DNA of 64,000 nucleotides from Eledone cirrhosa (lineage: Eukaryota), in assembly GCA_964016885.1 (NCBI GenBank), contig OZ024742.1, forward strand, positions 279,744,001-279,808,000, in the 5' to 3' direction. This document shows positions 1-64,000 of this stretch, piece after piece; the stretch's first letter is position 1; each line of letters opens with the position of its first letter. The translations under genes and the position numbers were made by a program. The notes under the pieces are model-generated. The model was not told the DNA's origin. It did not search any database and saw only the letters and a list, made by a program, of their open reading frames with translations.

Positions 1-930
1 AACTCTATTTTTCTCTCTCTCTCTCTCTCTCTCGCTTTTATTACACTATTGCTCTGCTAAATCTCACTTGATCTCTAATTTCAGTAGCTATAATATACTA
101 TTATTTTTATTATTAGAGTTATAGCCCTTTATGTTCTGAGTTGAAATCCCACCGCGGTTAGCTTTGCATTTCATCCTTACGGGGTCGATAAATAATGCAC
201 CAGCTTCCCAGTACTGGTTTTTGTTTGCTACTAGTCCATATTAGCTGAGCGTGATCATTAGTGTATACATCTTCATCGAATGTTTAATAAGTTCACTTCT
301 TAATCACTTTCAGGATTTGGTGTGATGTAAATCTGTGGTAAAAGAAAATTGGTCATGATGTCGAACAGTGTGAACAAACATAAAGCCATGCCTAGTTCTG
401 AAGCTAACTTCTCAACCATTCCGACTTTCTACATGTACTATTGCATTTAAAAAATTCAAAACGAAATGGAAGCAACACATTTAAATCAAAGGAGTAGCAT
501 CTTAAAGGTAGGGTATACTCATTAATTCAAAGCTGTATGATGTATGAAAAACAGAGTCTTGAATAAGAACATAATTAAGAAAAGTAATTTACGAATGTAG
601 CAGCATCCAACATATTTAAATAGCTAGACATAATAAAAATATGAGCCACGTTAAATGGTACAATAACTAAAATTTCGACGTGAAGTGATCTTGAAGTAAT
701 GTTTTTTTTTTTCTTTTGTTAATAAAGACTTTATAACGAGGAGCATGGTGTAAAAAGTATCCAGTTCATTCATAAAAAAGAGATTCTCTAAGAAATATGA
801 AATTACACATACACGTATACATGACCATTACACGTATTTTGAATTGTGAAACTTAGAGATTCATATACACATCAATATATACATTCATGTTTATTAATAC
901 ATACATGCAAACATACATAAATACACCCCA

Positions 931-1752
<822 letters not shown>

Positions 1753-1952
1753 NNNNNNNNNNNNNNNNNNNNNNNNNNNNNNNNNNNNNNNNNNNNNNNN
1801 NNNNNNNNNNNNNNNNNNNNNNNNNNNNNNNNNNNNNNNNNNNNNNNNNNNNNNNNNNNNNNNNNNNNNNNNNNNNNNNNNNNNNNNNNNNNNNNNNNNN
1901 NNNNNNNNNNNNNNNNNNNNNNNNNNNNNNNNNNNNNNNNNNNNNNNNNNNN
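1753..1952. other. Assembly gap (200 N)
   Basis: Run of N next to a long (TA)n tract. Confidence 0.99.
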
Positions 1953-2504
1953 ATTTCTGTCACAAGGTCTGGATTGACCTGAAGATATTGTAAATAACAT
2001 GCAGAAGGTTGGAACCAGGGAATTAATGATTGTGATAGAAACGCATTAACCATTCGGCCATGCTACATCCACAATAATATATTTTCATTATACATCCTCC
2101 TTATTTCACACTGTGCGCTGTGATTTGACGGGAGAAGGTTTGGCTGCTATTTCTAGTTTATTGTGCCTCTCAAGTTGTCTCGTGATAATTGTGATAATAA
2201 TAGTTGGATTATTAGCAAGAGTTTTATTGAACAAAATGCAAGAAAAAAAAAATACATATATATATATATAGAACATAAATTCTTTATTGTCAAATTCTGA
2301 TGGCTGTGTAACATTGAAATTCTCTGTTTCATCTTGTGTCATAGGTTAAAATCTAGTAGGTCAGAGTTCAAAACAGATAACACTGAAACACGATAGATGG
2401 AAGTTAAATATATCCTAATTTAGCGCAATGTATTTCTGATCAGTCGACTGTTAAGTCTGCCTACGACAATGAGTTGAAAATGAGCGTTATTTTCGTTTTT
2501 GTAG

Positions 2505-3370
2505 TCATTTAACCCCTGGGTCAGCCCTGATAGTAGAGACCTACGATTAAAGATTAAAGGCGTTCCATCTGCGACTAACCAACCAACCAACCCATCTTTT
2601 GATTGACTCTTAGTATATCTTCGAATATTTTGTCCAATGTTTCCGTCTTTCTTCTTTTGATGGAGATATGGCTGCTATTTTTTGTGTTGTGTAACCTGGG
2701 TCAGTCCTGATGGAACACAGAAATAATCAAAAGCATTCCAGCTGTGACCAATCTATCCGTCTTTTGTTTGTCACCGTCTATCTTGAAATATCTCTTTCAA
2801 TATATGTTTCTTTCTTCTTTTCTTTTATTATTTTATGGATTGGCAGTATCGGTAGAGGGTCTGACGCCATGCTTTGACGCATAGAGTTACGGCCCTTTCC
2901 ATTCTGATTTCAATTCCCGCCGAGGTTAACTTTGCATTTCATCCTCACGGGGTCGATAAAATAAAGTACTAGTAATTCACTGGGTAATTGCTGGCCTTGT
3001 GCCAAAAGTAGAAACAATTATTTTATATTGAAATATGTTATTTGATGAAGATCTGTTTGGTATGTTTTTGGTTTTGTCGTTGCTTAATCCTGTTCCATCG
3101 TTCACCCAAAGACGCTCCAGTTATGACCATCCACCCAACCCGTCAATTGTTTGTGACTTATTAGTACCTTCATCTAACGTGTCTGATGTATACTTCCTTT
3201 TATAATTTTAAAAGAATCTAGATGTTAACTTGATGTAAACGTGGGTACGTTTACTGTTTTTGTTATTGTAAAAAGTCTAGATCAGCGTTCATAAAACTGA
3301 CGTATAATGAAATATCTCCAGCTGTGACCAACTCGTCTTTTGTCTGAGACTCAACAGTGTGTAGGACTAA
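2505..3370 (+). repeat. Cluster of diverged copies of a short interspersed repeat (taaccc..ggtcagccctga..aaaggcgttcca.ctgtgacca), interrupted by a SINE
   Basis: Related segments at about 2510, 2692, 3085 and 3275 share the (t/c)tccagctgtgacca-like motif. Confidence 0.5.
2836..3022 (+). mobile_element. tRNA-derived SINE (about 200 bp family)
   Basis: A-box TGGCAGTATCGG, degenerate B-box, body gaggttaactttgc.tttcatcct.acggggtcgataaaataaagtac, tail gtgccaaaagtagaaacaattatt; more than 12 copies in the window. Confidence 0.85.
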
Positions 3371-3577
3371 TTTATTGATTTTGAGACAAAAAATAATTGA
3401 TTGGAAAAACGGCAGAGAGAGATACAGTGCGCTATCAAATTTATATTTTTAATTATCGTGTCTATAGTCTGCTCTGCCTCTCATAGGTTATAGATTCCAT
3501 ACACTGGTGATTTTTTTCCCTGTTTTACTGATAGCGCGCTGTATATATCTCTCTCTGGTGTGTTACCTTTTCAACAT

Positions 3578-3605
<28 letters not shown>

Positions 3606-3610
<5 letters not shown>

Positions 3611-3625
3611 GAATATCTGCTTCGG

Positions 3626-3679
<54 letters not shown>

Positions 3680-4124
3680 GCACGCGTATGTATAAACATT
3701 ATGCATTTCCACAGTATTTTCACCAAACTTAAGATATAGGTTACTTTTGTACTCCGGATGGTCATGGGCACTTTCATTTTTCCAGATATTGATTATAGGG
3801 CCTCCCGGCAGATAACCCCCTTTAACCACTTCCTTGGAGTCGACTGAAGCACTGCAGTGTAATGCAACAAAACGTCATAACTTCTGGAGTGCGCAACCGA
3901 TTTTCACAAAACTTGACACATGGGCTACATTTGTCCTACAGATGAATGTGAACTCTCATAATTGGCACATATTGAGTAGGTGACCCCTGGGGGAAGGAAC
4001 ATCCTTTTGGAAAAAGCCAATGATTTTGTAAAAGTATAGTTTTCGAAGCAGCACTGAAGTATTGACATAAATGTTATACACAAGTGCTATTTAATACCCG
4101 AGCAACGCCGGGTACCTCTGCTAG
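3606..4124 (+). mobile_element. Non-autonomous Helitron-like element
   Basis: 3' hairpin CCCGAGCAACGCCGGG followed by CTAG|T at 4121-4124; second copy inverted at 21418-21990; 5' boundary approximate. Confidence 0.75.
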
Positions 4125-4134
4125 TATATATATA

Positions 4135-4366
4135 TATAATATAAAATGAAAAATCAGTGATGCATTTGAACTTAATTTATTGTGTTACAATTGTTTCGCC
4201 GGCGGACAACTCGAGACATATTCATTGTGTGGATCTGTCTGATTCTGGATCCGTAGGTTCGACGGATCCACACAATGATCGGGTCTCGAGCTGTCCGCGT
4301 GCGAAACAATTGTAACACACAATAAATTGAGTTCGGAAGCATCACTGATTTTTCGTTTTATATTAT
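4135..4366. repeat. Foldback inverted repeat (about 100-bp arms) of a pLTR-like end
   Basis: aaaatcagtgatgc...ttattgtgttacaattgtttcgc mirrored by gcgaaacaattgtaacacacaataaa...gcatcactgatttt. Confidence 0.85.
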
Positions 4367-4498
4367 ATCATACTCTGCTCTGTAAGAAAATAGAGTGTTC
4401 AACCGGCATACACCCTATAGAAGCATCTTAGCTACGATCAGACACACACACACCCACACCCACACAAACACGCACACACATACACAGCAACACACAGC

Positions 4499-4608
<110 letters not shown>

Positions 4609-4621
4609 TACACATATATAT

Positions 4622-5069
4622 ATAATAATAAGGGTTGACGGACCCAGCATATTTATCAATGCCAGCACCGGTTGTATCTCAGCGCACTCAATGGGCAATG
4701 TAAGATACATTACCAGAGTATACACATAGTTATTTGCCTCAACACAACACACGTAAAACGGGTGCCTATAAGGTTCCAGGACTCGAGTTTCTGCCGAACT
4801 AATGCAGCAGTGAGGTGTACTGCACCATCTGTCTGCATATATTATGCAACAATGCACAATCGGCTTATGCGGCTTCATCAGCGGGTATCGCCTAATCAAT
4901 AACCAATCGATCGACAGAATCCAAACACCGGCCCATCCCGGTTATGACTGTTTGTGACAACCGACACGGTAAAGCGATTAGCAACTGGCTACCGATAGGA
5001 CTCTATCTCTCAACTAGCCACTGATTTACACATTTTACGTGGGGACGAGAAGTTAAAAAGAATCAATCT
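4622..5069 (-). mobile_element. About 450-bp non-coding HHR-bearing element (retrozyme or non-autonomous PLE-like), copy 1
   Basis: Highly similar to 58060-58498; its 3' end abuts (TA)n; contains an HHR at 4776-4885. Confidence 0.75.
4776..4885 (-). ncRNA. Type I hammerhead ribozyme with enlarged stem II
   Basis: Minus strand: cccg CTGATGA a-gccg...(83 nt in total)...cggc-a GAAA ctcgag TC ctgg; copy 2 reads cggg after the cleavage site, restoring stem I in the consensus. Confidence 0.65.
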
Positions 5070-5215
5070 TTTAGTTTCTGTCAGAAGCCCTCGGCCAACG
5101 TGTCTCACACACAAATTATCAAGGTGTGAAAAGATTGCTATTAGAAATAGCAGTTCACTTTGATATAAAATAGAATGGTAGCATTCGGTTCATGTCTCCA
5201 AGCCCCAGTAATACT

Positions 5216-5262
<47 letters not shown>

Positions 5263-6275
5263 ATTACTGTTTTATATAAGGATGCCTTCGACTTTTTTAC
5301 TTCCTTCTGCCAATGTATTGCGATAGCTTTGATATACCAGTACAAACACAATTTGAGGCATTTCTTATATAAAACAGGAATCCGTAATAGTATAGAATCT
5401 TAGCTAACTTACGATAGCACCACAACCTAAATAACTAGAACTAACTTTAAGATTAATGGTAGATTTATTGGTATTTGAAATAAATAAATTAGTGAACACG
5501 GCCCTTTCCCGGGCCATAGAGCAATTGATAACTAAAAATCTCTACGAGGATAGGATACATTAGAAAATGATAAATGCTTAGCAAATCGTAAATAAAAAAC
5601 AAATTAACAAACACATAAGTGCACTACGCTATTCGCTTTGACTTAAATACGCCGAAAGTTAAATTTCTCTCGTCGTTTTTCTCTTTTTGAACCTAATGTA
5701 GTTCAGTACAATGTGATTTTTACAGATTAGATATTTTTGATAAGGTAGAATTCTCTCTTGTGTGTGTGTGCTCTACTGACGAGCTTAACATCTTCAGGTC
5801 AATAGGTCTAGTCGCTCATTTCCGACTATTTTTCATTCTGTCTAGCCACTTTCCTTGCCGCCATGAGTGTAATAAAAGTAGTTTAATTCAAGACATTTAT
5901 CGGGATAAAGCAAGACTAAACCAGCTATCTTTACGAAGTCGTACATTTGAACAAAAGTTCACCCCCACCCCTCACTGCTCACTTACTACCAGAAAAACAA
6001 AAATAAAAAACGAAACAAAAAAGACATGAGAACTTTTGAGATTATTATTATTATTTTTTTTGCATACACTGTCTGCTCATATATGGATTATACCACTTGA
6101 CGAGTTCAGCTAGATTCCCGCCACTCGAATACCGGCGCTTTACTTTGGATCTAACTCTGGAAACGGCCGGAGCTCAGCCGTCGGGGGTCCTGATGTGTTT
6201 CATATTACTCACTCTACTACCCCAAGTATCGAGTACTCCAGTGTGTAATAGTCTAGGTAGTATTTACCGCATCTA

Positions 6276-6380
<105 letters not shown>

Positions 6381-6427
6381 AAAAGTAAACGGAAAGCATC
6401 ACAGCAAAATGGTACAGTGTACAAAGA

Positions 6428-6463
<36 letters not shown>

Positions 6464-7267
6464 GGGGATATAGGGAAGGAGTGGGAGAAAGAAAGAGAAG
6501 AGAGAAAACCACAGACGAAATCCTAATAACCCATAGTCATTAGTGATGCATACTGTTAGTTGATATTTCATTTTAAAGAGTGAAATGTGTGCGGGAGGGG
6601 TCGAGGGTTCGTGTCTGACTGTTGTGCCACAACATGGTTGAGGTTGGCATATTGGTGGTAAACATGCATGACATCTGTTGTGACCAACAAAGCGTGGAAT
6701 TAGAACACGTGTACAGATGTAAATGTGTGAATAAAGGCTCGAAAAGCTACAACTAAACAACAACAATAAAAACAACAACAGTTAAAACAACAACAACAAC
6801 GACGATAGAAGCAATAACTATTACAAGAGCATTAAATTACAGTGTAAGATGTAAAAGAAAAAGAAAACAAAGAACATGGTGATATCAATGTTATTCTTGA
6901 TGATGATGATGATGGTGGTGATGATGATGGCGGTGGTGGTGCTGGTGGTGATGGTGCTGCTACTGCTGCTGTTGCTGCTGCAGCTGCTGCTGTTTGTGAT
7001 GCTTGTGCTGATGATGTTGATGATGATGATGCAGCAGTAGCTGCTATTGATGTTGATGCTGTAGAAGAAGAAGAAGAAGAAGAAGAAGAAGAAGAAGAAG
7101 AAGAAGAAGAAGAAGAAGAAGAAGAAGAAGAAAGTGGAGTAATGTGAGGTTCAGATCACACTGATATAGACTAAAGATAAAGAAAACCGTACTAAATTTC
7201 CCCACATATTAATAACAAACAGCTGATAAATGTCACCGTATACTACAGATACAACAACAACAACAAA

Positions 7268-7310
<43 letters not shown>

Positions 7311-9241
7311 GCTGCTGCTGCTACTACTACTGCTCCTCCTACTACTAATTCCATTGAGTAAAATTAATGTGAACTCTGATGGCGTAAACGGTGCATGTTG
7401 GAACCCCGCCAGTTTCGGCGACGAGGGCTCCAATTGAACACCATGTTCGTGAAATTCGCTTGCAAATGCCTGAAGATTCTAAAAACACGTCTATCCTAAG
7501 TGTAATCCTCAAGAAGATTCAGCTTGCCACAGTGTGTGATTAGACTTTCTTTTAGAATTAAGTTACTGACCATCATATTTTGTAGTTTAAAAATCATTTT
7601 ATTCCACAGACACAGTTACCCTTCGAATGACAGGCGGAATTCTTTTCGGTCAGCTGAATAACCCGGAGCAACGTAATCCACAGTGTCTTGCTTAAAAACA
7701 TAACCAAACGCCAGGAAACAAACGATGATCTTACAATAGTGAGCTGCACTCCTTAACCACAAAGGCACAGGTTTTAACAAAGGTAGGCTTTGCATAGGAA
7801 TGGTCACAGAGAAATTCATTTTTTTTCGCTGATGAAGAAAAGTGGTTAGAAGTAAAAGAGCCATAAACTATCATCTTTCAAATGCATAGAGGGCTGCCAA
7901 GAAATACTTGTTAGCATCCATTACATAGTTAATATAATTAGAAGTGTTAGACTGGATTCCCAATGCGTCGTAGCCAAAGTAAGACTGTGGTGAGTAATTG
8001 TTCACAGAGTTGTTTATTACCTCTTAACTCTGCCAATAAGAAAGACCTTTCCTCTCTGAGTAAAAGGCAGGGTGGATGATGCTTGTGTACGTAGATCGAT
8101 GTTACATGGAAGTATAACAGGGACATTGAATGACATGGGTTTGCGATGGCTAGAAAGAAATAAGGCGAGTGTGCTCTAATGAGCGTGTAACGTTTATGTG
8201 TATAAGAGATGGAGCACAAATGAGCTGAGAAGAAATTAGATTTGAGACGAATGACTTGCAGTCTACTAAAGCGGAAATGGGGGTGGCACAAACATGTGGA
8301 TACAAAGGAATGTGTCTATTGAGTGGTAATTCGTTAGGCAATCCAACTTAAACAAACTTGCAGAAATACAAGACCAAACAGGACATAGGAAGAATCAATG
8401 AAAGCTGAACTCAGCGGGATAAACCCCATAAAACGATACCGAGGAAACACAACGTGTACTGAAATGTTCTGCTGGAATAACCCATCCGATCCATGCAGAC
8501 ATGCCAAACCAAGCGCAAACATGATTTGTGGTCTTCTCGGTTGTAATATCGTAGGTATTTTATATAAATGCCCAACCCATATCCATTTAGTCTGCTTGTT
8601 CATATATTCTCTAACACACACTAAATATACTTTATTTATCCTATGTCACAAACTCTTTAATACATACACGCTTACATACAAATCACAGTTAGACGTACAC
8701 AATATAAACCTACATGCACACGTTAAAATGTAATTATACACTCACACATACAAATTCACACATCTCACGGACATACATTAACACTGCCAGATACTTTACA
8801 CACAAAATAGCATCAACGCACATATACATTACACACATTCAAACTTACATTAACTCACACATACGAGTCCACTACCACATACCACTCGGATATACGCATA
8901 ACATACACTCATTGTGATACCTTTAGCAATATGCCTTTAAAAAAAGCACACGTTTAAACAAACACTGACATTCACACATAATATCGACACACTTCACTTT
9001 GCGTTCCAAAATCGTTACCAATTCTACCTAAGGGTTTGTCTTGTTTACTCTCTTCATTTTCGATTTTTTTTTCTTTACTTGGAAGACCTTTATTTTCTGT
9101 ATCTATCCTTTTTGATCCTGACTTTATTTTTGTAATCCTGAAGAACGGCTAAAGCCCGACACGTGTAACATTCTTTTTACTTTTCCGTATAAAGTCTGAA
9201 ACTAATAATACTTTTCTACCTCTTTTTCTTCTCTCCTTGAA

Positions 9242-9307
<66 letters not shown>

Positions 9308-9352
9308 TTATATATATATATATATATATATGGGGGGGGGGGCGTGTGTGTG

Positions 9353-9394
<42 letters not shown>

Positions 9395-10073
9395 CCTGGA
9401 GAGAAGTTGGGCTCCACCAGGTTTAAAAACTGTTCTAGTTACGCAGTATGTCATTACAGTAGCCCATACGAACTAGAATCTATCGTCTAACACAAACACC
9501 TGATAGTCACATATGAAAGCTACCTTTGATTGGCCAAAAGTATATCTAGCTAAAAACCGGTAAAAGCTGTGTAATTTCTTAATTTATGGCCAGATATGCA
9601 TTCAACAGATCTGATATACAAATACCACCACTTCAAAGCTCATAAATATATCAGAACAAAATACTTTTCATGTTTAAAATTAGTATTCCATGAACATTGT
9701 AACACCTAACAATGTAATATGGTTTCGTTGAATTCCATGGTTAAAAGAGATAGCAGCTTGTCTTCCTACTGGTAATTATACAGCTGAATTGCAATGCTTT
9801 GGAGACATCGATTTCACCCACTACCCCTACTCCATTACATATCAACTCATATAAAACATCGACCAACTCACACAACAGGCATCACCGCTAAGCATATAAA
9901 CAATATACACAACACCGATAAAAATGAAACATTATTTGAGCAAAGACACATAGGTTTTCATCGAATTTTCATTACTACACCCATTAAGTTTTTCTCACTT
10001 TCCTCATTCTCTCCATCCCATCACCAAATTCCATTCTCTCTCCCCTTCTCTCTCCCTCACCCTTTCTCTCTCC

Positions 10074-10179
<106 letters not shown>

Positions 10180-10188
10180 TATATATAC

Positions 10189-10568
10189 ACAATATATTAA
10201 CAAATGGAAACTATATTTATAAAACCATATATATTTCATTATACATATTTCAAGGACACCATAGCAAATTAAGGTGCGCTTTCATCAGATAAAATATAAT
10301 ATAGATCAATTTTATAAACAAATATTGACATACCCTTAAAGAATGCGACCATGTCGGTTGGAACCTCCCGGATAGTCATCCGGGAGCTTACAACCGACAT
10401 GGTCGCATTCTTTAAGGGTATGTCAATATTTGTTTATAAAATTGATCTATATTATATTTTATCTGATGAAAGCGCACCTTAATTTGCTATGGTGTCCTTG
10501 AAATATGTATAATGAAATATATATGGTTTTATAAATATAAATATAGTTTCCATTTGTTAATATATTGT
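10189..10568. repeat. Near-perfect foldback (about 185-bp arms, 4-nt loop at 10374-10377) with an outward-pointing HHR in each arm
   Basis: Arms are reverse complements apart from a few mismatches near the centre and one 6-nt indel. Confidence 0.95.
10454..10520 (+). ncRNA. Type I hammerhead ribozyme
   Basis: atattttat CTGATGA aagcgcacc..ggtgtcctt GAAA tatgta TA atgaaatat: 9-bp stem I, intact core; mirror copy on the minus strand at about 10231-10297. Confidence 0.8.
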
Positions 10569-10659
10569 ATTTTTACTCCAATAATTTGTTGAGTGCTTTA
10601 TATCAGTTATAAAAATATTTGCTTGTTGTATCCCAACAGATTAAATATAACTTCTACAA

Positions 10660-10763
<104 letters not shown>

Positions 10764-11024
10764 GGTATATATATATATCCCTGCACACACACACATACAA
10801 ACACACAAACATACGAATGACATACTGTGAAAATAATTTTCGCTGCTCTTGACACAACCATTCATATCGAATAACACAGATTGAGACTTACACACAGAAA
10901 CACACACTCACACACACAACCGAAAACACTCATACACACACATATATAGAAACAGAAACGAACGACGTGGCGTTAAAACACTTTTCACACATCTTGACAC
11001 AGCCATTGGTATTAAATAACGCAT

Positions 11025-11096
<72 letters not shown>

Positions 11097-11102
11097 TTAT
11101 AA

Positions 11103-11161
<59 letters not shown>

Positions 11162-11232
11162 CATATATATACATATATATATACATACATATATATACAT
11201 ATATATATATATATACATATATATCCATATAT

Positions 11233-11289
<57 letters not shown>

Positions 11290-11311
11290 CATATATATCC
11301 ATAAACGTTTA

Positions 11312-11381
<70 letters not shown>

Positions 11382-11724
11382 TTTGTGAAAAAGTGATCGA
11401 AAGAGCGGATGGATGAGAGAGAGGGCAAACAGTGAGAAACACACACAGACATGCATATGTACACACAGGGAAGGACACATGTAGTATAGAGATGATATAG
11501 TGGTGTAAAGGAAAATAAAGTATAAGGAGGAGGTGGAGGTGAGGAGGAGGAGGAAGAAGAGAAAATGTCAAAAATATAATAAATTACGAAAAGAAAGCCG
11601 AGACAGCAAAATACAGCAAAAAAATATAACATAATAATAATGATAATACTAATAATATTAATAATACTAACAACTACGGCAACAACCACATCTGCAATAA
11701 ATAATGTAACTGAAACAATATGAC

Positions 11725-11811
<87 letters not shown>

Positions 11812-11844
11812 TTATTTATAGAAGATATATATAGATATATATAG

Positions 11845-11973
<129 letters not shown>

Positions 11974-11984
11974 AACTCACACAT

Positions 11985-12050
<66 letters not shown>

Positions 12051-12344
12051 CAGAATACTCGGGTGTTTTTTCGAAGCAACGCAACCGTGTTTTAGGGGTG
12101 AAAAGGTTTATTTTGACAAGTATACAGCAAAACACATGAGTCTCTTGTTAATTACTTACATGTAGAGATTACTTGTATGTGTGTGTGTATTCGTGTGTGT
12201 GTGAGTGTGTGTGTGTGCGTGTGTGTGTATGTACATATATATGTGTGGGTTTGTATGTTCGTGTGCGTGTGTATGCGTGCGCGCGCAAGTGTTTGTGTGT
12301 GTTTTTTGGTGTCTAGTGCTATGTTTCAGATAAAATGTTTGGTG

Positions 12345-12700
12345 TTGTGATAGGGTTAGGGATATGGATAGGAACAGGGATAATATGTGTGAAGTTATGA
12401 TCGGGAAAGGATAGGATGTGAAGAGTCATTATAGAGATAGAATAGAATGTTTGAGGTTATGATAGGATTAGGCTAGGAGGTGTAAAGTTATGTTAGATAT
12501 AGGATATGTGGAGTTATGATAGGGATACAATATGATGTGTGAGGTTATGATAGAGATAGGACGGGCTGTGTAAAGTTATGATAGGCATAGGATAGGGTGT
12601 GTGAGATTACGATAGAGATAGGATAGCATGTGTGAGCTTATGTTACAGATATGATAGAGATATGATAGAGATATGATGGGGTGTGAGAGGTTATTATTGA
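12345..12700. repeat. Degenerate minisatellite (about 30-bp unit gtgtgaggttatgatagagataggatag)
   Basis: About 10 diverged tandem units visible. Confidence 0.7.
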
Positions 12701-12733
12701 GATTCTTTTTATCGTGTCAGTTACAAAGCTTGA

Positions 12734-13070
12734 CTAGATGTGGTTCCACCTCAGCTGAAAAAATTGCTGTCTTTTCTCATTAAAATCTGCCAAGTCAAAT
12801 GCTGTGCTAGGGTGTTCCAGCAGGGAACATATCAGGAGGTGCTGCATAGTCTGTGTTTCGATGCCGCAGTCACACACAACGTCCCTATTCCTTAAATAAC
12901 CCCATTTTGGCAGATTGGCTTTTGCACGACCAATTCCAGATCTTAATCTGTTGAGGCATTTCCACACTGCATAGTTTGTAGCTGCTCCTTTTATTGTTAA
13001 CTTTAATTTCCACTGGGAAAACATAGTATCTAGACCATGTAATAATTCTATTTGCGGGGGATGGTCAATT
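12734..13070 (-). pseudogene. 3' fragment of LINE ORF2 (Ingi/Vingi-like C-terminal Zn-knuckle region)
   Basis: WKCLNRLRSGIGRAKANLPKWGY..CDCG..QTMQHLLIC, a CCHC motif typical of non-LTR ORF2 C-termini; clade assignment tentative. Confidence 0.7.
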
Positions 13071-13220
13071 CTAGTGTCTAAGCATAATTTTAAACGTAGT
13101 AGTAAACCTATGTATATCTTGATATACACGGGTATATATCTGTGTATATATGCATATATATATATATATATAAATGAAAGGTATAGAAATTGTTTTAGCG
13201 ATATGCTAACAGTATTCCAT

Positions 13221-13316
<96 letters not shown>

Positions 13317-13327
13317 TTTACACATAC

Positions 13328-14351
13328 AAAACTCGAGATTTATCCTTAATAAGGTATCTTAAAAGTGAGCGAAACGAATGGGTCGGGATTTAGTGATTTA
13401 ATCCTGGTATGTATATAAGCATTTCTAACTTTAATTTTACCTAATTATGTATGGTTGACCGTATATTTAATTAATTTCCACGTGCAGTTGAAATGTTGGG
13501 TAAATATTCTATAACGGTTGGACGCGAAGACGCTGCTGTGGTGTATTTATTTATTGTTTCTTCATAGGTGTCTTTTATTCTTATAGCCTGGTCTAATTGA
13601 TTTTTTGTGTGGTTAATTATGCTGATTGGGAGTAGAGATGATGTATATATATTATCAAATAATTCTCTGGACATGCTTTACTCTATTGTATTTTGCCCTG
13701 ATTGTTTAATTTATTAATTCTTTATTGAGCCACATCGTGAATAGTTGCCAAAACACATATATACCTGTTACTTTGTTTAATTGGTGTATGTGTAAATATT
13801 TATATTTAATAATCTCCCATAAGGTTGAGATACAATTTGGGCGATATTGGGCTGCCCTTTCTAGTAACCAATCACACCCTTTCTGACTTGACCACTGCCA
13901 CGTCACAGTTCTCAACCATTTTGAATTCGTGTTTGGCGGGGGCCACTTCGGAAAAATAATCTGTCCTAGCGAGTTTATCCCCTGGAGAGCTCTAAAACTC
14001 GAGATTTATCCTTAATAAGGTATCTCAAAAGTGAGCGAAACCCATGGGTCGGGATTTAGTGATTTAATCCTGGTATATATATAAGAATTTCTAACTTTAA
14101 TTTTACCTAATTATGTATGGTTGACCGTATATTTAATTAATTTCCACGTGCTGTTGAAATGTTGGGTAAATATTCTCTAGCGGTTGGACGCGAAGACGCT
14201 GCTGTGGCGTATTTATTTACTGTTTCTTCATAGGTGCCTTTTATTCTTATAGCCTGGTCTAATTGATTTTGTGTGGTTAATTATGCTGATTGGGAGTAGA
14301 GATGATGTATATATATTATCAAATAATTCTCTAGACATACTTTACTCTATA

Positions 14352-14352
<1 letters not shown>
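13328..14352 (+). mobile_element. 1.5 tandem copies of a 666-bp HHR-bearing unit (retrozyme or pLTR-like)
   Basis: 13328-13690 is repeated at 13994-14352 (offset 666); flanked by (TAGA)n and (TA)n. Confidence 0.75.
13977..14055 (+). ncRNA. Type I hammerhead-like motif with A6G core change
   Basis: atccc CTGGAGA gctc...gagc GAAA cccatggg TC gggat: perfect stems I, II and III. Confidence 0.7.
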
Positions 14353-14398
<46 letters not shown>

Positions 14399-15065
14399 TG
14401 CGTGTGTGTGTGTGTATATGTGTGTACTTACCTTGCTTTTACCGATATTTTTCCTCTCTCACTATCTGATGGCGGATGATATTTACTAGTTATTCGTTTA
14501 AATGATCGCTTTCTATACCTTAGGTTATATTCTTTACTTTACTACCATTAACACTTTTAATTTCTGTTATTCAGTCTTATTACTAATTTTAACTTCCATT
14601 GTGAAAGCATAATATCTGGACCCAGATTTATGCATAATTTTTATGGGTAGTATTAAAACCATTAATGTTCTAACTCTTCAACTACCACGGTTTTTGGCCT
14701 TCTGCCAATGCACTATTGGGCCGGAATCATAGCTAGCTGACTGGCACCCTGTGACCCTTAAACAAGGGAGCGGGATATGATCCCCCATAGGATAATTTGC
14801 TATATTTTGCGATAGGAGTCAGCTACATATCCCACATTTACACATGCGCAATGAACATCGCTTTTGTCCGTTCTCTTGTCACTTCCATTTTGGACTACCT
14901 CCTCACTGTATCCTTTTATGTAGGAAGCTGTCTGATGAGATCATGGCAGTGGGTACACGGAATCATGTGGCCACTCTCGTCATGGAAATATGTATCACGG
15001 CCTCATCAATAAAGGACTTTAACATCTAAACTACTTTGTATTTCCTTATTATATATATATATATA

Positions 15066-15411
15066 TCTTCTATATATATAAAAGCGAGGATGTGTGTGTG
15101 TCTGTGTACAACTTTGGATACCTAAGGCTTTTACAATAACAAACTGAATTTGATCAAATTTTCTGTGCCCGTTGCACAGGTCGCTACGATGGTCACAGCA
15201 CAACAAATTTTCAAATAGACCCACGTTGAGCAATAAAAATTCTAATACAAAATTATCGGTAGCAAAATTGATGTAAGGGAGATAACCAACTTTATTGACA
15301 GAAATATAAACATCAGATTCATTTGACGATAGATCACTAATATTATCGTTTGGTTCTTGTTTATTCTTTGTTGCATTTCAAACCCCGGGCAACGCCGGGT
15401 AAATCTGGTAG
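15066..15411 (+). mobile_element. Non-autonomous Helitron
   Basis: 5' TCttctatatatataaaa..gtgtgtgtctg; 3' hairpin CCCGGGCAACGCCGGG then GTAG|T; inserted in (TA)n. Confidence 0.75.
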
Positions 15412-15445
<34 letters not shown>

Positions 15446-15619
15446 AATATATGCAAAAGTTCTATTTAAAATTGTCGAGATACAACAAGTAAATATTTTT
15501 ATAACTGATATAAAGCACTCGACAAGTATCTGGACCCAGATTTATGCATAATTTTTATGGGTAGTATTAAAACCATTAAAGGTCTAACTCTTCCACATGA
15601 CTTCCAAAAACAATGGTTG

Positions 15620-15775
15620 CATTTTAATAGGGTACGTCAAAGCTTATTTGTAAAACTGTTATATATTGTATTTTGTCTGATGAAGGCATACCATAATTTA
15701 ATTTGGTATCCCAGAAATATGTATAATGAAATAAATATGCTTTTATAAATATAGTTTCCATTTATTAATATCGTA
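15620..15775 (+). mobile_element. Diverged copy of the 10.4-kb HHR element
   Basis: ttttgt CTGATGA aggcatacc..ggtatccca GAAA tatgta TA atgaaat..ataaatatagtttccattt, then (TA)n. Confidence 0.7.
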
Positions 15776-15898
15776 TATATATATATATATATACATACAT
15801 ATATATATATATATATTCAGAGAGAGAGAAATAGATAGATATGTGTATGTAAATATTTGCACCCCCCCCCCCCCCACTCGCACACGCACGCACACACC

Positions 15899-15989
<91 letters not shown>

Positions 15990-16049
15990 CATTTCTTTCT
16001 TTTTATAAGCTTTCCTTTTTGTTTCCATGTCTTTATGAATTTAAACTTA

Positions 16050-16292
16050 TCGCATCATTTTAAATTTGAAGTTCCGAAATGTATTCGTAAATTCTTTTCT
16101 AGTAGTTTTTTCCCTCACACATCGCACCTATGACTTCTCTTCCTGTTTCCTGCTTTCCTGACAATCTGCCAACATTCAATAGCAATATCAATTGTCATCT
16201 TTTGTCTCCTAGTATTATGTTCTTGCTTTCTTGTTCATTTCCCTTATCCGTAACCCCTTACACATTAGTGGGTTCATTGCTTTGCTTGGGAG
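16050..16292 (+). pseudogene. CR1/Jockey-group LINE 3' end remnant
   Basis: Translates as [43 protein letters not shown], resembling the SSFFPRT..LWNSLP..FP...L..FK..IN ORF2 terminus. Confidence 0.55.
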
Positions 16293-16420
<128 letters not shown>

Positions 16421-16432
16421 GCACACACACAT

Positions 16433-16463
<31 letters not shown>

Positions 16464-17289
16464 CACACATACATATATATATATACACATATATATAGTT
16501 GTATATATGTATACACACACACACACACACATATATAGATACACGCTCACGGTTACACACACACAGACTGATATATGCATTCGAACACCCATACTCTCAA
16601 AGTATACACACGCGAACACGTATATATATACACCAAAAAATGTAGTGTATATATATATATATAAACTACATTATTTGCTGTATGTGTTATCGTTCCCATT
16701 AAGTACCTTCCTATTTCAAAATTTAAGTTTAGTACAGCGTGATATCATACATATAAGATTTCAATAGTCAGTCGTTAACGACATTTCCATTCTATTCAGT
16801 CTGAAAGACCTCCATTAATCTTGAAGTTGAGTGTTACAAAGCTTGTAAGGTGATGATAGTTGGTGATAGTGTTCTGTAACTTGCCTCCATTTATCTTATC
16901 GACCTCCCAAGTACCAGTGATGGAATAATCTCAACTCTCTATCTAATAGTGACCTGCTAGACGTATTATTAACTAAATTCTTAAATGAAAGGACGTTATA
17001 TATATATTCGTGATTACACAGTTTCTGATAAAGAAATCAAAGGGGTTCTGCGGAGTGGAAAGACCTAAATCATAGTTATAGTATATGAATTTAATATCAT
17101 TTTTCCTTTGTTTCCGAAATTCCTCTTTTCAACAGAATTACATTTAGATCGCGAATAAATGTTGATCTTTATTACGGTGTCTTGTTTTTACTATTTAGAC
17201 ATAGAAGAAAGAGCCGTGCTCAATACGTGATTTGGAATGGATTGTCAAAAGGATCCTGGAGCGGTGAAGAAAGATAACATCGATGTGGA

Positions 17290-18215
17290 GGCTTGCACTC
17301 GGCATCAATCCTATGAAGTATAAATGGGAGATCACGTTCTGTCGAGTAAAGTAACACCATGTCTTCTGCAAATTCCAGCCCTCTGATTTTACATCCGCCA
17401 GTCATGTTACTAATTCCAACACGGCTGCGCATGTAAATCCTGTTCATGAAAAAAATAAACAGGAGAGGTGATAGCCCATAGCCTCGTTTGAGTCCACTCC
17501 CATACTAAATGGTTTCGATTCCACAACAGGTCTCGAGGAACGCGGTCATATGCCGTTTCTATATCTACATAACAAGAATATACCTCTTGAAAATACTCCC
17601 AGGATATTTCGAAGACCTGCCGCGGTGTGAACATTTGCCCGGGTGTGTTGCTTCCGTGGTGAAAACTGTTCTTCAGCTAGCTTGGACTTGACAATCTCCC
17701 TGCATCTCATAGCCACACCCTTAGCATAGACTTTATCGGGAAGGCTTAACAAAGAGAACCCTCTGTAATTGGAACTATCTCTCTTGTTTCTCTGTTTGAA
17801 AATTGGGATTATCACTCCCGATTGCTATTACTTAGGTGCCTTTTCAGAGATCCAGGTCATCCGGCACACATGAATACCCTCTCTATTTAAAGCTTTTTAA
17901 TATCTCGGGCCGGAATTCATCTTCCCCAGCGGCCTTGCCACATTTGAGTTCTTTAACTGCTCTTGTGACTTCAACAACCGAGTGATTAGTCATCAATTGC
18001 AGATGCATCTAGTGTACATCAGAAGATGCTGTTGTGATCAAGTTTAGGTTATCGGCAGAGTATTCTCTCCACCTCGCGAGGATGCACCTCTCTGAAGAGA
18101 AGAGGATCCCAGACGCCTTCTTGATAGCAGGCGTGGAGGAGTTCTTATTATGAAGTCGACTGATGGTCTGCCAGAACACTTTATTTGCATATCTGAAGTC
18201 GGATTCCTTCTGAAA
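17290..18215 (-). pseudogene. Decayed RTE-clade LINE reverse transcriptase fragment
   Basis: ANKVFWQTISRL, IIPIFKQRNKRDSSNYRGFSLLSLPDKVYAK, CYVDIETAYDRVPR and LEFAEDMVL motifs over several frames. Confidence 0.85.
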
Positions 18216-18224
18216 CACAAATCA

Positions 18225-18408
18225 TGGCAGTATCGATAGAGGGTCGGACGCCATGTTTTCCAGCATAGAGTTACGGCCCTTTATGGCCTGAGTTCAAATC
18301 CCGCCGAGGTTAACTTTGCCTTTCATCCTTACGGGGTCGATAAAATAAAGCACCAGTAATACACTGGCATAATTGCTGGCCTTGTGCCAAAAGTAGAAAC
18401 AATTATTT
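18225..18408 (+). mobile_element. tRNA-derived SINE
   Basis: A-box, B-box GAGTTCAAATCC, conserved body and tail. Confidence 0.9.
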
Positions 18409-18409
18409 A

Positions 18410-19022
18410 TTATTTATGTTCATACACGGAGCAAAAGCGCTGCCTAATGTTTCAACGCCCAATATTGATCATATCTCCAGAATATAAAAGGGGTCCAAAT
18501 TGTGACCCAATCATCAGTCGCTTATACCAGTTTATAAACTCCCGTTAAAAACAATGCATGCTAAAAACGTTAGTTTACGAAAAACGAAAACTAAGGGAAA
18601 TGAATATAAATACAAGATGTAAATTTGAAATAACGAAATCGTGTATGTAGGCTATAGCAGATGAATAATAATATGTGGTAGTATATAGTATAGAGATGAT
18701 CATATTTTATAAGGTATAGAGTAAAGTAGTATAGAAGGTGTACTGTATTGTGTAACTGTGGAAAAAAGAGAAAGAAAAGATATGGAAGTATAAATATCAA
18801 ATTAGGGTTTTTGAAAATCAGTTAAATTTGTTGAGCATTTCCACTTAACAAGCAATTGAGTTTTGACGTGGAGGTATGTAATTTAGAGATGGTAGCATTT
18901 ATTGTGATATGGCGTTGAGTAGTATAGGTTTACTGTATTATTTAAGTGTGGAAAAACAAAGAGAAAAAGAAAACACATTACAGAAGTATATAAATCACAT
19001 TAATGTGGTTGAAAATCAGCTT
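18410..19022 (-). mobile_element. Inverted 3'UTR/pLTR copy of the old PLE downstream
   Basis: Reverse-complement similarity to 21070-21415 and 24745-25040. Confidence 0.65.
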
Positions 19023-19754
19023 TTCTTCCTTGTGTGAACATAAATATATAATTTTTCGGCTCACTTCCCGCTTGAACACTATTTTCCTTTTTCCCTTTTC
19101 ACACCTCTGGATATTGCTGTATACGTGGAATTTTTGCACTGACGTTCGGATTTTATTTCGACTAACTCGACATTTTCTGACCGTTTGGTTGGACATTCTT
19201 TGGACATTGGGATATTTTCATCACTTCTACATATGGATCTATACGAGATTAACTATTCAACAAAATCCATACCGACACCTTCAAACAATTCTTACACATA
19301 ATACATTCTCGACAAATAAATGTTGTATGTAGATCATGGTGGAAGGCTCTTCTGTTCGGCGTTGTAATAGCCCTCACTGCCCCCGAGAAATTTAAAATGT
19401 ATTTCATTAAATACGCCCCTCTCCCAGAGTTCAGGACTTAGGTCCGTTTGAAAGTGATCTGTTAGATATAGTCTCAACCATTCTGTTTCATAAGTACTAT
19501 AAGCCCTTCCAGCATACACTTGTAAAGAACATAAAATAATCAGATGCACTAAGAATGATTTTGCATTTTCGGACAAAACAAAAGCATATATATGAACTGC
19601 ATAAGAAAAAATATAACTGTTTTATACTTAATAGCACAACAAATAAATACTAAGTGGCCAAACCTAACACCTATAACAAGACTAATGATGAGGCAAAAGA
19701 TATTACTACACATTTTTAAATAGACAATTGAACGGTTGGCGGAACATGGTGCCT

Positions 19755-21415
19755 CCATTACTGTGAAGGATCACAAATCTGATTTCATAAACAGGAGTAA
19801 CTCTAGATTACTAAATCCTGACTTGCTAGTAAAAAAGTTTAAGAGATATAAATACCTGTATAATTAAAAAAAAAGTAATCCTTCACTGTGGAATAATACT
19901 AAATCCTGGTCCACAGAAATATTATTTACGAACGGGACCAAATCCACACATATTATAGGTTTCTATCACTATATATTTGGACGCTTCTTAATAACGCTTT
20001 AGACTTGCTTGTTTTTTTTTGTATACATCGGTGATATGGAATATGACCTCGTAACCCACGTTTGTTGAACCCCTCTCCTTAGTAACGTTACTAATTGTGT
20101 AAAAATATCTGAGCTTGATAATTCTTTTGACGTCTTGATGGGATTCTATGACTGTTTTGATGTTCTTTTCGGCTTTTACATTCTTCATACGCTAAAGTCT
20201 AAATTCCCCACTAACTGCTTTGGACTATAGCGTGACGTTGGTCTTTCGTTTTCAGGTAATTGTAATGGACACACTCTGGACAGATTGCATAACATTTTAA
20301 TTGAAACCTTTCATGCACTAGAACTTAATATTACGGTTGATACGAATCTTACTAATGCAAATCTCATTGGGGTAAACTTACATCAATGAGATTTGCATTA
20401 ATTGTGGTTAATACGACCTAACTACAACGTCGTATTAATCACAAAATAAGCCTAACAAAACATTGAAATATATAAATAAAGTCACATGCTATCCCCTGCT
20501 GTTTTTAAAAACGTAGTTCCTAATATTAGTCGTAGAATCTGAAATATATCACCAACCAGAGAGATTATCGATATGTCGCAATTCCGTCAAGATATCGTAT
20601 TTATGTGGCTCGTCTATGAGATCAGCAGCTACTGTAAAGTAAATACTTGACGTTCATCCAATATTGTAGGATTAAAGTAAACTGTCCTCTCCAACAGAAA
20701 TCTAATATCAAATTCGTTGTGTATGAGGTAGATATTACACATAAGACCGTAGAAAATCCTGAATATATCGAAAGATATGTCGGTGTGATGCAAAAACGTT
20801 TTAAATAAGGTTTTTACTCGCATCTTCACTCCTTCAGGAATCCTGATATGAGAACCAGTATAACATATGCAAAAAATGCCTGGCAATTAAAGCACAAAGA
20901 CGTCTCACATAAGATTACTTGGAAGATACTTGAGAGATCCAGTCCCCAACAACAATGGTACTAAGGGTTATCGTTTCTGTGTTAGTGAGAAATTTAGACT
21001 AATACAAGATTTGTCATCTTCAAACAATAGTTATTTGAACCCAAAGAGCGAACGTTTTAGAGGAAGGCTCAACCTCAAAACCAATTGCTTACTAATTGGA
21101 AATACTCAACACAGTCGACTGATTTTCAACCACCTGAATTATATATACTTCTGTATTTCATTTTCCTGTCTTTCTTTTTCCACGCTTTAATAATACAGTA
21201 CACATTCTATACAACCCTATTCTATACCTTAATAAATGCTACAATCTCTACTCTACAAGCTTCAACCTCAAAACCAACTCTATGCTAAGTGAATATACCG
21301 TACAACGTCGACTGATATTGAACCACTTTAATTTAATTTATATACTTCCGTAATATATTTCCTGTCACTTTCTCGTTCGTACCAACTATAGTACTCTACT
21401 CTATTCCTTATTAAC
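19755..21415 (+). pseudogene. Heavily decayed Penelope-like element (RT + GIY-YIG remnants and 3'UTR)
   Basis: TVKDHKSDFINRSNSRLLNP, LWNNT, LNITVDTNL, NISRRI and ITWKILERS..FCVSEKFRLI..LNPKSE are colinear with the PLE protein at 28-30.6 kb. Confidence 0.7.
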
Positions 21416-21417
21416 TA

Positions 21418-21867
21418 CTAACAGAGGTTCCCAGCGTTGCTCGGGTATTAAATAGCAGGTATGTATAACATTTATGTCAATACTTCAGTGCTGCTGCGAA
21501 AACTATACTTTTACAAAATCATCGGCTTTTTCCAAAAGGGGGTTCCTGCCCCTGGGGGTCCCCTTCTCAATATGTGCCACTTCTAAGAGTTCACATTAAT
21601 CTGTAGAACAAACGCATCCCATGTGTCAAGTTTTGTGAAAATCGGTGGCGAACTCCAGAAGTTGTGACGTTTTGTTGCATAACACTGCAGTGCTTCAGTC
21701 GACTCCAAGGAAGTGGTTAAAGTGGTTAAAGGGGGTTATCTCCCGGGAGGCCCTATAATCATTATCTGGAAAAATGAAAGTGCCCATGACCATCCGGAGT
21801 ACATAAGTAACCTATGTCTTAAGTTTGGTGAAAATACTGTGGAAATGCATAAGGTTTACCCACGCGT

Positions 21868-21948
<81 letters not shown>

Positions 21949-21990
21949 CGTGTGCGCGCGCGTGTGTGTGTGTGTGTGTGTATGTATGTG
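21418..21990 (-). mobile_element. Non-autonomous Helitron-like element, copy of 3606-4124
   Basis: Reverse complement of about 3690-4124, including the 3' hairpin. Confidence 0.8.
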
Positions 21991-22067
21991 TATCTCCGTC
22001 GGCGCATACGTATGTACTGGCCTAAATCTTCACTATTTACTTTTACTATGTTAAGGCAAAGTTAAAA

Positions 22068-22176
22068 TACCGTCGAGGTTAACTTTGCCTTTCACCCTTA
22101 CGGGGTCTATAAAATGACGTACCAGTAATGTACTGGTAATTTGCTGGCCTTGTGCCAAAAGTAGAAACAATTATTT
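22068..22176 (+). mobile_element. 5'-truncated SINE
   Basis: gaggttaactttgcctttca...gtgccaaaagtagaaacaattatt. Confidence 0.8.
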
Positions 22177-23894
22177 TAATAACCTCTGTCATTTTCGTTT
22201 ACAATTTTATTTACATCATTCTTAAAATCCGGGGCTGGAAATTATTCGATTATTTTAAATAGAATATTAGTCTAACGACTCCATTTACACCATAAACTTG
22301 TCTTTGCATGAAATTGTTCTACACGGTCCACATAACGACGTATTATCATCGCTTAATAGAACGCTGGAACGCTGCACGAAAACACACACACTAGGGCACG
22401 CACACAAACACGCACACTTGTTAATTAGTTATAGCTTTCCCTCCCCTCTTCCACTGTCATGTATCAAACACTGCGTCTGTCGCTCTCTCTCTCTCTCTCC
22501 CGCTATCCCCCTCTTTTAGTCTGTCTTTTACTTTCACTCTCACTCTTTCTTTTTCATTTTTATAGATAAAGAGATTTTGTCTGTGCAAAGTCGTACCTGT
22601 AGTCAATTTTATCGATTTTTAATCTGGGCAAAGAGGGATTCAATCATTTTCAATGCCGTGCCGACCTGCCCTGATAAATTTGTGGTTGATTACAAAAACA
22701 ATTTGGAAAAGGGCCTTGCGGATCAAAAGTTCCTGTGGAACAGACACACACACAAACTCACACAGACAGACAGACAGACATTTTCATTTTTATAGTTATA
22801 GACTAGCAGAAAACCGCCCGCGAGTGGTTTTCTGCTAGTCTATATATCTAAAACAGAGAATGTCTGTCTGTGTGTCAGCTCACTAAAACTTGAGAACCAT
22901 CCAACCGATTGTTTTTAAACTTTAGACATGTAATACTTATGGTCCTGTGAGTGTTTTGAGCAAAAATTATTTCAAATTCTCAATGCCCTAGGGACCGCAT
23001 TAGGCGATTTAGCGTTCTCTCTCTATAATTCTTAGTCTTTCTTTTTAGATAGATACATAGATATAACGTTGCGCCCTTATAATATATGTCTGTATGTCTA
23101 GCTGTGTGCATTACGTCATTATGACGCGCTCAGCGCGATTCCCTCGGCCTCAGTGACCAAAGTCAGTGGAGAGGGGAAGATAATGTTTCTATAGCACGTG
23201 TTTAGCTTCTATTCACTCTCTCTTTCTCCCTCTCTCCCTCCCGCTATCCCCCTCTCGTAGTATGTCTCTTTCTTTCACTCTCACTCTCTCTCTACGCATG
23301 TGTTTCCACTGTCGGACAGACAGACAGGGAAATTGCTGGTTATATATATAAGTAGACTAGCAGAAAACCACCCGGTGGGCGGTTTTCTGCTAGCAAATCT
23401 AGTGTATATACTGATATTGATGAGATTTGGATGAGAAATGTTTTCGGTACCACATGTTCACCGTCTCTCTTTGTGTCTTTTATGCATGTATAAATATATA
23501 TGTTATCTATACGGTGAAATCTTTGAAATAAATATATGTTAAAACGAAAAAGGAGAAAAAGAGATTAGTGACGGAAATATAAACGTTATGATACATAAAC
23601 GTTATGATATAACGATGGAAATATATCTTCAAATGGTCCTTGGCATGGTGTCAAGTCAGAACCGCCTCGAACTGGTTACTTCTGGCTTGTGCAAGGTGTC
23701 TCTATAGCAACCAGCGATTCCCTCGGCCTCAGTGACCAAAGTCAGTGGAGAGTGGAAGATAATGTTTCTATAGCGACAGTGTTTCTCTTGGTAGTACCAA
23801 AGTGGAGAAAGGAAAGGGAAGGTAATATTTCTGTAGCACCTACATTTGAGTTTTGGGGAAGGACATACAGACAGACAGACAAACAGAGAAATGC

Positions 23895-24140
23895 CCATAT
23901 ATTTCTGTGTGTGTATATAAATATATATATATATTACACACACAGAAATGTATATACATTTCTGTGTGTATATATATATATATTTCTGTGTGTGTATATA
24001 TATAGATATATTACACACACAGAAATGTATATATATTTCTGTGTGTATATATATATATTACACACACAGAAATGTATATATATTTCCGTGTGTGTATATA
24101 TATATATATATTACACACACCGAAATGTATATATATTTCT
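23895..24140. repeat. Minisatellite of palindromic units of about 40-50 bp (cacacagaaat-gtatatat-atttctgtgtg)
   Basis: About 5 tandem self-complementary units. Confidence 0.85.
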
Positions 24141-24259
24141 TAGAACAAAATTATGATTAATGTTTTGCTGTTCATAACAATTGGAATTGAAAAATTACAT
24201 TTGAAATTATTAGTTATTTTACTAATGCTTAGATATGTAAAAATGAAGCAATGTTTCTA

Positions 24260-24452
24260 ATAATTTTTTCTACTTTTGGCACAAGGCCAGCAATTACCCA
24301 GTACATTACTGGTACTTTATTTTATCGACCCCGTGAGGATGAAAGGCAAAGTTAACCTCGGCGGTATTTTAACTCAGACCGTAAAGGGACGTAACTCCAT
24401 GCTATGTAGCATGGTGTCCGACTCTCTACAGATTCTGCCAATCCACCGCCCT
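24260..24452 (-). mobile_element. tRNA-derived SINE
   Basis: Full-length reverse-complement copy. Confidence 0.9.
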
Positions 24453-25114
24453 AATGTCTGTACGTAATGAGGGAGTGAGAGGGGAGAGAAAGAAAGGCAG
24501 AGGTGAAGTGACGAAGTGACTCTCTCCTCCTCCTTCTTCTCCATCTCCCCATTCGTCACAGCGATAGATGGGAGGAATGTTAGTGTGTTACAAAGAGAAA
24601 GAGTGAGAGTGAGAGAAACAGACAGACTAAAAGAGAGGGATAGCTGGAGAGAGAGAGAGAGAGAGATGGCAACCACGCGCGCACGTGTTTCCACTGTCGG
24701 ACAGACGGACAGAGATATTGCTGGTTATATATTATAAGGAGATTACCATCTCTATATTACATACTACCATGTATTTTCATACATCTGCTATAGCCTACGT
24801 ATATTGACACGTGAATGATATCACTATTTCAAATTTACATCTTGGAGTTATTTCCTTCTAGTATAATTCATTTTTTTTTTGTAAACTAGCCTTCTTAGAA
24901 CGCACTACATTTAAAATTCGTATAAGCACTTGACAATTAGAATATAATTTTGATTATTCTTACATTCTGGAGATATGGCCAATATTGGGGATTGAAACCT
25001 TACGTAGCGTTTTTGTTCCGTGTATGAATAAATAATATATTTCAGCTCTTTACCCGATTGAGCACTGTTTTCGTTTATCCTTTTTCACTGCTATAGATAT
25101 TGGTACAAATGCAT

Positions 25115-25199
<85 letters not shown>

Positions 25200-25200
25200 A

Positions 25201-25242
<42 letters not shown>

Positions 25243-25777
25243 TAATACGCACACACATATATATATTTATATATACATATATGCATATTATCCAGCCAAG
25301 AAATTAACAATGGATTTTTATTAATTGCTTTTATGATAATTTTTTTTCTTTTCTTCTTGGCAAACTTGATATTTACTGAAGATTGAAGGGAGGAAATACA
25401 ATATCATCTCATATATTTACCTCTTCCTCTCTAGCTTCATAAACCACACTCCATTTATCTCCCTTTTGCTCTCCCCTTTCTCCCCCCTCTGTCTCAATCT
25501 CTCTCCCCCACTTTCTCTCTCTCTCTTTGTTTATCTACGTCTTCTTTTCTCTCTATATCCATATAGATTGAAAGAACCATACATGTATACAGGAATACAT
25601 AGATGTGTGTATAGGTGTGCATGCGTGCAGGGTGTGCTTGTGTGTATTTGAGTTTCTCTCAATGTGTTATATACGCAAGTAATACACTCATAATAAACCC
25701 ATATCTCCTCTATGTCTCTTACTCCCCAATATATACACACATATACATAAATGCATACACACATATATATACACACA

Positions 25778-25818
<41 letters not shown>

Positions 25819-26125
25819 TATTTACGTATTGAGAAAGAGAAAAAAAGGGGGAGGATAGGTGATACATATAGGTATTTGCCAAGTAGCGTATGCTAAAGGT
25901 GCTCGATACTAGTGCCGGCAGTATTAAATATTCGAAGTGTTAATATTTAGTTGGCTAGAGAGTTAGCAGAGCGTAAGCACTTGGGAAAGTAAAAAATCGG
26001 AGAATAGACCGTTAAAACATGTTTATTTAAAACATCACCTACGTACGTTTCGCCCAGTTGGGCTTCTCAAGGGCATAAATAATCACAAGTGTTCCTTATA
26101 TTGCTCGGAAAGAGTGTTTGGGGTT

Positions 26126-27270
26126 ACGACCCCGGCGACTGTGAACACTGTAGATTACTCAAACTATTCCCCTATTACAAAACCAACAAAGACGATGGCC
26201 TACTACCAACACCTTCCAACCAACATCTTCGTGTACATAAACATGGAAGAGGTAGGAAGAGTGCACCCGAGCATAAAGTGAAAGGGGCACCGAACGGGCG
26301 ACTGCGCATTAACACACATAAGAGCGGTCACCTAGATGGAACAACCCGTAGCAAAAGTACAAGGACACGTAATCGCCACCGAAGTGTGGCCTCCAACATA
26401 CCCCGGATGTTCTTCGAAGCCTTAGAGAAGAACTTCCCGCCCAACCGTAGGTATAGACACATTCTTAATAGGAAAAATATAAAAATATCCTTCTCTACTA
26501 CTCCTAACCTAGCAGACATCATAGGAACAACGAACCACAGTAAGATCACCAAGACACAGCACCTCGACACAGACGCACCTACACCTGACAATAACTATAT
26601 CGGCCTTAACAACTCCCTGGCAGCATACAATAGTGTTGGCAACGGCATCCGCAGACGCAACCAGCATAACTGCGAAATGACTGGAGAACATGCAGGACAT
26701 GACGTGCAGAATAACGATCGCACCACACCGCGTGCTGTGGGTTGTAATGGTGCTAACGACAGCTGCGGTAGCGTAGGTAGGAACGTAGGCAGCAACAATG
26801 ATAGCCTTACCGTGGGAAATAGACGGAACCGCGACAGAAACTGCAACTGCCGCGACAGAGGACGCTGCCCCCTTAGAGGATACTGCTTGACTGATAGGGT
26901 TATATATAGATGCACTATTACTAGCCACAATAGCGTTAAACATTATATAGGGACTACCTCCGGCCCGTTCAAAATTAGGTTTCGAACACATCCCCACTCT
27001 TTCACAAATAGAAAACTAAGGCACTCCACTTCGCTCGCGGACTACATCACATCACTAAAGGATTTAGACATCAGCTTCTCCACGCACTGGGAGATTGTCG
27101 GCAGGGCTGCACCGTACACATTCAAGAGGAAATGCGATCTGTGCCTCATGGAGCTCTACCACATCATAACTGCACCCCACGAGCTCATCAACAGCAGAGC
27201 TGAAACAGCGATAATTTGTACACATCGCTTAAAAATATCCTTCTTCAGATGGGTTAAGGATGAGGAGTGA
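26126..27270 (+). pseudogene. 5'-truncated duplicate of the PLE ORF (linker + GIY-YIG)
   Basis: Matches the C-terminal part of 28191..30590 with a 10-codon deletion (RNVLWSPPYS); the first residues of ORF 26089 come from the inverted pLTR. Confidence 0.9.
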
Positions 27271-27553
27271 AACCGTACACCGGATCTCCCTGCAACAAGT
27301 CTTAATACCCCGGCGGGCAGGCGCTGCAAAATAACACCCAGGAAACTATCCTTGCATACCAGACCCAGCCTCAGACGCGGCAAAAAAAAAAAAAAAAAAT
27401 TGTCCGTGAAAGACTGCCCTAACACCGGCCAGAGTTACCTCCCTTGACCTGCTGCAAAATCAAAACAAGATATTTTTGCGAGCAATGAACCTTGATGTGG
27501 ATCTAACCCCCAAAACTCTTTCTGATCAATATAAGGAACACTTGTGATTATTT

Positions 27554-27595
27554 ATGCCCTTGAGAAGCCCAACTGGGCGAAACGTACGTAGGTGC
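27554..27595 (+). ncRNA. Minimal type I hammerhead ribozyme in pLTR, U3-A8 core variant
   Basis: gccc TTGAGAA gccc aact gggc GAAA cgtacg TA gg; further copies at 30887-30928 (TTGACAA, differing at N7) and 26035-26076 (-). Confidence 0.7.
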
Positions 27596-27883
27596 TGTTT
27601 TAAATAAACATATTTTAACGGTCTATTCTCCGATTTTTTACTTTCCCACGTGCTTACGCTCTGCTAACTATCTAGCCCCCTAAATATTAACACTTCGAAT
27701 ATTTGATACTGCCGGCACTAGTATCGAACACCTTTAGCATACGCTACTTGGCAAATAACTATATGTATCACCTATCCTCCCCTTTTTTTTCTCTTTCTCG
27801 ATACGTAAATACTGTCTTACCGTGCTCCTTTCGTAGAGCATCTCACCTTATTTGCCATTACGTTGGAGAACTAGCCGTTACCC

Positions 27884-30590
27884 ATGTCTCTCAAGCATAT
27901 CCCCTTACCCAGCAGAAAAACCTACCTTAAACTGCTTATAGACGCTACTAATTCGTTTATACGGAGAGTCAGATGGAACGCCTACCATCTGGATAAGAAC
28001 ACCCGTAACCTTCCTGAACCCAAAGAGAGTTATGGCTTCAAAACATACCGAAACCCACCGCACAACACCTTACTGGACTCATTTGAAGAGGACCTGCTGA
28101 AAATGATCAAAAACGTTAAGTTCAGAAAGAAACACCAATGCAGCAATCCATTCTTAACGTCCCTTGATACACTAATAACTAAGATCAAGAATGACCCGCA
28201 CCTCTTCGTCACCCCCGACAAAACCAAAAAGTTGTACAAGGTGGACGCGAGTGAGTATAAAAAAATTCATCTATAAGGAACTACACAAAGACTACAAAAA
28301 GACACCCTCTAGTACCCTAAATGACATAAATAGAGTAGGGAAGGATATAGTCACCAGCTTAGAAATAGAAAAGTACACTAACCCGTACGTCCCTCTGACG
28401 CCTAAATTCTCTCTTAAGGATCACAAATATGACTTTAATGAAAGCCCCTCTATTAGACTAATATGCCCCTCTACATCAGATATAGGTAAGATTAGTAAAG
28501 TGATCCTTGGCAGAGTACTACTGGAGCTTAATAGAAAGGCTAAGGTCTGCCTCTGGGACAACACCAACCAGGTCATAAATTGGTTCACCGAGTTGCAGGA
28601 TAAAGCCACCCTGAAATTCATCCAGTTTGATATAGATAGTTACTACGCCTCTATCTCCCCCATACTCTTAAATAAGGCACTTATCTTAGCTAGATCTAAC
28701 ACTAGCCTCACTAAAAGAGAAATAGACATAATTCTAGCGGCGCGTAGAACCATTATCCAGTTCGAAGGCTTCCACTGGACCAGAACCAACCGTCCTGATA
28801 ACTTCGATGTCACGATGGGGTCCAGTGACTCAGCGCAAGCAACTGACCTGGTCGGGATATACCTCCTACATAAGCTTAGGGAAGAGATACCGGCCCTAGA
28901 AGGAGGTGTATATAGGGACGACGCCCTGTTTACCGTTAGGAACCATAGCCCCCGTAGGATAGAAAACCTTAACAAACATATACACAGGTTCTTCAAGTCA
29001 TACGGCCTATCCGTAACTATGGACCTCAACCACAGGGTTGTCAACTTCCTAGACGTGACCCTGGAGTTGAGTACGGGCTTATACAAGCCATACCATAAGC
29101 CTGGAGAGTGTCTCTCTTATATTAATTATGCCTCCAACCACCCTAAGCAGAATCTCAACTCCATAGTCTATAGTATCTCACATAGAATCTCGAGGCTATC
29201 CGCCAATGAGGATATCTTCAACCAAGCGGCAGATTACTACAATAGGGCCCTGATAAGCGCCGGCTTTAACCGAGGAATTTCCTACATCCCTAACGCTAGC
29301 TCTAGAAACCACCCCCCTCATAAAACAAACGTTATAGTAAGCCATACCTATAACCGATCACGCGGCGACCTCGTTGAAGTCGGATATAATATAATAGATA
29401 GCCGCACCAAAGATCACGACCCCGGCGACGGTGAACACTGTAGATTACTCGAACTATTCCCCTATTACAAAACCAACAAAGGCGACGGCCTACTACCAAC
29501 GCCTTCCAACCAACATCTTCGTGTACATAAACACGGAAGAGGTAGGAAGAGTGCACCCGAGCATAAAGTGAAAGGGGCACCGAACGGGCGACTGCGCATT
29601 AACACACATAAGAGCGGTCACCTAGATGTAACCACCCGTAGCAAAAGTACAAGAACACGTAATCGCCACCGTAACGTCCTATGGTCCCCCCCATACTCTC
29701 GAAGTGTGGCCTCCAACATACCCCGGATGTTCTTCGAAGCCTTAGAGAAGAACATCCCGCCCAACCGTAGGTATAGACACATTCTTAATAGGAACAATAT
29801 AAAAATATCCTTCTCTACTACTCCTAACCTAGCAGACATCATAGGAACAACGAACCACAGTAAGATCACCAAGACACAGCACCTCGACACAGACGCACCT
29901 ACACCTGACAATAACTATATCGGCCTTAACAACTCCCTGGCAGCATACAATAGTGTTGGCAACGGCATCCGCAGACGCAACCAGCATAACTGCGAAATGA
30001 CTGGAGAACATGCAGGACATGACGTGCAGAATAACAATCGCACCACACCGCGTGCTGTGGGTTGTAATGGTGCTAACGACAGCTGCGGTAGCGTAGGTAG
30101 GAACGTAGGCAGCAACAATGATAGCCTTACCGTGGGAAATAGACGGAACCGCGACAGAAACTGCAACTGCCGCGACAGAGGACGCTGCCCCCTTAGAGGA
30201 TACTGCTTGACTGATAGGGTTATATATAGATGCACTATTACTAGCCACAATAGCGTTAAACATTATATAGGGACTACCTCCGGCCCGTTCAAAATTAGGT
30301 TTCGAACACATCTCCACTCTTTCACAAATAGAAAACTAAGGCACTCCACTTCGCTCGCGGACTACATCACATCACTAAAGGACTTAAACATCAGCTTCTC
30401 CACGAACTGGGAGATTGTCGGCGGGGCTGCACCATACAACTTCAAGAGGAAATGCGATCTGTGCCTCATGGAGCTCTACCACATCATAACTGCACTCCAC
30501 GAGCTCATCAACAGCAGAGCTGAAACAGCGATAATTTGTACACATCGCTTAAAAATATCTTTCTTCAGATGGGTTAAGGATGAGGAGTGA
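27884..30590 (+). CDS. PLE reverse transcriptase-GIY-YIG endonuclease polyprotein (about 901 aa once a single +1 frameshift in the A7 run at 28259-28265 is corrected); Nematis-like
   Basis: RT motifs FIQFDIDSYY, FDVTMGSSDSA, VYRDD and NFLDVTL; Cys linker CNCR..CPL.G.CL; GIY-YIG VIYRC..HYIGTT..FKIRF..H and CDLCLME; clade label is from memory of motif style. Confidence 0.92.
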
Positions 30591-30990
30591 AACCGTACAC
30601 CGGATCTCCCTGCAACAAATCTTAACACCCCGGCGGGCAGGCGCTGCAAAATAACACCCAGGAAACTATCCTTGCATATCAGACCCAGCCTCAAATAAAC
30701 AGATGCGGCATAAAAAAAAAAAAAAAATAAATTGTCCGGCAAAGACTGCCCTAACACCGGCCAGAATTACCTCCCTTGACATGCTGCAAAATCAAAACAA
30801 GATACTTTTGCGAGCAGTGAACCTTGATGTGGATCTAGCCCCAAAAAACTCTTTCCGAGCAATATAAGGAAGACTTGTGATTATTCATGCCCTTGACAAG
30901 CCCAACTGGGCGAAACGTACCTAGGCGCTGTTTTAAATAAACATGTTTTAACGGTCTATTCTCCGATTTTTTACTTTTTTACTTTCCCAC

Positions 30991-31041
<51 letters not shown>

Positions 31042-31063
31042 CACACACACGCACATATATATT

Positions 31064-31130
<67 letters not shown>

Positions 31131-32034
31131 AAGTGTTAAAACGATCAAATTTTTATTTAGAACATGTATTTTCTGACAATTGTTTCTTCCAATGGGAAGT
31201 CTGGAATTATCGGAGCATAGGGAATGTCGAAACATGTTACTAAAATCCTAGTCATTTAGAACATTTAGGGTACATAATTGTTATTAGTAGCATGTGAAGA
31301 GTTAGGAGTTAAAAAGATGTTCTGCTTGAAAGAACACAAATGCAGGCAGCACTGGTTGAAAGTGTAAGGCGTATAAGTGAAAAGCACAAGCAATAAAATA
31401 CAGCCAAAAATGATAATATAACAAATAATATTTTATATACTCTATAACCATTAATTTATAACACTACTACAATATTAAAACACCCCTTAATTTATCAACA
31501 ACCTTTATTTCCTCCCTTTGTTATTAATCCTCTTTACAATTTCCTGTATAAACTCATAAAATTAAGCAACCTAATGGTTTACCAACAGTTTAATAACGGT
31601 TAATACAAACCCTAGAAAAGGTAATTTGTAGATAAAAAATGCATAAGATAATATACCAACAATAACAACATGGCCAGTAATCCTATTGACTATAAATGAC
31701 TCAAAATAATGTCATGGTTAATAGCTGTGAGTTACAAACAACATATACACATACATACGAACTACAACACAAAAATGAAAATCACATATCCAACTCTATC
31801 ACGTGCTTTGCATTACACCTTACATAACAAATACCTACATTACCACCACATGCCTCTCTAACAAATTGCACACTATCTTAAACATTTATAACAATTATAA
31901 CATGCTTTAACACCCCACACAAAATATGTTTATTTCAACTGCAGTATAGCTCTTTCCTCATACATGCCTTATTGACTGTATTGACTCCTGCATTGTACAC
32001 CAATTTTCCTTGCTTATAACTTTTTTGCCTGTGT

Positions 32035-32490
32035 TTTTACAGCAGCAACGACAACAACTACGGCACCAATATCAATACAACTACAATAATACCAACAACA
32101 ACAACAGTAATAACAACAGAAACAACGTCAACAACAACAGTAACAACAACTACAACAACATCAACAACAACAATAACAGCAACAACAAAAGCAACCAACA
32201 ACAACTACAAGAACAGCAGCAGCAACAACAACTCTGACGTGACCAGCAATACAACCACAATAATACTATTAACAACAACAACAGCAATAACAACAATAAC
32301 AACTAAAACAACATCAACTACAACAGCAGCAACAATGAAAGCGACCAACAACAACAACAAGCAACAAGAATAGAAGTAGCAACGACAACAACTATGACGC
32401 TACCACCAACACAACCACAATAATACCACCACCAACCACAACAACACCAACACCAACACTATTGCCTTAATGCTACCGACAACAACTAGA
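32035..32490. repeat. (CAA)n-rich low-complexity repeat
   Basis: Read directly. Confidence 0.9.
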
Positions 32491-32495
32491 AAATG

Positions 32496-32678
32496 TAATA
32501 ATTGTTTCTACTTTTGGCACAAGGCCAGCAATTACCCTGTACATTACTGGTACTTTATTTTATCGACCCCGTAAGGATGAAAGGAAAAGTTATCCTCGGT
32601 GGGATTTGAACTCAGATCATAAAGAGACGTAACTCTATGCTCCAAATAATGTTGTCCGACTCTCTACCGATACTGCCA
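32496..32678 (-). mobile_element. tRNA-derived SINE
   Basis: Reverse-complement copy with B-box gagttcaaatcc. Confidence 0.9.
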
Positions 32679-32799
32679 GAGAAATCAAGATGGACGAGTT
32701 GATTCCTTGAAATGAACGTCTGTAACTATTGATGTATTTATTATAAATGAGTGGATACCAAACTGTTATGCCTAAATGTTGCAACGAGTTTGGCTTCAT

Positions 32800-34020
32800 A
32801 ATGTTCATGTTGTTGTTGGTGTTGTTGTAGTTATTGTTTTTGTTGTTGTTGATGATGTTATTGTTTGTGTTGTTGTATTTATTTTTATCATTGTTGTTTT
32901 TGTTATTGCTGTTGTTGTTTATGTTGTTGTTGTTGGTGGTGGGGGTGGTGATGGTGGTGGTGGTGTTGGTAGTTGGGATTGTTAGTGATGGTCGGGTTGA
33001 TGTTGATGGTTGAGTTGGTTGTGGTGGTGGTGGTGGTGGTGGTTGTTGTGGTGGTGGCGGTGATGGTGGAGGTGTTGGTAGTTGGGATTGTTAGTGATGG
33101 TCGGGCTGGTGGTGATGGTTGAGCTGGTTGTGGTAGTGGTGGTGGTGGTGGTGGTTATGGTGGTGGTGGTGGTGGTTGTGGTGGTGGCGGTGATGGTGGA
33201 GGTGTTAGTAGTTGGGATTGTTAGTGATGGTCGGGCTGGTGATGATGGTTGAGTTGGTGGTGGTTGTGGTGGTGGTGGTGGTGGTGGTGGTGGTGGTGGT
33301 GATGGTGGTGGTGGTGGTGGTGGTTGTGGTTGTCATGGTGGTGTTGATGGTAGTTGGGATTGGTAGTGATGGTCGGGTTGGTGTTGATGGTTGAGTTGGT
33401 TGTGGTGGTGGTGGTGGTGGTGGTGGTGATGGTTGAGTTGGTTGTGGTGGTGGCGGTGGTGGTTTTGGTAGTTGTGGTTGTCATGGTGGTGGTGACTGTC
33501 GTGGTGGTGGTCGTCGTCGTCGTGGTCGTGGTAATGGTGGCGGTGGTGGTGATGGTGGTAGTGGTGGTGGTGGTGGTTGTGGTGGTGCTGATGGCGGTGG
33601 TGCTGGTGGTGGTGGTGGTTGTGGTGGTGGTGGTGGTGGTGGTGATGGTGGTGGTGGTAGTGGTGATGATGGTGGTGGTGGCTGTGGTGGTGGTTTTGGT
33701 GGCGGTGGTGGTGGTGGTGGTGATGTTGGTGGTGGTGGTGGCGATTGTGGTGGTGGTGGTTGTGGTGGTGGTGGTAGTGGTGGTGGCGGTGGTGGTGGTG
33801 GTGGTGGTAGTGGCGGTAGTGGTGGTGGTGGTAGTGGTGGTGGTGGTGGTGGTGGTGGTGGTGGTGGTGGTAGTGGTGATATTCGTCCTCGTCGTCGTTT
33901 GTGTGGATGATCAGTTTTCTTGTTGGGTTGGGGAGCATGGTTCAGGTAGTATTGGTATGGTATTGATCGTAGTTGTGGTGCTGGTGGTAGTGGTTGTTGA
34001 TAATGTATTGGTGATGTGTT
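32800..34020. repeat. (GTT)n/(GGT)n low-complexity tract with four copies of an approximately 55-bp higher-order unit
   Basis: gtagttgggattg.tagtgatggtcggg..gatggttgag.tggt at about 32969, 33078, 33208 and 33350. Confidence 0.9.
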
Positions 34021-35048
34021 AGTGTTAAGTGTGGTTGAGGTAGCTCTTGGTAATTGACAACAAGCCTTAAAGGGGCGCATACTTGAACCGTAAATGATCC
34101 CAGTTATATAAATGTGCATAATTAAATTAAATTTATGATATTTCCCTGCGATCAGTTAATATATAATGACATATCTTAGCAGTACAGCAGGATTCTGGAC
34201 AGTCGTATGGTGCTACGACATATGAAATGATTTCATGTGTGTGGCAGGGAATTTTGTAGTGAAAAATGCAGACTTATTGACTTTCTTGATGTGGTCACAG
34301 CAAAAGGGATCATAACCTAACTACGGCAGCTTACCAAACTGTAAGCTGAAAGTTTTTTTTGGCGAATATATTTAAAAGAATAAGGGATTTTATATTGAAA
34401 ATCAGATATTTGATTCTTAAAAAGCAAAAATTCGAAAAAGGTGTGTATAAACGTTGAAGGTGTAGTGAGGGTGGTGTGATCATGTAAGTGTTGTTAGAAA
34501 TAGTTGTTGCTGTTGTTATGCTGATGGTGGGGATCGCGGTGTTAGTGGCGTTGGTGATGCTGTTGGTGGTCGTGGTGGTTGTGTTAGTGTTTATGGTGTT
34601 GTTAGTGGTTGTGGTGGTGATGGTTATGGTGGTTATGGTGGCGTCAAATGTTTCTTGCATCACTTAGCCACTTTGCTGGTAGTGAGCAGGAAGATGTGTA
34701 AATATGAAGATACACTCTTGACAGGTGCAATGTGTCCGAACACGGAAGAGCCGAACTCCCACCGTCATCGCCCCCATCTCTCTCGCCCTCCCCAACCCTC
34801 TCTATAGTAAGCAAATGTGGTCCCACGTGCTGGCTGCCCCACAGTCCCGGCAGGCAGAATGAAGAAGGCGTTTCCCGGGGTAAGGGAGCTGCTCTGAAAC
34901 AATTTTGAGAGATTGAGGCACATATCTGGAAGATGGGTGTGCTTATAGAGCTACTCTGAGGAATTAAATTCCCAGGCGCCAGCTACGTGCGAGTTGGTGA
35001 TAAACCTGGTGACGGGTTAAGGTTACCCTTATCTAAAAGGGAACGTGA

Positions 35049-35137
<89 letters not shown>

Positions 35138-35248
35138 AGAGAGATGGGGACAGGTAGTTGATGAATGAGTGACGGCAGTGTTGTGGTACTTGACTGCTAG
35201 TAGTAGCAGTATCAGCAGTGGAAGTGATAGTCGTCGTCGTCGTCGTCA

Positions 35249-35334
<86 letters not shown>

Positions 35335-35639
35335 ATGGTAGTAGTAGTAGTAGAAGATTGAAATACACCTGAGAGATTGGAGGCAATGAAAGTGTTAAAT
35401 ACGTATAAAACGAGAATAAATAAAACAGTGAAGAGTAGAATAGAAAGGAGACAGAAAGCGCTAGAAATTCGTAGAGAGAAAGAGGGAGAGTGTGTATGTG
35501 TGCGTGTGTTTGTATGTGTGTGTGTAGAGAAAAACGGAGTCAGAGTCAGAGAGAGGTGATTGGAAAATTCAAAAAAAGAGAAATATGTACAAATAGACAT
35601 ACAAACACCACGGCGAGTGGATAGCTCAGCTCACTATAT

Positions 35640-35720
<81 letters not shown>

Positions 35721-35754
35721 TATAAATATATATGGTGGGGATCCCCACCATATA

Positions 35755-37241
35755 TATATATATATAAAAAACGGAAGATGTTTCTATGTGTGTGTTTGTG
35801 ATTTTTATGCATTTCCACATTTATCTACCGATTTTGATGATTTTGTTTTCCAATGTGCTCCAAATTTACCAACGATGGTCAACGCGTAATAAACTTTGGC
35901 AACAATTTCCTGCTTCTATAAAAAAAAATCGATAAAACTAAATACATGCTGTAACCCTCTGTCTTACCCGCTTAATCGCTCTCTCTACTACCCTCAACAC
36001 TCTGTGAAACTCTCTTTAAACGGTTCATCCCTCCCTCTACTCCCCTCTCAATCTTCTCTGCAACTCCCTTTAAAATGTTCATCCCTCCCTCTACTCCCCT
36101 CTCAATCTCCTCTTCAACGCTCTTTCAAAGGTTACTGCCTCCCTCTACTACCCTATCACCATTACAGTTTACAACAGCGACAAAACTTCATTCAGGAACT
36201 TGACATAAACTTTGAAAACTAAGCAACACATCAATTTATACAACAACAAACGTAGCTTCTTCCTCTCCGTCGCTCTTCCCTCTCTCTATAATATATTATT
36301 CCCCCCTCTCTATAATTTAACTACTTTACTCTCATCATGCTTTGAGGTTTAACACACCTCCCTATAGTTTCTTAACTTTACTCTCTCCGTCGCTCTTTCC
36401 TCTCTCTATAATAGATTATTCCCCCACTCTATAATTTAACTGCTGGGGGAATCATTGGAGTTCCGTATTGAGATACGGCTTTTCTGGGACATTTTAAATC
36501 GGCTTATTGCAAATAACAATCCGCAAAATAACACTTCATATAACAGATTAATGCTATAGACATATGAATCGGAATATTTAAATTATTTCTTTTTTACCAC
36601 TTTAATTGGTTAAATATTAATATGACAACACCCATAGTGTTGTACTTCTGGCAATTCTGCCGAATACACTGCCAAGGATGAACCTTTTCCTCTCGGCGTC
36701 AGATATCGCGTTCGATTTCCGGCGATCCTAAATCCCGGTGAGACCATGTTTTGCCATGTCCCTTAACAAATCACAAGGGCAAACATTGTCGGTGGCGGGC
36801 ATACATATGGGGGAGCCATGCTTCTCACATGGCCAACTTTATGTTGCCTGTTCCCGCGTAGGGAGCAGGAATGCACTTTTTGCTTACACTCCTCAATTGA
36901 TGACACGCAATATCGTCTACAAAGAGGTGCAGCTGTTGGAGGTGTTGGAGCTATGCTGTCTGGAAAACTATTTCCTGGTAGGGTCACCCAGGCGGACAGA
37001 TCTGACACCCAGCGGCATCAGGGCCACCATCTTGCAACTTTGGTCTGCTAAATTTTCTATTGGAAGATTATTAACCCATCATTGATTTCCAAAATGCTAA
37101 TTGGTTCGTAACATTTAATAACCGGTTCAACTTCTTTATGCACTTAATTAATAATGTTATTCGCTTTCAAGCCATGTTTACCTGTATGTAACTTTTCGTA
37201 GCAAATGAACAAACCTGAGAAACGCCGGGCTAAACTGGTAG
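35755..37241 (+). mobile_element. Internally deleted Helitron with a helicase remnant
   Basis: 5' tatataaaaaacggaagatgtttctatgtgtgtg; Pif1-type fragment; 3' degenerate hairpin cctgagaaacgccggg + GTAG|T. Confidence 0.8.
36645..36935 (+). pseudogene. Helitron RepHel Pif1-like helicase C-terminal fragment
   Basis: PVRPCFAMSLNKSQGQTL..G......CFSHGQLYVACSRV...TRNIVYKEV, SF1B motifs V/VI typical of Helitron helicases. Confidence 0.9.
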
Positions 37242-37446
37242 TATATATATATATATATATACACTTTATCAAGTAACCACACAGCCGCCACTTTCTTCCA
37301 AATTTATATATATATATATATATATAGCGGCGACGAATTAGTTTTGCGAAGTTTTTTTATATGAAATCGTGTGTCGAAACAAATATTGAGACAGACTGAA
37401 TAAAAGTGGCGTAGACATATAATACAACAGGAGGAAACGATAACAC

Positions 37447-37484
37447 CACTGACGATGTTGCAGATTTGCAACGAAAGATTTATG
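37447..37484 (+). ncRNA. Minimal hammerhead-like motif
   Basis: ca CTGACGA t-gttgca gatt tgcaac GAAA gatt TA tg; good stem II, weak stems I and III. Confidence 0.5.
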
Positions 37485-37794
37485 TTAAACTATATATATG
37501 TGTTTGTGTCTATATTGTATTTGTATTATTTTTGACCGTCGGTCAGTCAATGGCAACATTGAGGACCGAGTAAGTTAGATTACCGATATAAAAGACACAG
37601 AAGCGAGAAGCGAAAACCAACCAAACAGTGAGTGTGTTCTGTTATTAATTCTGGCAATATTACACAAATATGACACTCCCCAAGTATAACGATATATATA
37701 TATATATATGTAGATCCCGGGTTAAATCGGGGATAACCACAGTAAGTAAGGTACTCAATACATAGCAGAGTAAAAGTAATTTAATATGGAAATG

Positions 37795-37844
37795 GTTTCT
37801 ACCGGACTAGAACTGTTTCATTCGGAGGAAATCATCAGAAAGCC
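37795..37844 (-). ncRNA. Type I hammerhead-like motif (decayed)
   Basis: Minus strand: ggcttt CTGATGA tttc ctcc gaat GAAA cagttctagtccgg TA gaaacc. Confidence 0.55.
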
Positions 37845-38493
37845 GACTATCAATGTACATTTCTGGTATTTATACATTTTGCCATGGTAAGGGAAGGGTA
37901 GTGAGTGGGAGTGGGGGTAGAAGTCATGGTGGGATTAAAGGATGGGGATTCTTAGAAAAAACTAAATTTATTTAGAGAAAGAAGTTTAGTGGTGAGTTGC
38001 AATTAAAATAAACACTACCATATTCTATAGTACAATTTTGAGCGAAAGGTATTTTAAGTAGTTGATCGAACATCTGTGGAAATGGTAGGTTAGTACAAGC
38101 ACACATGCCAACACACACGCGCCCACCCCCGCGCGCACACACACACATACACACATAAATACATATATACACATGCAAATACAAATATACAGACACACAT
38201 ACACACATGTGTATATATATACACGTACAAATATGCATATATACATATATATACGTATACATATATATATACATATATATATATATATACATACATATAC
38301 ATACATATGCATACATATATATATATATACGCACATATACATATATATATATATATACATATATACATACATATACACATACATATATGTGTGTGTGTGT
38401 GTGTGTGTATGTGTATATGTATGTATATATGTATATGTGTATATATGTATATGTGCGTATATATATATATATATATGTATGTATATGTCTGTA

Positions 38494-38532
<39 letters not shown>

Positions 38533-38538
<6 letters not shown>

Positions 38539-41533
38539 ATAAATGCTCTGAAATAGCGATATATATGTGAATATAGACATAGAATATTCGAAAATATTCT
38601 GTATGTTTATAATAAACATTTTGAAGACCTAATCGCTATAGAATAGAATACGTCACGTATTACAATTAGATTCTCGATAAAAGCAAGGGAAGTAAATCTA
38701 CGCGTTTCATTCTTATTAGAAATCGTCAGGACTACATATCCAGTGCTTTCATCGAGAATGACACAGCTAGAGACTTATAGAATACTTAGCTGTGTACAGG
38801 AACTGGTTTGAAAGAGCGGTTGCCGGTCCGGCAGAAATTAGAAATTGGAATAAATGCTCTGAAATAGCGATATATATGTGAATATAGACATAGAATATTC
38901 GAAAATATTCTGTATGTTTATAATAAACATTTTGAAGACCTAATCGCTATAGAATAGAATACGTCACGTATTACAATTAGATTCTCGATAAAAGCAAGGG
39001 AAGTAAATCTACGCGTTTCATTCTTATTAGAAATCGTCAGGACTACATATCCAGTGCTTTCATCGAGAATGACACAGCTAGAGACTTATAGAATACTTAG
39101 CTGTGTACAGGAACTGGTTTGAAAGAGCGGTTGCCGGTCCGGCAGAAATTAGAAATTGGAATAAATGCTCTGAAATAGCGATATATATGTGAATATAGAC
39201 ATAGAATATTCGAAAATATTCTGTATGTTTATAATAAACATTTTGAAGACCTAATCGCTATAGAATAGAATACGTCACGTATTACAATTAGATTCTCGAT
39301 AAAAGCAAGGGAAGTAAATCTACGCGTTTCATTCTTATTAGAAATCGTCAGGACTACATATCCAGTGCTTTCATCGAGAATGACACAGCTAGAGACTTAT
39401 AGAATACTTAGCTGTGTACAGGAACTGGTTTGAAAGAGCGGTTGCCGGTCCGGCAGAAATTAGAAATTGGAATAAATGCTCTGAAATAGCGATATATATG
39501 TGAATATAGACATAGAATATTCGAAAATATTCTGTATGTTTATAATAAACATTTTGAAGACCTAATCGCTATAGAATAGAATACGTCACGTATTACAATT
39601 AGATTCTCGATAAAAGCAAGGGAAGTAAATCTACGCGTTTCATTCTTATTAGAAATCGTCAGGACTACATATCCAGTGCTTTCATCGAGAATGACACAGC
39701 TAGAGACTTATAGAATACTTAGCTGTGTACAGGAACTGGTTTGAAAGAGCGGTTGCCGGTCCGGCAGAAATTAGAAATTGGAATAAATGCTCTGAAATAG
39801 CGATATATATGTGAATATAGACATAGAATATTCGAAAATATTCTGTATGTTTATAATAAACATTTTGAAGACCTAATCGCTATAGAATAGAATACGTCAC
39901 GTATTACAATTAGATTCTCGATAAAAGCAAGGGAAGTAAATCTACGCGTTTCATTCTTATTAGAAATCGTCAGGACTACATATCCAGTGCTTTCATCGAG
40001 AATGACACAGCTAGAGACTTATAGAATACTTAGCTGTGTACAGGAACTGGTTTGAAAGAGCGGTTGCCGGTCCGGCAGAAATTAGAAATTGGAATAAATG
40101 CTCTGAAATAGCGATATATATGTGAATATAGACATAGAATATTCGAAAATATTCTGTATGTTTATAATAAACATTTTGAAGACCTAATCGCTATAGAATA
40201 GAATACGTCACGTATTACAATTAGATTCTCGATAAAAGCAAGGGAAGTAAATCTACGCGTTTCATTCTTATTAGAAATCGTCAGGACTACATATCCAGTG
40301 CTTTCATCGAGAATGACACAGCTAGAGACTTATAGAATACTTAGCTGTGTACAGGAACTGGTTTGAAAGAGCGGTTGCCGGTCCGGCAGAAATTAGAAAT
40401 TGGAATAAATGCTCTGAAATAGCGATATATATGTGAATATAGACATAGAATATTCGAAAATATTCTGTATGTTTATAATAAACATTTTGAAGACCTAATC
40501 GCTATAGAATAGAATACGTCACGTATTACAATTAGATTCTCGATAAAAGCAAGGGAAGTAAATCTACGCGTTTCATTCTTATTAGAAATCGTCAGGACTA
40601 CATATCCAGTGCTTTCATCGAGAATGACACAGCTAGAGACTTATAGAATACTTAGCTGTGTACAGGAACTGGTTTGAAAGAGCGGTTGCCGGTCCGGCAG
40701 AAATTAGAAATTGGAATAAATGCTCTGAAATAGCGATATATATGTGAATATAGACATAGAATATTCGAAAATATTCTGTATGTTTATAATAAACATTTTG
40801 AAGACCTAATCGCTATAGAATAGAATACGTCACGTATTACAATTAGATTCTCGATAAAAGCAAGGGAAGTAAATCTACGCGTTTCATTCTTATTAGAAAT
40901 CGTCAGGACTACATATCCAGTGCTTTCATCGAGAATGACACAGCTAGAGACTTATAGAATACTTAGCTGTGTACAGGAACTGGTTTGAAAGAGCGGTTGC
41001 CGGTCCGGCAGAAATTAGAAATTGGAATAAATGCTCTGAAATAGCGATATATATGTGAATATAGACATAGAATATTCGAAAATATTCTGTATGTTTATAA
41101 TAAACATTTTGAAGACCTAATCGCTATAGAATAGAATACGTCACGTATTACAATTAGATTCTCGATAAAAGCAAGGGAAGTAAATCTACGCGTTTCATTC
41201 TTATTAGAAATCGTCAGGACTACATATCCAGTGCTTTCATCGAGAATGACACAGCTAGAGACTTATAGAATACTTAGCTGTGTACAGGAACTGGTTTGAA
41301 AGAGCGGTTGCCGGTCCGGCAGAAATTAGAAATTGGAATAAATGCTCTGAAATAGCGATATATATGTGAATATAGACATAGAATATTCGAAAATATTCTG
41401 TATGTTTATAATAAACATTTTGAAGACCTAATCGCTATAGAATAGAATACGTCACGTATTACAATTAGATTCTCGATAAAAGCAAGGGAAGTAAATCTAC
41501 GCGTTTCATTCTTATTAGAAATCGTCAGGACTA
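38533..41533 (-). mobile_element. Non-LTR retrozyme-like tandem array, left arm: about 9.6 x 311-bp monomers, 10 HHRs on the minus strand
   Basis: Period 311 (ttgg at 38534, 38845, 39156...); first HHR at 38692-38735. Confidence 0.9.
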
Positions 41534-44500
41534 AGTATTCTATAAGTATTCTATAAGTCTCTAGCTGTGTCATTCTCGATGAAAGCACTGGATATGTAGT
41601 CCTGACGATTTCTAATAAGAATGAAACGCGTAGATTTACTTCCCTTGCTTTTATCGAGAATCTAATTGTAATACGTGACGTATTCTATTCTATAGCGATT
41701 AGGTCTTCAAAATGTTTATTATAAACATACAGAATATTTTCGAATATTCTATGTCTATATTCACATATATATCGCTATTTCAGAGCATTTATTCCAATTT
41801 CTAATTTCTGCCGGACCGGCAACCGCTCTTTCAAACCAGTTCCTGTACACAGCTAAGTATTCTATAAGTCTCTAGCTGTGTCATTCTCGATGAAAGCACT
41901 GGATATGTAGTCCTGACGATTTCTAATAAGAATGAAACGCGTAGATTTACTTCCCTTGCTTTTATCGAGAATCTAATTGTAATACGTGACGTATTCTATT
42001 CTATAGCGATTAGGTCTTCAAAATGTTTATTATAAACATACAGAATATTTTCGAATATTCTATGTCTATATTCACATATATATCGCTATTTCAGAGCATT
42101 TATTCCAATTTCTAATTTCTGCCGGACCGGCAACCGCTCTTTCAAACCAGTTCCTGTACACAGCTAAGTATTCTATAAGTCTCTAGCTGTGTCATTCTCG
42201 ATGAAAGCACTGGATATGTAGTCCTGACGATTTCTAATAAGAATGAAACGCGTAGATTTACTTCCCTTGCTTTTATCGAGAATCTAATTGTAATACGTGA
42301 CGTATTCTATTCTATAGCGATTAGGTCTTCAAAATGTTTATTATAAACATACAGAATATTTTCGAATATTCTATGTCTATATTCACATATATATCGCTAT
42401 TTCAGAGCATTTATTCCAATTTCTAATTTCTGCCGGACCGGCAACCGCTCTTTCAAACCAGTTCCTGTACACAGCTAAGTATTCTATAAGTCTCTAGCTG
42501 TGTCATTCTCGATGAAAGCACTGGATATGTAGTCCTGACGATTTCTAATAAGAATGAAACGCGTAGATTTACTTCCCTTGCTTTTATCGAGAATCTAATT
42601 GTAATACGTGACGTATTCTATTCTATAGCGATTAGGTCTTCAAAATGTTTATTATAAACATACAGAATATTTTCGAATATTCTATGTCTATATTCACATA
42701 TATATCGCTATTTCAGAGCATTTATTCCAATTTCTAATTTCTGCCGGACCGGCAACCGCTCTTTCAAACCAGTTCCTGTACACAGCTAAGTATTCTATAA
42801 GTCTCTAGCTGTGTCATTCTCGATGAAAGCACTGGATATGTAGTCCTGACGATTTCTAATAAGAATGAAACGCGTAGATTTACTTCCCTTGCTTTTATCG
42901 AGAATCTAATTGTAATACGTGACGTATTCTATTCTATAGCGATTAGGTCTTCAAAATGTTTATTATAAACATACAGAATATTTTCGAATATTCTATGTCT
43001 ATATTCACATATATATCGCTATTTCAGAGCATTTATTCCAATTTCTAATTTCTGCCGGACCGGCAACCGCTCTTTCAAACCAGTTCCTGTACACAGCTAA
43101 GTATTCTATAAGTCTCTAGCTGTGTCATTCTCGATGAAAGCACTGGATATGTAGTCCTGACGATTTCTAATAAGAATGAAACGCGTAGATTTACTTCCCT
43201 TGCTTTTATCGAGAATCTAATTGTAATACGTGACGTATTCTATTCTATAGCGATTAGGTCTTCAAAATGTTTATTATAAACATACAGAATATTTTCGAAT
43301 ATTCTATGTCTATATTCACATATATATCGCTATTTCAGAGCATTTATTCCAATTTCTAATTTCTGCCGGACCGGCAACCGCTCTTTCAAACCAGTTCCTG
43401 TACACAGCTAAGTATTCTATAAGTCTCTAGCTGTGTCATTCTCGATGAAAGCACTGGATATGTAGTCCTGACGATTTCTAATAAGAATGAAACGCGTAGA
43501 TTTACTTCCCTTGCTTTTATCGAGAATCTAATTGTAATACGTGACGTATTCTATTCTATAGCGATTAGGTCTTCAAAATGTTTATTATAAACATACAGAA
43601 TATTTTCGAATATTCTATGTCTATATTCACATATATATCGCTATTTCAGAGCATTTATTCCAATTTCTAATTTCTGCCGGACCGGCAACCGCTCTTTCAA
43701 ACCAGTTCCTGTACACAGCTAAGTATTCTATAAGTCTCTAGCTGTGTCATTCTCGATGAAAGCACTGGATATGTAGTCCTGACGATTTCTAATAAGAATG
43801 AAACGCGTAGATTTACTTCCCTTGCTTTTATCGAGAATCTAATTGTAATACGTGACGTATTCTATTCTATAGCGATTAGGTCTTCAAAATGTTTATTATA
43901 AACATACAGAATATTTTCGAATATTCTATGTCTATATTCACATATATATCGCTATTTCAGAGCATTTATTCCAATTTCTAATTTCTGCCGGACCGGCAAC
44001 CGCTCTTTCAAACCAGTTCCTGTACACAGCTAAGTATTCTATAAGTCTCTAGCTGTGTCATTCTCGATGAAAGCACTGGATATGTAGTCCTGACGATTTC
44101 TAATAAGAATGAAACGCGTAGATTTACTTCCCTTGCTTTTATCGAGAATCTAATTGTAATACGTGACGTATTCTATTCTATAGCGATTAGGTCTTCAAAA
44201 TGTTTATTATAAACATACAGAATATTTTCGAATATTCTATGTCTATATTCACATATATATCGCTATTTCAGAGCATTTATTCCAATTTCTAATTTCTGCC
44301 GGACCGGCAACCGCTCTTTCAAACCAGTTCCTGTACACAGCTAAGTATTCTATAAGTCTCTAGCTGTGTCATTCTCGATGAAAGCACTGGATATGTAGTC
44401 CTGACGATTTCTAATAAGAATGAAACGCGTAGATTTACTTCCCTTGCTTTTATCGAGAATCTAATTGTAATACGTGACGTATTCTATTCTATAGCGATTA

Positions 44501-45794
44501 GGTCTTCAAAATGTTTATTATAAACATACAGAATATTTTCGAATATTCTATGTCTATATTCACATATATATCGCTATTTCAGAGCATTTATTCCAATTTC
44601 TAATTTCTGCCGGACCGGCAACCGCTCTTTCAAACCAGTTCCTGTACACAGCTAAGTATTCTATAAGTCTCTAGCTGTGTCATTCTCGATGAAAGCACTG
44701 GATATGTAGTCCTGACGATTTCTAATAAGAATGAAACGCGTAGATTTACTTCCCTTGCTTTTATCGAGAATCTAATTGTAATACGTGACGTATTCTATTC
44801 TATAGCGATTAGGTCTTCAAAATGTTTATTATAAACATACAGAATATTTTCGAATATTCTATGTCTATATTCACATATATATCGCTATTTCAGAGCATTT
44901 ATTCCAATTTCTAATTTCTGCCGGACCGGCAACCGCTCTTTCAAACCAGTTCCTGTACACAGCTAAGTATTCTATAAGTCTCTAGCTGTGTCATTCTCGA
45001 TGAAAGCACTGGATATGTAGTCCTGACGATTTCTAATAAGAATGAAACGCGTAGATTTACTTCCCTTGCTTTTATCGAGAATCTAATTGTAATACGTGAC
45101 GTATTCTATTCTATAGCGATTAGGTCTTCAAAATGTTTATTATAAACATACAGAATATTTTCGAATATTCTATGTCTATATTCACATATATATCGCTATT
45201 TCAGAGCATTTATTCCAATTTCTAATTTCTGCCGGACCGGCAACCGCTCTTTCAAACCAGTTCCTGTACACAGCTAAGTATTCTATAAGTCTCTAGCTGT
45301 GTCATTCTCGATGAAAGCACTGGATATGTAGTCCTGACGATTTCTAATAAGAATGAAACGCGTAGATTTACTTCCCTTGCTTTTATCGAGAATCTAATTG
45401 TAATACGTGACGTATTCTATTCTATAGCGATTAGGTCTTCAAAATGTTTATTATAAACATACAGAATATTTTCGAATATTCTATGTCTATATTCACATAT
45501 ATATCGCTATTTCAGAGCATTTATTCCAATTTCTAATTTCTGCCGGACCGGCAACCGCTCTTTCAAACCAGTTCCTGTACACAGCTAAGTATTCTATAAG
45601 TCTCTAGCTGTGTCATTCTCGATGAAAGCACTGGATATGTAGTCCTGACGATTTCTAATAAGAATGAAACGCGTAGATTTACTTCCCTTGCTTTTATCGA
45701 GAATCTAATTGTAATACGTGACGTATTCTATTCTATAGCGATTAGGTCTTCAAAATGTTTATTATAAACATACAGAATATTTTCGAATATTCTA

Positions 45795-45803
<9 letters not shown>
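41531..45803 (+). mobile_element. Non-LTR retrozyme-like tandem array, right arm: about 13.7 x 311-bp monomers, 14 HHRs on the plus strand
   Basis: Reverse complement of the left-arm monomer; HHRs at 41596 + 311k (k = 0-13); ends in (TA)n. Confidence 0.9.
41596..41639 (+). ncRNA. Minimal type I hammerhead ribozyme (representative of 24 copies); predicted cleavage after 41632
   Basis: gtagtc CTGACGA tttct aata agaat GAAA cgcg TA gatttac: intact core, palindromic CGCG stem III, stem I extended by attctcgatgaaagca/tgcttttatcgagaat. Confidence 0.88.
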
Positions 45804-45845
<42 letters not shown>

Positions 45846-47050
45846 GTATATGTATCTGTATATATATGTATATATGTGTATGTGTACGTGTATATATACA
45901 CATGTGTATGTGTGTCTGTATATTTGTATTTGTATGTGTATATATGTATTTATGTGTGTGTGTGCATGTATATATATCTATCTATATATATATATATGTA
46001 TTTATATACAGACACAGGCACAAACAGTGTAAAGTGAAAAAGGGAAGTTATGTAAAGTTCGGCAGAGTGATAGTGAGACAGTGATGGTGAGACAGAGTTA
46101 GAGTGAGACAGAGTGAGGGCGAGACAGTGGGAGATAAAGATATAAAATGTAACACACAGAATGATTAATAATTATAGGGAGAAAATACATGTTCTTAAGT
46201 TGTATAAATTGTTTTTGTTTGTATTGTTTTTACCACAGTTTTTGTTTTGTGTATTTTCATTTCTTTTCTGAAAGCGGAGCAATGGAGGAAGAAAAATAAA
46301 TTAACGCTTGTAGTGGGATCGACGAAAGAAAAAAAAAACATAGAAAAGATGATAGCAAGATGAAGACATGTACCAATAGATAGAAGATTGATGACGGAAT
46401 GACATCTTAGTACAAAAATGGACATTCATCATACAGGCTCAGCTGGGTGCATCTAGAAACCATTACAAAAGGTATAATAGTCAACATTTGAAAGCAAAAG
46501 AAAGAAAGAGAGAAGGATAGCGAGAGTGGTTAGGAGAAAGAAAAAAAATTGGCATGTAGATAGATATATATAGAGAGAGATTGTTAGAGAAAGGGGAGAG
46601 AGGGAGACAGCAAGGCGAAAACAAAATGGCGTATCTGCATATCTGCTTCACACATCATATTTTTGGCACGACTGCCAACTGCCACCTGTACAAATTATGT
46701 TTACGTCACGTTTTAACACACGTCTCACATATTAACCATCTGCAACTATGTATAGCTATGTATAACTATGTATATATGTGCGTATATATAACAGCTGAGT
46801 TGAACTTAAAACATAGAGAAGACACATGAGCGTCACCTCGACGCCACAAGGTCAAAATTAACAACAAAGTATATGTGTATGTCTATTTGTAGTGAGTATA
46901 TAGCTTTCTGTCTTTTGTGTCTATATGTCTGTGGCTCATATATAACTACACCCTCTCTCATCATTACACACATACATGTAATATAAACGGACATGAATAT
47001 ATATTTGTATATATATATATATATATATATGTGTTATATATATATGTATA

Positions 47051-47083
<33 letters not shown>

Positions 47084-47085
47084 GC

Positions 47086-47159
<74 letters not shown>

Positions 47160-48324
47160 TTATGTGCGTACATACAAACGAAAATTAATACATACACACA
47201 CAAACATATATATACATATATATGAATATATATGTGCGTGTGTATATGTGTGTGTATGTGTGTGTGCGAGCGTATATATACATATTAAGTGTAGATGGAA
47301 ACAGTTAAATATTACATGACAAAAGAGTCTATGCCTGTGCGTAGAGTGTAACGGAGTTTTAATTTCTTTTTACCGAAATATTAACAGTTACTTCGAGTTC
47401 TCCCCAGTGCCAAGCTTCATCACCCCCATTATTAATATCACCAACATCATCCCGCCGTTCAGAATATGAGACCACTAAATAATTCACATAACAATTCCAA
47501 ACCAAGCACGAAAGCAAATTCCAAACTAAGAAAAACAAAAATGAAAATTAATCAATATAAAATGTTAAACGCAAACACAGTCGTGGTTTCCTTATAATAT
47601 ACTTAAAATACACATTTTTTCAAGATGGCTGACTGACAAGAAACCCTGCTTCTTTCCTTTCAACGATTTTCTCTGTTTTTATTCGTACTCTCGTCTGTTT
47701 TCCTTTCACGTTTCTCTTTCAAAAATTCCCGATTCTCTCTGTTTCTCTATCATCTGATGAAACCTATCGCACGAACCGTTAAGATAACATTACAACTATA
47801 TCAATCGTTTGATTAATATATCAGCTTTCTATTGCATTGTGCTCCTTCAATGCTTTTTCTCGATGTGTGTGTGTCTGTTTATGCACACACACACACAACA
47901 CACACACACATATATATATATGCATATATGTATTGTTATACTTTGGCAGGGTCGTGTTGTCAATAAAGAACATGCACACTGGTTTTCACTTCAATTTATT
48001 ACACATTTCGTTTGGTTAGTTCAATAACCGGATGGTTGTTTAAATATTGTCAAAGCTTTTTCGTGACACATTCTGTGACTTGATCAGTGACTGATTTGTT
48101 ATATCTCGATCGAATATAACAAGAGTTTCACTGATATATATATATAAACACACTCACACACACACCAACACACACATACACATACGTACACGCACACAGA
48201 TACACACACACATATATATGTATGAGTGAGTGTGTGTGTTGGTGTGTGTGTGAATGTGGTTGTATATATATATATGTACACACTCACACACACACATACA
48301 CCAATACACACACACACACACACT

Positions 48325-48393
<69 letters not shown>

Positions 48394-48592
48394 ATATATA
48401 TATACAATATGTTGAAAGGGTAACACACTAGAGAGAGAGGGGGGGGGGGTTATCGTGTGCCATCAATAAAACAGGGAAGACCACCAGTGTATGGAATGTA
48501 TACTCTATGGAAGGCAGGGTAGCCACACAATAATTAAAAATATAAATTAAAATAAATATACGCACCTCTATAACTATATAACTATATTTGTA

Positions 48593-48671
48593 ACGCGTAC
48601 AAATCCAAATATATCTGTTTCGCCAGGAAATTGTTGACTGAAGTGGAATCGTCTATGGGTCATCAGCGCGT
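48593..48671 (-). ncRNA. Type I hammerhead ribozyme in a small (TA)n-flanked element (about 48405-48727)
   Basis: Minus strand: acgcg CTGATGA ccca...tggc GAAA cagat-atatttgg-atttg TA cgcgt; 5-bp stems I and III. Confidence 0.78.
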
Positions 48672-48722
48672 GTAAGACAATAGAATCAATTGTCTTACAC
48701 GTTAATGGCTCCGTTAATTTAT

Positions 48723-48763
<41 letters not shown>

Positions 48764-48895
48764 AGACTCTTGTTCCATTCATTCGAGATATAAGCCTGAC
48801 CATCACAGTTAGGGAGTTATAAGATTAGTAAAACTTTGCTTTCGTTTATATACCTATAAATCTACATTCTTAATATCGCTCCCTCACGCACACAC

Positions 48896-48938
<43 letters not shown>

Positions 48939-49668
48939 CGCGCGCACGTATGTTGTTGGACCTCCATCTGAACCGAGTGATGCAGTTTGTTAAACATCAG
49001 GACAACCTGATCTTGATATTAATATGCAAGTTCTAAGCATTACATAAACACATGCACCGATAACATAATTCTCAGTCTGATTCATATGACACATTGTATT
49101 ACAAGCTTAAATATATAACTACAAATTCTTTTTGCTGTTTAAGTGGACTGATGCACAAATGAAATAAGTCTAATTCTCAGTGGTGTGACACATCGCCTGA
49201 AATCGAATTCCCGACCTTACGATTGTAAGCCGGGCATCCTAATGCCTCGTACCTTCACATAAACACACCCAGGCAAAGACACACATATACATATAAATTC
49301 ATTGACAATTTTTCATTGAGAAACAGGAAATTTGTACAAGTCTGTGTCTGAACAAGTGAATTCTGGTAAACAAAACAGAATAACATAAAAATGAATGATA
49401 AAAAAATGTTCAAAAATTGCTTTCAGTTTAATACTTAGTGTGAAATATATTTCTACACACTGAGTAGATTAAATGTTCCCACAAATCTCATTCATATACT
49501 AATATATATATATATCTTCATCTCTGTTCGTTGCATTCGATTTTCATTGGTTTTGCTATTGTGCACTTTTACTCGAGCTTATTGTAAACCCCCACTGTCC
49601 GTGTCTTTGTATTGTACCCTACATGTCGGCCCTTGTGGCCAATAAATGAAATCATTATTACTCAAATC

Positions 49669-50695
49669 CGGGCGGTGGATTGGCAGTATCAGTAGAGAGT
49701 CGGACGCCATGCTTTCCAGCATATTTACGTCCCTTTACGGTCTGAATTCAAATCCCGCCGAGGTTAACTTTGTCTTTCATCCTTACGGGGTCGATAAAAT
49801 AAAGTACCAGTAATGCACTGGGTAATTGCTGGCCTTGTGCCTAAAGTAGAAACAATTACTGTTATTGTTAGGGTGGTTGATTGACAGTATCGGTAGAAGG
49901 TCGGACGCCATGCTTTGCAGCATAGAATTACGCCCCTTTACGGTCTGAGTCCAAATCCCGCCGAGGTTAATTTTCCCTTTCATCCTTACGGGGTCGATAA
50001 AATAAAGCACCAGTAATGCCCTGGGACCGATTTAATTGACTTTCCCCTCTCCTTAAAAAAATTGCTGGCCTAAAGTAGAATCAATTATTATTATTAGTAT
50101 TATTGTTAGGGTGGTGGATGTGCAGTATCAGTAGAGCAACAGAAACCATGCTTTGCAGCAAAGAGTTACAGACCTTTACTTTCTGAGTTCAAATCCCACC
50201 AAGGTTAGCTTTGCCTTCTATACTTACGGGATCGATAAAATAAAGTATCACTAACACACTTGAGTCGATTTAATCGAAATTCCCTCCACAACATTTGCTG
50301 GCCTTGTATCTAAATCAGAAACCATTATTTTTGTTATTGGGGTGAATTGGCAGTATCGGTAGAGGGTCGGATATGCTTTCCAAGCATAGTTACGTCCCTT
50401 TACGATCTTAGTTCAAATCCCGCCGAGGTTAACTTTGCCTTTCATCCATACAGAGGTCGATAAAATAAAGTACCAGTAATGTACTGGGTAATTGCTGGCC
50501 TTGTGCCAAAAGTAGAAACCATTATTTTTGTTATTGTTGTGGCGGTGGATTGGCAGTATCTGTAACGCCTCGGACAATGTGCTTTGCGGCATAGAGTTAT
50601 GGCCTTTTAATGTCAGAGTTTGAATCCCGTCGAGGTTAGATTTGCCTTTCATCCTTACGAGGTCGATAAAATAATGTACCATTATTATTATTATT
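49669..50695 (+). mobile_element. Head-to-tail cluster of five tRNA-derived SINE copies
   Basis: Copies start at about 49670, 49870, 50108, 50339 and 50540, separated by (TTA/TTG)n tails. Confidence 0.9.
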
Positions 50696-51106
50696 TGCTT
50701 TTTATTTAATCCATTCTCATACACGCCAGCCGAGCAATACAAGTCACTTAAATTTACTGATTATATATTTGGCTGTTTGGGGCTGTTTTTTTTTCTTTCA
50801 CTTTATGGCTGTAATTTTCCTCATTCTTCTAGCTAGCCAAAATATATATACACGAAGTCTATCTAAAAATTGCTTCTTACATTCAAAATATTTATGACTC
50901 ATATTTATGCGATAGGATGTAGGTTGAGCTTATCAAAAATGCAATCTCCATTCCGGACTGCATTTTTGAATGGTTACGAAATTTCTTTATCAAGCATAAG
51001 ATCCCGGTCTAGAGTTGTGTCTTACTGAGTGGCAACAGAAGGGATATTTTTTAGCCTTGTGTGCATGGGGACAAGGTGACGATGGATGTCGTCGGGCTAC
51101 CGTCAT

Positions 51107-51171
<65 letters not shown>

Positions 51172-53372
51172 CATATAAAACGCTATAAGGTAACATTTGA
51201 ATAGCAGAATAATTTTGGCGAATGCGAAATACTTCACAATATCGGAATGAATTATACATATAAGAATATGCTAACTTGTTGAGAATATTGGAATTCATAT
51301 ATATGTATATATTACTATAACGTAACGTCTGAGTAAAGAAATAATTTTGTGAAATGCGTAATACTTCATAATATTTTAATTGAAAATGTATATATTAGAA
51401 TATTATGTAACACCTGAATAAGGGCTAACTTGCTGAGGATAACGGAATGAGATCAAACACGCATATATAATAATATAAGTTATCATGTGAATAAAGGAAT
51501 ATTTTTTTTAATTAAATGTCGAATATATTTTAGACTTTCTCTTTGGCGATTTCTAATAAAATCTTTACAACATCATTGGTTCTGTGTTGCCTACGATAAT
51601 TTTCAAAATCTTCTCTAAATACACATATCAAATGCTTCTAACTAACTTGAGCATCATTTTGCTTGTCTACGTTTTATCAAAGAGTGGGCCACGCATAACA
51701 CTTCAATAATATGCTTTTGCGTATCATGTTAACGTTTCAAGATGTTAGTGTAGTTAGCATATTTTCAAATGACATTCTAGATAACTCAAACCCTTTCATG
51801 ATTTCTTCACTTCATTTCCCATTCGCTGATTGCATATGTTGTCCAGTAACTGAAACCCATCATTAAACACTTCACCTAGTCCTCCCTCTCCGAAGCAACG
51901 TCCCCCTCGATTTCTCTCTGTGCACATCTCTTTCCCGCGGTAGTCGAAAGTCAACAATAGTTTATCGGTAGTCAACGGTAATTTAAACTAAACATAATCA
52001 GCCTTTTCAAATTTCATGTGAAGAGCCACTTCCTCTTGGCAGGGATATTCAGTCTGACACGGTATGTGACAACGCTGGATTTTTGAATTACAAGTACAAC
52101 AATTAGTTTTCCCAGTTAAGTGGACTGGAGACAAGGGAAACATATTGACTTGGCCAAAAACAAAATGTGTTGCCGTGAACCGAACATCCTATTCTCTTAG
52201 CTACATGCCTGCATTGCGTGCGAAATATGGAGAAAGTGTAACACATTTGATAAGTGAATTATGTGATAGGAAGAAATATAAGAGAATGCATGATAATAAC
52301 ACATTAATGACAAGAGATTAATCAATGCCACATTGATAGTCCCCCTGAGTATTTTATACGCGCTAAAGTGGAAGATTCTATAGAGTCGTTAAACTTGCTA
52401 CAAACAGCAGCAAAATGTCCTTCAAGATAATTCTTGCAGGAAATAGAGAACGATATGATCTCTCAATCGCACTTTCACAAGTTACTCCCTCCGCCCAGCA
52501 ATATAAGGGCTGGAATAAACAGCACAAGAATCCCACCATCAGCTTTAGTGACTCCGCCAATCCACCAGTCCTTCCATTGTCATAGAATGGTACTTTATCA
52601 ATCAGGAAAGTATAAAAGCAATATTGCTCACGGTGAGACTTGAACTCAGGGTGCAGAGAGTCAGAACGAATACCGCAAGGAACTTCATACTTATGCTCTA
52701 AATACAGTCAATTCGCTCCCTTCTGGTGACTACAGGAAAACAGGATAACATTATTCAATATTTACTGACATTTGTAACGAAATAAAAATGATCTGATATG
52801 ATTTAAAGGCTATTTAGCTGAATGTATAGCAGCTAGATCTACCGTTTAGAACTGGGGTTGATATAACCAACAAAAGCCTTTAAATATGGTGTTCTAGCCT
52901 GGCCACTGTCTAATGAGAGAAAACCGAATAAAATAATAAAAGAATGAAATTTAAAATAAGTAGTAACATAATAGTATATCTAAAATAACATTGAGAGACT
53001 TTGAACAAATATTGTCGAAGAAGGAACTATTGTTACACTTCATATTGCAATCCTAGTGAAGTTAAATGAAGTGGAGTGATTCTCTTGTAATACTTGGAAA
53101 CACTGCAGGGAAAGGTGGATGTGTGTTTATATGGGAGGTGATAGAAAGTAAAAAGAATAATACACAAGTGCACGGCACCCTAGACGTCTAGGTTAGTTTA
53201 TTGTGGTGTTAGCTGGTTGTTGAAATATTGTTGGATAGAGAAAGGAAAGAAAAAAAAACATTGACTATATGAAAAGAAGGGGTGTGAGAATTGCGGAGCG
53301 CCGGAAATTAGACTGAACAAATGATGTAGAGAAATATAGATGAATAATGCGCTATTAAATTTACTCTAGCAC

Positions 53373-53489
<117 letters not shown>

Positions 53490-53493
53490 ATGG

Positions 53494-53695
<202 letters not shown>

Positions 53696-54797
53696 GCATG
53701 TATACACACATACACACGCACACAAATATATATATATATATGTATATATTTATATACATATGTGGGTGGGTGTGGATGTGGATGTGTGGTGTGTTTTATG
53801 CGTATATGTATGTGTGCCTTTGTAAGTGCATGTGACCGAGTTTGTGAGTGTATGTATATGTGTATGCGGGTGAGTTTCTCTGTGTGTGTGTGTGTGTGTG
53901 TGTATGCGGGAAGACGGAGTAGTTAGATACATTTGGAAATAAATATGTACATGAATACTTAGATACACAAACACACATATTACATATATACACACCACCA
54001 AACGCACAAAATACAAACAATCAATCTCAAACCCATAGACATATATGTACTAACACACTCACACATATTCATACACACAAACAAACGCCCAACATCATAT
54101 AACATATGGGCGAAAATTTCAGAAACGGAGTTTCTGAGAGTCCAATATCCTTTACTGACGTAAATTTGTAAGATTGTTAGAGCGTTGTATACATTGTATT
54201 GTGTTATTCGTTCTGAAACTCCACGTTCTGAGTTCAAATAACGTCAGGGTCAACTTTGATCTTCACCCTTCCAGAGTTAAGGAAATATATTGCTAGTCAA
54301 GTAGTAAGGTAGATATCATTTATTCAAAACCTCCAAATTGCTGACCTTCTGCTTAAATTTGAAACTAATGCTATGGTTGCTACATAGGGCGGTTTATTGA
54401 AAAAAGCTTTAGAGCATCAAACAAACGTTTAGCAGCATTTATGTTGAGTTTAATTCCTATCGATGTCGACTCTGCCTTTCATTCTTTTGAAGTTGATAAG
54501 ATATAGTTCGGGTAAATTATTACGTTGTTATAATTGATCTTCCTCTCCTCACAGATATCGGGCATTCTGCCCAAATTAGAAGCCATTAATATTGATACAA
54601 ATTATCTTTAGCTTTTGTTTTATTTGGTTCTTTCATGGGATTGGGCTGCACCAGCATCCGGGTTTGTTAGAAATAAAGGCAAGATGTCATCGTCCTTCCG
54701 GCACCCACTCAATATCATTGCTTTGATAAGCCGAACATGCTGCGTTCAGGTTTCAAATACACCGGTGATCATTGACTTTTATCATTTAATTATTAAG

Positions 54798-54992
54798 TGC
54801 GGTGAATTGGCAGTATCGGTAGAGGGTCGGATGCCATGCTTTGCAGCAAAGAGTTACGGCCCTTTATGGTCTGAGTTCAAATCCCGCCAAGGTTAACTTT
54901 GCCTTTCATCCTTACGGGGTCAATAAAATAAAGTACAAGTAATGTACTGGTTGATTGCTAGCCTGGTGCCAAAAGTAGAAACAATCATTTAA
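54798..54992 (+). mobile_element. tRNA-derived SINE (older diverged relatives at about 54160-54370 and 54385-54590)
   Basis: A-box, B-box, body and tail all match the family. Confidence 0.88.
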
Positions 54993-55164
54993 TTATAGGG
55001 GTCGATGTTTAAAGTACTTCGAATTTCAAATCATATAATCATTGGAGCGTTCCAATATTCATCACTCTCTGCTAAATTTCCATAAAAGAGTTCGTTCGCA
55101 ATTTGGTGGGGTCTTACAAACATTTGAAACGATTCCTGAAATAAGAAAAAGATAAAGAAAGTGA

Positions 55165-55472
55165 ATGGTTAAATTTTTCCTTTCATTATTGCACCAAAGC
55201 GACAACAATCCTACCTCTCTCGTATTCTTTTCTCACGTGAATGACATGGATCATCTGGTTCTTTATTCCTCACATCAACTGACCAAACGTGAACTAATTT
55301 CTACCAAGTAAGAACTTACTTGGTGTTCTTGGTAGAAATTTGTTCACGTTTGTTCAGTTGATGTGAGGAATAAAGAACCAGATGATCCATGTCATTCATA
55401 TGAGAAAAAGAATACGAGAGAGGTAGCATTGTTGTCGCTTTGGTGCAATAATGAAAAGGAAAATTTAAACAT
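55165..55472. repeat. Foldback inverted repeat (about 143-bp arms, nested central hairpin)
   Basis: ttattgcaccaaagcgacaacaat...ttctaccaag mirrored by cttggtagaa...attgttgtcgctttggtgcaataa. Confidence 0.92.
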
Positions 55473-55489
55473 CATATATGAATATATTA

Positions 55490-55878
55490 GTAATGAATGC
55501 ATGACGAAAAACGTGGTATACAGGTGCAACGTCACAACCCTTACCTCGGAGCACCACTACGTAGGATCCACAGCGACGAGCTTCAAAGCTCGGTGGTATA
55601 ACCATCGCCATTCCTTTAACAGAATAGATAAGAGGAAATGTACGGCCCTTTCTGAACTGATCTGGAAGCTCAAACTTGAAAGGACCCCGCATTCACGGGT
55701 CTGGTCCGTGGTTAGAAAGGTTCCCCCAGGCAGAGGCGGGTCTGGTATTTGCAACCTCTGTCTTATTGAGACACTCGAGATTCTTCATGGCGGAACCAAG
55801 CTATTAAACAGAAGGGCCGACTTATTTGGTGCCTGCAGACACCTAAGGACGGGAACTTTCCTCAAGCTATATGGATAA
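55490..55878 (+). pseudogene. 5'-truncated PLE: GIY-YIG endonuclease domain, with 3'UTR to about 56052 ending in (TA)n
   Basis: CMTKNVVYRCNV..HHYVGST..FKARWYNHRHSF..TALSELIW..CNLCLIE..LLNRR; homologous to the 30.2-30.6 kb domain but a different family. Confidence 0.88.
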
Positions 55879-56198
55879 ACCCCGGTTACGGCCTCCCACA
55901 AGCTCCCCCCCTCCCCGGTAGCTCCCCTACACTCCGTACCAATGACCATTGGACAACAACAACCACCTATGGTTTGCAGTCCTTATGGTGGATGGTCCAC
56001 CGGATGCTCTACTGGTTGGGAGTCATCTAAACAATGTTTTATTGAACCTGATTATATATATATATATATATATATAGAAAGATTTGAATGGATACAGTTT
56101 AGTTGAAAGGAATTTATTGACACGTGTTTCTATAACAGTTACATAACCTAAAACAGCTGCTATCTACAAACTTTTATATTACAACACAACGGAAAATA

Positions 56199-56246
<48 letters not shown>

Positions 56247-57158
56247 CGTGTATATATATATATTTTATGTGTGTATGTATGCGTATATTTTATATATGTG
56301 TGCGTATCTGTATGTATACATTTTATATAAATATGTGTGTATGTGTGTGTGTATTTTATATATATATATGTATGTCTTACGTGTGTATATATTTTCTGTG
56401 TGTGTGTGTACCTATGTATATATATATTTTTTTATCTTTTTGTATGTATATATTTCATATATATGCATGTTCTGTGTATATATATATAATATATATATGT
56501 ATATATATATGTGTGTATACTTGTACGTACATGCATGCATATGTATATATGCACACCTGTATGGATTTGTGTGTGTAGAAGTGTGAGTGTTTGAGGGGGT
56601 AGGTGTGAGTGTATGTATAAGTGAACCAGCATAAACCCTTTATTTCTAAATTTTCTAAACTATCTAAGTATTGGACTCTAACCATTATATTAATTATTAC
56701 TACTCCACTTTTTGAATGAGTAGAAGTGTGTGTGTGTCTGTGGAGGTGTATGTGAGTGTAGTGCAATCCAGCCTACATAAGCCTTTTTATTTGTAAACTT
56801 TCTAATCCAACCATAATTTTAAGTAGCACCACTCCACATAAATTTCTCAATTTAAGAATGACCTGTTGTATATATTTCATACTATTATCCTTATTTAAAA
56901 ATATATCTGACCAAGAATGCCTTTTGTGAAAATCAGTTATGTGGAACTATTGTCATCTTGCCTGATGGTTTGAACCCTACAGATCCACCTGCCTCTTTGA
57001 GGTCAAATACCAGCCTACTACCATCTACAAACTGATCAATGAGAATGAAGACTATTCCTGCTGACAACATCAAAATATTCCTAACAAGCTCATATGTCCC
57101 AAGGCTCTGATACCATCAACAATATACACACAGAGCTGACATATCTAAGAACTGACTA

Positions 57159-57214
57159 ACTGCCTGATGAGGTCATAGCCATTCAATGGTTATCATCGAA
57201 ATATATATAGCAGT
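57159..57214 (+). ncRNA. Type I hammerhead ribozyme
   Basis: actgc CTGATGA ggtcatagccatt c aatggttatcatc GAAA tatata TA gcagt, followed by aaataaa. Confidence 0.82.
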
Positions 57215-57270
57215 AAATAAAGGATTATGAGTTCATGCAATTGACTTATGTTTCGTCACTATATATATAT

Positions 57271-57862
57271 CACTGACGAAGGACTTTTTTATCATATGTA
57301 ACCCATGTGCAACCACGCAGTATTCTTTTCTTCTCATGTTTTTTATATATATTTACCTCGACTGCGTTTGTCTGTTTCTCTCTTACTGCTTCCCCGCTCT
57401 CTCTGTTTCTCTCACCTTCTTTCGCCCCCTCTGTCAGTTACACTTTCTCTCGACTGACCTCTTCCTCACACTTCAACTCACTCACTCTCTGTTTCTCCCC
57501 TTCTCACTTCCTCCCATTTGGCTTATAGTGGGTCTCTTCTTGCTTACATCTCACACACATGGACGGTCTGTAACTCTCTCGCTCATGAAATCCACCCAGC
57601 TTATGCTGACCGGACAACCATGTTGCTTGTTTATTTTCCTATCTTCGGTTTGCTTTTATCCTTCTATGTTGTTTACTTGTCCCCCTCGCTTTACGCGAAT
57701 TACTTGTCCCAATACCTTTTTTTAGTTATTGCTCGCACCAACCTGAGGTATCTGATTTTTAATGCGATGAAATACCAATGATGGTTGGAAAATCACTGAC
57801 GAAGTACTTTTTTATCATATGTAACCCATGTGCAACCACGCAGTATTCTTCTTTCTTCTCAT

Positions 57863-57866
<4 letters not shown>
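57271..57866 (+). mobile_element. Partial tandem (period 523 bp) pLTR-like element between (TA)n tracts
   Basis: Approximately 70-bp direct repeat cactgacgaag.actttttt...cttctcatgttt at 57271 and 57794; degenerate HHR-like motif at about 57738-57788. Confidence 0.55.
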
Positions 57867-57930
<64 letters not shown>

Positions 57931-58059
57931 ATAGATTAACGGAGCCATAGACTCTCGCTATTCCCTGTCAATAATGTGCTCAAAGGAGAAGGAATCCTGA
58001 GCTCTTTAAAATACAATATGTTGAAAAGATAACACACTATATATATATCTATATATATA

Positions 58060-58498
58060 TAATAAGGGTTGACGGACCCAGCATATGTATCAATGCCAGC
58101 ACCGGTTGTATCTCAGCGCACTCAATGGGCAATGTAAGATACATTACCAGAGTATACACATAGTTATTTGCCTCAACACAACACACGTAAAACGGGTGCC
58201 TATAAGGTTCCCGGACTCGATTTTCTGCAGCACTAATGCAGCAGTAAGGTGCACTGCACCATCTGTATGCATATAGTATGCAACAATGCACAATCGGCTT
58301 ATGCAGCTTCATCAGCGTGTACCGCCTAATCAATAACCAATCGATCGACATAATCCAAACACCGGCCCGTGCCGCTCATGACTGTTTCTGACAACCGACA
58401 GGGTAAAACGATTAACTGGCAACCGATAGGACTCTATCTCTCAACTAGACCTCATTTACAAATTTAACGTGGGGACGTAAGCTAAAAAGAATCAATCT
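58060..58498 (-). mobile_element. About 440-bp HHR-bearing element, copy 2 (HHR at 58210-58319)
   Basis: Colinear with 4622-5069; (TA)n on both sides. Confidence 0.75.
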
Positions 58499-58500
58499 AT

Positions 58501-58542
<42 letters not shown>

Positions 58543-58629
58543 GAAAAATTGAACAGGGACAGAACAGAGAGGCAGTACGATAAATGTTTATTAAATTCAC
58601 GCTCAGGAGAGTGGGGGGTAGGTGGAGGA

Positions 58630-58660
58630 CGACGTTTCGGGCATAAGCCCTTCTTCAGGT
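58630..58660 (-). ncRNA. Minimal hammerhead ribozyme in pLTR
   Basis: Minus strand: ac CTGAAGA a gggc ttat gccc GAAA cg TC gt. Confidence 0.7.
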
Positions 58661-59995
58661 GAGAGTTAAAAAGGTGTGTAGGGGAGTGGTGGAGAGACAT
58701 ATAGCGAAAGGAAACGGTGCGAATGAAAAATTAACAAATAAAGACAAAAATATAATAAATAATAAATAAAAATAAAGCATGATCAAAATACAAGGAATGA
58801 GAACATTAAAAAATAAAGGCATGATCAAAATAAACTGAAATTAAAAGGGGGGTAAACAGGTGGTGGAAGGGTGTGGGGTGAGTAGAGGTGGTGGAGGGTG
58901 GAGTGGGGAGAGGGAGACGGGGTGTCCGAGCGGGGAGGGCTGAAGGTGGTGTGTGTGGTTAGGTGTGCGTGTGTGTGTGTGTGTATGTGAAAGTGAGGGT
59001 TGGAGGAAGAACGGGGTTGCATGTTCAGGAAGGTGTGTGTGGGGGGTGTTTTTGTGTGTCGGAGGGTCTGTGCGTGTGTGGATAGGGGGGTTGGGGGAGA
59101 GGAATCAGGGGGCTGAGGGTGTAAATATGTGGTGGGAAGCACGTGTGTGTGGTTTAAGCGTGTTGTGGGTGTGGGTGGCGTGTGGATAAAAAAAAAATTG
59201 TTTTGGGATGTGTGTGTGGGTGAGTTATATAGGTGATGGTGTAAGAGGATGGTTGAAAGTGGTAAGTTACACGGATGTATGGAGATTTTGGTTGGAAGTC
59301 AAAACGCGTGTGGGTAATCCAAGAAGCGGTGGTCGGAAGAGGAGAGATGTGGGGTGCGCGCGCAACAGGAAGTGGTCAGCAGTGGAAGTGCTGTGGTCAG
59401 TTGGTGCTGAGACAGTGGTCGGAAGGGCATAGCAGCAGTCAGCGGAATGGTAGGGAGGCGAGGATGGGTAGGTGTGAGAGTTGGAGTGAGGAGGGTGTGT
59501 GTGTGTGTGTGTATTAGTAGGGGTGTTAGTGGGATGAGTGAGTGTGGAGTGGGGAGAGAAGGGGGTGTGTGGTTCTATGGAGGGAGTGTGGTGTACTGGT
59601 GTGTGTGTAGTTTGGTGAGGAGGTGTTAGTGGGTGTTAGTAGACGGGAGGTGGGGAGGGGTGGAATGCAGGTGTGAGTGGGGTTGGTGGGGGTAGGGTGT
59701 GTAGAGTTGGTGGTGTACGAGGGTGTGTGGGTACGTGTGCGTGGGGGTGGAGGGTGTTAGTGATGTTAGTTGCGTGTGGGGTGGGTGGTGTAAGTGTGTG
59801 CGTGTGGTAAGGAGGGGGGAGGAGGAGAAGAGGGGAGGGAAGGGATGTTAGTATGTTAGTTGGGGAAGGGTGGTCAGATGAGGGGTGGAGTGGAGTGGAG
59901 GTGTTAGTATTGTTAGTGTGGGGTGGGCGGTGAAAAGCAGGGGTGTGTTAGTGGTGTTAGTGGGGGATAAAAGGGGGAGGGGGGCGATTCGAACG

Positions 59996-61195
59996 CTAAA
60001 GGAATAAGGGTGGGGAGTTCAGGCCGGGGGGAGTGTGGGTCTGTAAGATGAAGATAGTACGTTGTTCGACCGTGAGGCGATGGGCGGGTGTTCCGTGGCA
60101 CTGGAGTAGGCCACAGACTGTGAGATGGCGTGCGGAGTGTCCAGGGCCACCAAAGTGGCGGGCGATGGGGGAACTGCCCCCGAGACGAATATCCCGGAGG
60201 TGCTCCGTGACTCGGTCCGCCAGGCGGCGTCTCGTCTGTCCGACATAAGTCGCGCTGCACCTCGTGCAACGAAGTCCGTAGACTAGGTTGGAGGAGGTGC
60301 AGCGGAAGGCATGCCGGACCGAGAGAGGGTGGCCGTTGGGACCCTGGAAGGTGGTAGTGTTGGTGATGTGGGGACAGGTGTTGCAGCGGGGCCTAGAACA
60401 GGGGAAGGAACCGGGGGGGGGGGGAAACGGACCGTGGGTTGGGGGGTAGGGAGCTGTGGACGAGGAGGGTGCGGAGATTGCGTGCGCGTTTGAAGGAGGG
60501 GAGTGGTGGGGTTGGGAAGATGTGGGAGGTGGAGGGGTCGGACTGGAGGTGTCGGAAGAGGCGGCGGATGGTGCGGTGGAGGGGTAAGGTGGAGGGGTGG
60601 TAGGTGATGGGGAAGGGGAGACGGTGGGTGGGTGTGCGGTGGCGTGGGGTGAGGGTGGTGGAGCGGGGGATAGCACGGGCGCGGGTGAGAGCGGTGTGGA
60701 CGAGAGAGGGGGGGTAACCTCTCCGGATGAAATGGCTGACTAGGGAAAGGGCCTGGGACTCGAAGTCAGCATCTCGGCTACAGAGGCGGCGGATCCTGAG
60801 AAGTTGGGAGTAGGGAATGGAGAGTTTAGTGTGGGTGGGGTGGGAAGAGGTGAAGTCGAGGTAAGAGTGGGAGTCGGTGGGTTTGAAGAAGGCGGAGGTG
60901 ACGAGGGAGTGGTGGGAGGGGTCGAAGGCGACGGAGATGTCCAAGAAGTGGACGTGGGTGGTGGAGATAGAGGTGGTGAAGTGGAGGGAGGGGTGGAAGG
61001 AGCAGAAGAAGGAGAGAAAGGAGTCGAGCTGTACTCGGGTGAGGGTCGTGGCTCCGATACAGTCGTCAATGTAACGACCGTACAGTTCGGGCGTGGGGCC
61101 GGTGTACTGGGCAAAGATTTGGGCTCAACATGGCCAACAAAAAGGTTGGCATAGTTCGGGCCCATTCTTGTGCCCATGGCTACCCCCGTGACCTG
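59996..61195 (-). pseudogene. PLE RT (C-terminal half) + GIY-YIG with two frameshifts (about 61125 and about 60420)
   Basis: GVAMGTRMGPNYANLF, RYIDD, FLDI, KPTDSHSYLDFTSSHP..SIPYSQLLRIRRLCS, CSRPRCNTC and NLVYGLRCTRCSATYVGQTRRRLADRVTEH. Confidence 0.92.
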
Positions 61196-62002
61196 TATAT
61201 ATATATATATATATACCTTTATATATTAACATACTTTTTCTCATAGCTTCGTACTTACAAACACACACACTCTTTTACTTACATATACACACACATATCC
61301 TCTTAGCTTCGTACAGACGTATAACAACACACACACGCGCGCGTGTTTATCACGCGCACAAGAATACCTCTTTACAGAAAAACGTTTTTGTTTTTACATT
61401 TCAGGTAGACGCACTCCATCACCCACTTTTCTAAAAAAAATATATCATACACAAATGGCCATCATCAACAGGTCTCCAAGAGATGGCAACATAAAATAAC
61501 CTATATATATTTCCAGGGCTGTATCACTTTGACGTTTTTCTGAAAAAGGGGAGGCAACACTAGAGAGGAAATATATTTTTCAAGTCAAATGCATTTCATT
61601 TTTTCCTCGATAAGCAATTGGGTACGAAGTAGAGTTTTCACTCGATATGCAGTCGATCTTTCTGGCTGACTGGCGGGTGTTGATGTTACAGCAGCTAGCC
61701 AATGTATTGTAAGCTCCTGGGTACGTGCAGGCAAATTCTGTGCAATGCAGGAAAGGATTCCATATTTCACATCTGGTCAACAACTACTTAGTGACGAACG
61801 AGAGAAACAAAGTAAAAAAGACACTCATGCACACACAAGTAGGGTGGGGAAATATGTGGTTAAAACACGCATACATGGGCACATGCATACACATCCCGAG
61901 CACTGAAGCTCGAGGAAGTAACAGAAAACAAAAATACATACACATACAAAAACAAACACAGGCACAGGTACATAACCCATGCACCTGTCAGAACAAGAGA
62001 AG

Positions 62003-62063
<61 letters not shown>

Positions 62064-62125
62064 TATATATAAACAAAATAAAATAACAGGAGGCTGGACT
62101 GGTGTAAATCCTTGAAAGGTTTATT

Positions 62126-62183
62126 ATACTATGATCATTTCAATGACCGGGTTCCATATGAATCCGGCGATATCATCAGGTAT
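62126..62183 (-). ncRNA. Type I hammerhead ribozyme
   Basis: Minus strand: atac CTGATGA tatc-gccgg..ccggt-catt GAAA tgatca TA gtat, then aataaa; palindromic TGATCA stem III. Confidence 0.75.
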
Positions 62184-64000
62184 TGGAATATAACAAAGGA
62201 ATGTGTAAATAAAAATGGGGCCGAAAAATAAGAGACAGAGACAAGGAGGACGATTGACCAACTAGCTGCCTTTACCTCGGCCAGTCGCCCTCAAAGTGGT
62301 GGCAACTGAATCTACTAATGAACATCTAGTGAGGGGGCGAAGGCTTATAATGCACTACCACCTCTCCGTCAAAGAAAAAGGGGAAGACAGAAAGGAAGAA
62401 AGAAGTCAGCGTAAGGGTCACACTACATTCATGCTAGAAAATGCCGCGAAAAAATGCTATTCCAAAGGATCTATAATGGGTGTCTGTATAGTCTAACGTG
62501 TGAACCGAAGATTGGAACGTTAAACTTATGTTGCGAGTTATAGGATGAAATTAAATTAAATTAAAAATATTAAATTGCAAAATGATAAATTGAAAAATAA
62601 ATTATTAGAAAATTAAAGGTTAAGGTAGCGAAATTTATTTAATGAATTTACGGAGAGAGTCTTATATGAACAAATTTATCTCGATAAGATATTAGGATGG
62701 AATATAGGGTAAAGATTTCGATTGCGAGTCCCAGCCCCCCCCCCCCTACAATGAGTCAGCCAGTTTCGAGTGGTATCGTCCAGCGAAAGAAATGGAAATT
62801 AATTTTTCCGAGAACTCTAGGAACGTAGCTACCTTAGGCCCCGGTATCGCTAGCGGGAACTCCACAATTTCGACAGGCCATCGTCTATACCAAATAATAT
62901 TATTAAATCACACATGAGGGGTTTATTTACGTGCCAGTAGAGGCATGATACAGCTAATAGTTATGCATAAACCTGGAGTCTATAGATATAAGTGGTGGCG
63001 TTCCCGACTGCGCGCTGGGCACTCGGAAAGTTCAGCCTTCCTTGAGTGTTCGGAAAAATAAATTTCTCCTCTTTCGGTAAACGAAATTACTCGGAGCGGG
63101 TTGCTTTGGCCCGGTCCCACCGCGCCGCCTGTTTTGGCCGCCATATTATACTTATACCTATAAACGCCAGATTTAGGCATAACTATTAGCTGTATCATGC
63201 CTCTACTGGCACGTAAATAAACCCCTCATGTGTGATTTAATAATATTCTTTTGGTATAGACGATGGGCTGTCGAAATTGTGGAGTTCCCGCTAGCGATAC
63301 CGGGGCCTAAGGTAGCTACGTTCCTAGAGTTCTCGGAAAAATTAATTTCCATTTCTTTCGCTGGACGATACCACTCGAAACTGGCTGACTCATTGTAGGG
63401 GGGGGGGGGGGGGCTGGGACGCGCAATCGAAATCTTTACCCTATATTCCATCCTAATATCTTATCGAGATAAATTTGTTCATATAAGACTCTCTCCGTAA
63501 ATTCATTAAATAAATCTCGCTAGCTTAACCTTTAATTTTGTAATAATTTATTTTTCAATTTATCATTTTGCAATTTAATATTTTTTATTTAATTTAATTT
63601 CATCCTATAACTCGCAACATAAGTTTAACGTTCCAATCTTCGGTTCACACGTTAGACTATACAGACAGCCATTATAGATCCTTTGGAATAACATTTTTTT
63701 CGCGGCATTTTCTAGCATGAATGTAGTGTGACCCTTACGCTGACTTCTTTCTTCCTTTCTGTCTTCCCCTTTTTCTTTGACGGAGAGGTGGTAGTGCATT
63801 ATAAGCCTTCGCCCGCTCACTAGATGTTCATTAGTAGATTCAGTTGCCACCACTTTGAGGGCGACTGGCCGAGGTAAAGGCAGCTAGTTGGTCAATCGTC
63901 CTCTTTGTATCTGTCTCTGATTTTTCGGCCCCATGTTTTTTTACATACTCCTTTGTTATATTCCAATACCAGATGATATCGCCGGATTCATATGGAACCC
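62149..64000. repeat. Large foldback: arms 62149-62993 and 63150-64000 (probably continues beyond the window), spacer about 155 bp
   Basis: Arms are close reverse complements; the ORF track shows mirrored ORFs at 62296(+) and 63853(-). Confidence 0.95.

Follow-up and report, generated by a model that had tools for sequence, protein, structure and literature searches.

Head-to-head arms of a 311-bp retrozyme-like repeat in Eledone cirrhosa and their probable origin in single Penelope-type insertions

The strand-flip at positions 41531-41553 of a 64,000-nucleotide stretch of the Eledone cirrhosa genome (contig OZ024742.1, positions 279,744,001 to 279,808,000; hereafter the window) is probably the inner seam of one retrozyme-like insertion, made on one RNA by what is likely the reverse transcriptase (RT) and endonuclease of a Penelope-like element (PLE). 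The seam divides a block of a 311-bp non-coding repeat, lying inside a TA microsatellite, into two arms that point apart. Judged by end signatures, such head-to-head arms are the standard footprint of the repeat family at about 1,000 genomic sites, and our comparison suggests that the array is likely a further case of a known kind, namely a retrozyme-like repeat with a PLE-style insertion footprint.

The whole insertion occupies 38533-45803 (7,271 nt). Its left arm (38533..41533) holds 9.65 copies of the unit with the hammerhead-sense strand on minus, and its right arm (41543..45803) holds 13.70 copies with that strand on plus. TRF reports the corresponding 311-bp arrays at 38533-41533 (9.6 copies, 100% matches) and at 41543-45815 (13.7 copies), and both arms are free of any variant with respect to the unit (0 in 3,001 + 4,261 nt). 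The segments 38528-41538 and 41592-44602 form a perfect inverted repeat of 3011 nt (100% complementary), in agreement with the 7.3-kb head-to-head palindrome, minus then plus, that a first-pass annotation of the window had described. Taking window position 41543 as phase 1, the left arm extends from an outer end at phase 256 (the tail-bearing or B end) to an inner end at phase 55, while the right arm terminates outside at phase 218 (the A end). The two outer ends, which are 38 nt apart in phase, both adjoin TA-rich microsatellite and read, in the sense orientation and with a slash at the boundary, ...ttccaat/atat on the left (38533) and ...gtctatat/atat on the right (45803). The annotation was right in placing them at different monomer phases beside (TA)n; the AT microhomology that it saw at both applies at best to the A end, but not to the B end, which has no more than 1-2 nt of homology to (TA)n.

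At the seam (window 41520-41559: ...aatcgtcaggaCTAagtattctaTAAGTATTCTAtaagtc), phase mapping shows that the sense segment begins at 41531 and that the minus arm reaches 41533 at phase 55; the 3-nt overlap CTA (41531..41533) is common to the end of the minus arm and to phases 311, 1 and 2 of the sense arm. An 11-nt direct duplication on the plus strand (41532..41553) marks the inner end of the right arm; in it phases 1-11 occur twice (41532-41542 and 41543-41553), and TRF detects it as an 11-bp x2.5 repeat at 41532-41558. Overlap and duplication had both been noted in the first pass, and the sequence, TRF and phase mapping bear them out. Slippage is possible at the duplication because the unit has TAAGT at phases 1 and 12. 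A 30-mer spanning it is found at 33 genomic places, some 30 of which form one cluster on contig C14, while a head-to-head junction is 0-25 nt away from each of the 3 places outside that cluster; the duplication itself recurs beside junctions at 2 other loci.

The surroundings of the insertion are microsatellite on both sides, as given by TRF and TG/CA counts. The left flank (38143..38532) is a compound CA/TA/TG microsatellite whose final ~150 nt are TG-interrupted (TA)n, and the right flank (45804..46008) consists of (TA)n and then TG-interrupted microsatellite. Segment S, at 38144..38308, is an older inverted copy of 45804-45964 (147/161 aligned positions identical), and the target was therefore the spacer of a palindromic compound microsatellite. 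No target-site duplication is discernible within the TA repeats, and direct alignment of the window flanks is weak. We rejected inverted repeats in the flanks as a part of the mechanism, as they are present only in the window, in the form of an old 91% copy, and at one other locus (L034), in the form of two unrelated SINE-like copies.

The GC content over 38-46 kb is 0.32-0.34, and no ORF of at least 150 aa lies between 38635 and 53308, the unit being devoid of any long ORF. In a Pfam scan of 12 of the 41 window ORFs of at least 150 aa the sole match was a below-threshold Mucin, and no PLE gene was found among them. From its sequence, the 311-bp repeat would be at most a non-autonomous passenger, needing a borrowed RT and endonuclease. 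Its 311-bp period and its copy numbers fall within the size range of retrozymes, which are tandem, non-coding and low in GC with units of ~170-400 bp. Each unit contains a candidate type-I hammerhead, placed in one copy at 41591..41647 on the plus strand (phases 49-105) through a weak Rfam HH9 alignment and covariation. The putative core comprises CUGACGA at 41602-41608 and GAAAC at 41623-41627, the three helices can all be drawn, with the palindrome ACGCGU as helix III, and the predicted cut falls after 41632 (phase 90). In Rfam, neither the window nor any of 10 PLE or relative loci reaches the gathering score for a hammerhead, and 41000-42200 gives no hit even at E<=10; in a 91-nt search, Hammerhead_HH9 reached 10.4 bits (E=5) against a gathering score of 52, aligned with a structure identical to the drawn one. 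Rfam fails to recognise the motif, and it is the comparison of relatives that speaks for a hammerhead. Over 9 related motifs 84.8% of cells pair, versus 36-46% when the partners are slid, and 8 pairs have changed on both sides, a result that 0/500 shuffles reach. The candidate subfamily is distinguished by a U.U that closes helix II in place of the usual G10.1-C11.1 pair. As an RNA, the unit folds better than its shuffles (z = -4.06).

A survey of other loci for inversions and (TA)n ends, as advised in the first pass, returned the same footprint at every readable locus examined. The minus-then-plus order is found in 16/16 readable loci (the window and 15 others; a 17th, L037, was left out, as an N run cuts it), with the hammerhead strand pointing outward in all of them, as expected if one single-stranded template is copied by both DNA ends. 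Each readable locus has its own seam and copy numbers, and all 16 + 37 junction phases are different and evenly spread over the unit (chi2 9.1, df 10). The first 16 loci had hinted at a clustering of inner ends around the hammerhead core (phases 51-65), which was not significant when 106 inner ends were used (chi2 9.1, df 10).

The outer ends follow a strict rule: 14/15 loci combine one end at phase 256-259 (B) with one at phase 212-234 (A), giving an offset of 22-38 nt between the two fixed end sites. Leaving aside those cut by N runs or by the edge of the stretch, the outer ends shown all meet TA-rich microsatellite, except for the complex left end of L039. On contig C1 there are 95 B ends, none of which forms a B/B pair within 20 kb, and for 41 of them an A end of the 221 type lies within 25 kb on the side that makes the pair head-to-head; the lone wrong-side A/B case there is part of a neighbouring insertion. 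Of 40 of these C1 pairs, 35 show a single switch, in 4 the flank contains a further, neighbouring block, and 1 is complex; as this set was picked by its end signatures, the end rule is testable by the 15-locus set and the C1 pairing only. The arms of a locus are identical in 39/43 cases (6 differences in 13,373 nt), whereas units from different loci show a median of 3 differences and only 130/1,119 pairs of loci are identical. Genome-wide pattern counts gave 1,046 matches for the B end followed by TA (0 for the reversed control) and 1,240 for the A end followed by TA (16 for the control). Four loci (L045, L046, L091 and L102) share their TA tract with neighbouring insertions or with older hammerhead elements.

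Microhomology at the seams exceeds chance, the mean junction overlap being 1.79 nt over 14 junctions (P=0.002) and 3.0 nt over 30 junctions (0/200,000 simulations as high), against 0.75 nt expected. Three loci (L087, L096 and L110) were dropped from the junction statistics, the internal complementarity of the unit having confounded their phase mapping. Near-symmetric seams at local palindromes number 9/53, with 3.9 expected (P=0.015). The proposal of the annotation that cDNA ends were sealed by microhomology is thus upheld in both junction sets.

These features resemble those published for PLE insertions. In Craig et al. 2021 (PMC8557442), PLE copies are described as partial head-to-tail tandems with an inverted, 5'-truncated copy placed head-to-head, which is the arrangement found in all 16 readable loci, and as having a 30-40-bp tail at one end only and a bias towards (TA)n. 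Frangieh et al. 2024 (PMC11167929) report that purified PLE protein cuts and extends both strands and favours AT-rich DNA, that RT starts at two adjacent internal RNA sites with no homology to the target, that the tail is the stretch between these two start sites, and that in vitro the start sites are alike on both strands. The family shares with PLEs, as portrayed in these two papers, the tail at one end (30-40 bp as published in PMC8557442, 22-38 nt here), the (TA)n target, the two fixed end sites and the use of both target strands. It differs in that the 311-bp unit encodes no RT or endonuclease and in that each arm is an array of many units (up to 19 copies) instead of one element plus a stump, while the strict use of one A and one B end exceeds both the published 'often only at one end' and the strand equality seen in vitro, and finds no explanation in the published studies.

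The genome contains at least 10,595 GIY-YIG candidate sites, and 150/150 of those scored pass the cut-off; its PLE ORFs encode RVT_1 and then a C-terminal GIY-YIG domain. One PLE family, seen at 5 loci, carries a candidate hammerhead of the same unusual build as that of the 311-bp repeat, with a U..U-flanked 4-bp helix II, an A at the cut site and a helix III of 2 bp whose 2-nt loop is palindromic. All 5 of those PLE copies end in (TA)n, and 4/5 do so as ...TTCA/(TA)n, like the A end of the repeat. Comparing the unit with 20 PLE loci by blastn yielded no autonomous PLE with sequence similarity to it, the only unit matches among these loci being separate diverged repeat copies (at L049, L059 and L067). 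The link between repeat and PLE rests on architecture and common target.

The mechanism that we propose is deduced from published PLE biochemistry and the geometry described above. A PLE enzyme would cleave a (TA)n tract in both strands and extend each 3' end on the same RNA. One DNA strand would prime at site B (phase 256), without target homology, and the other at site A (phase 212-234), which is TA-rich; A and B would correspond to the two adjacent internal RT starts, and the sequence between them to the PLE 'tail'. Synthesis by each polymerase would then proceed through several to many units, the template being a circular monomer or a multimer. The like-stranded cDNAs would become joined where the 3' terminus of one pairs through a few bases with the other, in some cases with a short slip or filler beforehand, and second-strand synthesis would complete the palindrome. 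The template could also be single-stranded DNA rather than RNA. The twin-priming-like origin put forward in the annotation agrees with this mechanism as to arms of like polarity made from the two sides of a TA tract, but not as to independent primings, which appear coupled because 14/15 loci have A+B ends, no B/B pair occurs within 20 kb among the 95 B ends of C1 and the arms share their variant in 39/43 loci. A broken (TA)n tract had also been assumed there, and in the light of PMC11167929 and PMC8557442 a PLE endonuclease explains the break better than spontaneous breakage does.

Among the alternatives, host repair of a spontaneous break in fragile (TA)n fares best, although we judge it unlikely. 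In this scheme, TA microhomology would let both resected 3' ends pair with a single-stranded form of the repeat, either RNA or circular ssDNA, on which a host polymerase would extend them, with no PLE enzyme involved. This would suit the A end, where the unit is rich in TA and the border with (TA)n is ambiguous over up to 5-9 bases, as well as the microhomology of the seams and the window target, whose palindromic microsatellite spacer is likely a fragile site. However, two free ends seeking TA homology should both choose site A, whereas the B end is exact (phase 256-259), has little TA homology and is used once per insertion in 14/15 loci. Furthermore, the 22-38-nt offset of the two sites matches the PLE tail as described in PMC8557442 and PMC11167929, and the PLE copies of this genome end in (TA)n, 4/5 of them with the identical TTCA/(TA)n junction.

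An assembly or library artefact, by which a fold-back chimeric read or a wrong join would have created the window seam, is more improbable still. Perfectly identical repeats do assemble poorly, and over 41492-41584 none of the contigs of runs X1, X2, X3 and X6 bridges 41533/41534, those ending at 41533 continuing as canonical unit. The gaps in run cover are nevertheless uninformative and do not indicate absence of the seam, because the multi-copy form is also uncovered: X1 lacks any cover at 41536-41539 even for the genomic form with ~30 copies. In X2 record 11 (depth 165) and X3 record 18 (depth 132) the 11-nt duplication follows a TA-rich stretch, and these two contigs fit the ~30-copy C14 cluster. 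A fold-back would give a symmetric seam and mirrored flanks, whereas here phase 55 meets phase 311, the outer ends (256 vs 218) and the arm lengths are unequal, and the window locus displays all the family-typical features (A/B ends, overlap and junction-proximal slip). Moreover, contigs of three runs with the same species label contain at least 14 head-to-head joins at other phases; the 14 listed, converted by hand to phases, match 0 of 53 loci, little overlap being expected given ~1,000 loci.

Foldback (FB-type) DNA transposons have long inverted arms of tandem repeats with unequal arm lengths, and an element of this type, moved by a transposase through tandem-built terminal inverted repeats and with its centre varied by palindrome deletions, would resemble the array in shape and in its AT-rich target. 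We hold this to be very improbable, since the termini are asymmetric (A vs B) in 14/15 loci where both arms should end in identical sequences, seam and copy numbers are particular to each locus, the unit has no ORF of at least 150 aa and shows no link to a transposase, polarity goes with the strand that bears the hammerhead motif, and the ends behave as PLE start sites do. Equally improbable and disfavoured are two separate insertions of opposite orientation into a single TA tract, or the later inversion of a direct array through template switching during replication. TA tracts do receive repeated insertions, as the four loci with neighbours illustrate, but no TA is left between the arms, a tail-to-tail order is never seen, the arms share their variant far more often than random locus pairs are identical (39/43 vs 130/1,119), and the end types are coupled.

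Head-to-head cDNAs are also a product of L1 twin priming, in which two cDNAs are made from the two target strands on one RNA and joined head-to-head with microhomology. There, the starts are the poly(A) tail and a random internal site, the RNA is covered once and the inversion is a minority outcome. The family has in common with it the two cDNAs, their 5'-ward ends lying head-to-head, and the microhomology join; it differs in that both starts are fixed and internal, the arms are multi-unit arrays and inversion is the rule.

With the metazoan non-LTR retrozymes, as characterised by Cervera and de la Pena 2020 (PMC7229834) and by Li, Clavereau and Pollet 2026 (bioRxiv 10.64898/2026.07.22.740005), the repeat shares tandem units that are AT-rich, non-coding and a few hundred bp long, and a type-I hammerhead (a candidate one here) with a short palindromic helix III that suggests action as a dimer. 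Dependence on PLEs has been proposed for retrozymes, and circular RNA and self-cleavage have been demonstrated for published families. A term search of both texts found no description of head-to-head arms, and a literature search found no paper combining 'retrozyme' with 'head-to-head'.

Given the strict pairing of end types and the identity of the arms, we tentatively suggest that integration may be a concerted, asymmetric two-strand reaction in which both RT starts are used once each, one per strand, on a single RNA, for example by a dimeric enzyme holding that RNA, rather than the synthesis of a first strand that host repair then completes. Gene conversion inside the palindrome could in principle also account for identical arms. 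Hundreds of very young insertions can be read exactly, with their arms, start sites, shared template and microhomology seam all countable. For annotation, this implies that a perfect palindrome of several kilobases within a TA microsatellite can represent one genuine insertion and is not necessarily an assembly error. If the concerted reading is true, the ~1,000 palindromic arrays would be a natural record of Penelope-type integration, and each insertion would from the outset be an inverted repeat of several kilobases, capable of yielding hairpin RNA directed against its own family.

The array spans 7,271 nt of the window and is built from a 311-bp non-coding unit with a candidate hammerhead, whose phase 1 is set at 41543. 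The left arm holds 9.65 copies on the minus strand (38533-41533) and the right arm 13.70 copies on the plus strand (41543-45803), as determined by TRF and phase mapping. The arms are perfect inverted repeats of each other, with no variant relative to the unit in the 3,001 nt of the left arm or the 4,261 nt of the right. The first-pass annotation had described a 7.3-kb head-to-head palindrome with a microhomology seam and TA-tract ends, a description that sequence, TRF and phase mapping bear out in every element. At the seam the minus arm reaches 41533 (phase 55), while the sense strand begins at 41531 with phases 311, 1 and 2, so that CTA is common to both arms, and phases 1-11 are repeated (41532-41542 and 41543-41553). 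Of the outer ends, the left is at phase 256 (B end) and the right at phase 218 (A end), both adjoining a TA-rich microsatellite. The flanks also carry an older inverted repeat, 38144-38308 versus 45804-45964, with 147 of 161 aligned positions identical; its left copy lies 225 nt beyond the left arm and its right copy adjoins the right arm directly, hence the insertion occupies the spacer between the arms of a compound CA/TA/TG microsatellite that is itself palindromic. Window composition is odd as well, with GC of 0.21 in 1-2000, GC skew of 0.49 in 32001-34000, and in 58001-62000 GC skew of 0.31-0.56 with GC up to 0.53.

The unit is present at many loci of the 3.0-Gb genome (1,796 contigs) at 100% identity. 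A first set of 17 stretches, comprising 16 further loci, was fetched, and orientation and phase were mapped by script. The order is minus-then-plus in all 16 loci readable on both sides (the window and 15 others), none of which is a tail-to-tail or single-orientation array; the 17th locus, L037, is interrupted by a run of N and stands outside this count. The survey of family loci proposed in the first-pass annotation found the inversion at 16/16 readable loci, the window included, with outer ends in TA-rich microsatellite apart from the rearranged left end of L039 and ends cut by N runs or by the edge of the fetched stretch. Seam phases and copy numbers differ at each locus, from 0.2 to 18 units per arm. 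The head-to-head arrangement is a family trait, not an accident. Genome-wide, a pattern of B end plus TA gave 1,046 matches (reversed control, 0) and one of A end plus TA gave 1,240 (control, 16). On contig C1, the initial 256 Mb has 95 listed B ends. For 41 of them a 221-type A end lies within 25 kb in the head-to-head direction (median span, 2.4 kb); for one, the A end is on the wrong side and is part of the neighbouring insertion; and two lie 21 kb apart, neither with a listed A partner. The remaining 51 have no listed A partner, as expected because the search covered the 221-type alone among A-end variants. A second set of 40 C1 pairs was fetched, of which 35 show a single switch, 4 an extra neighbouring flank block and 1 a complex seam.

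Sequencing runs, searched as contigs, bear on whether the palindrome could be an assembly artefact. Three runs from one sample with the same species label contain the unit at very high word depth. At least 14 head-to-head joins, at phases other than those of the window seam, are listed for them, along with 8 more joints whose kind is unlisted. The seam of the window itself has no bridging contig among these run contigs, whose cover has unexplained holes. An assembly artefact is unlikely, the seam being asymmetric and the locus having all the family features. A run with another species label, X4, contains the unit at ~99% identity, and in one of its contigs the unit stops at phase 256 and gives way to (AT)n and unique sequence.

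Both outer ends could be read at 15 loci, 14 of which combine one B end (phase 256-258, CCAAT followed by ATAT) with one A end (phase 212-234, reading CTATATTCA followed by TATATA or CACATATATAT followed by ATAT); in the fifteenth, L039, the left end is rearranged. By our own arithmetic, 14 discordant pairs out of 14 have P ~6e-5 under independent choice between two equally used sites. At most 1-2 bases of the B end possibly come from the TA tract, and the A end falls in the TA-rich part of the unit; the two are 22-38 nt apart, and this tail is carried by B. Repair of a broken TA tract by the host accounts neither for the exact, non-homologous B end nor for the one-of-each rule, and a foldback DNA transposon predicts symmetric ends. 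At one locus, L034, opposite-orientation copies of a tRNA-like SINE (2607-2766 and 6976-7135) flank the insertion, the left copy being followed by (CT)n and then by the (TA)n tract into which the array inserted.

Arms were compared by aligning one unit of one arm to the opposite arm at 46 loci, 43 of which aligned in full. No difference was found in 39 of these 43, and the total is 6 differences in 13,373 nt, versus a median of 3 differences per unit between loci, where 130 of 1,119 pairs are identical. Arms identical within a locus and different between loci indicate one event and one template variant, which rules out two independent hits on one TA tract. Neither two separate insertions nor a subsequent inversion would account for identical arms, fixed polarity and coupled ends.

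Seams show an excess of microhomology. In the first set, 14 filler-free seams have overlaps of 0-4 nt, averaging 1.79, where blunt joining at random phases would give 0.75 (P=0.002). In the second, overlaps of 0-9 nt occur in 30 of 37 usable seams (mean 3.0, reached by 0 of 200,000 simulations) and the other 7 contain 1-13 nt of filler; L087, L096 and L110 were left out of these statistics, the internal complementarity of the unit having confounded phase mapping. Inner-end phases are evenly spread over the unit (chi2 9.1, df 10). In 9 of 53 seams the two phases joined are almost equal, versus 3.9 expected (P=0.015), and these seams are located at local palindromes of the unit, a pattern that would arise if one copy has to pair its 3' end with complementary bases on another of the same polarity. 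A 30-mer spanning the 11-nt duplication occurs at 33 genomic places, ~30 of them within one cluster on contig C14; outside that cluster there are three, in the window, L068 and L070, each at a distance of 0-25 nt from a head-to-head seam. In the window and L070 the duplication marks the inner end of the A-ended arm, and at L068 the outer end of the duplication-bearing arm is outside the fetched stretch. TAAGT stands at unit phases 1 and 12, so an 11-nt slip-back is easy. The C14 cluster (~25.02-25.33 Mb, L071-L079) holds ~30 unit copies with the duplication directly behind a TA tract, a few kb apart within rearranged repeat fragments, and looks like a higher-order or segmental amplification.

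The candidate hammerhead consists, in order, of the helix I 5' strand, CUGACGA, U, a 4-bp helix II, U, GAAA, a palindrome-type helix III (ACGCGU), A and the helix I 3' strand, with cleavage predicted after phase 90. Rfam called no hammerhead in the window or in the PLE (Penelope-like element) and relative loci searched, and a 91-nt search aligned the expected structure to Hammerhead_HH9 as a weak match (10.4 bits, E=5). Nine related motifs from diverged families in the fetched DNA were aligned for covariation: 84.8% of cells pair in the hand-drawn structure versus 36-46% with partners slid, and 8 of 15 pairs have both-sided changes, reached by 0 of 500 shuffles, values to be read knowing that related sequences can beat shuffles and that the structure was drawn from the same nine sequences. 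A short palindromic helix III is described, in the available text of PMC4209133, as a hallmark of metazoan and PLE hammerheads acting as dimers. On sequence grounds we rate the motif a genuine but non-canonical hammerhead homologue. Run contigs suggest U at core position 7 in most genomic copies. The unit RNA is predicted to fold with a long stem in which phases 28-46 pair with their complement at phases 103-120 (for example, window 41570-41588 and 41645-41662). With A at phase 39, as in the variant most frequent in the genome, the match is so close that strand assignment by k-mers is confused. At L045:3208-3275, L046:3571-3638 and L067:7980-8110, the TA tract that received a young insertion also holds a short, older element with a related hammerhead (CUGAUGA, 6-8-bp covarying helix I, helix III ACAG...CUGU); the one at L067 is a mini palindrome with arms of ~75 nt and a 9-nt spacer.

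PLEs are abundant in the genome: searching for GIY-YIG domains gave 10,595 candidates, with 150 of 150 scored over the cut-off, and ORFs of up to 938 aa encode RVT_1 followed by a C-terminal GIY-YIG domain. Five PLE loci carry a hammerhead ~450-700 nt after the endonuclease domain, with a U3/A8 core, a U..U-flanked 4-bp helix II, A at the cut site and a helix III of 2 bp with a 2-nt palindromic loop, which is the same unusual build as predicted for the unit. All five copies terminate in (TA)n, four as TTCA followed by (TA)n, like the A end of the unit. The abundant family at L049, L050, L051, L053 and L055 has the core UUGAUAA (U at position 3, A at position 8), which would keep the C3-G8 pair as U-A. 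Among 20 PLE loci, no PLE has plain sequence similarity to the unit, so none of them was recognised as its autonomous partner. A diverged unit relative (~65-75% identity) at L049:2420-2880, immediately after the 3' terminus of a PLE copy, is likewise inserted head-to-head, with B-like and A-like ends in a TA/CA tract.

According to the portions available of Craig et al. 2021 (PMC8557442), PLE insertions are partial tandems, often with an inverted 5'-truncated copy at the 5' end, and have a tail of 30-40 bp at one end only, some clades preferring (TA)n. Those of Frangieh et al. 2024 (PMC11167929) report that a purified PLE protein favours AT-rich DNA and both cuts and extends each of the two strands, that reverse transcription starts at two adjacent internal RNA sites non-homologous to the target, and that the tail is the stretch between them. 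The 311-bp family shows all the features so listed in these two papers.

Array geometry, end rule, common template and microhomology are established directly, and the mechanism most likely behind them is as follows. A PLE enzyme would cut both strands of a TA tract, and unit RNA would be primed at B by one 3' end and at A by the other. Each extension would cover several units, round a circle or along a multimer, and the two like-stranded products would be sealed via short complementarity. Applied to the window, this model would have the right-arm product end at phase 1, slip back 11 nt, continue to phase 311 and then pair via CTA with the left-arm product. Formation of dsRNA from the palindrome is speculation. 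Head-to-head arms were not found described for retrozymes in the accessible literature, including parts of PMC7229834 and of a 2026 preprint, and in the available text of PMC8969392 the mention is confined to inverted pLTRs of PLEs. Most likely, the family is a retrozyme-like, PLE-dependent repeat that bears the footprint of PLE insertion.
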